Positions 1 through 64,000 of a stretch of DNA of 64,000 bases are shown here, one piece after another. The stretch lies in assembly GCA_036172245.1 (NCBI GenBank), contig JAYWIR010000003.1, forward strand, positions 806,001 through 870,000, written 5' to 3'. The DNA comes from Raillietiella orientalis (taxonomy: Eukaryota). A model generated the notes under the pieces. That model was not told the DNA's origin, did not search any database, and saw only the letters and a program-made list of their open reading frames with translations. A program made the position numbers and the translations under genes. The stretch's first letter is position 1. Every line of letters begins with the position of its first letter.

Positions 1-1087
1 ATTTTGTCCTCTGCATTTCCCAGCTTCAGTCACAGAGTTACAAGTTTTGCTTCAGAAAATTCAATACGCAGTTTTTTTTTTTTTTTTTTTCCCTTTCCAA
101 AACATGCTCTGTCAAGTATTCTCAGTTTATTAACTTCAGTTTTTCACTTAGATACATTTTTTCTTCTTTCTGTTACTTTTGTTTGTAAATGCTTGATTTC
201 TCATAATCACTTCAAATATCCCACATCGCTAATAATGCTACTAACAATTCTAATAACTGATTACAATGCGAACCTATAATTAATAGATTGGCATGAAGGA
301 TAACGTACTTTATAGATACTTCTCAAATTATTTAATCTTATAATAAGACAGTTTAGACATATAATGATCTGTTTAGTTTGTGGAAAATTAAATGCTGGTG
401 GTGAAAAAAAGGAATTCTTTCTTCGTAAACTCTCAGTTAATAACTGCATATTCACCACAGGAGTTCCCTTTATTTCCTTCAAATATAACGAAGACATTGT
501 ATCAAAGGGAGTTTGAAACCATTTCCTCCTTAGATCCACTGATCCAATTTTTTTGAACTTTCATTTTCGAGGCATTGTTCCAAAGAGATTTTTGCTGTTT
601 TAAATATGATATCAGAAGTGTATTCAACAGAAAGTGCAGTAAGTTCTGTCATCTTGGTTGCACCATCAAATATTGCCATCCCTATGAATATAATCATTTT
701 TCAAAATATTTTGATTGAATGTAAATAGATTCCAATTCATACTTAGAGAAAACTATAGAGAATTCCAGATGAAACGAAATTTTGAAAGTAGAGATGCAAG
801 GCTGTATTTTGATTTGTGGTTTGAAATTCTTTATTGTGTCCGAACTTTCTGAAAGTATACGATACTGTAAATGACGCTGACTTTGAAGGTGGTAACCGTG
901 ATGCTCTGACACTCATTTAGAATGGTCTGCAAACGATTAAGCAGGTGCTTGCCCAATATTTGCATTATCGAAAATTGAGTGAGGAAAAAGTTCCATTGGA
1001 GCACCCTTGGTCAAGTTGGTTGTGCCTAGGTGAAAGAGCAAAAGTTTCTGTAATCACCGCGTAACGTTTCCAAATTCTTGTTTCAAG

Positions 1088-1827
1088 ATGTCTACCCAGT
1101 GGAATGGCTCTGAATTATTGGGTGTACCTATGAGCGGGAAACACCATAAGAGTGCCAATTTGTGCTTGAAAAATCAAGGTTTAATAGACATAAGTAATGT
1201 GTTTTCATCGCATAAAGGAAAAGCGAACAATGTGACAAATAAAGCGCCTACGAGCCAATTGATGTCGGCAAATTTAGAAAGTAAACCTTCCTCGAAAAAT
1301 GCAGACTATCCCGAGCCAGAGTTTTTTACAGAAGAATATAATTCCTTTGATGGTAAGCATCTGTTTGAAATTACTGTGTATAGCTTTGAAATACTTAAAT
1401 CCAAATTTTGGTAATTACTGTTATTTGCTGTCAATCATGAATGTTGATATGTAAGCAAGATTAAGCAGGTTTCCTTACATCTGTTTGTAGACTACTTTGA
1501 AAATGTAATACCAGAGAAATATCGTTTTTCGAAAAAAGATTTACTACAATTGACAAATTTCTGGAGGTTACGAAAGCCTGTTGACACTGATGATGATTTG
1601 GAGCAAATAGGAGTACAGCAGATTCCAATCTCTCTTGAAGGTGACAATCTTATTTGTATCATTAAAACAGATTCTGTAATGTTTAGAGTATGATTCATTT
1701 GAATGACTTGTGTACTCTGGAATAATGCTAGTGTTTAACGCATGATTTTGTATTTACTTTAGTTCTTGCCATGCCTGTCCATGATGATGATATAAGTGTT
1801 CTTGAGCCCTTGATAGGAACAAGATGA
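1088..1827 (+). CDS. Candidate securin (PTTG-like separase inhibitor), 3 coding exons, 159 aa
   Basis: Exons 1088-1352, 1491-1640, 1763-1827 join through GT-AG introns in matching phase 1 to give 480 nt ending in TGA. The protein has a D-box-like tail (QGLIDISN), NADYPEPEFF (human securin DDAYPEIEKFF) and a C-terminus LEVLAMPVHDDDI (human LDVELPPVCCDIDI). An acceptor (tttcaag) directly precedes the ATG, so an upstream exon may exist. The gene model is firmer than the identity. Confidence 0.6.
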
Positions 1828-4800
1828 TGGATGGACACCACTTTAGTCATGGGGTCTTTCCGGATGCTTTCTGGAAAGTTTGTGACAATCTTGATACGTC
1901 ATACTTGTTCAAATGTACTAGTCTCTTTGAGATTTACTGTGAAAATTAATGGAAACAAGTGTTCTCATCCAGTAAGATGCTCTGTAGATTGGTGAACTTT
2001 GTCATAAGCCAGCAAACAAATGGGAATACACACATTAATAGAAAAATTGAAATTGTAGCTGTGATTACACATTAGTATAATGTCAATACCTCAAGAAACA
2101 TTAGCACTTATACTGCATTATTGAGTTTGTTCTTGTTTATTTAGTAAAATGAATAATTGGGATTCTTCTATTCCAAACTCCAAAGTTTGATTAACCAGTT
2201 TTATTACGAACTTGATCTTTAGTTTTTTTACTTTTTATCAGGATATGATCTTGAATATTCATGTGAAGTAGTCCATGTATTTACAATGGGAATCAAGCAA
2301 CGTTAAAATACAGAAAATAGAAACTTGAAGGGTAAGAGTATTAATAATATTGCAGTAGAAGTGAGTGTATCTTTATAACAGGACAGTAGTTGTTTTGTTT
2401 TTTGTTCTTGTGAAAGTGGAGGGCCAACCACTGGAAATAGTACTACAGATCTAGCATGTTTTTCCCTGCTGCCTTGCTATAGCGGAGCAGCAAAGAAATA
2501 ATCAATGTGTCTATTCAAATTTTTTTTTTTTTTTTTGGGAGGGGGGGGGGGAAGGGGCAGTGGGGGTGGAGGGGAGAGAGGAGGAGAATTTTTTCCACGC
2601 TCTTTGTGAAAATAAGCGCACAATTCAAGCAAGAAGAAGCAACAGTGTGGTATTCTTCCTTTTAGTTCATCTGTTTTTCATCCAGTTGCCATCTGCATAG
2701 GTTTGAATTTTAGTTGAACTGCTTGGCAGCATTAACCACTGTCCAACCCACTGTGGTAAACATATGCCAACATATGGAAACCCTTTTTTGTTTTGTTTGT
2801 TCAGATATTTTTTTTGGACGAGCTTCCCCCTTTTTGATTTTTTAATAGTGTGCCTTCAAAGTAATATGTCTTGACTGGGGAGGCAAACAGTGTGTTTCAT
2901 AGTGTGAACTCTTTGAAACCAATTCAAACTCGGCCTATCAGGTGCACAAAATCAATCTTTTTAACAGCTGAGTTGCAACAAGACATCGAGGCATACATTG
3001 TGTTGAATGTTTGAGTGATGCGTGGTACCAAAACTCGAGGTTATTTTGGATGCGTTGCGTCTCCATTTTTGCACTATACGCAACTGTTCAACGAAAGCTT
3101 CCGATTAGCAATTCAATTGCGTCCCATCACCACGCAACAAGGAACTCATCATGTCATACATGTAGGGTCATATGCTACCAGGAGAATATTATGTACATGC
3201 AAGGAATCGCAATTCACAAGTTAGGATTTATGTATAATAATTAACCATGTTCAGCCATTAACCTCACAATAATTGACCATACCCATATGGTTCATAAAGT
3301 TAAAAAGCCAGTTGCTGAACTTTTCATGCAGGCATCCAACAGAAAAACGATGAGGGGTTAAAATAACAAAGTACGCCACCGTGGAGTTGATGGGAAATTT
3401 CCAATTCGTACCGCATCATTTTTTTCCCTCCCTCTCCTCCCCTTCGCCCCCAACGACAGCTTCTCTGTGTGCTTAACTTCCATAATTTGTATTACGGCAA
3501 GTTGATAGTACGAAGTTACATTTCTCAAGCTGAACCATGCGGCTGTTGTAAACGGCATGGGGAGCGCCTGCATGTCTGACACTCGGAAGTCGTAGTTTTC
3601 CTCTGCCTCTCGGAAGATGTTGGTATGGATTTCCCACGCCACCGCTTGCACTTCTTGAGTAACTTGGGTCACCGGTCATTTCCTTTTTTCGAAGTTACCC
3701 GGAATGGCTGATCACTGATATGGGAGGAAGCCTTCCTCGTGTTTCTCAACAGGACTCGCTCTCGACAAATCGCTTAGCCTTTCCTTTTTTCAAATGAGTG
3801 CATGGGGTTTTACAATTTCAGAGGTTGCAATCGGCATGACACAACTTTCAACAGATGGGATCCGTTCTGCCTGAATTTTCGTTTTCCATTGGAGTCGAGA
3901 TTGAGCCGGTGATTCCGATCCTGAGCTTTGCACCCAACAGTTGCACTGAGGACATCGGTTGTTTCACAGTCCCGAAGGAAACCGGGAGAAACCTCGTCCA
4001 CCTTCCAAGTTGCTTGCATCCGCAGAATGGTTTTTTCCCTACTGAGGTCCTCAAACCCTTGCCAAACGGGACATGTTGAGAGTGAGGTTTCCACCCAGCT
4101 GCAAGACCTGCAGGTTGCTTCCGTCTGCGGTCCGCAGCAGGTTCCGCGGGGGTCAGTCCATCCATGCCTGCCTTTTCCGTGCCTTTCGAAATGCAAACAG
4201 ATTAACTTCCAGGGTAACAAAACCGTATGAACCAGGGACTTTGTTCTGGAAATTACCTCCAACTTTTCTCATAAATGCAGCCGTTGCTGTTTTTGCAAAT
4301 TTTTGCTTCCAGCTGTCTGCTAGCTGGAAAACTGAATTCACATGCTTCTTGAATCAGATCCACTCACTGGGAAAACTGAGCAGATGCTGACAAATCGCGC
4401 AAGCAACAAAATGGACACTTTGGTCTCCTCCAAGTCGACTGCAGCTCTGCGCGCTGTCGGGCTGCCATCACAAACTTCCCTCTACCGTGGTATTTCAGCT
4501 CAAGAGAGACTTTGCAAAATGATCAAATAAGGAAACTTCTTGAATTAAAAAAAATTCCTGTCATCCAGAAAGTTGAAAATCTGGAGCTGATTCTCCGTTG
4601 CACCAATGAGCCGAAAGGTACTCAGCTCCGACATATAGTAGGTGGATGAAAAGAGATTTTGGTACGCGGAACAGTGGCCATCACCGATCATTAAGAAGTG
4701 AAGGTGGAATACGCCATGTTTCAGACCGTCAAAGATGTGTGAGTAGTTCATGAGATCATGTCCGCGTTGACTCTGAGGAGCGCTGCTGCTGCGTCGAGAT

Positions 4801-7800
4801 CCACGTTTACATGCCTGTCTTCACAACAGGATGCCATAGACAAACTCTTCAATAGGATATACATCATTACACATAATGCTGTAAACGCAGTCATGACCTC
4901 TGATGGAAATAAACCAAACTGCGAAGAGTAGTTTGACGTCACCTTTCGTGGGGTGCGGATGAATGCTACTTACATAGAAAAGGCAGTAGAATGAAATGAT
5001 GGCTCTGAGCATGCTCAAAAGATTGACTCTGCATCACGATATCGTCAAGAGCGTCGTAAGAATGCGCCACCATTTCAATGCCTTGATGCAGTTGGGAAGG
5101 AGAAGCTTCCCAGGAGCTCCTATAAAACATTTTCGGTGAGGAACAAGAAGCTGCTACTGAGAAGGCCCAAACGAGGGATGAAGCGTCCTTGCTCGCTCAC
5201 TTTACAAGGGAGTCAGCAGACAGCAGCTGTACCATTTTCCGACCGAGCCCTTACAAAGCCGATTTGTGGCAAGTGGACCCTGCAATAGAAACTGTTGTTT
5301 GCTCTTCATCAATTTCATCGCGCACAGAATACACGAAAATTTCCGTGCACCCATGAGTCTGCACATCACGACGTGATCGCGCATCTTTCTCAAGAGGAGA
5401 GAGCGTTTTCTCCTAACAGAGCACGGCAGATTGCGTTTGTGATGACTCGAAGAGAGAAGTGTGCATTTGAAGAGCCGTATAAGGATCTGTACCTTCAATG
5501 AAGATTTATGGCAGAAAACACCAAAGAGTATTCTCTGAACAATCCAGTATGATATCCCTCAAATGGAATGGAAGGATTCTGTTCTGGATTCACAGTGAAG
5601 CAGGGAATCTTCCACACGAGTCGACGAGTTGATTTCATTTAAAGTTGGGAAATCCTCAGAGTGATCCTCGTTATTTCTCTATTTCGTGGAGACATGACAG
5701 CAGGTCATCAGTATCTGTTCCTTCACACAGAAGTACGGCGGATTTCCCAACGATTGTGACACTGAAGAGGATTTCTGTGCCAAGGGGCGAGATGCAGAAC
5801 TCACAATATCCATCTCTGCATCTGCATGCTTTTCGAAAGCTTACAAATGAATTCGGAGACGCTTAAGCCGCAGCACACTTGAGGAGTAATGTCTTAGAGT
5901 TGGGAGGAATTCGTTGAATTATCTTTCTTATCATCTTTTTTATCCCTTGATGCTTCTTCCCATGATAACATTCCGGCATCAATGATGGCTTCTTCCTCGT
6001 TCTGGTATTAAGATGAATAGGTGTCAAATCAACACTGCATATTCCTGGATGAGTGTTAATTATTGTTCAGTAATTAGGGTTACAGTAGTTCCTTAGATTA
6101 GTCAACAGATTAGAAGACCGAGCAAAGCAGCGAGAAGGTTTATTTATTTATTTTTTTTTCTTTTCAAGAAGAATCATGCAATACATTAAATATCAGCTTG
6201 GAGTTTTCTGTAGAGCCCCAATGCTAAAGCTCTCACACTTTTCCCTGGTGATAATGCAACAGCCTCTTACCTCGGTGCTCTCAAGAAGAAAAGTCTGCAA
6301 CTTTCTGATGACAAGAATGGGTTTTGTGAACGTCTTTCAGCTGCTTCGCTTTCGTGTTTTCTTGAATTCTTCTATGCTGCTATTGGTTACGAACCGCCTC
6401 CATTTTCCTAAGCAGAGCGAAATTCTCAGGATCACTATCCAGTTTCCGTTACATCACTCTCCTCTTATCGTTATTCTAGAGTGAGCTCTCACGAATAATA
6501 AAAACATCGCACACACGTTTTTAGCTCCTTGTGTTTCGAAATCGTGAACGCTATTTTCTCGAAGTACAATACAGTTCCCATGAAAAACTGCTTTGAGCCT
6601 TCCAGTCTCGATATCACACAGGATTTCCGGGAAGTTTACTAGGTTCTTTCCTTCCAGCCTTCATTTTGCCTCCAGACACGTGCAAGTTCGTCGAAGTATT
6701 CAGATTTAGTCACGATCCTCCGCAGAATCTCAAGTAGCCATTTCTCTTTACGGTATTGTGGTGGTGTTCTCTTCCTGGGAGAGTTCCTTTTGTTACATTT
6801 ATGATTTATTGTGTTTTATTGTATTATTAAGCCAACGTCGTCATTGCTATCGTTAGCCTTAATTCAATACGAGTATTGCGTTTATTAGCAGCAACTTGCC
6901 TTTGTGCAGAAACCAAAAACGCTGTGCCTCCTAATTTATTTTTCATTCTTTTCCTCTCTCTTGTTTTTCGTTCTTTCTTGCCTTTTTCCCCCTTCTTTTC
7001 CTTGTAGAGAAAGTGGGTTCAGTTTGCTGTTAGGTACAAACTGTTTGTCGGGTTGTATTTGCAGAGAAAAGTTGATCCAGCGATTGAACATCTACGTTAT
7101 AGCTGTCTTCTGTCGGAAAAGCAATAAAAAATCAACCAAGTAGCATTTGGCTCATAAGATCAAATTATCGGGACGGTCTACTTGGAACGTACGCATTACT
7201 TCCGGGAATTCATTCGGGGCACCGAAATCCCCTGCAATGTTGCGTTGCTTCCCATCAGCGTTCCCCGGCACGGGTGAAGCAGCACGACATGATCGAACCA
7301 ACTGCCGTGTGCCATGCCAAAATTCCGGTGCAGCTGCTCCAGCGTCCTCATCTGAAGAACAGTCTCCATTACGGAAGGTAAATGAAACCAACCGTGATTT
7401 CTGCAGTTCATGGGCACTTGCTCGCGTCCTCTGCCTCGCCTCCTGCAAATAGGTGGTCAGGGAGGTACTTGCGCCCTAAAGATACATAGATATGCAGATG
7501 CCAGGTGGATTGTGCAAGGTGGATATGTCGAACATGCAAGTTTCTTGCCGGCGTTATTGATTCCGCGCTCCCTCATGAATCTGCGCTGCAACGAATCGTG
7601 TGACTGATTTTTCGTTCGGGGGGAAAGCTGCTGCTTCGAGGAAAGGGAAGGCTCCCTGGACAGTTTCCGACGATTCCGTTCTGGCCATTCGACGATTTCG
7701 ACGATTCCCTACGAACGCTCGCGCTTCGCTTTTTCACAGGGAGGAGAATTTTCTCTGGAAAACAAGCGAGACGTGCGCATTCCGCGGACGGTTTTTCGGG

Positions 7801-8185
7801 AAGATGGCTAGCAATGGAAGAGCTTCAGATACTGAGCCGGTTTCCGGCAATGAGCAAAAAAATTTCCTGCTCAACAAAGCGGACCAAAAAGATTCGGGAT
7901 GACACGAAGGGTTGAAATCCATTAAGATGTGATACACACACACACAAGACCTTATCACAGAATCACGGACGAAGCTTTTGGTTTATGCGGAGGTGCTTGG
8001 AGGCTTCAGAATCTCGAGACAGTGGCAGTCTCTGCTGCTGGCAGCAATGTGTGCAGGGCCAAAAACATCCAACAAATACGGCAGCTGTTAACTGGTACAA
8101 CCAAGGCAGACATGTACACGCATGCCAACGTTCAGCCATCCTCTGACTATCGTGTGCCAAAGTCAAACCTCACGCGGAGGCAGAG

Positions 8186-9720
8186 GTGGCAAGCGAATTG
8201 ACCAGCTCGCTTCAGGGCGTTCGACTAGAAGAATCCGTTGCGCTCCTGGAGTACACCGACGATTTCCTCCTCGTCATCATGACCGACGAGGACTGGAAGA
8301 CGTTTTTATCCATCGCTGAACTAGTGGAATCCGGACTGTGGCTGATAGTCGACCCTGTACAAGTCCAAACTGCTCACTGAGAAAATCCCAGGGGTGGCTA
8401 CCCTGGAATTCAACGGATTCGAGGAAAGCTGACAGCATCGCATGCCCAGGTGTGCACATTGGAGACGACACGTGTCCGAGCCAACATGGAGGTGAAACCA
8501 TGAAAAAGATACTGAGGAAAAGCGACTAGGCACCGCAGTTTCGCACTCAAGAAGGGCCGAACGCTTCCGACGGGGTGTCGGCACCCAACTTCTTGTTCGG
8601 TTGCGGCCTTCTATCATGTACCCGGGAAGGATGCCAAGCAACTGTCATGCTTCCATAGGAGGGGTCTCTGAGTACCTTCGGTGGAAGGAGGGAAAGCCAC
8701 GTGCAAAACTGAGATTCTTGCGTCTTGCGCAGACGGAAGTGACACTGGAGTGCGCGGATCACCTAAGCCACCAGGTTCCAAGAGGATATAACGATGACCG
8801 GAGGACTCTCTGTACGCGCTCCACCGAGCCTACTTGAGGCAGGGATGGCGTGGCGACAGAGTCCTAACCGGAAAAACTCTACGGTCGGACTAAGTGGACA
8901 CGAGAAGGCCGAGAAAACGGCCTCGTCGGTAAAGCCTCGTGGGGCTGAAAGTGGTAGCCCAAAGCACAGAAATCCGGGACAAGGTGCTAGCCATGGTAAT
9001 GACATCCTTCGTAGATGCCCCACTACGGGAATGGTTCCAAGGAAGCCTTCGTATTACAGCCAGAGAGCGCGAAAAGAGCGGCAATGTCCCTGAGACGCTA
9101 AGGTTCCGATGTATAAACCCGGATGCAGGGATGGATATCTTGCAAGTCTCGGAGACGTGGCGGGACCGAAGCTTGGAATAGAGTAAGTTAGCTTCAGAAC
9201 CCTGGAGGGCCACGTAGATCACAACATCAATAAGTTCTGGAATCAACGGGGGACAGGTTTAGAAGAGCGTTCCTTAATCCATTCGCGACTGGGACCACCA
9301 CCTGGAGAGCTGCCTCTGGAGGTCCAAGGAGACCTTCCAATGCTTCAACACGGAGGGATCCTATGAGTCACGCCGATATGCCGCTGGATAGGCAGCACCC
9401 AAGGCGAGACAGTGTCCAGTCCGCGGTGCCACCGAAAACAGGTTCCATCTCCACATCTGCCGAAGCTTTGTCCTCGACTGGGGGGTTCCAGGGCAAGCGA
9501 CCAGCCTCCAGGGAGGCATGAATCCAGAAACTCTCATAGAACGACTATAAATACGTCGCAAAGTGCAACTCTGAGTACGGGCTGCTACCTCTCCCCTCAT
9601 CCCAAGCATCCTCATGGATGGATGGAGGGAGTCCAAAACTTCGGAGGACTGTATCAACGTCATCCAGGAACATCCTGATGGGACCGTCGACAGTCCTCAA
9701 GTGCAAAGATCTCTAGAGTC
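8186..9720 (+). mobile_element. Decayed L1/Tx1-like non-LTR retrotransposon, 3' half of ORF2
   Basis: Colinear frameshifted motifs: LQGVRL..LLEYTDDFLLV (YADD motif, ~8250-8280), ESGLWL, CPGVHIG (YLG-like), YLRWKEGKPRAKLRFLRL (FIW-GKKPR-like, ~8670) and a C-terminal zinc knuckle CPVRGATENRFHLHIC (~9412-9460). Confidence 0.8.
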
Positions 9721-10053
9721 GAGGAAATCGCTGGAACTCAAGAGTGCCTGTTTTTCCTGCGTGAAGTGCTCTGAAATCGAACGAACCATGGCTCGTGCTT
9801 TTTTCTTCCTTTCTTTCCTTTTCTTTTTTTTTTTTTTACCGTACCGTACTGCTTTTATTACTCGTAAAATCACGTGTTGCCGAACACTTTCCCGCTAAGC
9901 ACTGCAACAGTGGTGTGCACTTTCATGGAGCGTTGCCGGGAATGGGCAGGGCGTGCGATTTATCTCCCCAGCAGACTTCCGTCCTTCGTGGTCGAAGCGA
10001 GTCTCAACAGGACTGAGACAGAGAGACGGTTTTCACGGAGACATATTTCGCAG

Positions 10054-10629
10054 ATCATCCATTCCTGTGCCTCCAAACAGATGGAGAGGAAACCAAGCGG
10101 AACCTCCGGCTTTCCTCTTTCCGGATCTGCGGCTCAGCAAACCTCCATGGCGACGAAAGGGTTGCCCATCGTACTGGGATCGAAGGTGTCCGGCCTCGCG
10201 GGATGGGATGAAGCCGTTTCGTTACCAAAGCAGGTCGGACGAAGACGAACAACGAAAGCAGTTGAAGAACAGGTCCAGAAGACGTGGTTATGCTTTCGCA
10301 AGATCCAGGGATGCCGATCAAACACTCATTTACATCCGTTGCATGCTGAAATCAATCAGCTCGCGGGCAAATTTTCCACTGCAGATTTCCACGGACTCGT
10401 CTCTTTGCTACTTGAAATTCACCGGCTGAAGCATTCACCACCTATTCCACCCCCACCGGCTCCCGTGCTCGACAATGGAACCATGTTCTCCATGGTGGCG
10501 ATGGCACCACGACAGTCGTCAGACCAGAGAAATGTGCCCCTCAGCTTCCGAGGCAACGGAGACGACTTTCATGTAGTTCAGGCACTTGAGGTGGATGAGA
10601 AGAAGAAAAATGGAAGCATCAGAGAGTAA
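10054..10629 (+). CDS. Possible terminal coding exon or orphan ORF of unknown function
   Basis: Acceptor tttcgcag at 10046-10053 is followed by 192 open codons (ATG at 10081), a polyproline tract, and a stop overlapping AATAAA (10629-10634). No recognised domain. Confidence 0.3.
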   Translation: MIHSCASKQMERKPSGTSGFPLSGSAAQQTSMATKGLPIVLGSKVSGLAGWDEAVSLPKQVGRRRTTKAVEEQVQKTWLCFRKIQGCRSNTHLHPLHAEINQLAGKFSTADFHGLVSLLLEIHRLKHSPPIPPPPAPVLDNGTMFSMVAMAPRQSSDQRNVPLSFRGNGDDFHVVQALEVDEKKKNGSIRE

Positions 10630-10656
10630 ATAAATCAGTCAAGGATGGACTGGTAC

Positions 10657-11226
10657 TACGAGGCGCCTTTCAAAAATAAGGGCGGATCGGATAGAAAGGA
10701 AGAACAACTGAGAGAAACAAAAATGCACTGGTGCTCCTAAACACCTACATCCCCTTGTCATGTTTCTACGTGTGCATCATTCTTTTCCAAATACTTTCGA
10801 TACCGTGGAAGATCCTTTTTGAAAGACCCTCTGCATAAAAGTCCGTCGCCTTGGGGTTCAGACAATTCAGCAGCACTGTAGTTTTCAACTCCTCATCTTC
10901 TCCTTCGCAGACAGCATGTGTTGCCAAGGCGCGCGTTGTCGTGAAGGAGAAGAACAATTCCCGATCTCAGCATTCCACGTCGTCGGTTCTGAACGGCACG
11001 CCGCAGTGTTGAAAGTGTTTCTACACAATAGACTTGCGCACAGTAGATGGCTGTTCCAGGCTCCGTGAAGTCCACCAAAAGCACACACACCCTTTCGATC
11101 CCACACACATGCCGTCCTCACATTCCAGACAATTCGAATATTCGAATGGGAACTTTTTGATCTTACCGTTCCGACCTCGTACCCAGTGACCACCACGTCT
11201 TCCTGCACCTCAAGAAGTGGCTCAAG
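10657..11226 (-). mobile_element. Mariner (Tc1/mariner) transposon relic, truncated and internally rearranged
   Basis: The minus strand encodes WDRKG..LLVDFTEPG..LRRAVQNRRRGMLRSGIVLLLHDNAR and DEELKTTV..DFYAEGLSK..NDAHVET*. A terminus TA|CGAGGCGCCTTTCAAAAATAAG at 10657 resembles mariner ITRs. The WELFD..PDLVPSDHHVFLHLKKWL block lies on the plus strand at ~11140-11222. Confidence 0.9.
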
Positions 11227-11889
11227 GATGCGAGGGGAAATTGGGGATGCGGAATTGGGGAAAAGAGGATCGCTCCCTGGGCTCCTGCCACCTGTCTTTT
11301 GGGCGTGGTCTGGGGCAGATGGCCAGCCGGACCGGGTCCGATGACCGTCGAACGGCGGGTGGGCGGAAGCGGCCGGCCGACGGGAGGAGGCGTGCACGGC
11401 TCCTCTCCCGAGTCGCCCCGAGAGGGACGCGCCGGAGCTCGGTCCGATCCCTCCCGAGACGGGATTCTGGGCAGCTGCCGGAGCGTCTCGGGGCTCCAAG
11501 AGTTCGGCTCCGGAGCCGGAAACGGACGCGATGAACCGGAAGCGAACACGCGGAAAATCCGCCTGCCGCCGCGCCCGTCCTCCGAGGTGCCTCCTTTTGT
11601 TCCCGGTGATTCGCGCCGACGAGTCGATTCCTGGTCGGATTTCTCGCGTCGCTCGTCGGAAAGGACCCTCCTCATGGGCGATTTCCTCAGGAAGGGGAGG
11701 GACTGCTCGGCAGGCCTCCCTGGCGACGCGTCTCCGCAGAAGCCGCCGGCCGGGGTCAACCGCTCCCCGACTCGAACGCGCCTTTTTCCCGAGGCGTTCC
11801 AGAGCCAGAGTTCGATAACTTCCAATTAACCGGTTGGGCTCGTTCGCCTGGAGTCGGCGGGAAAGAGACCCGGAAGGGGCCCGTCCCCC

Positions 11890-12700
11890 TTTCTCTTAGA
11901 GATCATCAAAGGGATCATTAGGCTCGCCGAACAAAGGGACCCGGTCTTTTGCAGATCGGGGAGAGGCCCTCGCGGAATACACGGACAGCGAGCTGGGGGG
12001 GGAGGGGGCGTTCCGCATTATTGGGTCACGGTTTCTCACAGATCGGGGAGAGGCGCCCCCTTGCGGAATCCGTGGGCAGCGAGCTGGGAGAAAGCAAAGG
12101 ATGGGGTCGTTCCACATCAGTGGGTCCCGAGGAGCGGGAACTTTAGAGACTGAGACGCTCCGTGAGGTAGCCTGTGCGGCTCGACGACCGGGTTGTTCAG
12201 CCCATCCCGCGACGCGCGCGGGGAGGCCTGGAGGACGTTCCTTCGGGGGATTCCGGGATTCATATCGAACGGGACCGCAGGAGAAAAAGTTCGTCTACGC
12301 CTCGTTCCTTCCTCGGAAGAGGGGGGGAGGGTTCCACAAGGTCGCGTGCTTTACCGGACGCTTCGCTCGGCCGCGGTGCCAGGATGGGAGCCTCTTCCGG
12401 GAGATGGCACCAGGCAAACTGGTGGCCACGACCCTACGGCTGGCGGAGGGTGCCTCAGGGGGATCCCTCGAGCAGTAGGCGCCCTCCGCCTGCTGCTCCA
12501 GGGAGCCGCTGAAGAAAGGAGCCTGTGCCGGGGTCCTTGATCCGGGACCCTTTAGAGAAAGGTGCGGACTCTATCGCGGGCAAGCCCTCCATTCGGGGGA
12601 GATCCCCTAGAGATTCCGCCCGAGGCGTGAGCCGAGCGTATCCTTCCGCGTGCCCTCCGCCTCGAGAGCTCCCACGCCAGTTCCCGTAAAACGGCTCAGG
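11890..12700 (+). mobile_element. Decayed non-LTR retrotransposon RT fragment
   Basis: GFHKVACF (AFDKV-like, ~12330) followed by RRVPQGDPSS (GVPQGDPLS motif, ~12445-12472), with several frameshifts. Confidence 0.6.
11942..12129 (+). repeat. Degenerate two-copy tandem duplication, period about 87 bp
   Basis: CAGATCGGGGAGAGGC starts at 11952 and 12039; each copy continues with GCGGAAT..CAGCGAGCTGGG..CGTTCC.CAT...TGGGTC. Confidence 0.8.
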
Positions 12701-12949
12701 AGGGTTTGGCGCTGGTCGTCGCGCCGACGTGACGGAGGTTCCGTCCCGTCCTCTCCCTTCCCGGAGAGTCCCTCTCCCTCTCCCTTCCTCCCTTCGGCAT
12801 GGGGACGCGGCCGATGACCCCTTCGGGAGGGGACGGCAGAGGGCTTCCGCTTCCGGGAGATCGCCTCCGGGACCGGTCCTGATGACAGACGCGGGGGGTT
12901 GAGAGCTCGGACGGGACTGGGGTCTCCCCCGGCATCTCTCATCTGCGAA

Positions 12950-13075
12950 AGCAGAGCAGTGCAAACCAAGCGGTGATCACTGAACTGCACGGTCGATGGC
13001 TGCACCGTCAAGGCGATTGTTGAATCGGGGATTGGGAGGGGAGAGCAACGCTCAATCCGAGCAAGGGATCAGACA
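12950..13075 (-). mobile_element. APE-type endonuclease C-terminal fragment of a LINE
   Basis: The minus strand reads LARIER (SRIDR-like) and then VQFSDHRLV (SDH motif). Confidence 0.6.
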
Positions 13076-13899
13076 GATATGCCCGTCTCAACCTCCTCGT
13101 CTTTTGCCTTCCTTCCGCGAGCGGTTCCAGGAGAAGGGGACTCCTCGTTTCATGAGACAATAAAAACAAACAATCCGAATGCAGTGGCGGGCGAGGGAAG
13201 ATCGCTGATCTTCTCTGGATTGGTGGAAAGGCCCCACGCTCCTTTCGCCTCCGCCTCCCCCTTCCCTTTCACGGTTGAGCCAACCAGCTCCTTGCCACCC
13301 CCCTCCGGGATGACAGGAGCGTCCCTCTAGACTCCTGCCTGAAGGCTTCCCCGGGTAGCAGGATGCCGCTCGCAAGGCGGGGGCGGCTTCGGATGGGAGC
13401 ACCCCATCGTCTTGAGGACTCCATCGTCTCTTTCTCAGAGTTCCGGAATTCGCTGCCGCCGCTCCCTGCGGCCAACCGTTCCTCGGTCCCGGGAGCGCTC
13501 GTCGGAGAGACGCGTTTCCGTTTTGCTTCCTGCGCGTGCGCGCGCTGCAGCAGCCGAGTTCTTTCCGCAGGAAGGCGGAAGGGGTAAGGGGCGAGTCTGG
13601 CTGTCCCCGTGCGCTCCCGGCGCTTCCGCCGCCTCGCATCGATTCCGCTGCCGTTGCCAAATCTTCGGATTCTCGCTTTTATCATCTCCTCTGGACCGAG
13701 TTTCATCGCATCCGCGTTTTCCATTTGCGCGTGGTTATGACCCGTCAACATGGAAAGCCCGAGTGAAATGCAAACATCCGCGGGGTGATGTAAGCCGAAG
13801 AGATGAATTGGGATTGTCATCCGCATTGCAGATATTTGAGGGGGAAAGAGGAGGAGATGGAGGAAGGGAGCAGCGAGCTCCGCTAATGCTGCTTCATCT

Positions 13900-14870
13900 G
13901 AGCCGCTTCCTCCCAGCAGATCCGCCGTGCGCTGGAGCCTCCGTCACGATCGGTCCTGCATCCAGCTCCCCTCGATGGATCCTCCGGCTCTGCCACCGCC
14001 TGCATGCTCCCGGAAGCGCCTCTGCGCGGGATCTCCGGTCTGCAAGTGACGAGGCACTCCTCCGGGAGGAACGCGGTGTTCCTTGTACAGCACGGGGGCG
14101 GATACTGGCCCTCCGGGAAAAGGGGAGGCAGATGCGGTCTGTGGAGAGACCTCGGGCCGTTCCCTAGCGACGGGGGAGCGAGTGGGAGGAGTCGAATCCA
14201 CGCTGCTACTGCTGGCGCTCTCTCGCAGCAAGAGCTCCTAGAGGAGACGCTCGGACCCGGCGCGTGGCGACCTGGAAGGTCAACCTGCTTTCCATTCCGC
14301 TCGGAGGCGGCCCTCGGGCAGGCAGCACCATCCCGGAAGGATGTGAAGCGCGGATGGATCCCGAGATCAGGAGAGACTTACCGGCCTCCGCGTTCGGAAC
14401 CCTCACAGGGGCTCCCCAAGGGGGCGGACAAGCGGGCTGTCGAGTCCAGGATACGGTGCTCCTGAAAGAGCCTCATGCGAACGGTCACGGACAGGAGCCG
14501 CGCGCTGATCGCCTTGAGAGGGGTGTTCCGACCGCAATCCGGGAACTGCACGTTCCCGTCTTTCGGGAGGTCCGCCCCGCAGACGCGCTCCCGCCGGGTC
14601 GTTTCCGGAAAAAGGCAAGAGGAGGGGAGTATGACGCGAGGCAGTTCCGTCTGGAGCGTTTGTCGCGCCCCTCTGCCGATGGCGGTCCGAGGGGGGGTGT
14701 TCTCTGCCCCAAACAGGGGCCCAGAAGCCCGGAGATGGGGCGGCCCCCGGGCGCCTAGCGTCTCTGGTGGTCCCCTGTGCATCCGCCACCATCATCTCCA
14801 TTGTTGCCATCGCTACCGGAGCGAACTTTCGTGTTACGCAGCGTTCGTTCGTAGGGGAGGTGATTTTTTT
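13900..14870 (+). mobile_element. Heavily decayed LINE ORF2 3' fragment
   Basis: TLTGAPQGGGQAG (L-P-GGLG-like, ~14400) and ISIVAIATGANFRVTQRSFV, which parallels the C-terminus of the better-preserved copy at 17281-18480. Confidence 0.4.
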
Positions 14871-16989
14871 CGCCTCCGCAGCATGCTCCCCCTCTCCTAC
14901 GGAAGGTCCTCCTCTCTTCACACGGTGCCGGATTGCAGGGTGTGGTTGTCGATTCGGACAGCGACCTACTCCCTGCACCCCTGGCAGGTGTCCCAGAGAG
15001 TTGCATGGGTGTGGCGCAGACCGCCTCCCCGATACTGTCAGCGTTCTTTGTGCCGAAGGGGTGCAGACGCCTGCAGGGACCCCAACCCCTCGCCGTCGCC
15101 AAGGAGGAAAGGAGATCCAGACCACGATCTCCCCTCCCCTCTTCCCTGGGCCTGTGCTCTTGGTGCTGTGAGGATTCGTAAAGGAAGGGAGGAAGGGCAC
15201 TGGCGTCCCCCCTTCTCCCGGGAGCATCAAATCGAGCGTCCACCTTGGCTGGACTAGCCGGAGGTCACCGGATTCCCACTGCTGCTGCGTGGTCTTCTCC
15301 ATCCGCCTCCTAAGCTCGCCGTGTCGCTTCCTAGGGCGCAATGGCTGAGGTAAGGACTCTTCCCTGCGACTCCGAGACTCCCAGGATGGCGGTGGAACCA
15401 GCATCTTCCGAGACACCGACCGAAAGGGAAGGTCCGGGCAGACAGGAGGGCAGTCGAGGAGGAGGAAATCAGGGTGTACTGGAGCGATCTTTCGGGAAGC
15501 GCAAGTCCTGACGCAGATGCCTCCAGGACTCCGGCGAGCTGGAAGCGGTGCGGGGTTCCGGATGGGTGCGGGAGCCGAATGACCGGATGCTGCGGCCCCT
15601 TGGCCCGCTTTTCTCACAGCTAGACGAGAACGGATGCGTGAAGTCTGCCGGGAGTGCCCCTTCAAAACTCAGCAACGAGGCTCCATCCCGTAGGAGGAGG
15701 GGAGAGGGAACTGGCCACTGGCCCCGCCACTGGCCCTCCGGAGGATTCCGGGAGGGCGGGGTGCTGAGTCTGCCGCGGGGCCCACCCCGGGCAGAATGGA
15801 AGAGAGCGGAAGGAGGGCGGGCGGGTCGTGGAGCACTTGAGGAGGGAAACCACCTCCGTCCCCGCTATGCCCCACGGATAGGCGGCGGTGGCCAGAGATC
15901 AACAGAAAGCACCGCCTACAGCTGCCAAACCATGAGGTGTGGTCATGCTCCGTCCAGGAGCGGAGGGCACAGCGAGTTTTTCCCCTGACGCCGCGGACCA
16001 GCGACTTTCCCGCACGGGCAACGACAAGGCCCGCCCACTGGACGAGGGCTGGCCCTCCGTGTTCCCATCCATTTGCGGCCTTGGACCACTTTCCAGGCCA
16101 CGCGAGAATCGAGCTGTAACTCTCCTCCCTGCTCCCCATCCTTCCCTGATCGTCTGCTTTGCTATCCCTGCCAAGAGCACTTCCGGGAAAGAATTTTCTA
16201 GACTGCTTGGCGTTCCCAGGGCAGGTGGCGCTCTCACGCGGCGTGTTGGCTTGTCTTGCAGGAAGCGGTCGAGCAGGAAGCGGGAGTGGGTCGCGGGAAC
16301 CCTTCGATCAAACGGGGGGCAGGATTGGTTCCGAGAGGGGTGCCAACAGCGTCCGACAGGGCGAGGCGGTTTCCAGGGACGACCGGCGACGCGATCCCAG
16401 TCTGCGGCGGCGATCAGCCGGTATCACGCGATGGCGCCGCCGTGAAGCGCCGGGGACCCCTCTTGCTAGGCAAGAAGGGATGTTCGGCGGGCAAGCACTA
16501 CCAGAGATGCCAAGGAATGCGCGTCTTCCCGGAGTTCTCCCTCGAGATGGGAAGGAAGGGGGAAGGGCGTGATCAGATGAGCAGCAGCAGCAGCTGCTTG
16601 AGGCCGATCGTGGCGCCCCCGCGCCTGGGATGGGCACGGGGACGGGAACACCTTGCTCCGTCTCTCCCGAAGGTCGACTTGTGGTTGTGGAACCCGCGCT
16701 CATTCCGTGATGCAGGGGAGGAGACCCTGGAGAGACGGAAGAGTCCAAAGGCAACCGAAAGGGGGAGGGGAAGGAAAGAAAGGAGTAGGAAGAAACTCGA
16801 CCGCGCGTTGAAACGACCGCCTGACCTACTGACGTTGTCCTCCCTTGCATCGAGGTGCTGCCAGGACACGATCCCGTGTCCGAAAAAAAGAGGGAAAAAG
16901 GAAAGGCGCACGTGGGCACAGAAAGCAGTGGGGTCGATGCCGGGAACGTCACAGGTGTGCCAAGTTTGTCACCCGGTCACGCCGGGGCG

Positions 16990-18480
16990 TTTATTAATAA
17001 TAATAAACTGGTCAGGGACAATGTCCCCAACCAACAGAACGACAGGGAACAGAGAGAAATTCCCGGCCCGCAGGCCTGGTAAACAAACCGCTCGCAACGT
17101 GGGAGGAATAAGGGGATAACAAACAAAAATACAAAAACTGGAGGGAAGGGTAACGGGTCTTTGGTTAGGCTCCGTACTCACGGGGATTCAAACAGGGAGC
17201 ACCTGAAATGTTCCGGAGCCTATTGGGAGGCGGGTGTGAAAAGAAAATACAAAATCAGTTCATGGAGGGTAGGGCAATGATCACCGGGTTGGCCGCTGCT
17301 GAGCTTGTGTAAACCGGCGGTGTATTTCGGCGAGATTCCTTTTTGACTCCTCTGTCAAATGAAGCCATCTAGCGGCTGCTTCCATGTAGAGGGATGCTTT
17401 GCCGATTACCTCTTGGTGCTGCCCGTTTATTACCAACGCCTGGCGGACTGAAACTATTGCGCGTATGCAACCGATGGTTGCAATCCTTGCGCTTAGGGAC
17501 AGCCCGCTCGGCGTGAAGAATCGTCGCAGCAAGTCTCTTGCGGTATCCACGGGATGCATTAGTGCTGTTGTCAGCCTGCGCCACGTTCCTTGTAGGACAC
17601 CGCAGTCCAGAAGTAGGTGCGGGATCGACTCCGTCGACCCGCACCGAACGCAGTTCGCAGATGCAAGTCCCCCGGAGTCTCGATGCCAACGCTCGTTGCA
17701 CTGAAAACCCCAGTGAACGAAAAGCAGCACGGCTTGTTTCCAAGCAAGAGGGAACAGCGAACTGTCAACACACTGTGGAGGGACTACAAGTTCTTCGGGG
17801 GTGACAGCAAGTTCTTCTGCCCACCGGAGGAGTCCCTTTGAAGTAGAACGAGGAGTGGCGGCGTCCGCCAAATCACTCATCTTCCAGGCGCCAAGGAGTT
17901 TCGTCTTCCCCGCTATCGTGCAGGAAACCTCCCACCTCACCGGTTGGCAACTGTCGCTTCTTGCCCTGAGGGCAGACAGCGCTGCGGCGAGAGGCGTGGC
18001 AGGCAGGGTAGAAAACTTCACCTCGTCCTGCAGTACTTCTTCCAAAGATCGCAGAAGAAGATGGCGCAGGGGGCGAAGATCTTCAGGGCGCATTCCTTGG
18101 AACGCCGCCCAGGATTCAACAGACTCCTGCCGCCAAGCTTCGAAGTTCATTGGGCGGCAGGAGATCCACGAATGGGCTTCCAGAAGTGCGGTCAACTGCC
18201 GCAATGGAAGCCCAAAACCTCGCTTCGTGTATTGGGTGCCCGGCAAAAGCGAGAGCAGTCCTCCGCTGCCGGCGCATCTCCGCAGGAGAATGCGTGCAGG
18301 CACACACACCCCTGTGTGTGCCTGGATGTCCACTGCCGGGCACACAGTGCCAGCAGTCGGAACTGCACCTGCAGTCCGATTCGCTCCATTGTCAGGATAC
18401 CCAAACCAAAATCCCGACGTGGAGCAGCCAAATCTTTAAGGCGAATCCTGGATAGGTGTGCCAAGTGGAGCGCCTTCACG
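16990..18480 (-). mobile_element. Best-preserved L1/Tx1-like LINE copy: 5'-truncated ORF2 C-terminus plus probable 3' UTR
   Basis: RIRLKDLAAPRRDFGLGI (~18400-18450), one frame change, then a 354-codon open frame with a CCHC knuckle CVRCGSTESIPHLLLDC (~17600-17652) and a stop at 17281. A T-rich trailer and AATAAA follow on the minus strand at ~16990. Confidence 0.85.
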
Positions 18481-18919
18481 TGCGCATCCGCTCAGGGACT
18501 CCTTTGAGCACTCACACGTGCATGCATGCACACGCCTGCCCGCGCGAACGCGCCGCCACCGAAGGCTACGCGGGAGGTATCAGCGCGCTTCCCGCCCTGC
18601 TTTCTGCCCCATCGGCGTCGCTCCTGGAGCCCCGGGTACATTCCTTTTCCTCCTTTCAGAGATTTGTGGCGCTGCCCCCCCTCGCGTCGCCAAGGAGCCG
18701 CCGGTGGTGGCGCTTCCTGCTCCCCTTCTGACAGTCGTCCCGTTTCCTCAACGACCCCCCTTTCCAGCGAGTCCATCCCTTCTTCCCATCTTCCTCCCCC
18801 CCCTCACCCCTTTCCCGGCCCAGCTGTGCGAGCGCGCCGACTCTCCTCGCCGTCCAGAGAGCTGGTCGCCCTTTGGCGCGCCCACCTGGGAACCCGCCCT
18901 GAGGTCAGAAGGATGAGCG

Positions 18920-19450
18920 GAGAGAACCGTCCCGGCGCGCATTCCTCTCCTCGCCACACACCCCGGGAGAGGAAAGGGGGACCCCTGGATAGCGATGCAG
19001 CACGCACAGCCTCGGCGGACTCCAGACGGAGCTGGAGGGAAGGGGAGGGTTGGCCCTCGAGGCCGAAGGAGTTCGTACGAGCAACACGCGGTGGATCCCA
19101 CGCAAATCACGCGTTGTACCTCACGCGCAGGTTACCCCTATCCCCCGCCGTGCCATGTGGGGCGGCCTCCCTGCTTCCCCGAGAGGCCGCACGGGGTCAC
19201 TCTACCGCGCTCCCCGCGGGGGGAGCCGGACCAGCGTCCCAATTCCGCGCGGATCGGCCTTCACTACGCTTCCGTTTCGGCTCCCTGCTCTCCCGGAGCG
19301 CGGGCCTCCCCTGCTTGTCCCATCTACCCTGAAAGGGGGGCATGTGGTCAGCGATCCAGCTGAGGGGACGTGCAACGTGCTCAGCCACGTCTCCCCCTTG
19401 ATGGCAGCGGTGCAGGATGGAGGAGGTGGGGCATCTCCGCGCATCCCTCT
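18920..19450 (+). mobile_element. Decayed LINE RT C-terminal fragment
   Basis: NHALYLTRRLPL and VSPLMAAVQDGGGG occur in the order expected downstream of the RT core. Confidence 0.4.
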
Positions 19451-19779
19451 CCCTCCCCGACCTTCTTGCTACGGGCCGACTGCCAGTTTTCATAGTTTCA
19501 CCTTTTCTTTCCTTCTGCTCCGGCCTTCTCTAAGAATTTTGGCAGGTGGAAGGGAGAGAGAGGGGAGGAGTGGCCCTTGAGGGTACCCCGGAGCCGGAGC
19601 CAGCCCCTTCTCTTCCCAGCTCGCCCACTGGAAGCTGGTCTTTCTCCTCTTCCCGGAGCAGGAAGGAGGCGAAGGTTCCGGGATTGTTGGCGCTGTCGAG
19701 GGAACGCGTAGTGGCTGGAAGAAGGGTCCACCGCGCGCCTCCGTGTCCCACCGGAGTCGGAAGGAAGGAAAGGAGAGAG

Positions 19780-20640
19780 GCGGAGGTGAATGACCGCACT
19801 TCCCCTCGCAAAGGTTACGGGAAGCACCGCACCCATGCCGGAAGCTCCCCCTGCTTGCCTTCTCCCAGAGCGCCAACTCTCCCCGAAGGGAGAGCCGAGG
19901 CTCCAGCGGGGAGAGCGCCCGTCTCTCCGCGGCTCCGGTGGCAGCCACCGGGAAGCCCCACCCTTTGGCGGCCCGCACCCGTCCCTTGGAGTAGACACCG
20001 GGGAGAGCGCGGAGGATTCCAAGGGTCCCCTTCACGGAAGAGATCCCAGGGTCAGTGGGAGGATGTTCTGCGGCGGAGGGAGCCAGATGGAAGGGAAGAA
20101 GGCGGAACGAAACGAAGCGCCTCGATGGGAGCGCCCCCTCTCCGGAGTGCCTCCGGGTGCACTCGCTTCCCCTCGTGAGCTTCCCCTCCCGGTGCTCGCG
20201 CGGGCGGGGCAGGGCGCTCGCACGTCTTTATGGGACTGTTCCGGAAGGGGGGGATCGAACGGGCGCGCTCCCTTCGGGAGCGCGCGATCCTCCCTCTTAG
20301 AAAGGGGGAGGGAGCACCGAGGGACGCCGCGTCTTCCTCTTCCCCACTCCTCCACAGCTTCCACGTGGCTTCACACGCAGCAGGAATCGGAACCGCCAGG
20401 CGAGGGAGGAGGGAAGGAGAGAGTTCGACTGGGAGCTCGCCTCCCTTGCTCTGCCTGTCTCCTTCTGGAGGCCTGTGGTCTGTCGGTCTTCTGGGAGGAC
20501 GATGGACTTGTCGAAAAAAGGTGCGGGAACTCCTCCGCAGGCGACGGGTTCTTCCGTCTCTCCCGCCGCCCTTTTCTGGACGCATGCGTTCTCCACCGGG
20601 GATCCCGGAGTCCAACGCCCCCCTCCGCGCAGCGGCGGCG
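19780..20640 (-). mobile_element. Decayed LINE RT fragment
   Basis: Minus-strand motif order: SIVLPED, RSIPPFRNSPIK (RPISLLN-YK-like), GRSH (GRSI-like), RGSFRHGCGAS (RGVRQGCPLS-like). Confidence 0.5.
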
Positions 20641-23600
20641 CCTCAAGCAGCCGGTGGTGACGTCAGAGTCGCCAGGACGCCCGTCGCTCTCTCTTTCCCC
20701 TTCCCGCTCTCAGTGTGGAGGCAGGAAGGGTAGGGAGGAAAGGAAGGCACAGACGCTGTAAGGCGCGACCCCTGAGGGAAGCTTCCAGGAGGAAGCTGCG
20801 GGTCGGGCTCGGCCTTTCAGACCGGTGCCCTGCTTCGACGGGACCACGGCACCCTCTCGACCAGCTGGGGAGGAGGGAGGAGGAAGTCGTCGCCCCAGCG
20901 CTCACGCAACCGAACGAGGTAGTCCACGGCTCTTCTCCGCGAAAGAGGGGACAAAAGGCGGAGAACGGCAGGAAAGGGGAGGGGCGACGGAGGAACGGGA
21001 CTGCCCCACCCTTTCCTCCCTTCTTTCCCCTCCCTGCATCACCCTGCCCTACTGGCCGTTGTTCATGATCCTTTCTTTGCATCTGTTCCTCCACTCTCTC
21101 TGGCCACGCTCGTGAACGTTGGAGGTCGAAGGTTGCCTCAACCCATCAATGAATCCGGAGGATGCTTCCCCGCTCCTGCTCTCTCTCCTTCTGTTTTTAC
21201 CTCCCTGAATCCACGCGGAGTCCCCTTTTTCGGGCAACGGAAAGAAGGAGGAGGAAAAAGAAAAGGTCGTCACCGTCATCCCCTCTGCGGGGCAGGACTG
21301 AGGGGGTGGTCAGAAGTGGGGAGCGAACAACCTCGGGGGAAGCCACCTTCCGTCAACCTGCGCTCCCAGCCTCGGAGAAAAGGGGGGAGCGAACACTCCC
21401 TAGGGAGTCCGGACATCACCTCTGTACCATCACCCCCGGATCTCACCAAGACAGCTGCCCTCTGGTGCTTTTCTCCACCTCCGCCCACCTGCACGGGAAG
21501 TTCATCTGTCCTGAAGCAGGAGGCACGCTAGTCGCCGCGAGGATGGTGGACCTCTCCTCCACCTGAAAAGACAAACGCCAGGTGCCAGGATTCAATCTTA
21601 CTTCTTACATCCACCGAATAGCGCAGCTACAGGGAAGCACCTCCCTAAGGACAACCGTTTCCGGGGAAGCAACAAAAAAGCTTCGCGACGTTTCGTTACT
21701 CTTGTTCCCGGATCCCGTTGCCTCTTTTTGGTCGCACGCCGTTACCCTTCCAAGGAGCCCAATTGCGCGACCGTCTACCGTGGGGTTCAGTAGTAAGCTG
21801 GCGGCTTCGGGGACGTTCCCGAGATGGCAGGGTGCTCAGCTAGCAGCGCCTCCGGACAGGAAGCGAAGGGGAGTATGCGGTGCCATCAACCTGTGAGATG
21901 GGACATCCCAACGCCTCACCAGGAACTAGAGAAGATCTGATTCGCAGATCCAGCGCTCCGGGTTGGCAAGGCGCGAAGTGCGAGCAGGAATGGAGAGAGT
22001 GACCCTTGCTCGGAAGCAGTGGGTCAACCAGTCCTCATGACGATACCATTTCGGACTCATCACGACCAACTCCGTTCTTAATCAGGAAGCCAGGTGCTTG
22101 AAGATAATCTCTTATGTTCCTTCTTTCATGGAGGCCGTTGCTTTGGTAACGGTCCCTCTTAACGAAAAACCGAATGAAGCAACTCCGGGTTTTCTAGGAT
22201 GTGGATGCTCACAGCGTCCTTTGATTGGACTTGGATTCTTCCTGCTTCAAATTACTGATGCGTTCGTAATTTTCAATCAGTATCTTGAAATGCGAACAAA
22301 AATCCGTTTTTATGGCCTTATTGGTTTTACCTTCATCTCAACAGAAGACATCTGGACTAATCAGAAGGCACAGGGACCAGAGGCGAAGACTAGTGACTGT
22401 AAATCAAACACATGATTATGATTTACGATTCGTTTCGGCTCTGGGATGTGGCCCTGATGCTTTTGTTTCTGTTTCGAACCGCACCTTGCGTATGGATAAA
22501 GTTCATTTACAAGAACCAAGGAGCCCCTCTTCGACTGATCCCTTCCCACTTCAGCTGAGTGCTCAACGCCGACACGCACGTGCAATTAGCAAGCAAAATA
22601 GGAAGAATTGTTAGGCTTCCAGTTTGTTTTGTCAAAGATTTTTCCTTGACGGTCCGCCGAATGCACTTTTCGACTTGGAAATCAAAGCAGCAGTTTCGGT
22701 ATTCTTTACCTCAGACAATTCTGGAACGAGTTCTAATAAGATGCCTGGGTAATAGACAAAGGTATGAAGAGCGATTAGTTCGGAATTGGATCAATTCCCG
22801 AATCTTTTATTTCCCTCGAGTCTTCCTTTCTCCCGGCTGCTGTGCGCTCTGGCAGGCGTGTCGCACAGGCGCGCGCGCTTGGAAGTCCCGCTGCGGGCGT
22901 ACACGCTAACTTAGGCTTACTGCGATGTGGAAGTGGTTGCTCTCGTGTGGACGGTCAGTGCAACGGGGAAGTGCGGTGCTCGGCAGTGGACGTCCAGGAG
23001 ATTACGGGCGACGCGACCCCCTTTTTTTTTTTTTTCCTCCTCTCATTTAGAGTCACAACTTCATGTTTTCTTTTGTGTGCAGCTTTATTCGTTTTTGTTA
23101 GGACCATGCAGAATTTCAGTTGCTCTTTTTGTTGAGTGCGGTTTTTTTGTCTTTTTTCAGTACGGATGCCGTATGAGCGAGTTCTTTGCTTTTGTAGAGC
23201 CTGTTTTTTTGCCAAACTTTTCAAAGTAGCACCTTTTGTGTTGCAAAAATGCATTTTGTGAGTGTAGCGTTCACTTTGCTTTACAAAACTGTTCTATAAA
23301 ACCAGTTTTCATCATGATACATCGTTTTCTCCTTTCATTTCTGTATGTGGTAAGTATGTGGTAGTCATATGAATTCATATAAACATATAAGCATGAGAAG
23401 CATGATTTTAGGATGTAGAACTGTTAATTCATTATGTTGTGCCTTGGAGGTACCAAATCTGATTGAATCCAATTCTGTTATTGATGTACAAAATGAGAAC
23501 CTCATCCTCACATCAACAAAAATCCTTCTGTGAAACCTTGTGACTGTTCTAGAGAATATGATAAAGTTATGCATCGGAATCATTTGTTTCCACACATCCA

Positions 23601-26149
23601 TCAAATTGCCAGTTGTCTGCTGAGTTTTGAATTGCACACTTTAATTCCTATGAATTAATAGTTTTGTGAACTTGGCCTGAAAGGAGAGCCATCAACTCTT
23701 TAAGTGCTCCCAAAATCGTTATTCTGATGCAACATTGCATAATTTATTGTGTCAGGCTTTTTATCAATGACTTGTAATCGCAGTAAAGGTTTTTCTTTGC
23801 ATTACCTTTGTTCCAATGGTCAATGAAAAATGAGATGTGATGGTAGCAGCCTTTTTCTTTCCAGTCTCCTTTCTTGCTTCTTCAGCAGGTTCAACCTCCA
23901 AAGTTATGTTATAGGGATTGCCTCTTCACCTGAAAATACACTTGCAGTTTAGAAGCAGATGCTGCTGAAACACAGTGAACAAGTTAATTTTTTGTTTCTA
24001 CATGCAGATATCCTAGTTTAAAAAAAAAATTACAAGCTGTCTTGTAGCCCTCATCTGCAAAAAGTGCTTTGCTCCTGCATTTTGTGAAAAATCGCATGTA
24101 TCATTTCCACGGGTCATAGAGGACAATTCAAGAAAAGATGTAAAAAAAAAAAAAAAGAAATGCCATTTTTCAAAAGAACGTTTCTATAAAGAACTCTTTG
24201 AAATGTTGTTCCTTTGGACAGCTGGTAATCCGAAAATAAAATATTGTAGTTAGAAAAAAAGCATCCCAGTTCCGACCTAGTTGACAGTTTCGATGCATAA
24301 ACTAAAGTAATGTGGCTTTAGTAACAAATTTTTCATAAAGGAGGGATCCGGGATGCGCGTTCGCCTTTCTCAGAGTTTGACTTTATCCGGATATTTCCTA
24401 CACCCTATGGACACCCCAAGATCTTTCGAAATAAAGGACCATAGTTTCCTCGAACAAGGTGCTTGCTAATCCAAGCTCCAATCTCCAAGATTTCTTCCTT
24501 TAAAAAGGAAAGCTTGGGAGAGACCTCGCTCGTTTCCTCCATGTGTGTGTAATCATTGCTCGAAGAACGATAGTAATAGTATTAAATTGGGATTTTTTCG
24601 CTCGTTTTTGTGTATGCAAAGATGCCGTGACCCCCCTTTGAAGGGGTATTTGGTTGGAAGCTCATTAAGATGTGTTGCTATTTGATACAACTAATGCGGG
24701 GAAACGTTCCCGATCTGCATGTAACGGGAAAACGGCGGCGAGCGTAGCAGCTGTTGTAAACTTCCTGTTCGGGAAGTTCGGGAGTGGCACAAGGGATGCA
24801 GTGCGTATCCCTCCCTCCATCGCTCATTTTTTCAGTACTCCCCGTGTTTTTGTGTGTGTGTGTGTCTGTGTGTGTCTCTTGAAAGCAGCGTCCGCTAGTG
24901 GTCCACATCTCGGGAGTCTGCGGCTCTGCCTTCCGGGCCCAACGTTTTCCAAGTGAACGTACATAACTCGTGCACGTACTTGGTGTCTTGCATTTTCGAT
25001 GTACGCAGCAGTTTTCAATTTTTTTACGACCACCAGTATTGATGCTCAGTACAAACGGCATTTGTTCGCAGTACAGCGAAAAATAATGCCACCTTCGTGG
25101 TTTTTCCTTTTTGTGCTCCTGCGGAACGCATGTGCTTCTTCTGCACCATATGAAAAATCTCAAGCACAGTCTTCCAAGAAGTCACGTCTTTGAGCACAGT
25201 GTCAACTTTTTTTTTTTTTTTTGTCTTTTTTTCATACGGAAGTGCTAAAAGCATAGCACGTCTCATCAAGAACAACCACAAAAAAAAGGGAATGCGTATT
25301 ATAAGAATACCGAAAGACCGAAAAGAGCGTGGTGTGTGGGACGAAACCGACTTTGGATGGCGCAGGCAGAGGAAACGAGGAGGGGGAGGGCTCTTGAAGG
25401 TGCACAGCCAGCTGAACTTGCGAGTCCTTCTCAGAAGGCTCGGTACGTCTTCTAAGGCAGTTGTGACCAAGAACAGCAAGGCTTCCCAGTAGGCATGTCT
25501 AGGTCGGCGAGAGCCGTGGCGTACCGTACACTGGTTTCGTCTGCGATCTATAGGTGCCTTCCCGGGAGTAATTTGGTACGCGGGCTGAAACTGCTTTGAA
25601 GCTGGATGGGCACGTCTTCGCAAATGAGATTGGGAGGCACAAACACCGATGTTCGCTTGTTTGCGTTTACCCCTCCCCCCCATCAGACAAACTTTAGGCA
25701 GACAAGGAATCACTTTAGTCCGCTGGCTGATTGTAAAAATTCAATAAAAATTGAGATGAGGGTCTAGCAAATTCGCAGCCTCTGTAAATAAGTGTGTTTA
25801 GTAGATGGAGTCATGGGAAGTCTCCGATGCAAGCGTCCCCATAAAATGTGAAACTTGTCGCACTTTTAGTACGAAATCACGGCGGTCTTTTGGAAGTGTT
25901 ATTGGTCGTAACACTTAACACTGAATTCGAAAGTGGGGACCAACTGGAAGGTTGGAACATTAGCCCAAAAGCCTATTTTCGTGAGTTTCATTCAACAGCA
26001 TGAGTCTCCTCGGAAAGTTTTCGGAGCGGTGGGAATGCACAAAATGCAGAATTGGGACCAAAACTATAAACACTGTAATCAACGTATTCAATGCCCAATG
26101 AATCTTTATGGGAAAAAATTGTAGGAATTCGTCCTTGGAATGCAAGAAA

Positions 26150-26490
26150 CATGAATAATGAATGGCTCACTACGTTATTCAAGACGCTGTACCAGTTGCA
26201 TTAAAGTAAACGAAACTACGCATCCGAAGGATGCTGTACCGAACGCATCTGAAGTACGCGGATCACGAACCGAAGGAAATGGTTTCTCTTGGTCTTTAAG
26301 AGCTGATGGGAAGATTGAGTAACAAATTCTATTCCAATTCATTCGGATTTTATAAACAAGGGAAAAATCAATCGTCTGTTAGCAGCCATGATGAGCACAG
26401 GACTTGTACAGACAGTTATCGATTATTGTGTAATTTGAATTCAATCAATGAACTGAGAACAGATAATCTTCCTCCGTTATTATGGGAGGA
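26150..26490 (+). mobile_element. Possible internally deleted mariner remnant
   Basis: DAV.ER..RKWF (N-terminal HTH-like, ~26230-26286) is followed directly by KFYSNSFGFYKQG (C-terminal FY..GI-like). No clear ITRs found. Confidence 0.3.
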
Positions 26491-29400
26491 AAGCACAGAC
26501 AGTGCTTCCGACACATTGAACTAATGTGTATCAGCCAAAAAAAAAAAAGAAAATTCCTTTTTTTTTTTTTTTGCCTTCTGATTCAGCATTTATTAATTTT
26601 TTTTTTTCCTAAAAAAAAAAGAGGGGGGTGGTCCGTTTGATGAGAAAAGTGCCCAAATGCAAATGAAAACGAATAGTACGAAGCATGTGTTTTATTCATC
26701 ACCAGCAGTTTGTTTGTTTGTTTTTTTTCTTGGTAGAAGGCAGAGGAAGGGCGAAACTACAGAATGCACACAGTAAATCGTCTCTAGCGTACTGCTTCGT
26801 AGTAGACAGTGGTTAGGGGTTGGAATCAGCTTTCCATAAAAAGGAAATGATTGCCAGTAATTTCAGGAAATGCAGGTACTTTTCGTGTGCATGATCATAA
26901 GTTGAGGGAGAAACCTCCAGGACCTCCGTGGCTATCTGCCCATGATGCGAAACCTGAAGGAACACTACGGGCACTTCGTGGAAATGCATGCTGTTGAAAT
27001 CGTTCTCGAAGCTTCTTCGTGCTTTCGGTCGATCTTGGGGATTCCCCGGCATCACCTGAATGCCTGGAGACTTACTTGAATTCGCACATCACAAACACGA
27101 CTTGAAAATACATGAGGGCATTTTTCTTTTCTTCTCCTCCTTTTTCCATCTGCTGACTTCCCTTTCGGTCTTAAATTTGAATCGTTGTCAAGGGAGAGCT
27201 CTCGATGTCGTACAGAAGTGGCCGTCACTTTCCATGTGAAATCACGACCGAAGTCCTTCTCGTGCGCTCGGATGTGGGCATTCCACCGAAGACATTCCCG
27301 TAAATGAACGAAACTCGGAAATGGCATTAAGAAGCAAGTAATGAAGGGACCGTCTCGTGCAAGAGATTCCTCGGATGCACCGACAAAGTTGGATTCCCTG
27401 ATCAGTGATGTGGACTGCACGCTGGGAGTGTGGCCACTTCGCGGACGAGTGAGCAGCCGAGCTCATTTCCTTTTTAATGTTCATCCTTTCCTGATACTTC
27501 AAGGAAGCGGCTCTCAGGATCTCTAAATTGGCAAATCTAAATTTCTGTGAAATCGCTGTCACAGCATTTAATCATAATGGTTTCTAGTAGAGCAGATTTC
27601 TGGGTCAGGAACGGAACCTGCGAAAAGCACGCTCCGCGTTGGCATGCAAGAAGGAACGAGGCAGCGCCATCGTAGAACGGATCAAGCCGGAGGAGGGGGG
27701 TCCAGCACTTATCTGAAAAGCTTGAGCGGGAAGGAGAGTGCAGAGACCTGCAAAGAAGCGAGGATCTGTAGAGAAAATAAAAAAATAAAACAAAAGTAGA
27801 TCATGAAAGTCGTCGAAATGCATTTTGATTTTTTTTTCTCTTATCAATACAGATATACATCAATACAGCTTGCGCCTTACGGACGATGGTATTAGAAGAT
27901 ATTCAAAAGCCTAAGAAGGATGTTCCCATTTTCCACCTCATGTCCACGAACGTTCGCCGAAAAAAAAAAAATGCGCACAAACTGAGCTGAGGCTGCTCCT
28001 TGACGAACTTCTTTTATTAAGAATCGATGCTTCGTGCAAATGGCGGACATTTCCCCGCTCATTAACGAACACCCATGTATGCACCAATAGTTCCACGTGT
28101 ACTTCGCGTATACAGTTTCCCTCGAGATACTTTTCGAAATTTCGTACTTGCCCGTGCATGACAAAGGACAATTGCTGCTCCAGTATAGGATGGTTCATCA
28201 CAGCATCCAGCTTAATCACATCTTCAAAAGCACTTGTTTTGATAGGAGAAAACAGAAACAGTGAGCCAAAGGCTACAGCGAGGGTCTGCTGTCGGAGTCT
28301 TGAACTAAGGATCCGACGGCCGTGTCCCTCAACTTCGCTGAACCGAGCTTCGTTTCGCAGAGCCCGTGTACCGACCGGAGTGCCAGGTGACCTCCCCCGA
28401 GGGCGCCCACGGCCCCTTCCCAAGAACAGCCTCCCCCGAGGCCCGAGAACCGTCAACGAACGAGGGCAACCGGAGCCCAACTTGCCCGGTCACCGGAGCT
28501 CCCCCTCTGACGCCCGCCCGGGTAAAGCTTCCGTTTTCCCAAGCTGGGATTCGCGTGCCACCGCACGAGCACACAAAAGGTTGGTGAAGATGTGAGCAGG
28601 TTGGCGCTCACCGCACTGTTTACACGCCGATTAGCATCCGAAATTGATGCAAAGGGAGGTTGCAGCCTTCCCTCGCGCTCTCCGTGCGCACGAGCTACGC
28701 GACATGCTCGGGGAGAGAGAGAGGGGGGGAGGGGTAAGGACGTCTCGGTTTCCGTCCCTATTGCTTGTTCAAAAGAGATCCGTCGACGGCGCTTTTCAGC
28801 ACCGCCGAGTGATGACGCGAAGTCAGCGCAGGCAGTCCGACGCTTCCTTCCCGCGGACGCTTGCGTGCCGCTCTCATTTCCTGGCCCACACTTCTCGCTG
28901 CTTCTTCTTGCAGTCGTTTCACCCTTCTGGAGCTGAGGGACAGCACTCCGGTCACGAGCGGCAGCGTCCGGGGCCGCACCCCACGGATTTCCTTCTCAAA
29001 GTGAAGCGATCGCACGCTGGATTCGTGGTGGCCGAAAGTGAATGGGGCTGAATTTTCGGCCCCGGGCATCAGCCACCCTCTTTCATCCCTTTGGGGTTTT
29101 CGTGCACGGAGCGTGAAGAGCTTCAAGCACGTTTAAGAAGTCAGCAGCACTTCACAACAATTATTATTATTATTATATCGTCGTCACTGTAATGGAAAAA
29201 ATGCGTTTTTGAACGTACGCGCAAGGTGGCTACCACTTTGTGGTTGGCGTCGATCTGGAAGTGGCACGTGGTGGTACACGCAAAGCCACGCGAGCGTTTC
29301 GGGATGTTCTGCTGTTCTCGGAAGATCGTTTCTGTCATAATGAGAAAATTACAATATCACTTCCATGTGAAAAGTGTGAACGCATTTGCAAAAGCGAGGC

Positions 29401-30908
29401 ATCTTTTCTTGAAAGAGAGAAAGAAAGAAAGAAAAAACGCACACGGCGAGATGAAAATCGCCGTAAGAGACGGCGGACTCATTAGATAATGGGTTTTAGA
29501 AACGGCTTGCGTTGTGAGAGAAAATCTGAAATGTGGAAGACGTATTGCCGGCTCGGGAAAAAGATTCATGTGTGACCTTATCGAGAGCAAATCCTGCAAT
29601 AAATCGGAATTTCTTCCCTGTCTCACGTAATAAGAATGTCACCTGGTTCTTTGCATCTGAGATTATTATTACTATTATTATTATTTTGCAATTTTTACGT
29701 GTTTGCGCTCGGATCCTCGGAGAGCATACGAAAAGCTGAACGTTTCCAGGGAAAATCACAGATTTCGATCGTCGAAAAAGCTCTGTTCCGTTCGCACCCC
29801 CTCCCCTCCCCTCCCTTACGGTGAAGATTGTATTCACAGAATTAGGTTCCATTTTCCTAATAGATCCACATGCTGAGGTCAATCAGAAGATTCCGGAACG
29901 TACCTAATCAAAGCTGCCAGCATTGATGGCGCGCGGTGAGTCTCCCAAGTGAGACTTCCAAGTCAGAGAGCACGGGCAACCGGGGATCGGGAAAATTCTT
30001 TTCTGAAAAGCAGCCAAGCAGCAGGATCATTATGCTCACCGTATCCCCCGGTGCACCCACCGTGATCGTCGGTACGGGAAATGCATGCTGAGCTGAGCTG
30101 AAGGAATTACAGGCGAGATTGCTGCACTTCGCACAGAATAAAGCACGAAGATGGGCAGAAGGGGCACTGGAAATCTACCAAATGTAGCCTATGGGATAAT
30201 TATTTCAATTAAGCTCCCCAGCTTCGAAATTGCCCTGGAAATTGCTCCATTCCAGCAATAAATGTTCCAATTTTCTATAGTGGAGAAGATTCCTGGATGC
30301 AGCGGCCGATCTATTAGAATTCCGGGAAGCTGAGAAGACCTTGGATCTTGCTTGCTTCGAATTGACAGGGCAAGTTCACGCAGGGCACCGGACTTTCTGG
30401 TGGAACCAGCGACGCCTTTGGGGAATAAAGGAGCGGCAGTCGATGGAGCAACTCTTTCTCCCGCGCGAAGGCAAGCAAAGAGAAGAGCACGCGGGCGCGA
30501 ATCCACACAGACGCAAACCGAGGACAACCCGAAGGCGAATCCTGAAAAAAAGGAAAAAAATCCTCATTGGAAAGAGGAAGGGAAAATTCTCACGAGCTCG
30601 GAGGTTTTGTGTTTCCTGTAAACCTTAGTGCAAGGCTTGCTGCATCTTGAGGGAGAGGACAAATTCCGACTGTCATAAATCACCCGCATAATTGAAAAAT
30701 GTCTTTGAACGACAGTTCCAAAGCAGATGTCTATCCGAATGATAATAAGACTTTGTAACTTCACATCATCGTGTGATCTTCTCTGATCTTATTTTTTTTC
30801 TTTTTTCCTTTTTCACTAATTTCTCAGAATGCACTTGAGTGCATGAAGAGTTCTCCGTTGTTCCTATTGCGCGTTCAGCCATGTCCGGAAAAAGGCCGTG
30901 GCAAAAAG

Positions 30909-30939
30909 TAATAATAATAATAATAATAACAATAATAAT
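30909..30939. repeat. (TAA)n microsatellite
   Basis: About ten TAA units with one interruption. Shorter ATT, TG, AC and AG runs occur at ~29160, ~29663, ~24851, ~32749 and ~37490. Confidence 0.9.
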
Positions 30940-33900
30940 GCGACATTCCAGTGCTTCTCACAAGTCTTCGGAATGTGCTCGAACAGACAACCTCGAAACA
31001 TCGCCTGGCCAACGCAGGTCCTACCCGCGTCTGTTTTTCTTCAGCTACGAGGGGCTTTGTAACCATAGCTGACGAAAAGCACTGCAGCAGAATTGGGGAG
31101 CAGTAAATCCATTTACTGCGTGCCAACTCGCTCTTTATGGAAGTGTTCGTTGCCTAAACACTCATTAGCATCGAGCGTCTTTCAGCGCGTCGTCAGTACT
31201 TTTTCACTTGGTGATGTCGAATTACGATCTTTCTCTTGGACTTGTGCGGGTCCGAAGAGGAAGAGGATTTGCAATTTGCCGATTTCGTGAGGAATCGGGG
31301 AACGGTCTCTTTGAAGAGGGATCTGCACGCCTCCCGCAGCGGGCAGCGGCGCATTGTGATTTTTCGACGGCATCCGCGAACGGAGCTGAAAAGCCACCCC
31401 ACACTTTTTTTTTGTTGTCCGAGTCGCCTTTCTTGGGGGTCTGCTGCGAGACCACCCGCTGCCTGTTCAGTAAGGTCCGTCTTGGAGCGGTCCGGACGCA
31501 GGGTGCATCTTTTCCCTCGGGCTGAAGAAAACACTGGCAAACACTGTTCCTTGCCTGAGCACTTTGCGATTCCACGCCGCGCTCGAAACGAACTTCAGCG
31601 TGACGATTATCAGCTAGTAATCGCCATTCTGGTTTTCCCTGCGTCGTTTCCGACTTTCCTATCGTCTGAGGTCACCTCCATCTGTCCAAGACTGTCCAAC
31701 AGAAACAATGTGTGTGCTCTTCCGAACTGTGCAACAGCTTCCGCTACAGCACTGGTATTCGTGGTAACCATGACCGTTCCTTTTCAGCACGTCTTGCTCC
31801 TCGAAAGAGTCCCTGCTACCAAGGGATCGGATTCCACGCTGGGAGAGGAGTTCCTTTCCGATTACGACGGTGAGTGCTCGTGCAAGCCGGTCCCGATCTT
31901 CGGGACCGCTGTCTTCTGTTCTTCCGTCATTTCTCACACGTGTTTCCGCTTCGGCATGACCACAGTGTGGCGGCCGGCTGCGAAGCGTGCTTTGCCAGAG
32001 TCGTCTGCGGGCGAAGCGCCCTGACCTGGCTTGCAGTGCCCGTTGCGCGTTCTCCCACGCACGGAGGAGTGCTTTTTTTTCGGCCCACGGGAAACTTCCT
32101 CCTCCTACTCCTTGTCAGCCCTGCTTCGCTGTTTCCATCATCCTTTCCAACATCCTGTTTCGCTTTTGCGGTGTATAGAGCGCTCTGAAGGGAACCTTTC
32201 AAGCCATCAAGGCACTGGTCAAGTCTGCGCTGCACCCGCATGGGGGAAAGTGGGAAATCCCCAAACATCGGTGGATCCGCGAGCTTGAGCGAAGCGAGGC
32301 GGAAGAAATCTCGGTGGAGCACCGTGCCCCTCCCTGGCGGCAGCAAGCGGCGGCGTTTCCCGACAGCCAAGGGCGTGCACGGTGAGTGCGTGCACTCGCA
32401 GGGCAAGAAGCTCTCCCCGATGGGGAGGTGCAGAGCCCGGTGAAGAAACATCACTCGTTCAATAAGCGCTCCTTGCGCATATCCTGAATGCATACTCCTT
32501 TGTTTATTACTTCCTTCCTTTTTTTCTTTCTTTCCCTCTTTCTTTCTTTCTTTCTCCTTCCCCTGACCAACAAAAGGGTTATCTGGCATTTTCCCAAAGG
32601 AACGCTCTCCTCTCTATTTTGTGAGTCATTTCGGCACACAAACAAAGCGTATCATTTGCATCCCATCACAAAGCAGAATCGGCATCTCATCATTGCAGAC
32701 ACCGCTGCAGTGCCATAAATTTACGGATGAAGAGATGCTGCTTTGGGGACACACACACACACACAACAGCAAAAAAAAAAAAACAAATAATCAAGAAGTT
32801 CCTTGTTAGATTTCTCTCCGCGAGTTTCAGTTGCAGGGCAGCTGACTTCTCGCGGAGGAACGACCATCCTTATTCTGCAGAAGACACGTTTCACGACCTG
32901 CTATTCTTCCTTTGCTTGGAGGAAGACCCACGCGGCTTCGGACCAGCATTCCCCCACGCGCGCTGCTGATTCGGAATCCCGACTCCTTTACGAGCGGTTC
33001 GCGGCAGCCCTCGTCCCTCCCCTCCCCTTCCCCCCCTCCCACCTCGCCTGCCTTTGAGGGAGCGACGCCCTATCCTGCATTTCCGCGTTCCCTGAGCCCC
33101 TTCGGAGCGAGTTCGGCCCGCGCGCGGAATGCGAATCCGCGCACACGCCCTCTCGCCCGCAACACAGTGCACCCCGTCCTTCGGAGAAGGGACTGGGGTG
33201 GGGGTGGGGGGGGAAGAGAACCCTGCTGCGGGAAGTCCCGAAGTCTCCCGAGGAACCCTCCCGCCGCCCGTCGAACGGGATGTCTCTCCGGAAGTTTCCA
33301 ACCTCTCGCTCGATGCGCGCCGCTGAAAGACAAACTGCCGTTTCATTCGCGAACCGAAGGTCATTATTTCCCGATTATTTGACATCCTTCGGGATACGAG
33401 CGCAGTCGCTCGCACTCCTATCCCAGCTCGGCAAGGGTGCTTCCCTCGGGCGCGGAGCAGCACGCGGATCCGTTTGTCACGCGCGTTGTCAGGACTGGCA
33501 GCTGCGTCTTCCGGGCCCAAGAAGTTATGCAAATGCCCATCGACGTCCCATCGTAAACCCTTCCAGGATTTCCTCCTCCTTCCCGCGCCGTTCCGCTCCG
33601 TCAGTTACGCGGGCGCGCCGTCTCCCTCAGCGGCCGGCGAGGGCGCGGAGGAAGGGAGCCGAGAATGCGCCGGTGCCGACGCGAGGACGGGCTGCCGACG
33701 CCGCCGATTGGTGGCGCGGCGGAGCCAACGGGCTCGAGCCGGTCGGCGACGACCGGACACCGCCCTCCTCCCTTCCTCCCCGTTGACGGGAAAGCGCAAG
33801 CGCTTCTCGCGAACTCTCCGGGAGCCCCGCGGACCTCCGCCCGCCGGACGGCGCGCGCGGGCGCGTTGGCGGCGTCTCTGCAAACGAGCGAGTGGCTGAG

Positions 33901-35949
33901 GCTGAGAATTCCTTTCCGCTCTAATGGCGGCCGGACGGGCCACGGGGATTCCGGCGACCGGCGTCGATTTCCTCCATAGGAGACGAGGGAGCAGGAAGAG
34001 AGAGTTGCGAGGGGAAGAGAGAGGGGGACGGGCAACGAAGGAGCGAAGCGCCTCAGGGATCTGGAACGAAGTCGGCGAGTTCGCCTTAGGCCGGGATGAG
34101 TCTCTTCCGGCGTCCTGGCGGCGATGGGAGAGAGGGAGATGGGAGGAGGGGGGAAAGGGCTACGCGGAATGACAGCAGCCACGCGAGGGATCCCAGGCGG
34201 ATGGCCAGGAGGCACAACCGTCTGGACAGCCATGCTTGGGAGGAGACGCGGAACAAACGAGGGCCGATGAGCCTTCGATACGGGGATACCGTCCCTGGGA
34301 ACGGCTAGGAGCCTGTGCTGCTGATCCCGGTGCTCGAGAGGGCTGGGGACTTGTGGCTGGAAGAAAGGGAAGCACGGCAGGGGGAGGGGCAAGCCCCGAC
34401 GCTGCCTCTCCGCGTCTCCTCCAGAGGAGTGCAGGCGTCTCCTGCCCCCTCCCCCCCTGCGTTCGCACGCGCGCGCGCGAGGTGGGGTCCCCGAAGGGCT
34501 GGCTGACTGGCACCCGGGAAGCTCGGGACCGCTGAAACAGATGGCGGCTGCGGACGGCCGGGGCGTGCAACGGGCGCTCCTTCAGCCAGGACGAGTGCAG
34601 GAGCGCCCGCGGGGACGGATGCTGTTCTCGGATCGCTTGTTCATGCTTCGGCCTGGCTGGCATGCATTCCACCCCTTCCCCCCTCCTCTGCCTCCCTGCT
34701 CTGCGTCTGCGGAGACAGCCTGCCTCACCCCGGCTCACGGGAGCAGCGCCCATCCATCTCGCGGATCCGCAGCAAGGGAAGCGGACGTCGTCCAGGCGGT
34801 ATGGCGCGCGCGCCCCAGAGCCGTTAGGACGGTCGCCCGGAGTTACCCCATCCCATCCCCTCCACCTGGTGCTCCAGCCTGCAAACGCCGCTCGGCTCCG
34901 ACATTCCTGCTCCCGATCCTCCGACCAGCCAGGGAAGCAATCCTCGCGTTCCCAGTCTTTCAGGGGCGCTCGTCGGCGGCAGCACCGGCACGGAAGTGCC
35001 CGCGCTGCCGACTCTGCATCGGGCGTTCTCGCCATCGGCCTTTTATGAAGCTCCCCTCGGCGATGGCCGCGGCGATGGCGGGTGAGCGCTGCCATTGGCC
35101 TTCCTGCCGAAGTCAAGCAGCAGCAGCTTGGGGCTGATTCGCGGGTGCGTTCCCGGGGGCCGCGCCGCGGTCCAGGAGACGAGCGGACAGAGCGAATGGC
35201 GACCAGGCACTCTGCTGCGGAATCGCGACCTCCTCCTCTTTCAGCGCGCCGTGCGACGAAAGGGCGGGAGCGCTTCGCTCCTGACCTCCTCCTGCTCGAC
35301 TCCTCGGCTGCTCCTCTTCCCTGAAGTAGATGAGACGAGCAGCGAGGAGGAGGAGAAAGGGAGGCAGCAGCCACCCGGTTTTCCCTGGTTCTTCTGTCCT
35401 CGTCTCCCTCCCGCAGCCCGTGCCGGCTTCCCAGCCGCCGCGTGCATCCCGGAGATGAACGCGTTGACACCTGACGTTTCAATTTCGTGCCCGTCCTCCA
35501 CATCAGCATGGGAAGGCGTGGAAGAAGGATTCATCGGTAATCCCATTTTTCATCCCCTTTCCGATGGCTGTTGTCGGGCCTGGAGCATCCCTGCCCTCGC
35601 TCATCCCCACTCGCGAAAAAAGTTGCTTCGCGGTGGCACATTCAGCTTGGATCCGAGTTTCCTCTCCGTCTCCTCTTCCTCCCTCTGGGACGGAAAGCGG
35701 ATCATTGCCTTAGAAGGGGAAGAGGAGGAAGAAGGAAGGAAAAGGAGGAAGAGAAGAGGACGACAAGAAAGGGTGTAAGAAGAGGAAGAGGAGCTTGATG
35801 AGGGATCCGTGGCGAAAGACACCGGGATCGAAAGTCCTTTCGTAGTCGAGCCGCTGCCCGCGTAGGATCGCATGCGCTCCTCTTCGATCCATCTCATCCT
35901 TTCCCTCCTTTCCGAGACCCGCGTGTGCAAGCTCAGGGGAAGTCTTGAA

Positions 35950-36700
35950 AGGGAAGGGGTAACGAGGACTCCTCTCTCAGAGAGCGCGCGCTCTTCACGG
36001 AAGGGCAGGGCCAGGTCAGGTACCGCCTTGGAACGGATCTTGCCAGAGCGCTTCCGCGCTTCCGGAGGAGGCAGACGGTGGCTGCTCCCGGACGCAGGTC
36101 TTTAGAACGGGAGCCTTCCCATCCTCCTGCCATCCCCCGCCCTCGACCAACCTTGCTCCCCCCTTGGTTTCGAGGGGAATTCGCTTCCCAGGTACTCTCG
36201 TGGGAGCGCCCGACTCTCGCGCACTGGGGAGCAGAGGGCGGGGCTGGTAGTCTTGGCCGCAGGCGCCGTGGCTCTCCGGGATTCGCGGGGGAGGGAGCGG
36301 CTCTGGCGCACACCCTTGCGGAATAGCCCCTTTGCCCCTCCGCTCCTGGAGGGATCCACCGTACGTGATGGGTGGCCGTCTATCCCTGGCGAAGCGCACC
36401 TTCCTAGAGAACTCCCGACCGGGCGCGCTTGCGCGTCGCTCCAACGAGCGAGGCGCCCGTCTCTCCGAAGGCGCCAGGCGGACGCGGACCTCGAGGGACC
36501 TTCTTCCTCCCAAACGGTAACCGCGGCAACGGCGGCGTCGCGTGCAGCTGGAAGGATGCCGGCACCACGCTTGAGCACTCTCCGGGGCAGCGAGGCGGCC
36601 GTGGAGGGAGAGTGTCTCGAAGTTGGCGCATCCAGACGAATGCAAGAAAGCGGGAGCACTCGAAGCCCCCCTCTTCTCGGGTGCTCGGATCCACCCGCCG
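35950..36700 (+). mobile_element. Decayed LINE RT fragment
   Basis: QTVAAPGRRS (Q-GF-PGRS-like), FASQVLSWE (AFDRVSW-like) and TVRDGWPSIP (GVRQGCPLSP-like) occur in canonical order. Confidence 0.55.
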
Positions 36701-39700
36701 CTTCCTTCCGTCTCCGGACCTACCTCTCGCTGACCAAATGATGGCGGAGGCGGCGGTGCTCGCGTGCCGAGTCCACTTTTCCTCCCCCCTCCTCCCAACA
36801 GCAGTCTACCGTCCTGATGACCCTGTCGTCTCCTTCCTCCTCTTCTCCTTTTCTCCTCGGGCGCCGCCCTTTCTTCCTCTCCCCCCCCCCCTTCCTCTTG
36901 CGCTTCGACCAGAACGCGATCACGCCCCCCGTCCCTCTCCCGACCGCGCTTGGAGGCTGCGCACCGTCGGTGCCACCCCCTCTCGCGCCGTGATCGCTCC
37001 TTTCCCATCCCGGAAGGAGCCTTTTCGTCCCCTCCCCATTCCCTTGCCCACAGGCCCAGACTGCGGGCTGCTCACCCGCCTGCGGTGCGTCCTGCAGGGA
37101 GGACGGCAGCTCTCCAGCCCGCTTGCGCAGCATCCGAGGGCGCGAGACGATCGGCTCGCGGCCCCTTCCGTAAAAGGGAGAGCGAAAAACGGCGGCCCAC
37201 TCCCTTCCCCTCTATTTTCCCCTCACGCACGGCTCGCGGGGTGCTCAAGAGCTTACAGTGTAGGGGGGTCCCCCCTGTCCGGTTTCGTGGTCGGCTGCGC
37301 CCTCACCGCTTCACCTCCCCCGCCGCCGACTCCAGGAGCGCGCTCAGCATCCGGCGCGCACACACCAAGTTCCGGGAAGAACGTCTTAGATCACGAGCCA
37401 CCGCTGCAGCCCGCAGATCCACGCCGCGTGCCAGGAACGAATTCCTGTGGCGACGGCTCACAACCGAAAACGCGCGCCAAGAGGGAGACAGAGAGAGAGA
37501 GAGAGAAAGGAGAAATCCGCTCCTTTACGTGGGGGGCGCACGGGGTCATGCCTTTGGAAGAGGGCAGGCAGGACTTGGCTCTCTTGGCTTCTCTGGCGGG
37601 GTCCACGCTGCGAGAGAAGAAAGGAGTCGCCAGAGAACATCAACCTGCAGGGGGCGCTGGCCTTGCGTCAGGGGGAAGAGGAGGGGGGAGGGGAGGGGAG
37701 GTAAGTCGGAGTCTCAGGAGTCCTCTCTGAGGGAGACTGGGAGCGCTTCCCGGAAGATCAGGGCGAGCCACAGGATTTCCGAGACCCTCCCCATCCCTTT
37801 CCCGAACGTTTCCGCCGCACGCCCCCCACTCCCGTGGCAGCAGGAAAATTCGAGTCGGTAGGCGATCTGCGAGGTGGATCGCGAAACGGCTACAGCAGCA
37901 GCGTCTCTCCGGCTTTTCTGCCGCCTACTGGCGTCTCCGATGGTCTGTCTGGTCTGGTGCCCTGGTTCGCCTCCGCCGGCGCCTGCAAAACCGCCCTCCG
38001 TTCCGGGTTTCCCAGGAAGCCGATGATCCCCCACCCGTCCGTCAGCGCTGCTACGGAGGCTGAGCTCCCCAGTCGACAGACTCCCGGGAGCTTCCTGAGG
38101 CAGCGTGCCCAGAACGAGAGAAGGGAGGAAGGGGGAGGTCAGCCGCAGCAGCTAGGCTGCGAAAGAGGGGGCACCCTCACGTGCAGCATGCTCCCGAGGA
38201 GGCGCTTCCCTCTGGCTCGCAGGTGCTCCCCCTTCGAAGGAGGCCGCTGGGCGCACCTTGATGGCGCCCGCACGGGAAACGGGATGGAGGGGGAGAGGGG
38301 AGGACTGTGTGAGACAGTTTTCGAGGAGATGTGGATCAGACGGTACCGGGGCCGCGCTCTTCCTCTCTCCGGCGGGTTCGCTCCGCCGCCGCCTGGCAGC
38401 GCGCGGGTGCCGACGGCCGCGGATGCTCAGGGTCCAGGTCCCCGCCGGGAGATGCAATCGCCGGTGCGGCGGCCTGGGAGACTCTGCCCTCCTTGATCCT
38501 ACTCGCACGTGCGGGAAAGGAGAAGAAGAGGACGCGTTCGGTAGTCCGAAGCGGGTTCGCCGCGCCCGGAAGCGCCTGCGAGCGTCTCCATTGGCGCGGC
38601 GGGGTGGCGAGCCACGAGTCAAGCCGCCTGGGGTTGCCGGGAGCCCGTAAGCTGCGAACGCGCACGACAAGACCGCGGGAGAGTGATCAGGGAAGGGAGG
38701 TCCGAAAAATGCCTCCTGGAGGAAAATTTCGCGATCTCCGGGGGAAGGAAGAGGAAGAGATGTCGCTATCCGTCGCCCCTTCACCCCTCTCGTCCCGTTT
38801 TCCCGGGAGCTCGAGAGCTGTCTCTACCCCCACCCGCCCCTCTCCTTCCTCCTGAGCTCGTTCCCTAGCGGGGCGGGCGGCGTTGCCTCCAGCACACCGC
38901 CTGAGCTCATTTATGGCTACCAGGTGCCAGAGGGCAGAACGGCAGTCTGTGCTGTTGCTCCACCACCTCTGTGCTCCAACGTTCCACCGCTCTGGTGTTC
39001 TCGAACTAACTGAGAGGGAGGAGGACTGCGCGAGCCACAGATTGATTTGATCTGCGAGCTTTCCCCTCGGGGGGAAGGGGGGGGGGTTCTCGTCTCTGCC
39101 TCCTCTCCAGAGCACGGGCGTTGCCGTGCTGTGACGCTCCAGCCGGGAGGCGACGCTCCGTTCCTCGCAGAGACGACCAGGGCGACGGCGCGCAGCATCG
39201 AGGAGGAGGAAGGAGGGGGAGGGGGGAGGAAAGAAAGACAGAAGAGTTTTTTTTTTCCCCTCGAAGTGCACTGGAGGGATCCGGGGGCGAGCGTCACGAG
39301 GGCTGCTTGAGAACGATTTCTCCGTCTGGGACCGGCGGGGGCGTAAGTCCCCCTGCAGTGCCGCTCGGAGGCAGGTCGGTCTGCCGGGATGCGAGCAGCG
39401 CCTCCCGCTGGGGCTCCCGAGCCGCCGCCTGCGACAGCGCTCCCTCCTCCTCTCGTTTTCCCTCCCCTCCCTTCAGCCAGTGGGCAGCCAGCCTTCTCCG
39501 CTCCCCCATTGCACGCTCGCCTATCTGCCTGCCGGCCGGCCGGGAGCGCTGTGTGCCTGTGCGGGAGCTCGGCGCTTCGGCTTCGCGCTTCGGGGAACGG
39601 ATTGGTGAGGGACGCGGAGCTGCTGACCCGGGTCGCGGTTGCCGAGGGGGCGCGTTGCTGGTACCGCCTCCGCTGCCTCCCCACTCGCCTCCTTCCGCTC

Positions 39701-39764
39701 GCGCACACCCCGGAAAGGGTCAAGCGTAAGCTGATCCCTTGGAAGCCTCGCGTCTTGACAGGCG

Positions 39765-41480
39765 TTGCCGCACCCACGGACTTTCGCACGGATGACCACG
39801 GCGGTGTTAGTGTTCCTTCGGGAGAGTCAACGTTCCCCTCATCTTCCCGGAACTCTCAGGTCCTTCCTCTCAACCTCCCGCTCGTTCATGCAGATGTTCG
39901 CAACGACTTTCCTCCTGTTTCCATGGGGACTCACGGTCCGTTCAAACCCGCGCCGTGGAGTTTTTCCCACTCGCGCTCTCTCTCCCGGCCTCCTCCGCCA
40001 AGCAAAAAACCTCGCCCTAGCAAGAGGGAAGAATGGTGATTTCCCGTCCTCACCCTCCCCCGACCTCACCATCGCATTCCCGGAGACGATCTTTCCTCCT
40101 CCCTCAGGGGCAGTTCCAGAGGGCGCTTTCTCGCGCTCAGAGACGCGAGCTTCAGTTGCTGGAGCTTCTGCTCTTGAGCTCATTTCCCGCCTCCCGCTTC
40201 TTCCCCTGTCTTCTCCAACCTCGCCTCGCAAATCGGGGACCCCTTCCCTCCTTCCCTCTGGGACAAGAGGGAACCCTCAGCTCCCGTCGCGCTCCGTGCG
40301 CCTTTCACCCAGCATTCTATGGCGCTGTCTCCTTCTGTGCCCGCATGGCACCGGTCTCCGCACTCTGAGCCTCAACCTGCAGCCCCTTAGCACTTCCTTC
40401 GCTTCACTTGGACGTCTTCTTTCGAAGACTTTCCCTGGCCAGAGGCGCCGACTGTCGAGCTGCCCACGATGCCACCTGGCGGAACCTCCCGATCCTCTGA
40501 AACTGTACCCCGCTCTCCGGCCCCCTCCTTCCTTCCTTCGCATCCGTCTGCGCCGGACCCGATTCCTCGTTCCCGAGATGGAATGCGTTCCGGTTCCCGG
40601 ATTTTACCTCTTGAGAGACTCGTGGGCTTCCCCTTCCTCCCCTCCCCCAACCCCTGGTCCTTCCCGAGGAGTTCTCTGGACGCTCGTACTATTCTCAACT
40701 GCGACCTCCTTCCGTTCCCTGTGCTGACCGGGAGTCATCGGCGCGTAAGGGTTGATGTAGACGGATGCTGACGGACGGAACGTTGCCAGCCAACGCCGCT
40801 GCTTTCGTCTTCGTCCTTGCCTTTCTTGCCGCTGCCGCCATTCCTTCCTTCCTTGGACGCACACGAGTTGAGTGGTAACGAGAAGCGACTGTATCAGGAG
40901 GCTCGTTCTCGAGGGTATCTTGGATCTTCTTTCTTTCCTTCTAAAGGTCAAAGCGCCACCGAACCGTCTCCCGCTGAAGGTCAGAGCCTGTCGGGTGCAG
41001 GGTTGGCGTCGGGGGTTCCTGCGTTGTTGGCAGGCGAATGCTGGCTGCATCTCAGGGAGCCTCGTAACGCCGCCAAGTGTCCCTCCCCCAACCTCCCTCT
41101 CCTTCCTTCTCTCTCCGGGATCAGCTCTCGGCTCCAGAAGCACCCTGGAAGGGGGAGGGGCAGGGAGGGAGGCGAACCCATCCACGCGTCCGCGATCCCG
41201 CGCGAGAGTTGAACGCCGGTCTCCAGCTCCTATAGCCTCTCTCTCCTCGGTCGGTAGGTCGCTGCGGCGGGGTTGCACTTACGGCGGCGCGCCCATTTCT
41301 CCAGCTTCCCTGAGGCTCTCTATCCTCGCACCAGCGAAGATAGGAAAGGGCCTGCCTCACCACCTGCTCATGTCGCGGGCCCCGAGTCTCTGCCAGTGCG
41401 CGAAAGGAGCAACCATCGGGAAGTCCCCGAGATGGCGCTTCCCGATCATCGCAGCTCTGTCTGCCCTCTTCATTCTGTCT
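39765..41480 (+). mobile_element. Decayed LINE 5' part: ORF1-like region followed by endonuclease
   Basis: FPGQRRRLSSCPRCH (Y-GQ-C-C knuckle-like) and LTGSHRRVRV resemble ORF1; ALPDHRSSV (~41435) resembles the SDH motif. Confidence 0.4.
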
Positions 41481-41602
41481 CTTTCATCTGCCTCTTTGCG
41501 GACAAAGGGAAGCTCGCTGCCTTTGTCCGCCTCGTCCTGCGGCCCTTTCGTCCTTCCTTCGCTTTACCCACTGTCGGCTGAAGCGGATCAGCGGCTTTCA
41601 GC

Positions 41603-43096
41603 CAAGAGCTCAGCCACCCGTGCCAACGCGGAGACGGCAATCCTTGGACCCTCCTGGCACACCACGACCTCGTTGTGGCTCGCAGGACGAGGAGCGCTGC
41701 GATCTCCGACACCACACATCCTAGCGACGTGGAGGCCCTGCAGCTTTCCGTCTCCAGAGCCCAGCTTCCTCAAAGGTCCTTTGCCTTTCCGACGGAGGCG
41801 ATCTGCCTTTTGCCACCGTGTCATCGAGAGAAGACCTGTCAGGGGGGGATTAGGCGCATCCGCCTCAGCGGTGCCGACGAATCGCCAAGGTCACGGGGTC
41901 GCTTCGAGTTCAGCAGGTGCGGAAAGTGGAGGCATATGCCGTCTTCCGCAACGGTGGAGGTTCTTCCCCTCGGAATACCGGGAGTTCTCCTCTGGCGGAG
42001 CAATGGCGTGGATCTGAGAAGTGAGTGACACACTGCGAAGCGTGATGGCTGCTTCCGAGTCCTCTCTGATTCTGCCGATGGACGGGTGGCGCCTCGGGAT
42101 CTGGAACATTTGCCCGCTCCCTCGGAGTTGCCGGTCCTTCGAGACTGCGCTGATCTCCCCCGCATTCGCCTCGTCCCGCACCTTTCGAGCATCCACCATG
42201 AGAGCCCCCTGCGCGGGTCGCGCCTTCCGCTGCGGGTCAAAGAAGACGGGCATCCAGTGATTCTTCTGCGTGTTGCGCGTGCCAGTGGGAAAAAACGTAG
42301 GGGAAGGGGAGGAGCATGCAGCGTGGGCGGATGCGGCTGATCCGTCGGTGGAAGCGAGGGTTGAACGCCGGATGCCCCAGCGCCCGGAGCGATCGATCTC
42401 GTCCTCGAAGGGATTCCGGCAGACCTACCGGCGCCCCACAAGACCAGGTTTCGTCGCCTGGTCGACGACCCCGTCCCTCGACTCGGTGCACCTCGCTCCT
42501 CGGATCCCTCCGCTCCAGGATGACCTGGGACTTGGGCAAGCTCGCTTGCAGAGCTCTCCAGGAGGTCCGACTTTCCATCCTAGTGGCCTTTCTCTCCGAC
42601 CTCCGGACGGGGCGTGCGCCGAGGCAGGACATCCAGGGCGAGTGGCTAGCAGGAGAGTTGCCAGGAGACGGCGGACTAGAGGCAAAAGGGCGACCGCTTC
42701 TAGAGAGTCCTTTTCTCCCAGGAGAGAGTTCTCCCGGTAGGAAGGGCCTCCCACATCCCCCCTTTACTTTCCGCACCTGCCGAACTCGAAGCGACCCCGT
42801 GACCTTGGCGATTCGTCGGCACTGCTGAGGCGGATGCGCCGAATCCCCCCCCCCCCCCTACAGGTCTTCGCTCGATGACACGGCGGCAAAAGGCAGATCG
42901 CCTCCGTCGGAAAGGCAAAGGACCTTTGAGGAAGCTGGGCTCTGGAGACGGAAAGCTGCAGGGCCTCCACGTCGCTAGGATGTGTGGTGTCGGAGATCGC
43001 AGCGCTCCTCGTCCTGCGAGCCACAACGAGGTCGTAGTGTGCCAGGAGGGCCCAAGGATTGCCGTCTCCGCGTTGGCATGGGTGGCTGAGCTCTTG
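41603..43096. repeat. Inverted repeat pair, arms 41603-41927 and 42766-43096
   Basis: The arms are reverse complements; by hand I count about 8 substitutions plus a G-run length difference. The same peptide appears on opposite strands in the ORF track. Confidence 0.97.
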
Positions 43097-43900
43097 ACTG
43101 AAGGCCCTTCACCAGCGGAGCCAGATCGCTCTCCTTCGCCGCGCGTGGACTTGGGGACGCCCTCGGTTCCCTGAGGAGGAAGGAAAAGCGGTCCTCTGCT
43201 GCTGTTGACAGTCTCGTCGCCCAGCCTCCGAGCTCCCCTTTTCCAGGAACTCTTCTACTAGGTGGAACCTGCTTCACCAGCGGCTGTTATTGTCTCATCT
43301 TCCCTGAGCATCGCTCACCACCAGCAGCTTCCCGCGGTTTCAAGCGTTCTTCAAGGGTTCCAGGAGGGCTCTCAAAACGTCAGCAGCCTCTGCTACTCTC
43401 CTACCCCTTCCTCTTGTGACCTCCCTTCTGAGCGCGTAAAGCAGCTGCTCCTTTTTTTGAGAAGGGAGGGAAAACAAGGAATCTATCGAAAAGGGGAAGA
43501 TGGTGCAGGATCCAAGTGCGCTTTTTTCGGGGGTGGTCCGTCAAGTCCTTCCTTCACAACTTGTCTTCGTTACTTTGAAATCGGGATGATCTCCAGATTA
43601 CGGGAGGACTCCCTAGAAACGTTTGTCTTTCCTGCAGGACTGCCGAAGGACCACACCGTGCCGCGGTCACCATTTGACAAATTCTTGTACTGACGAGGGT
43701 GCTTTCCTGTAATCCCCTCAGTTTGGATGCTCGCAAATCCTGACGAAAAGTCCATTGGAACCAGCCGGACACTTTGGTCCGATCCTTCGAACTGAAGGAC
43801 GGGGCGATGGGGGGGCAGCCATTAGCGATCGGACGCAGAACGCAGCTCGAGCCTCCAAGCGATGTCGACAGAAAATCCGCGCACGCTCCGAGGGTCAGGT
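41930..43900 (-). mobile_element. Decayed LINE ORF2 (endonuclease, linker, RT start)
   Basis: Minus-strand order: SGDHP (~43585), linker containing the duplicated arm, RKATRME (KAPG-DG-like), GHPAFNPRF (RPISLLN-like). Confidence 0.45.
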
Positions 43901-44173
43901 GCTCGCTGAGGGTGGGGGGTGAAAATAGGTGCAAGCGAAAAGAGAGCTGACAAGCAGGAGAATCCGGGTCTCTTGTGTCCCTTTGAGTTCCCCCCCTCTC
44001 CCTTCATCTTCTCGGAGAGCAGCGCCCGAGCGTGCGCAACCTGGGAGGGAACGCACGCAGAGGAGACTCAAGGAAGCTCCCGTCCTCAGGGCAAACATCT
44101 CCGCGGAGACGTCCTTGCGCGGCGCGTTTCCTCCGTCCACGCCTGACATCCGTTCGCCTCTCTGTATCCCCAG

Positions 44174-47100
44174 ATGCGTGCCTGATGATTTCCTGTAGGA
44201 AAGGAGAGATGTGCTCCATCGTGCCATCTGGGGAACCCCGGTGCGTCTGCGCCGGGGAGTGCAGGAAGCACCGACACCACCTGGTGTGCGGCTCCGACGG
44301 CAAGTTCTACCCCAACCACTGCGAGCTTCACCGGTCGGCCTGCCTGCAGAACGTCAGCATAACTCCCAGAAGGAAGAGCGCATGCAGCCCCAAGGCGCAT
44401 GGTAAAGCCAGCACCTCGCGCGCGCGTGCAGGCGCTGGGCCCGCTGCAGAGGAGGGAGGGACAGGGTAGGTGGCTCCTGTGCCGAAAGGGCGGAAGCAAA
44501 GGGAAAGCAACCCCTCCGGCGGCGACGCATCGCTTGCAAGGGCAACCAAGGGAGGCGACCGACCGGCGATGGAGTGGCCTTCACCTCCGGAGTCGCGTCC
44601 GCACACAGTCAACCTCGTCGAGGGGTCGTCCTGGATCCTCGCGGGCTGACGCCTGCGGAAGGCTCACCTCTGGTCAAGCTGGAAAAGTCGCGTGGACTAC
44701 CGGCTAAACTCAAACCCACCACTGTCCTCCCGGTTTCCTCACCCTTTCCCTTCCTGTCGGACGGTAAAGAGGGAGGGACGTCTGTGGCAATCTGCTCCCC
44801 TATGGAGCAATTCTATTTCTCTCCCTCGAGCCTGATCAGGATCCAGCGGCGGGTGCTGGCCGACCGCATGGCGTTGTCACATCACTGCTGCGCTTTTCTC
44901 GCCTTCTTTGTCCGCTCTCCGGCAGCGACTGAGTGACCCGAGACACGGGGTGGGGGAGGGAACGCGGTCAAGAGGACACTCGACTGACTTCCTTCCCTTC
45001 AGCAGCAGAGGGATGTCCGAACTCGGCCCTCACTCTCATCCCCCGGCTACCCGGCCTTTCGGGGGTGAGGAACAGAGAGAAAGTCCAGCTCGCGGGTCTG
45101 CGCGCGATTGCTATGCGCCCTTTACGGGAGCTACCTCACCCACTAGAGGACGGATCATCTGGTCCCTCCCTCGCTTCGTTCCTTTTGTGCCGAGGCCTCG
45201 GGGAAAGGAGGCCCGGCGGCACCTTTGGGGTCCGCGGGTTTCTCGACGACTTCCGCTCCACCGCCCTTCTACCTTTGGAGGCGCTGAGATTGCTCCACCG
45301 CCTCTTGAGATCTCTGGGAGGTGGAAGTCGTTCTCGCGATCTCCTCCGGCAATGGCAGCGCTCGGTGGCATCCCTCTCCTCGCTTCACGAGACGAATCTC
45401 TGGCGAGGCGCGACCGGCGTCCAGGAATCCTTCTATGAACCTCAGGGTCCAGATTCCCGCTCTGAAATCACCGTCCCTTCTCCTTTTCTATCCTCTTTGG
45501 CTTTCTCCGTTCCGGGAGGCAGCGGGACCAGCAGCCGTCGTAGCCCCGGAGGCCACCCGACGGACTTTACGAAGCCACCGCCAGAGGGGCTGCCCTCTCC
45601 GACCTTCCCTGACCCTCCCCGTTCCTTTGGAGCCGGAACCTCCGCAATAACCTACCGGCACGTTCCGCGGCGCGCTCGCGCCTCTCCTGGAACCGACGGG
45701 AGGAGGAGCGCCGGCCCTGTTGCCCTGCTGGAGGATGCCGAGACGCTGGGCTTGTGCAGAACTTCTCTCGAGCGACGAGGTCTCCCGATATCCCGTCCTT
45801 TCGGGGGAAAGTGGGGTGGGATGGGTGTGTTAAACGGGAGCGCGAGACAAGCCGGCCCCGCCCGTTCTCCCTTTATCCCTCTGGCTGCGCAGATCCCGCA
45901 GGTGATGCAGCGCCGGACATCGCGGATGCTTCTCCTCCTCCGTCCAAGGTCATCAGCAGCACGGAAAGCACCCTGGTCAGAGGGCTGACCCCTCCTTCCC
46001 TGTGCACCCTGGAGGAGTACGAGATCATGAAAGCAAGTACCTCGGAAGGTTTCCCGGGCTCAAGGTCGCGTTCTCGCTTCCAGGACAACTTCCTCCTCTT
46101 CGGCCAGCGTTACTTGGGAGACGGGATCACTTCCGGCAAGGATTACCTGCTCAGTCTGATGTTCAGCCATTACGACGAGAACAACGATGGCTCCCTGGAG
46201 ACAGGCGAGCTGAGGAAGGTAAGCGTTTCTTTCTTACTCTTGAGCGCGCCGTCGTGCGCCTTCCCCTGGTCTCGGTGCTCTAACACCCCCCTCCCCTTCC
46301 TCAAACGGCGCCCCTGAGTTCTTCTCGCGAATGGGTGAACGTTAAAGGTCGCAGGGTGTCCCTTCATCACCCATGATCGCGCGCCAGTGTTGTCAGAACG
46401 TGTGTGCGTTATTTCCGAAGAAGCCCGCGATGGCGAGGAAGGTACCGTCGACAAAGCCGCGACGCGCCTTTTCGCATGCGGACATCCACCTGTCGTGGCT
46501 GCTACGCCTCCTCGGATGCCCCAGTCTGAGAGGTCCCGATCGGTTGCACTCGCGAGGACACCAGTCACCATCACCTCCTTCCGGTCGCAGAGTATCTCTC
46601 GACGGCAACACAGGGATGCTGAGGAGAGGCAGGATCACCAGAGACAGAGAAAGGGGGAGGGGAGACCTTCCTCCGGTAAACGCCTCTCCTCACATCCAGC
46701 GGGAGGAGAGAGTATGCGATCGACCTGGAGACGCCGGCGCTCCCGGGAAAAGCCGCGAGGGAGCACCAAGAGGAACTCAGCCGGGAGAAAGTGCAGTGCT
46801 CCATGGCTCTGCTCTCCTCGGGCGCTCCATGGCGGGGTCCTTATCGGCGCATCCTCCATCACGGGCAGGAGGGGGAGCGGCAGAACGCCTACCCAAAGGA
46901 TGGGCGCCACTCGTCAGGCGAGAAGAGAAGAGACTGGGCAGCAGCGCATGGCGAGCTCACCTCCTCCCTCTCCCTGCAAATCGACCCCCGTTTGCGGCTC
47001 TATCGAGGGTACCCACACGGTTTTGGTCAGAAGGTCAGGTCGGAGTAAATCCAGGCTCTTCGAGCGCCTTCCTGGAATCCCGGAAAGAATCTGGAGGGGA

Positions 47101-50100
47101 GGGAACTGATAAACCAGGAGCCGTGCAGAAAAGGGGGACGCGTAAGAGCGCCGATGTCTTCTGAGCGCGCGACCGGCCATGCAGAACTCCCCTATTGGAT
47201 GCTGAACCTCCCCAAACCAGCAGATCACGACGCCAAGGCTTACGAGAGGTTGAAGCTGCATCCCCGTCGCTAAGCCGCCCCCACACTCAGAAGGCCTCGC
47301 TTCCCCTTCTAAAAGATCATGAAGGTTGAAGGGTCTCGTCCTTGTGTGGGAAGAGGGGGAATGGGGATGAAGGTCGACGACCATCTGGGATCAAGTGTCT
47401 GCAAACATCGGAGGGGGATCTGGCGCGCTTCCTGCGACCTCCGCTTGACCAGGCTGGCAGGCGGACGGCATCTTCGGGATGCTTCGACCTCAGACGCCTT
47501 CCGGAGAGACCCGGGATGGTGGCAGTGTGCAGTTTCCTTTCCGTCCGTCAGCGTCTGGTCCCAGGGCGTAGTCCTCCTGGTAAGCGGCTCCTTTTCCCAC
47601 CTCCCCCGCCCGTCGTCCGTCCAGCAGGCTTGCCGAAACCCGTCTGGAGAAGAGGACGCTTCTGCCCCCCCCTCTCCCTTACAGGCGCTTCGCGGCGAGA
47701 GGGGCCTCCGCACAGCAGCCTCTCGCCGACCCGCGGAAGGCCCTTGCGCTCGTTTTTCCGGGAAGCTGCAGGACGATGGACGGGGAGCTCCCAGGGAGCG
47801 CGTGGGTAGGCAGGAAGGGCCCTCCTCCGCTGCCGAGGGAGATGGGTCAGGAGAGTTCTTCTCCCCCTCCTCTCCCTTATCCCTCCCCACCTTTTCGGCC
47901 TCGCCTCGCTGCTGGGCCGCGCGGCGCGGCGGGCAGACGCGCTCGGCAAATGCTGACGCCGCGCACACGCGCGTCTCCACGCAGGCAAGCGACAAGGAGC
48001 AGCTGCGGGACCTCTCTCAAGGCTGCGACCTCCTCAATCTGCTCTTGTACGAAGACATGGACCACGACGGCAGGCTGAGCATCAACGAGTTCTATGAGGC
48101 GTTCAACAAGCTCTACAGTGGGTTCGATCCCTTCCCCCCCTACGGACCGCTAACTAGTCGAGAGTGACCACCAGGCGTGTCGGTGGTGACCCTGGACAAG
48201 TCTCTGGAGATCAATCACGTCTCCGCTCGGGTGGGCGACAACGTGGAGGTCAAGTGCGACATCACGGGCTCTCCCAGGCCTCCCATCATCTGGAGGAGGA
48301 ACGGAGTGGACCTCGCCACGTACGTGGAAGAGAACGTCCAGGTGAGCCCGCTGGGCCCCGAAGGTGCAAGGGTGCGCACCGGACGGGATGGAGGGTTGAA
48401 GGCAGGGGAGGGCGCTTCCCTTTCTTCTTGCCGCTGATCCTCGACCACCTGCCCCCAGAGTTTCTCCGACGGCTCCCTCTACTTCATCAACGTGCAGCTT
48501 CTGCACTCCGGAAACTACACCTGCCACGCACAGAGGAACTACGACGTATCCCAGACCCATGTCCTCCGGGTCCACAGTAAGCCACGGCAACGCTCCCGGA
48601 CGGCACCCCCCACTCACCACGGGACTCAGTGGTTCCGCAGGTCTTTATCCATCCCGTCATCCAGTCGCTCCGCCCGGGAAGGGACGCCTTACTGCAGTGC
48701 AGGGCCGCCGGGGAACCCTTCCCCGAGGTCAGGTGGACGAAGAATGACGAGCCCCTGCGCGCAGAGTGGATGAACTCCAAGTACAAAATTTCCGGTAACC
48801 GCCAAAACTTCTCCTCCTCCCTCCTGTCCCCCTGCCTCCTCCTCCTTCCTCCTTCTCTTCCTACCGCTCCTCGACGCGTCCTCATCGCTCATGCCGTGCC
48901 CACGCACGCGTCGCGTCGTGCGGTCCACAGGAAACGGCTCCAGGCTGCTCGTCTCCAGGGCGGGCTACGCTGACACCGGCGCGTACACCTGCCAGGCCGA
49001 GAACGACGCGGGGGTGACCCGAGGGATCTCCTCCCTGGTCGTCCACGACGAGCCGTCGTCCCAGGTCATGAGTAAGTCCTGAGAGGCGGGCGATCAAACA
49101 CGCCTCCCGTGTCCTGGAAGACCAGAAGAAGAAGGACATCTTCTTCGTCTTCCACGGCGACGGATGCAGCGCGTATGAACCGGACAGCTGCCAAGCTCTG
49201 AAGAAGATTTTCGCCTCCGACGTGATTCCCGGAACGAAGGTGACTCGGGGAGCGAGAGGGCAGGGGGAAGACGGAAGCGAAATGAGGAGGCTGATCCACG
49301 GGTTTGCAGGACCACGTGTGCGGCGGGAGCGGAGTCGCCGGCTCGCAGTGCCTCTGGGGAGAAGCGGTCAGTGCGAAGGATCGCTACCTGTACGTATCCC
49401 AGCCCACACTGAATAGGGTGCTGGTCATCAACAAAGAACAAATGATAGTCGTAGACGTAAGCGGGAGGAAGAGGGTGGGAGGGGTGGAAGAGAAGGGTTT
49501 GTGGTGGCTGAAACCGCGGTCCCTTCCGCCAAGCAGGCAGTCGCTTCCGACCAACTGCCCGTCCAGCTGTTCTACGTTCCCCACCTGGACCAGATATGGA
49601 TTCTGTGCTGGAGATCCCTGTCCGAGGAGGGTCGCAGGATCATCCAGGTGATCCGGGACGCCTCCCGCTACAGGAAGCACCGGGCCGTGCACCCGGAGCC
49701 GGTCCTCGACAAGTTCGACCTAGTGCAAGACCTCTTCTTGCCTCGGGGTGTGGGTGTGCTGCAGCCCCCTGACGCGCACCCGCACGCCTACGTCGCGCAC
49801 CGTGACCAGCGAGGTCTCTACAAGATGTCCCTCGCCAAGATGAAGTACACGCGCAACGTCGACCTCGCACCCTACAACTGCGTGCCCCGCAACCTGGAGA
49901 TGGTCTTCTTGCGTAAGTACCGCTGCTGCTGCTGCCGCCGTGTGTCGGCGACGGCGAAGCGCGCCATCACCATCCGTCCCCTTCCCTTGCATTTCTCGTC
50001 CCATTCCAGGAGGGTTCTCCGTCGTCGAGTGCACCGAGCCTCTGACGGGAAAGCCCACGGGGCAGCTGTTGCTTGATCAGCTGACGGACACCGTGCTGCA

Positions 50101-50806
50101 ACACCGCGCCTCCATTCGAGGGAAACCGTTCGTGTCGCCGGACGGTCGCAAGGTCGTCTCCCTAGGCTCCCAGGATGATGGAGGAACCATCCTCGTCGTC
50201 CAGACAGTGCAAGGTCTGCTGATCCACCTCCAACATCCCCCTTCTCTCTCTCAGCGGCAGTGTTCCTCCTTGTTCCCTCCCCCCGATAACAGAGGACGGC
50301 CTGCGCTTCGCCTTCGACGTCAGGACCACCCTCAACCTGACCTCGCTGGAGTTTTTCCCATCGGCTACTTCCCACAGCTACGACCTTTACTGCAGCGCCG
50401 CCAACAAGGCCGACGTTTTATTCCTGAACCTGGACACAGGTGCGCTCATACCCGATCCCCTCTCTCCTTGTACCTTGCCGTTCCTTCTGCCTCTTTTCCG
50501 ATAGGCGCGGAGGCAGAGCTCCTAGACCACCACGTGCCACACCTCCTCCCCTTTGCTACCCTTTTCGTTCTTTCCCCAGGAAAAGTCGAGATGATCGCCG
50601 GAGTGGGAGAGACCTCTGATATGGATACTCCCGCCAAGATGGCGTTTGGACATACGGCAAGGAAGCTCCAGGGGGCGAACATGTTCTCTCCCTTCCTGCT
50701 GACCAACACCAAGGACTCTGTGTTCGTGCTGAATGGGGAGCAGAGGACTGTGAATTGTCAAGTGCAAGGACTGACCGATGCTCAGCTGATGGTATGGGTC
50801 GACTGA
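44174..50806 (+). CDS. FSTL5: Follistatin-like protein 4/5 (FOLN-Kazal, EF-hands, 2 Ig domains, C-terminal beta-propeller); 5' signal-peptide exon not located
   Basis: 14 phase-consistent exons: 44174-44401, 45893-46032, 46084-46218, 47985-48117, 48175-48341, 48459-48576, 48630-48794, 48931-49071, 49121-49239, 49310-49456, 49537-49912, 50010-50213, 50293-50439, 50580-50806 (~815 aa). Motifs: VCGSDGKFYPNHCELHRSAC (Kazal), DENNDGSLETGE and DMDHDGRLSINE (EF-hand), KCDITG..W..GNYTC and QCRAAG..W..DTGAYTC (Ig), PFVSPDGR. Confidence 0.93.
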
Positions 50807-50876
50807 CGCCCCCAGGAAGACAGGAGGAGGAGGATGCGGAGCTTGAGCTGCATCGCAAGCTTACCTTTTTTTTCAT

Positions 50877-50882
50877 AATAAA
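50877..50882 (+). promoter_or_regulatory. Probable polyadenylation signal of the FSTL gene
   Basis: AATAAA about 70 nt after the stop, in an AT-rich patch within GC-rich DNA. Confidence 0.6.
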
Positions 50883-53800
50883 AATTTTGCCACGGGAGTT
50901 GGCCACCGACTTCTCCCTCGATTTCCCCCCTCCCTCCTCTTGAGACTATGCAGGGAACAGGTTCTTGGGAAGGAAGTGAAAAGGAAGTTTCAGGAACTCC
51001 TCACTCCTGATCATCCATGCAGCCTCTCTGCCAGTGGCATCACCGCCTCTTGAAGAGAGGAGCAGGTCGTTGCTGAGGAGGAACTCTGCTGTCGTCCTTC
51101 CGAACAGGCAGGCACTCCACCTCCAGAGCTTCCAGACTGCGCTGCCCCTCGGCTTTCAGAGAGAAGGAAAAGTAATCTCTCCTCTTAGGTTCGGGTTTCC
51201 GGGGAATTCCTCGGAGATCCCCGCTGATAGCAGCCCTGCTTCTCCACTCCCGGAGACGAAGGGCGTGGAAAGGAACCGTCTATCGTGTGCGGATGCTTCC
51301 TGCAGGTACCATTACGATCCACCACCACCTGGAGCAGGAGGAGGAGTCCTGCAACTCCGCATGACGGCATCCTAGAGTCCGAAGCATGCGCCCAAGGCAT
51401 TCTTTGTTCTCAGCAACAAACACTTCCATCTGCTAGGGAACTTTTTCTCGTATTCCGACAAGCCCTCTATTGCTGTCCGTCTGCAGCTGCATGGGCATTC
51501 TGGCTTCAGTCCTCTTCTCCTGAAGACCCTCACGAGTCCCCATCCTCTACTTTTACTCGATTTGACACTTAGCTTGGATCACTGCTTCTTCGATTCCAGA
51601 TTTCGTCCTTCTGCCCATCCTACAGGAAGCAATTGAAAAATGGTTTTCTGTCAAGCCATCACACGCTCCCTGATTCTTCCCGGGTCTGCTTTCGCTGTTG
51701 CTCAGGTCTCCGTTCCACAAGTAAAGCATCTTTGGGCTTCCCCTCATCTCCACTCCGCCTAACTCTCTCTTGGAGTATGAGGATCATACCGTGAAGCACA
51801 GTGCAGTACTTCAGATGATACCGTGCAGGCTCCTGTAGATGCTGCTGCTATCTGTTCCCGTCGGCGTTTAATTTCGCCTTCATCGGAAGCTTCCAATTGA
51901 CCAGAACAAATGTTCCTGTTGCGAGATCATTTAGACAGGGAATTTCTCTTGTCCTCCATTCACAAACATTTCGGGTTTCCCCGGTGAACGAGGAGAAAGA
52001 ATCCTTTACGACTGCCTGCTCCGTTTACTGAAACTACGGAGAGAAGAAAAGGCTACGAGGAAACGGAAATAGCTCGAAGAATAGAAGAAACATCTCGAAG
52101 AAAATTACTTAATTTAGAGTATTGCTTCTAGAGTGCAGTATGTTGTGAGCATGTGTGTAACACATGTGCATGTTTTCTATTCATTTATAATGTGGTAATG
52201 CAGCTTTCACGGTTCACGTAGATCGAATGTTAGTCTGTGCAGTCTCAAATCAGAAGAGCTAAACAAGAATTAAGCAAAAAGATACACACACCTTCTTCGA
52301 ATTTTAAACTTCTGGTGAATTCACCATATAGTGCTTTTCATGCCTATGTAGTTATTTTGTACGAATTTCGTTGTTTTGAAACTCAAATTTGCTATGCATT
52401 CACCACATTTAAAAATCACTTATAGGCTTTTCAAACGTTTTGCTGCATTCCTCTTATAGTAGCTTTCAGATGTCAAAATCCTTCTCAAAGATTTCCCTTG
52501 ATTGAGGACAATAATTTTGAACAAATTTCAGTTATATGTAGATTCCCGAAAAGTTATTAAGTACGGTGGTTTTCATTTCCCATTCCGAAAGAGTGACACA
52601 AAATCCTATGAGTTTCGATGTTGTATGAAATTCGTACAACTGCAAAACTTGGAAACGTACAAACAGGGAAAACACTGATTCGTTTCGTCGATTCCTTCAG
52701 CCTTTTCTGTCTGAAGAGCAGAGTCTCCTTTGCGGACGGATCATCCAGAGAGTAAGGTGAAATGATGAGAATACTGAATGTTGAGAAACTCTCCATTTTG
52801 TTTTGTTTTGTTTTTTTATTACGTTAACACGTCCTTATAAAAAAAAAAGTACTGAAAAGTACTGGCTCCCATCCTTGAAAAGTCCAACATTCATAGTGCA
52901 AACTATTCAGAAACTAAGATTGTAACACGGCAGGAGAGGCTCTTTACGATCAATTTGTTAAAAACAAACCTACAGCTTACTTCGTCGTTGAATGCCATGA
53001 AACACAATGGATTTCAGTCCAATTATTTTTTTTTCGTCTAGTGGATTCATGGTTGGAAAGAATCTGGACGTGAAAATTTTTCCAGTGTGTTCCAGGAATT
53101 TTCAAGTCTCTCAATGCTTTCATAGATTGAGTTCCTCGCAGAATTTTGTTAGCATCGAAAGGAAGAACTGATTTAATTAATTTGTTCATTTCCTATTAAA
53201 ATATTCCCTGCATGATGAATTTCATGAACAAATGTTAGTAACGAATCTACACGCAGATTGAAATGATTGAGACTCAACGTATTCTGCGTTTTCCAAGTAA
53301 TACATCATTAGGGATGCTGAAATCTTCCGAGTCTCCTATTTGCAGTTAATTAAGTTATTTTATTAAACTGTAATTATTGAACACCGAAGACGCATCAAAT
53401 TAATAAATATTGAATTATACTACTCATCGTACTCAGGATATGGATTATTCAGTTGTTAATTGCTTACACACACGTAGTGATTTTGGTTCTTAATTTGCTG
53501 AAAATATCCGACGGAATTTGACTGTTATCATAAATTTTAAATTTCTTTAATTCTATGCGTCTTTAATGAGGAATTTGTGCAAGGAATATCAATTTATAAA
53601 TTATGTTAATATGGAAATTCAAGTGAACAAAATGTTTCGGATTGAGCTATTTATTTTGTTTTTACCGCATGCATCTCTCAGATTGCCATGAAATATGGCT
53701 GCCACCGTGGATTTTAAATTTTCGAGTGCATGCTTGTCAGTGCTGCGTTGAACAGTTACGCTGCATATTTTGTGAGTGTTCAGAGTTTTTATTTAGTGTA

Positions 53801-54246
53801 GTTTCTGTTCATTGCTCAAAGTTTATCTTTAGTTATTCCCATCATGCGTTCTCTGAAGATTTTGTTTCGGATGTTTGTCTTTATCAGTGCCAGTTTTTTT
53901 TAAAAAAAATCGTGTCATTTCGTTGAGGTGTATACAAGATTTACCGAATTTTCTTATCGTGAATTTACCGAATTTAAAGCAGAAAGCCCAGCGTTGAGGC
54001 AAAAATTATGAGATACGTGTAAAAAATGTTGTACGAGTTATACAACTTTAATTTCGCAAATAACAGGGTTTAGTGTGATTATTTTTTTTTTCAGTTTTTA
54101 GAGTATTTAGTACTAAGTTGACCTTGTCCAAGTTTCCCTAATTAAATGGATTTAACTTATCTCAACTAAAGATGTGTTTCCATTTAAATTTTATTCACAA
54201 GAAGACTGTGTAGTAGTACAAGTTTGCTAACGACCTGAAAGTGAAC

Positions 54247-56146
54247 ATGGTTATGGAAGCCTCTATCGCACAAAGTGTGGGACGAGAATTTGTTAGACAG
54301 TATTATACTGTCCTCAACAAAGAACCCTTGAAACTTCACAAGTATTATGATTGCAAAAAATTATTTGTATGTGAACTCTTCTGTTTTTAGATTTTATAGT
54401 GAACATTCAAGTTTTGTTCATGGGTGCATTCAGCGTCCATTTAGGGAAGCAAAACCGATTATAGGTCCCGAAGAGGTTTTGCAAAAGATTATCGAATTGA
54501 ACTTTTGCAACTGTCATGCTAAAATTCATCAAGTTGATTCATATGAAACATTGCAAAATGGTCTAGTCGTACAGGTAGGCAGTGTTACACCGTGATGGGA
54601 TTTGTCAAGTTTTGTTAGGTGTTAGGTGAGCTTTCTAACAATGGATGCCCCATGAGAAGGTTTGTGCAAACTTTTGTATTGGGTTTCCAGCCACCTAAAA
54701 GCTATTATGTTCACAATGATATCTTTCGTTATTTGGTAAGTTTGCAAACCGTTTTTGTTTGCATGCTTTTGGATTTAATAGGATGACATAACAGAGGAGG
54801 ATACAGATGAAGGTGAACCTTCTGATGTAGAAGAGATGGGGTCAGATGACCATCCAATATTACAGGGAGAAGGCCAGTATTTTGACCAGTTGCAGCATCA
54901 TTCAACAATGACAACTATAAATGGTCCATCCACCATTGGAGAAATGATGGGATGCCTCCCTATTCACGAGGTTTCTCCTCCACTTGAAGGAAATGGCTGT
55001 GCAAATACAGAATCAGCAGGTATTAATTTGTAGTCCAGTTTGAGTTGAATCTTCCGTATCTCTTAGACCCTGTTATAAATTTGGAAAATGAAGAACTGAT
55101 TCCCAAGCAAGAAGATGGTGGTCAGAATGCTGGAGCCAATGAAATTGAACAGAATGATGCAAGTGCAGATACCAGTGGCAATAAGCAAGATTCCACCAGT
55201 GCAGCCCCAGGTACTACTTCCAGCATGATTGGGATAAATACTAACTGATTTGAAGCATCCAATGAGCCACGTACCTTTGCAAATTTATTCAAAGGCTCAG
55301 CCACGAGCAATGGGCAGAAGAGTTGGACATCAGCCCCAACATCAGAGAATTGGGCAGGTGCTAATCGGGCTCAGTGGGCCTGTTCAACACAAAATTTGGA
55401 AAATAAAGATGTATCAAGTGGACCACCACATCGCTACCAAGGTAGACCTCGTGGTGGTGTTGTACGATCTCTTCCACGTGATCGACAGCGTCTCCCTGAG
55501 GAGAATGGTAAGTAAAGAATCTTTATTCGGCAGCAATGATGATGTAATTTGCGTCAGAGCATGAGGCTATGATCGTTTTTTGTCTGAGCTGCAATAATTC
55601 AGATGAGGCTACAAAGAAAAAATCCTTTTTGGTTTTTTAGGAGTTGCAAATGACAGTGAAAGGAGGCGTCCTAATGCCTCTGCTGGTGGTGGCACCCAGC
55701 AATACCCTGATGCTAATCAGCTGTTCATTGGCAATCTGCCACATAGCGTAGGAGAGGAAGAATTGAAAGAATTCTTCCAAAAATTTGGCACTGTTCTTGA
55801 CCTCCGCATTAATTCCAAGACCAACAAGATTGGTCCAGGAGGAACAAGAGTGCCCAACTTTGGCTTTGTTGTCTTTGAGGATCCAAGTGTGGTCCAGGTG
55901 GTTTTGGACAGCAAACCAATTTCTTACCAGAACCATCGACTGAATGTAGAGGAAAAGAAGACAAGGAACCGACTGGATGGTCCTCGTATCAGTGGCAGTG
56001 GTGATGGTGGTCGAATAGGAGCTATCGGAGGACGAGGGGCTGGAAGAGCTGGTATTTCCATGCGTGGAGGACGAGGCTCTTATACAAATCGTGGCGATAA
56101 TCGAGGAGGAGGGAATGGGAGAGGATTCGCAGCATCCCGTCGTTGA
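54247..56146 (+). CDS. G3BP: Ras GTPase-activating protein-binding protein (G3BP/Rasputin), 7 exons, 511 aa
   Basis: Exons 54247-54341, 54391-54574, 54619-54735, 54782-55019, 55067-55210, 55256-55507, 55641-56146. NTF2-like domain [24 protein letters not shown], acidic region, [30 protein letters not shown] tail. Confidence 0.97.
55530..55592 (+). ncRNA. SNORD16: Intronic box C/D snoRNA, SNORD16/snR87-like
   Basis: Terminal stem GCAGC (55530-34) with GCTGC (55588-92), box C ATGATGA (55536-42), D' CAGA (55555-58), C'-like ATGAGG (55561-66), box D CTGA (55584-87). The D' guide GTAATTTGCG complements conserved 18S rRNA CGCAAAUUAC. Confidence 0.88.
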
Positions 56147-56218
56147 ATTCATAGAACTTTTGATACTTGTGCCAGTTATCGCTCCCTCTCCAATTATTTT
56201 TCTTGTCGCCAAATCAAT

Positions 56219-56224
56219 AATAAA
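56219..56224 (+). promoter_or_regulatory. Probable polyadenylation signal of G3BP
   Basis: AATAAA about 70 nt downstream of the TGA. Confidence 0.55.
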
Positions 56225-56949
56225 TTTTTAAGATTCGGATAATTTAGATTCAGCAATCATGTCTGGTGAAGGATTTGATGTTGAAGAACAGATGGGGAAT
56301 GGCATTGCAGAAATTCATTTTTTTTCTTTCATTTATATTTTTCCTTTATAATATTGGCCTTTTGATTTGTTAAATAATTCATAGCCCGGAACGAATAAGA
56401 TTGCAATGAAAAAAAAAAAAAGAAATAAATAAAAAATTTTTGTCATGCGTTTTTGTGTTTTATTAGATCCCAATGCCTGCATAAATGAGCACCAAGCAAA
56501 ATGCATTGTGGAGCTGGTGGCACGTCTTGAGGCTTGGGGTCGCACCCTTATTGAGTGACGGCGTATGTGTGCGTTAGGAGACAACTGATTGAAGTTTGGC
56601 CTTCCATTCCATTCCACTGGATGGAGTGCGGACAATTTTTCAGCTCTGGTGGGTGCTGATGGCACGGAGATGACTGACGCGATGTCAGCATTCGAAAGGC
56701 GGTCCGTGAAGGCACAGGGTTCATTCAATTAATTTGGATCTTAAAAGTGCATGCATACATTTGCAGCATGCAAGTATTCCACGGTGCTGCAAGCACTGAG
56801 CGGTGGACCCCGATGAATGCGAGCAACTGAAAGCAGCGTTGATTGTTCTCTGGGAAGGAGCTATGGGCAGCAGCTTTTGTTATTTAAGGATTTATAGGCC
56901 ATAGTCCCAAGTCTTTTAGCGGCTCTTGTTAAGGTCTCCAGTCAGAAAT

Positions 56950-59400
56950 CATCTCGGACGCAAGCATTGCGTGCCCAGGTGGTTTTGACTGTACTCAAAA
57001 CACTGTGGGGACGGTTAAAGATGGCAAAGTGCCGGATTATCAGCAAGAGACTACAAGCTATACCAGTCATAGCAACGATACTTGGAGCGTGGGGGTCGAT
57101 GAGCTTGAGATGTAATGATGCCAGCCAGAAGAGCGTTCCTCGCCCTTGTTTTCAGCAGTTCGTTGTTGACGATGAAACTCCGGAGAGGAGAGGGAGGGTT
57201 TCGAGGAAAACGGTTGAGCACGTTGCAAGCAGCTGCCACCTAGTCCGCAAGGTCTAATGGAAGGTTCGGTGATGAATGAAAGGGACTGCGGAACCAGTTG
57301 CACGGAGGTCACTGGTCAAGCTTCAAGGTCAAGTCAGTTCTGGGGATTTGGGATCCACTCGGCGCGCGAGATGAAAGTGCGAGCTCCGGATTCAAATTCC
57401 GCCGGGATGGGTAAATCGCGTTCCCAGAACCGCGACTTGGATAGCAGAGCTTTCTTCCACGTTCGGGATGCTAAAAAAGGAAAAGCAACGAGGCAACCGG
57501 ATGTCGCTCGCATCCCTCCGTAATAAGTGAGAGGCGATCCGCAGATTGTTTGGTGGTGCCGTCGGGTGCCCTAACGAAGAAGTTTTCCCAGAGTCGGGGA
57601 AGCGTGCCTTTCTCCACCCTGCGGAAGATCAGATTCGCTTGCGGACCGTGTGAATCTGATCTTCCGCAAGGCAGCGCATGCTTTCCTCTCCGGTGCAAAA
57701 CGGGGCAACAAGATGGCATCTTGCCCGACCGAACGGTACCGCATTAAGACGCCATTCCATGCAGACTTCCGATCGAACCGCAGAGGATTTGCTCCCTGCA
57801 CCTCCTCTGCGGAAGGCAGCCTGTGTGTCAATGACGTTGCAACAGTTGGCTGCTCCCCAGTACGGAAAGATCCTCTCGGTCCTTACCACGATGCGTGCGT
57901 TATCTCTGTGTCAGGAGTTGCGAAAGTTTGCCGCATGCACTACGAGATGCCATGCACATGGCCTGTGCGCGGCAGGGCTCCCATGAATCAAGGACGAGAG
58001 GGTTCAGTGCGGTGTTCACATGTTTCGTGAAAAAGGGAAAGCAGCGGTGGATTGCACCCCGGTGCATCGCACTTTGATCGGTGCCTCGAGTTTCTCGCTC
58101 GCTGCACGGAGTGTGTGCATCAAGTGAAGACGCGTCGTGTGGCCCCGCGATTTGCGAGTGCCTCTTCTGTTCCTCCGCAAGAGGACGTTGCCTGCTTGGC
58201 AAGTGCGGAAACGAGGGGATTCACTACCGGGAATCGCTAAGGGAAGAACGAAACGGGGAGTGGCTCCGTGCATCGTCCGTTCCCTCGAGCCGGAAAAGAG
58301 AAAACGAGAGTTCCCCGAAGACGACACTGACCAGTGAAGAGAGAGCGCCCATCCCATCTCTTCATTGACCTACAGCCACAGACAGGAACCAGTCAGCACG
58401 GCATCCTCAAATTAAATCGAACTCCGAGCGTGCTGTCGACTTTACTGAGCTCATGGACGTCCAAGCCCTCTATATTCTTCCCCACCTAAATAGTATTCCT
58501 CAACCGAGGGAGATCTTCTCTTCCGGGTGTATGGTTTCCGGTCCCGGTTTTTCGGGAGCGCGCCTCAATTCGAAGATTTCGAGAGGAAATCGTTAATCTG
58601 TTTTTCTGGAAAAAGCTCTGATATCCTGCTGAAAATCGTGGAAAAAAGGTCTGCCCTCTACCGATCGGATGGAAACACAGGGTGGTTGGTTGGTAGGGGA
58701 TGAAGGTCCTTTCTGCCACTTCCTTCACCTGCGGTACGGTTTCCGGCTGCTTATGCCAGCCTGACAGTTCTCGTGCCCTCCCCTTCTGTATCGCTTCCTT
58801 TCCGAAACAGATCGGATGGAATCTCAGCATTCGTTCCTCTCTGTAGAGGATCCACTATGGGCATGGGCAGTTGTGCCTCTGGCTATGGCCGCCACCCTTC
58901 CTCTCAAGAACGGTGTGTAGTGGTGACCGTGTCTCTCCGGCTAGCCAGCCCGTGGTTACAAGTGCGGTTCCACTCGCAGCATCACTCCGGAATCCCCCCG
59001 TATGACAACCATCCGTGCCTAGGAAACGGGAAGACTCATTGAGTCGGGAAGCGAGACACGTTCTCCTGGAGGCTGGTTGGGAAGTTGCCGCAGCAACCAG
59101 GTGCGCTGGAGACTCGGCAAATCTGACGTTTCTACGAGGCATCACAAGTGCGACGTCAGGGAACGCAGAGGGAGAAAAGGGAGTGGGCGTTAGGCACCCA
59201 GGCATGTCACTCGGCTTGGTCCTTGGCTGGAGAGGCCCGTCGCAGCGGGCGAGTCTGTCTGCCCTGTTCTTCCTTTGTCAGGCTCTTTCGGGGACGGCAG
59301 AGCGGGCTCGTCTTTGCATCGCAGCCTTTCTTGCTTCAGAAGTGCTGAGCTGAGGTGTCTGCTCTACGGGGAGTTGAGCGCGCGCAGGGAGGACTTCCCG
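56950..59400 (-). mobile_element. Decayed LINE ORF2 copy (RT to C-terminus)
   Basis: Minus strand: RELSGWHKQ (SGL-IN-like, ~58760), SPNLPLDL (PHLLLDC-like, ~57255) and SIVAMTGIACSLLLIIRHFAIFN (~57015-57082), paralleling RIATIGCIRAIVSVRQALVIN of the 17.3 kb copy. Confidence 0.5.
57620..57668. repeat. Perfect 17-bp hairpin
   Basis: TGCGGAAGATCAGATTC (57620-57636) and GAATCTGATCTTCCGCA (57652-57668). Confidence 0.9.
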
Positions 59401-60692
59401 ACATCACCATGGCGTCGTGACGCTGCGCGTTGCGGAGTAAAGTGACCGCATCGATGCAACACGGGGAGGAGGGGCAGATTTCTTTTGGAAGCTGCAGAAG
59501 GTCGCGCGGGAGCCTCTTGGAACGAGACGGCGACAGCTTTCACCGGTGCTGACTGACCTCATGATCTGGAAGTGACCTCGAGCGCGCGTTTGTGGGACCT
59601 GCACCGGCGGAGAGAAAAATTGGGAAGCGCGGAGAAATAGCCCTGAGTTTTTTTTTTCTTTTTTATTTCTGGTAGGGGTCGAGGAGCCAAGGAAGGTGAT
59701 CCTTGCAGTACAGAAAGGGTGACTGCGAGCCCCCGGGGTGAGCCCCCAAACGAGGACTCCTGAGCGCAGAGGACAACCCTTCTCCCCCTGTTGAGCCACT
59801 CCTGAGGGCCATGTCTCCTGAGGCCACCTGAAAGGCACGTCCCCGCGGTAGAGCAGGCCGTGGTACCTGACGAGGCGCCAGGGGGCAGTCGATGACCACT
59901 TCCAGAGAGTGCTTCACTCGGTCGACCTGGACTGCAGATGCAGGCGTTGGGCACGAGCGCTCCCTCGCCCGACTGGATCTCGATGGGGCTTCGGAATCGA
60001 TGGACCCTCTCCCCCTCGCTTCCGAGACGATCGGCTCCTCCAGATGGGGAGGCCACTGCCCAGCCTGGCCCTTCTTTCCTCCGGAAGCCTCGCGGGCAAC
60101 CTGGCCGCAGCCGCTCTCGGGGTGCCCTTCGCGGGAAAGGAAGAGGAGGAGGAAGGTGGGTCCCCGCCCCGAGGTTGGCAGAAGCTCCGGGCTTGGCAGG
60201 CCCGCTGCTCCCGCTCGACACAGAGGGGAGGAGGAGCGAGCGTTCCTTTTCCCTAGGAGGAAGCTGGTGAGGGCGGGCGCGCGTACGTCCGAGAGGGCAA
60301 CGGACGGGAGGCTCGCGCGTACCTTGGAAAGAGCCGCCCGCCCATCCCTAGACGATGGGCCCAGCCAGGATCGCCAACGAGGGCTTCCCGGTACGCCTCT
60401 CCCTCCCTGCCTTCTCCTTCAGGGGAGCCTCCGGCAGTCCCGGGTCATGCGAGGGAACTTCCAGTGCGCGGTGCTCCCTCTCCGTGATCGCCAGAGGGAC
60501 CTCCTCAAGAGCGGGGCTTCTCCCTCTCCTCCGTCTTCCGGGAAGTGGAGGGGTGGGTCGCGCGGGCCGGGGACGTTTCCGAGTGCATCCCCTTCCCTTC
60601 CTCTAGGAGCCAGCAGGCGGTTGCCACAGCAAAGCGCCTATTATTGCCCCCGTCGAAAAGCGGCGAGGAGCCATTCCCTCCTCCTCGGGTGC

Positions 60693-63600
60693 TCATCCCG
60701 CGACGAGGGCCTCGCATTTCTTGTCGAGCAGTTCCTGAGGGGTCACAAGGACAGGGACAGTTCCCACCCGCTCCCACCTCCCAGCTCCACGGACCTTTTC
60801 CATCTCTAGGCAGACGCTCCACTCTTCCAGGGTGATGAAGTGATCGCCATCCGTGTCGCAGTGGTCCAGGAAGGGGGCCATGCAGTGCTCCATGGAGAGG
60901 AGAGGTGCCCGGATGGGGAAGAGCTCATGCCGGGAGACGCGCCTGGAAGGGAGGAGCCAGGAGTGTCCGTCAGCACCTCCTCCACGGGGAGGGGGAATGA
61001 GAAGGGGCGGGAGAACCTCCGTAATCCATCCCGCCGTCTCCCCTGTGCGCATTCACTCGCCGTGGGGAGGCAGTGGGGTCTGCGCACCACCTGAGTTCTG
61101 GCAGCCCCGCTCCCCTCAACTTTGTCCCTGTCCCCTGCCGCACCTCATTTCCCTTCCTTTTCACTCCAAGGAGAGGAGCCGGGAACCCCTCCCTATTCCC
61201 GAAGGCCTTCCAGGCTCCGTCCCGCCTGCTCCTGACGGTCCCAGCCCCACCCTGCTAACCACGACTTTCCGCCTCAACTCCCCCCCAGTTGGATCCCTGC
61301 ACTCTACCGTTCCCTTCCTCCCACTCCCACCCCTTTCGCCTCTCTCTTCCCTGGAGCGCCCCTGATCCCTGGAGGTCTTCCCGGTAACCCTCGAACGCTG
61401 CCCTCTTCGCAGCCGGAAAAGGGTCGTCCTGGACGGGAGGTGCTGCTCGGAGGGAGGAGAGCGGCGGGAAGGGCGTTCCCACCTGTCTGTCGGGTCGGCG
61501 TCCAGGTCACACCACTTCCAGATAACGGCATCGGCCCAGCGGAGGCTGCGGTCCTTCCCCGGATCAGTGTCCACGCCCCTGTAGCGTTCTCCCAGCTCCC
61601 TCCTCTCGGATAGGTCTTGCAGGACGTTGGCCAGCCACTCCCTCATGCGGAATGGGAAGTCCTCCATCTCGCTGCGGGTGCACTCCTGCGGAAAGAGCCG
61701 CGCCGGTTCGCGGAGAAGGAAGGAATGGAGGATCACCTTGAGGGTCTGGCAGGCTCCATAGTAGTCCACGTGCTGGTGGGCGAAGCTCTCATCGGGGCAG
61801 CTCTCGTCGCCCGAGGTGCAGAGGCAGCGCATCTGGTGCAGGGCGCAGTCGGAGTCCCAGGTGTCATTCAGGTTGCTGCAGACCTTGTCAAGGGAGCAGG
61901 AGAGGGGGGGAAAAATGAGGGTCGGAAAAAAGAAACGGGAGCGCCGGAGGTGGCGGGGGGCGAGCGAGCGAGCGACCATCCCCCGTTCGGGGGCTCGGAG
62001 AAGCACTTTCGCTCCTGGAAGGGGACAAGGGAGGAGAGGAGAACTTCCCTTCCCACCCCCTTCTCCCCTGGGAGTGTCCAGGAACAGGAACCCGCGGTCG
62101 CAGAGAACGGGGGAAGGCGCGCGTCCCCCTCCCTCCTGGAACGGGGAGGAGGGCAAGGAGGAACGCGCCACCCTTTCCGCTCCGCTGCTCACGAGGTGGG
62201 AAGGTGGAGGCCAAGGAGAGGGTGGATGGCCAAGGGAGGAGTGCGCCCGGAGGCATCAGCGAGGGGGAGGGAACCGCTGCCAGATTCCTCCCCCCCCTCC
62301 GCGCGTCACTTTCCCCTCGCCGGCCTACTTCGCGCTGCTTGGGCCGGAAGCGGATCGGATTCCAGGAGAGAGCGCCCGCCTTTCCCCGCCCACGCGCGCA
62401 TGCTGTTCGTCGAGGGAGGCCGAGCGCTGCGCTCTCCAAGGGCTCCCAGCCAGGTTCCGGAGCGAAACCGCCGCCAGCATCCCGGTCCTGCGGTTGTCCG
62501 GCACGTGGCGTTCTCCAGAGCGCTCCCGGGATGCGACGGGGAGTGCGCCCTACGCTCTCCTGGCGATAAAGGGCAGCCGATACGCCCCTCCCGCGGTCGC
62601 CTTTCTTTCCGGTGGAGTCTCGGGAGAGCCAGCGATCGCGAAGAGGAGAATGAGGGGCGAGGCGGCGCCCATGACGTCTTTCTCCTCCTCTCCGGTCGGT
62701 TCTTCCATCCTCTTCCCCCACTCCGAACGCGCGGGACTCTCCCGTGGGGGGAACGCCTGAAAGGAGGTCAGGTTCGAGACCCCTAAGCAGTGACCTCGTC
62801 GACGGATGCCCGGCGAAGAAGGAAGGGACGGCTGATGAGCCGGGAAGATCAGGACGCGGGCGTGAAAGGGTTCCCGGAAAGAGGGGGTGGCAGAGGCAGC
62901 TCTTCTCCCCTGAGACCCTTCCCGGAACGACTTCAGACCTTCGGCTGTCCCGCTGCTCGCTCCTGGGCTGTCCTCCTGAAGGGAGACGCGCTCGTGGTAG
63001 GAGGAGGGGCAAGTCGGCTTGCTCCGAGCTTTTCGGAAAGGGCGACGCACAGGGTTCCGAGCTGCGGAGGGTACGGAGGGACCCAATGCCTCCTCCCAGG
63101 GCCGCCCGCGTGGATTCGCGGGGGGAAAGGAAGTGGGCAGAGGGTCTCAGACCCTGGCGGTTGCTCTCGGGAGCGGACTCCTTGGCAGCCGCGGTGCTCT
63201 TGCCGGGAGAGTGGCAGCCGCAGTCCACGAGGAAGCGACCGGAGGCAGGGTGGTCGCTCCGCAGTAGCCATAGATTCGCCTCCTCCTTTCCCCTCCCTTC
63301 GAGTACCCTCTTTCTCCCAGAACCCGCACATCCTGCTCCCTCCGCAGACCCTTACCTTCCTCCTGGGATCCCGTTCCTCCGGGCAGTTGACAATGCACCG
63401 GCAGGACGCGCTCCCGTCATCCTCGAAGGCACACTCCTTCCCCGCTGGGCAGCGCAGCTCCTGGCATGGATCTGGGAATAGAAGGGAGCACAAGGATGAG
63501 GTCCCTGGTTCGGCCTGTCCCGGCTCACTCTTCGGTGACTGCTCTTCGGCCACCCCGGCGACCTCCCTCGGCGAAGAGAGGGCGTCATCCAGGACGATGG

Positions 63601-63902
63601 AGTCCGTCACCTCCTCCGTGAGATTCTTCTTCCTCTTGCGCTCCCTCTGGGGTAGAAGGGGAGGAGGTAAAGAGAAAGACTGCCTCTCTCCTATTTCCCA
63701 CAGTCCGCCGCCGGCCTCCCTAGAGCGGGAGGCCGCGTCGTCGTCTCTCCAAGGAGGTGCCTCCAAGGAGACGAGTTTCCCCTCGGCGGCAACCGCCCTC
63801 CCGCATTCATCTCGCTCCCTCTGCCCCGCTCACCTTGAGGGCCTGCAAGTCGCCGGCCAGCAGGAGCAACGCCAGGCACAGTCCCAGGCACGCCGTGGTC
63901 AT
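60693..63902 (-). CDS. SPARC: SPARC / osteonectin / BM-40, 7 coding exons, 280 aa
   Basis: Exons (plus coordinates) 63834-63902, 63529-63646, 63356-63471, 61737-61883, 61483-61685, 60795-60942, 60693-60734 total 843 nt. Signal peptide MTTACLGLCLALLLLAGDLQA, follistatin domain NPCQELRCPAGKEC..VCSNLNDTWDSDC, EC domain DFPFRMREWL..VIWKWCDLD..VSRHELFPIRAPL..MEHCMAPFLDHCDTDGDHFITLEEW. Confidence 0.97.
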
Positions 63903-64000
63903 CGCCGGAGGATTCGACCGCAGTCTGCGAGAAGACGAGTCAGGGAGAGAAGGTGGGGAGCGACCGTCCCGGGAACTCCCGCGTCCGGAAACCCTCCGGC

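What the first reader, a model, noticed from the sequence alone, without database searches (positions are those of the whole stretch)
55508..55640. SNORD16-type C/D snoRNA nested in an intron of the stress-granule gene G3BP
Seen: five G3BP introns are 44-49 nt, the sixth is 133 nt, and the extra length holds a 63-nt unit with a 5-bp terminal stem and C, D', C' and D boxes. Known: GTAATTTGCG pairs with 18S CGCAAAUUAC, and the D'+5 rule points to the adenosine methylated by human SNORD16 (Am484) and yeast snR87 (Am436); human SNORD16 is hosted by RPL4. Inference: the snoRNA has moved host and shrunk, tying an rRNA-methylation guide to G3BP splicing. The box-D guide (GATCGTTTTTTGT) has no target I can assign, and the D' guide could also form 9 bp with U6 (ACGCAAAUU).
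Basis: partly seen in the sequence, partly recalled or inferred. Interest (0 to 1): 0.8.

Follow-up and report, generated by a model that had tools for sequence, protein, structure and literature searches.

The report
Compact SNORD16 snoRNA in G3BP intron
The one oversized intron of this animal's G3BP gene carries a real but stripped-down copy of a well-known small nucleolar RNA (SNORD16/U16) that directs methylation of one adenosine in 18S ribosomal RNA; it is a sound catch but an ordinary kind of feature.

Summary
G3BP has five introns of 44-49 nt and a sixth of 133 nt (55508-55640). That intron holds a 63-nt box C/D unit (55530-55592).

It is a SNORD16/U16-type snoRNA. SNORD16 is the best Rfam match, at 25.7 bits, below the gathering score of 45. 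I built a covariance model from 42 SNORD16-like RNAs found in metagenome contigs. It hits the 64-kb window once, exactly here, at 42.5 bits. Control sequences that share only the search pattern score 23.8 bits or less.

The D' guide forms 10 Watson-Crick pairs plus one G-U with 18S GCGCAAAUUAC. D' is CAGA.

"Shrunk" is right. The internal hairpin carrying the accessory 18S-pairing element, present in all 42 homologues and reported as conserved from yeast to human, is deleted.

"Moved host" is only half right:
- Homologues sit in RPL4, RPS23, an RRM-protein gene and next to RPL12 and actin exons.
- One other contig also has it in a G3BP intron.

Nothing supports U6 as a target.

No small-RNA or methylation data could be obtained. 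Verdict: a new, minimal variant of a known snoRNA family, of modest interest.

The parts
54247..56146 (+). G3BP-like host gene, start codon to stop codon. Seven exons: 54247-54341, 54391-54574, 54619-54735, 54782-55019, 55067-55210, 55256-55507, 55641-56146.
   Evidence: Frames. The spliced CDS is 1536 nt with no internal stop. NTF2 and RRM_1 domains. Metazoan G3BP homologues.
55508..55640 (+). Intron 6: 133 nt, GT..AG, phase 1. It is the only intron longer than 49 nt.
   Evidence: A contig of a close relative joins the flanking exons and skips 133 nt.
55530..55592 (+). Compact SNORD16-type box C/D snoRNA, 63 nt including the terminal stem.
   Evidence: Rfam SNORD16 is the best match at 25.7 bits, E 0.0073. 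Model R1 gives its only window hit at 55531-55592, 42.5 bits.
55530..55534 (+). 5' arm of the terminal stem (GCAGC).
   Evidence: Pairs with 55588-55592.
55536..55542 (+). C box, AUGAUGA.
55544..55554 (+). D' guide GUAAUUUGCGU, complementary to 18S GCGCAAAUUAC (10 Watson-Crick pairs plus a terminal G-U). U55550, the fifth nt upstream of D', faces the first A of AAA.
   Evidence: Identical to the guide of the Rfam SNORD16 consensus and of all 42 homologues. 18S context. Duplex -14.2 kcal/mol. Shuffle test 2 of 1000.
55555..55558 (+). D' box, CAGA.
   Evidence: Same position as CUGA in 33 of 42 homologues; 5 of 42 also read CAGA.
55559..55568 (+). 10-nt linker that replaces the roughly 45-nt accessory hairpin domain of the long-form homologues.
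   Evidence: The R1 alignment has 44 model positions replaced by 1 nt. GCCUG is invariant in the 42 homologues.
55569..55575 (+). C' box, AUGAUCG. An alternative reading, AUGAGGC at 55561-55567, is not excluded.
   Evidence: Aligned with UGAcGA of the homologues and with the Rfam SNORD16 consensus.
55576..55583 (+). 8-nt U-rich spacer before the D box, probably not a guide.
   Evidence: This region is variable among the homologues. Complementarity to 18S is at chance level.
55584..55587 (+). D box, CUGA.
55588..55592 (+). 3' arm of the terminal stem (GCUGC).

Best explanation
This is an intron-encoded box C/D snoRNA of the SNORD16 (U16 / yeast snR87 / plant snoR15) family in a minimal form.

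Inferred mechanism, from what is known of animal intronic snoRNAs:
- It is transcribed as part of the G3BP pre-mRNA.
- Once intron 6 is spliced out and debranched, exonucleases trim the intron back to the particle that forms on the terminal stem and the C/D kink-turn (15.5K/Snu13, Nop58, Nop56, fibrillarin).

Shown from sequence: the 11-nt guide upstream of the D' box (CAGA) pairs with 18S rRNA GCGCAAAUUAC.

Inferred target: fibrillarin methylates the 2'-OH of the adenosine facing the fifth guide nucleotide upstream of D'. This is the first A of AAA, the site that vertebrate U16 modifies (human Am484).

The internal hairpin of longer relatives carries a second, accessory stretch complementary to the adjacent 18S sequence GGCAGCAGGC. 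Here it has been deleted, so the guide works, if it works, on the short primary duplex alone. The 3' half (C', 8-nt spacer, D) serves as structure and not as a second guide.
For: - Rfam's best match on the intron is SNORD16, with the guide aligned letter for letter.
- A pattern scan of metagenome contigs returned 106 stretches (105 loci held) with 117 matches, 90 of them distinct. Of these, 42 have a D box, a stem of 3 bp or more, and the accessory GCCUGCUG-like element.
- Rfam SNORD16 copies above its gathering score in 7 of the 9 such loci I tested.
- Model R1, built from those 42 without the window copy, finds one hit in 64 kb on both strands: 55531-55592 +, 42.5 bits, spanning model positions 1-107.
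- In 48 of the 105 loci given to R1, the 42 that share only the 21-nt search pattern score 23.8 bits or less. Four full-length long forms not used as seeds score 45-114 bits, a truncated one (L086) 52.9 and L091 23.3.
- The D' box lies directly after GCGU as in the homologues: CUGA in 33, CAGA in 5, others in 4 of 42.
- The 18S motif is real. 6 of 6 tested loci holding it are eukaryotic SSU rRNA, and the guide's longest pairing on 4 of 4 such 18S fragments is at that motif.
- Papers, passages read: SNORD16 guides 18S A484, and nt 14-24 pair with 18S (PMC5612246). Chicken U16 is listed as the counterpart of snR87 and snoR15, with an 11-nt 5' guide and host RPL4 (PMC2653536).
- The intron is in sense and is spliced out in a close relative.
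Against: - No RNA-level evidence for a stable product of about 62 nt, and no methylation data. The two public runs hold only exon contigs.
- The Rfam score (25.7) is below the gathering score (45), and the whole-window Rfam scan at gathering threshold finds nothing.
- The accessory pairing element is missing. It is reported as conserved from yeast to human and as typical of snoRNAs with the shortest guides (PMC3116282, passages), so activity could be weak or lost.
- This species' own 18S could not be examined, because no genome is held.
- The R1 score is partly circular. The seed sequences were collected with a pattern taken from this very sequence. The control bounds that share at about 24 bits.
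- Assigning the target to the first A, and equating it with human A484, rests on the box-D'+5 rule, on homology of geometry and on my recalled numbering, not on a tool result.
Confidence: 0.8

Rival explanations
1. It is a decaying, non-functional remnant of a SNORD16 copy. A deletion removed the accessory hairpin and killed it, and a full-length copy elsewhere in the genome does the work.
For: All 42 seed homologues and the 4 unseeded full-length long forms keep the hairpin. No convincing short form turned up among the 90 distinct pattern matches. The literature stresses the accessory pairing for this short-guide family (PMC3116282, passages). The C'-D spacer is only 8 nt.
Against: Every box, the 5-bp terminal stem, the 12-nt C-D' spacing and the 11-nt guide are intact. 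The other five introns have been squeezed to 44-49 nt, so a useless 63-nt insert would be expected to be lost. The deletion is clean: 44 model positions are replaced by 1 nt and both flanks still align.
Confidence: 0.12
2. It is a chance resemblance: a C/D-like motif in a somewhat longer intron, with no RNA product.
For: Generic C box + D box + stem motifs occur about 0.84 times per shuffled window. The intron as a whole folds no better than shuffles (z 0.16).
Against: R1 gives 42.5 bits against 23.8 or less for controls that already share the 21-nt pattern. SNORD16 is the top Rfam hit out of 4227 families. The guide sits in the exact register of a known methylation guide. It is in sense orientation in the only oversized intron.
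Confidence: 0.02
3. It is a snoRNA whose relevant target is U6 snRNA (ACGCAAAUU), or which has a second rRNA target through a box-D guide.
For: If C' is read as AUGAGGC, the 16-nt spacer can form 11 pairs (9 Watson-Crick + 2 G-U) with 18S GAAGACGAUCA.
Against: The U6 match is shorter than the 18S match (9 against 11 pairs). To my recollection the adenosine it would mark is not a known U6 methylation site. The D-spacer match is at chance level: 968 of 2000 shuffled spacers do as well with G-U allowed, and 742 of 1000 with Watson-Crick only. The D spacer is not conserved among homologues, and UGAUCG aligns as the C' box.
Confidence: 0.03
4. Its main role is in cis: snoRNP assembly on the intron tunes G3BP splicing or expression, tying ribosome production to stress-granule capacity.
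For: A second, distant metazoan contig (L082) also carries a SNORD16 in the G3BP intron just upstream of the RRM exon. This is more than expected if hosts were picked at random.
Against: There is no direct evidence. Hosts of this family are otherwise very diverse. The intron phase differs between the two G3BP genes, 1 against 2, so even shared ancestry of the placement is unproven. Co-expression with a housekeeping host is the ordinary explanation.
Confidence: 0.03

Closest known systems
SNORD16 / U16 (Rfam RF00138), vertebrate box C/D snoRNA guiding 18S Am484. Counterparts are yeast snR87 (Am436) and plant snoR15.
   Same: C box, spacing, the guide GUAAUUUGCG(U), a D' box directly after the guide, a UGAxxG-type C' box, D box CUGAGC and a terminal stem starting GC. 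Intronic, in sense. Same predicted target adenosine (PMC5612246 and PMC2653536, passages).
   Different: 63 nt instead of about 100-124 nt. It lacks the internal hairpin whose loop gives the extra 10-11 bp with 18S (PMC5612246 and PMC3116282, passages). It scores below Rfam's gathering threshold (25.7 against 45). D' is CAGA, not CUGA. The host is G3BP, not RPL4; RPL4 is shown for chicken in PMC2653536 and for contig L102, and is recalled for human.
SNORD16-like RNA in metagenome contig L082, in a G3BP intron.
   Same: Same snoRNA family (Rfam SNORD16 46.4 bits). Same host gene family: the flanking exons match G3BP with hmmsearch E 4e-8 and 1e-10, and are 67-74% identical to G3BP proteins carrying NTF2+RRM. 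Same region of the gene, the intron just upstream of the exon that starts the RRM. D' is also CAGA.
   Different: L082 is the long form (about 104 nt, with the accessory hairpin) in a 226-nt intron. Its intron is phase 2 and 26 codons before the YPDA motif, against phase 1 and 20 codons here. The exons are only about 40% identical to the window's protein, so it comes from a distant animal.
Minimal box C/D guides: archaeal sRNAs and short snoRNAs of compact eukaryotic genomes (recalled as a class, not tested here).
   Same: About 60 nt, a 12-nt C-D' spacer, a short D'-C' linker and no accessory domains.
   Different: This one is a recognisable orthologue of a metazoan family that elsewhere always carries the accessory domain. 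Its second spacer is only 8 nt, so it is probably a single guide.

Membership tests
Box C/D snoRNA | C box (RUGAUGA) near the 5' end and D box (CUGA) near the 3' end, brought together by a short terminal stem. | tested here: met
   AUGAUGA at 55536-42, CUGA at 55584-87 and a 5-bp stem 55530-34/55588-92.
Box C/D snoRNA | Internal D' and C' boxes, with a guide of 10 nt or more ending at D'. | tested here: met
   D' CAGA at 55555-58 lies where the homologues have their D' box. C' AUGAUCG aligns to UGAcGA. The C-D' spacer is 12 nt.
Box C/D snoRNA | A stable processed RNA bound by fibrillarin, Nop56, Nop58 and 15.5K. | not testable with these tools
   Only two runs hold any of the region, as exon contigs. 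No small-RNA data.
SNORD16 / U16 / snR87 family (RF00138) | A D' guide complementary to 18S ...GCGCAAAUUAC..., placing the conserved adenosine at position 5 from D'. | tested here: met
   The guide is identical to the Rfam consensus and to all 42 homologues. It forms 10 Watson-Crick pairs + 1 G-U on real 18S fragments. 2 of 1000 shuffles match this. This species' own 18S was not available.
SNORD16 / U16 / snR87 family (RF00138) | A score at or above Rfam's gathering threshold (45 bits). | tested here: not met
   25.7 bits, E 0.0073 on 251 nt. No hit in the whole-window scan at gathering threshold. The shortfall comes from the missing internal domain: 56 consensus positions against 14 in the window.
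SNORD16 / U16 / snR87 family (RF00138) | An internal hairpin carrying the accessory element (GCCUGCUG) that pairs with 18S next to the target. | tested here: not met
   Present in 42 of 42 seed homologues (by selection) and in the 4 unseeded full-length long forms. Here 44 model positions are replaced by 1 nt. I saw no GCCUG-like element in 55559-55583.
SNORD16 / U16 / snR87 family (RF00138) | Significant match to a family model over both ends, beyond what the guide alone gives. | tested here: met
   R1 gives 42.5 bits over model positions 1-107, against 23.8 bits or less for 42 control loci sharing the 21-nt C-box + guide pattern.
SNORD16 / U16 / snR87 family (RF00138) | Host gene RPL4. This is a vertebrate habit, not a defining feature. 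| tested here: not met
   The host here is G3BP. Among the homologues: RPL4 in L102, RPS23 in L013 and L048, an RRM-protein gene in L002, L039 and L076 (Pfam) and in L057, L056, L009 and L011 (profile hits only), an RPL12 exon beside L091, actin beside L067, and G3BP in L082.
G3BP (host gene) | An N-terminal NTF2-like domain, a C-terminal RRM and an RGG-rich tail. | tested here: met
   NTF2 E 8e-5 and RRM_1 E 2.8e-11. The RGG-rich tail is read from the translation. 585 homologues with E of 0.001 or less; the named ones among the 120 listed are G3BP1/2 or unnamed products.

The most novel reading that the evidence does not exclude
This is a naturally minimised SNORD16 that is still active. It would be a roughly 62-nt single-guide snoRNA that has shed the accessory 18S-pairing hairpin conserved from yeast to human. 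That would show the 'extra base-pairing' is dispensable for this shortest-guide family in a lineage under extreme intron compaction. In addition, its residence in the G3BP intron just upstream of the RRM exon may be inherited, since a distant animal shares it (contig L082). That would make G3BP an old invertebrate host of SNORD16, and RPL4 only one of several later homes.
Probability: 0.4. Interest if true: 0.4.

Novelty: new variant of a known kind. Interest (0 to 1): 0.3.

Why it matters
- It adds a clean natural deletion variant to a snoRNA family that is used as the textbook example of accessory guide-target pairing. If the 18S site is still fully methylated in this animal, the accessory element is not essential. 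If methylation is partial, it is a natural test of the van Nues model.
- It documents from raw data how freely this snoRNA changes host gene: six host contexts among a few dozen copies. This tempers any functional reading of the G3BP link.
- For annotation, curated Rfam thresholds miss compact orthologues in small-intron genomes. An outlier intron length is a useful flag for them.

Tried and rejected
- **Rfam at gathering threshold on the whole window:** nothing.
- **Whole-genome searches:** no genome is held for this window, and the metagenome records behind my loci are not held. So I could make no search for further SNORD16 copies, for this species' 18S, 28S or U6, or for more of the L082 contig.
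- **Public runs:** only 2 runs hold 11-13% of the sampled words. Laid at 80% likeness or better, they give exon contigs only, with no cover of the intron. That says nothing about the snoRNA. The one useful item is the exon-exon joint.
- **Fold of the intron:** no better than shuffles. This is expected for a C/D snoRNA and is not informative.
- **ESM Atlas on the last exon:** only generic RRM clusters.
- **Taxon of the window:** not resolved. The best named G3BP hits are chelicerates, an ostracod, fishes and amphioxus, up to 63% identical over the matched part. Earlier-scan notes hold nothing on this genome or sequence.
- **Numbering of the target adenosine:** none of the 18 contaminant 18S fragments whose 5' end I could locate had human or yeast numbering. 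So 'A484/A436 = first A of AAA' rests on geometry shared with the homologues and on my recall.
- **Annelid-like G3BP hosts:** weak G3BP-profile hits in seven loci turned out to be the RNP2 part of a different RRM protein. Pfam RRM_1/RRM_7 was confirmed for three of them (L002, L039, L076). I rejected them as G3BP.
- **Literature:** 'SNORD16'+'G3BP' returned 8 papers, whose titles are all cancer or DNA-damage reviews and analyses (listing only). 'snoRNA'+'rasputin'+'host gene' returned 1 unrelated review. 'snR87'/'SNORD16'/'A436' together returned 0. 'Me18S'/'host gene'/'U16' gave nothing on invertebrate hosts in the 12 listed. These searches found no report of a SNORD16 in a G3BP intron. Supplements and subscription journals were not seen.
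Full report
**1. Observation**

The region 54247-56146 (+) encodes a seven-exon gene. I read the exon-intron borders from the sequence and the reading frames. Joined by coordinates, the exons give 1536 nt, which is 511 codons plus a stop with no internal stop.

Exon 2 matches Pfam NTF2 (E 8e-5) and the last exon matches RRM_1 (E 2.8e-11). The tail is rich in RGG. A search with the last exon gives 585 proteins with E of 0.001 or less. The named ones among the 120 listed are metazoan G3BP1/2 or unnamed products, up to 63% identical over the matched part and none close.

One Logan contig from a roughly 97%-identical relative joins 55509 to 55643 and skips 133 nt. This supports the borders of intron 6, although that run is only guessed to be RNA.

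**2. The unit**

Inside intron 6, 21 nt after the 5' splice site and 48 nt before the 3' splice site, lies the following arrangement:

| Element | Sequence | Coordinates |
|---|---|---|
| Terminal stem, 5' arm | GCAGC | 55530-34 |
| Spacer | A | 55535 |
| C box | AUGAUGA | 55536-42 |
| Spacer | U | 55543 |
| D' guide | GUAAUUUGCGU | 55544-54 |
| D' box | CAGA | 55555-58 |
| Linker | 10 nt | 55559-68 |
| C' box | AUGAUCG | 55569-75 |
| Spacer | UUUUUUGU | 55576-83 |
| D box | CUGA | 55584-87 |
| Terminal stem, 3' arm | GCUGC | 55588-92 |

A bare 'C box + D box + stem of 4 or more' motif is not rare. I found 1 in the window, against a mean of 0.84 in 100 Markov shuffles. The case therefore has to rest on family-specific evidence.

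**3. Family**

At gathering thresholds Rfam finds nothing in the window. With E-value reporting on 55450-55700, the best of 21 weak matches is SNORD16 (RF00138): 25.7 bits against a gathering score of 45, E 0.0073. The C box and guide align letter for letter, and 56 internal consensus positions face 14 in the window.

To get relatives, I scanned the metagenome contigs for GCNRTGATGNNGTAATTTGCG. The scan returned 106 stretches (105 loci held) with 117 matches, 90 of them distinct. Of these, 42 have a D box, a terminal stem of 3 bp or more and a GCCUGCUG-like internal element. They are 102-116 nt long. Most of the rest lie in what look like bacterial coding sequences.

Rfam SNORD16 copies above threshold (45.4-83.2 bits) in 7 of the 9 such loci I tested.

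I aligned the 42 (A1) and built covariance model R1 without the window copy. R1 finds exactly one match in the 64-kb window on both strands: 55531-55592 +, 42.5 bits, rough E 2e-8. It spans model positions 1-107, with 44 internal positions replaced by one nucleotide.

The seeds were collected with a pattern taken from this sequence, so part of that score is circular. As a control I ran R1 on 48 of the 105 loci:
- The 42 loci that share the pattern but nothing else score 23.8 bits or less.
- Four full-length long-form copies that were not seeds score 45-114 bits.
- A truncated copy (L086) scores 52.9 and L091 scores 23.3.

The window copy therefore carries about 19 bits of independent signal from the D', C' and D boxes, the spacing and the stem.

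**4. Guide and target**

In the 42 homologues the D' box follows GCG(U/C) directly. It reads CUGA in 33, CAGA in 5, CCGA in 2, and CUAA and CGUA in 1 each. The window's CAGA at 55555-58 is therefore the D' box.

The fifth nucleotide upstream of D' is U55550. A 22-nt 18S motif occurs in contaminant contigs of prokaryote assemblies (48 loci), and 6 of 6 tested are Rfam eukaryotic SSU rRNA. The shared context is GGCAGCAGGCGCGCAAAUUACCCA.

On 4 of 4 such 18S fragments the longest pairing of the 12-nt C-D' spacer is GCGCAAAUUAC. This is 10 Watson-Crick pairs plus a terminal G-U, -14.2 kcal/mol. Only 2 of 1000 shuffled spacers reach 10 Watson-Crick pairs that include position 5. U55550 then faces the first A of AAA.

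The literature, as passages read:
- SNORD16 guides methylation of 18S A484 through its nt 14-24 (PMC5612246).
- Chicken GGgCD11 is listed as the counterpart of human U16, yeast snR87 and plant snoR15. It has an 11-nt 5' guide, and its host is RPL4 introns 1 and 3 (PMC2653536).

That the first A equals human A484 and yeast A436 follows from the geometry shared with the RPL4-hosted, vertebrate-like copy (L102) and from my recalled numbering. I could not confirm the numbering with tools.

**5. What is missing**

All 42 homologues contain a hairpin whose loop and 3' arm read UGCCUG(C/U)(U/A/G)G (GCCUG is invariant). This is complementary to 18S GGCAGCAGGC immediately 5' of the target.

It is the 'extra base-pairing' described for snR87/U16: about 10-11 further pairs, called highly conserved from yeast to human and typical of the snoRNAs with the shortest guides (PMC3116282 and PMC5612246, passages).

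The window copy has a 10-nt linker in its place, and I see no substitute element. No convincing short form appeared among the 90 distinct pattern matches. 'Shrunk' is therefore correct, and it is the one real peculiarity of this copy.

**6. The supposed box-D guide and U6**

UGAUCG aligns with the C' box UGAcGA of the homologues and of Rfam.

If C' is read instead as AUGAGGC, the 16-nt spacer can form 11 pairs (9 Watson-Crick + 2 G-U) with 18S GAAGACGAUCA. But 968 of 2000 shuffled spacers do as well, and 742 of 1000 with Watson-Crick pairs only. This is chance level.

The U6 option offers 9 pairs. I could not fetch U6. From memory, the adenosine it would mark is not a known U6 methylation site. 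Nothing favours it over the 11-pair 18S duplex.

**7. Host gene**

I searched six-frame ORFs of the loci with a G3BP profile, with tblastn using the G3BP homologues and with Pfam. The Pfam run covered 148 ORFs of 13 loci. I dropped three loci that duplicate the same contigs.

| Locus | Host context |
|---|---|
| L102 | Two copies flank a Ribosomal_L4 exon (E 5e-8) |
| L013, L048 | Copies beside Ribosomal S12/S23 exons (E 2e-16, 2e-18) |
| L002, L039, L076 (Pfam RRM); L057, L056, L009, L011 (profile hits only) | An RRM-protein gene that is not G3BP. By my reading it looks hnRNP A/B-D-like; this was not tested. |
| L091 | Next to a Ribosomal_L11 exon. This copy is doubtful (R1 23.3 bits, no Rfam call). 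|
| L067 | Upstream of actin coding exons |
| L082 | The snoRNA (Rfam SNORD16, 46.4 bits) lies in a 226-nt intron between two G3BP exons |

For L082, the flanking exons match the profile with E 4e-8 and 1e-10 and are 67-74% identical to proteins with NTF2+RRM.

Host change is thus routine for this family, and G3BP is not unique to the window. The L082 intron also lies just upstream of the exon that begins the RRM. However, it is phase 2 and 26 codons before the YPDA motif, against phase 1 and 20 codons here. Shared ancestry of the placement is therefore possible but unproven.

Nothing points to a special functional tie with stress granules. Release from a spliced host intron is the normal route for animal snoRNAs (established knowledge).

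**8. Verdict**

This is a genuine SNORD16-type box C/D snoRNA in minimal form. It most likely guides 2'-O-methylation of the 18S adenosine equivalent to human A484.

Shown:
- The sequence architecture.
- Family homology.
- Complementarity of the guide to 18S.
- The intronic, sense position.
- Splicing of the intron in a close relative.

Inferred:
- Processing to a stable RNA.
- Assembly of the snoRNP.
- Activity without the accessory pairing.

The main rival is a dead remnant of a longer copy. It cannot be excluded without the genome and RNA data, but the intact boxes in a gene whose other introns are 44-49 nt argue for function.

Novelty is modest: a new, truncated variant of a well-known family, in a host that is unusual but not unique.

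Noticed in passing
window 1-64000: The window has a strong GC mosaic. Islands of 34-46% GC (1-8 kb, 22-28 kb, 52-56 kb) alternate with 14-20-kb blocks of 60-66% GC. There are no tandem repeats. None of 115 ORFs tested outside G3BP has a Pfam match, so G3BP is the only recognisable gene in 64 kb. This is odd for a genome with 45-nt introns. The taxon is not resolved.
   Followed up: partly
window 41593-43106: An inverted repeat pair: arms 41593-41848 / 42851-43106 (256 nt, 96% complementary) and 41842-41932 / 42761-42851 (91 nt, 95%). Together these make about 340-nt arms around roughly 830 nt in a GC-rich block. It may be a foldback or TIR-type element.
   Followed up: no
L013, L046, L048, L052, L064, L102 (metagenome contigs): SNORD16-like copies occur two or more per contig, 0.4-1.3 kb apart on the same strand. 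This is consistent with copies in successive introns of one host gene: RPS23 in L013 and L048, RPL4 in L102.
   Followed up: partly
L067:1421-1523 (-) and L067:39-1267 (-): A SNORD16-like RNA (R1 45 bits, no Rfam call at gathering) lies just upstream of actin coding exons on the same strand (Pfam Actin E 1.6e-127). It may sit in a 5'-UTR intron.
   Followed up: no
L106-L153 (prokaryote genome assemblies): At least 48 contigs filed under bacterial or archaeal assemblies carry the eukaryotic 18S motif, and 6 of 6 tested are eukaryotic SSU rRNA (854-934 bits). This is eukaryotic rDNA contamination in those assemblies.
   Followed up: partly
window 55568-55583: If C' is read as AUGAGGC, the 16-nt spacer before the D box can pair (9 Watson-Crick + 2 G-U) with the conserved 18S stretch GAAGACGAUCA. 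Shuffles show this is at chance level for such a U-rich spacer.
   Followed up: yes
window 56214-56224: An AATAAA signal lies about 70 nt after the G3BP stop codon. It is followed by an A/T-rich stretch, and from about 56.5 kb the sequence turns GC-rich. It is the likely 3' end of the host transcript.
   Followed up: no
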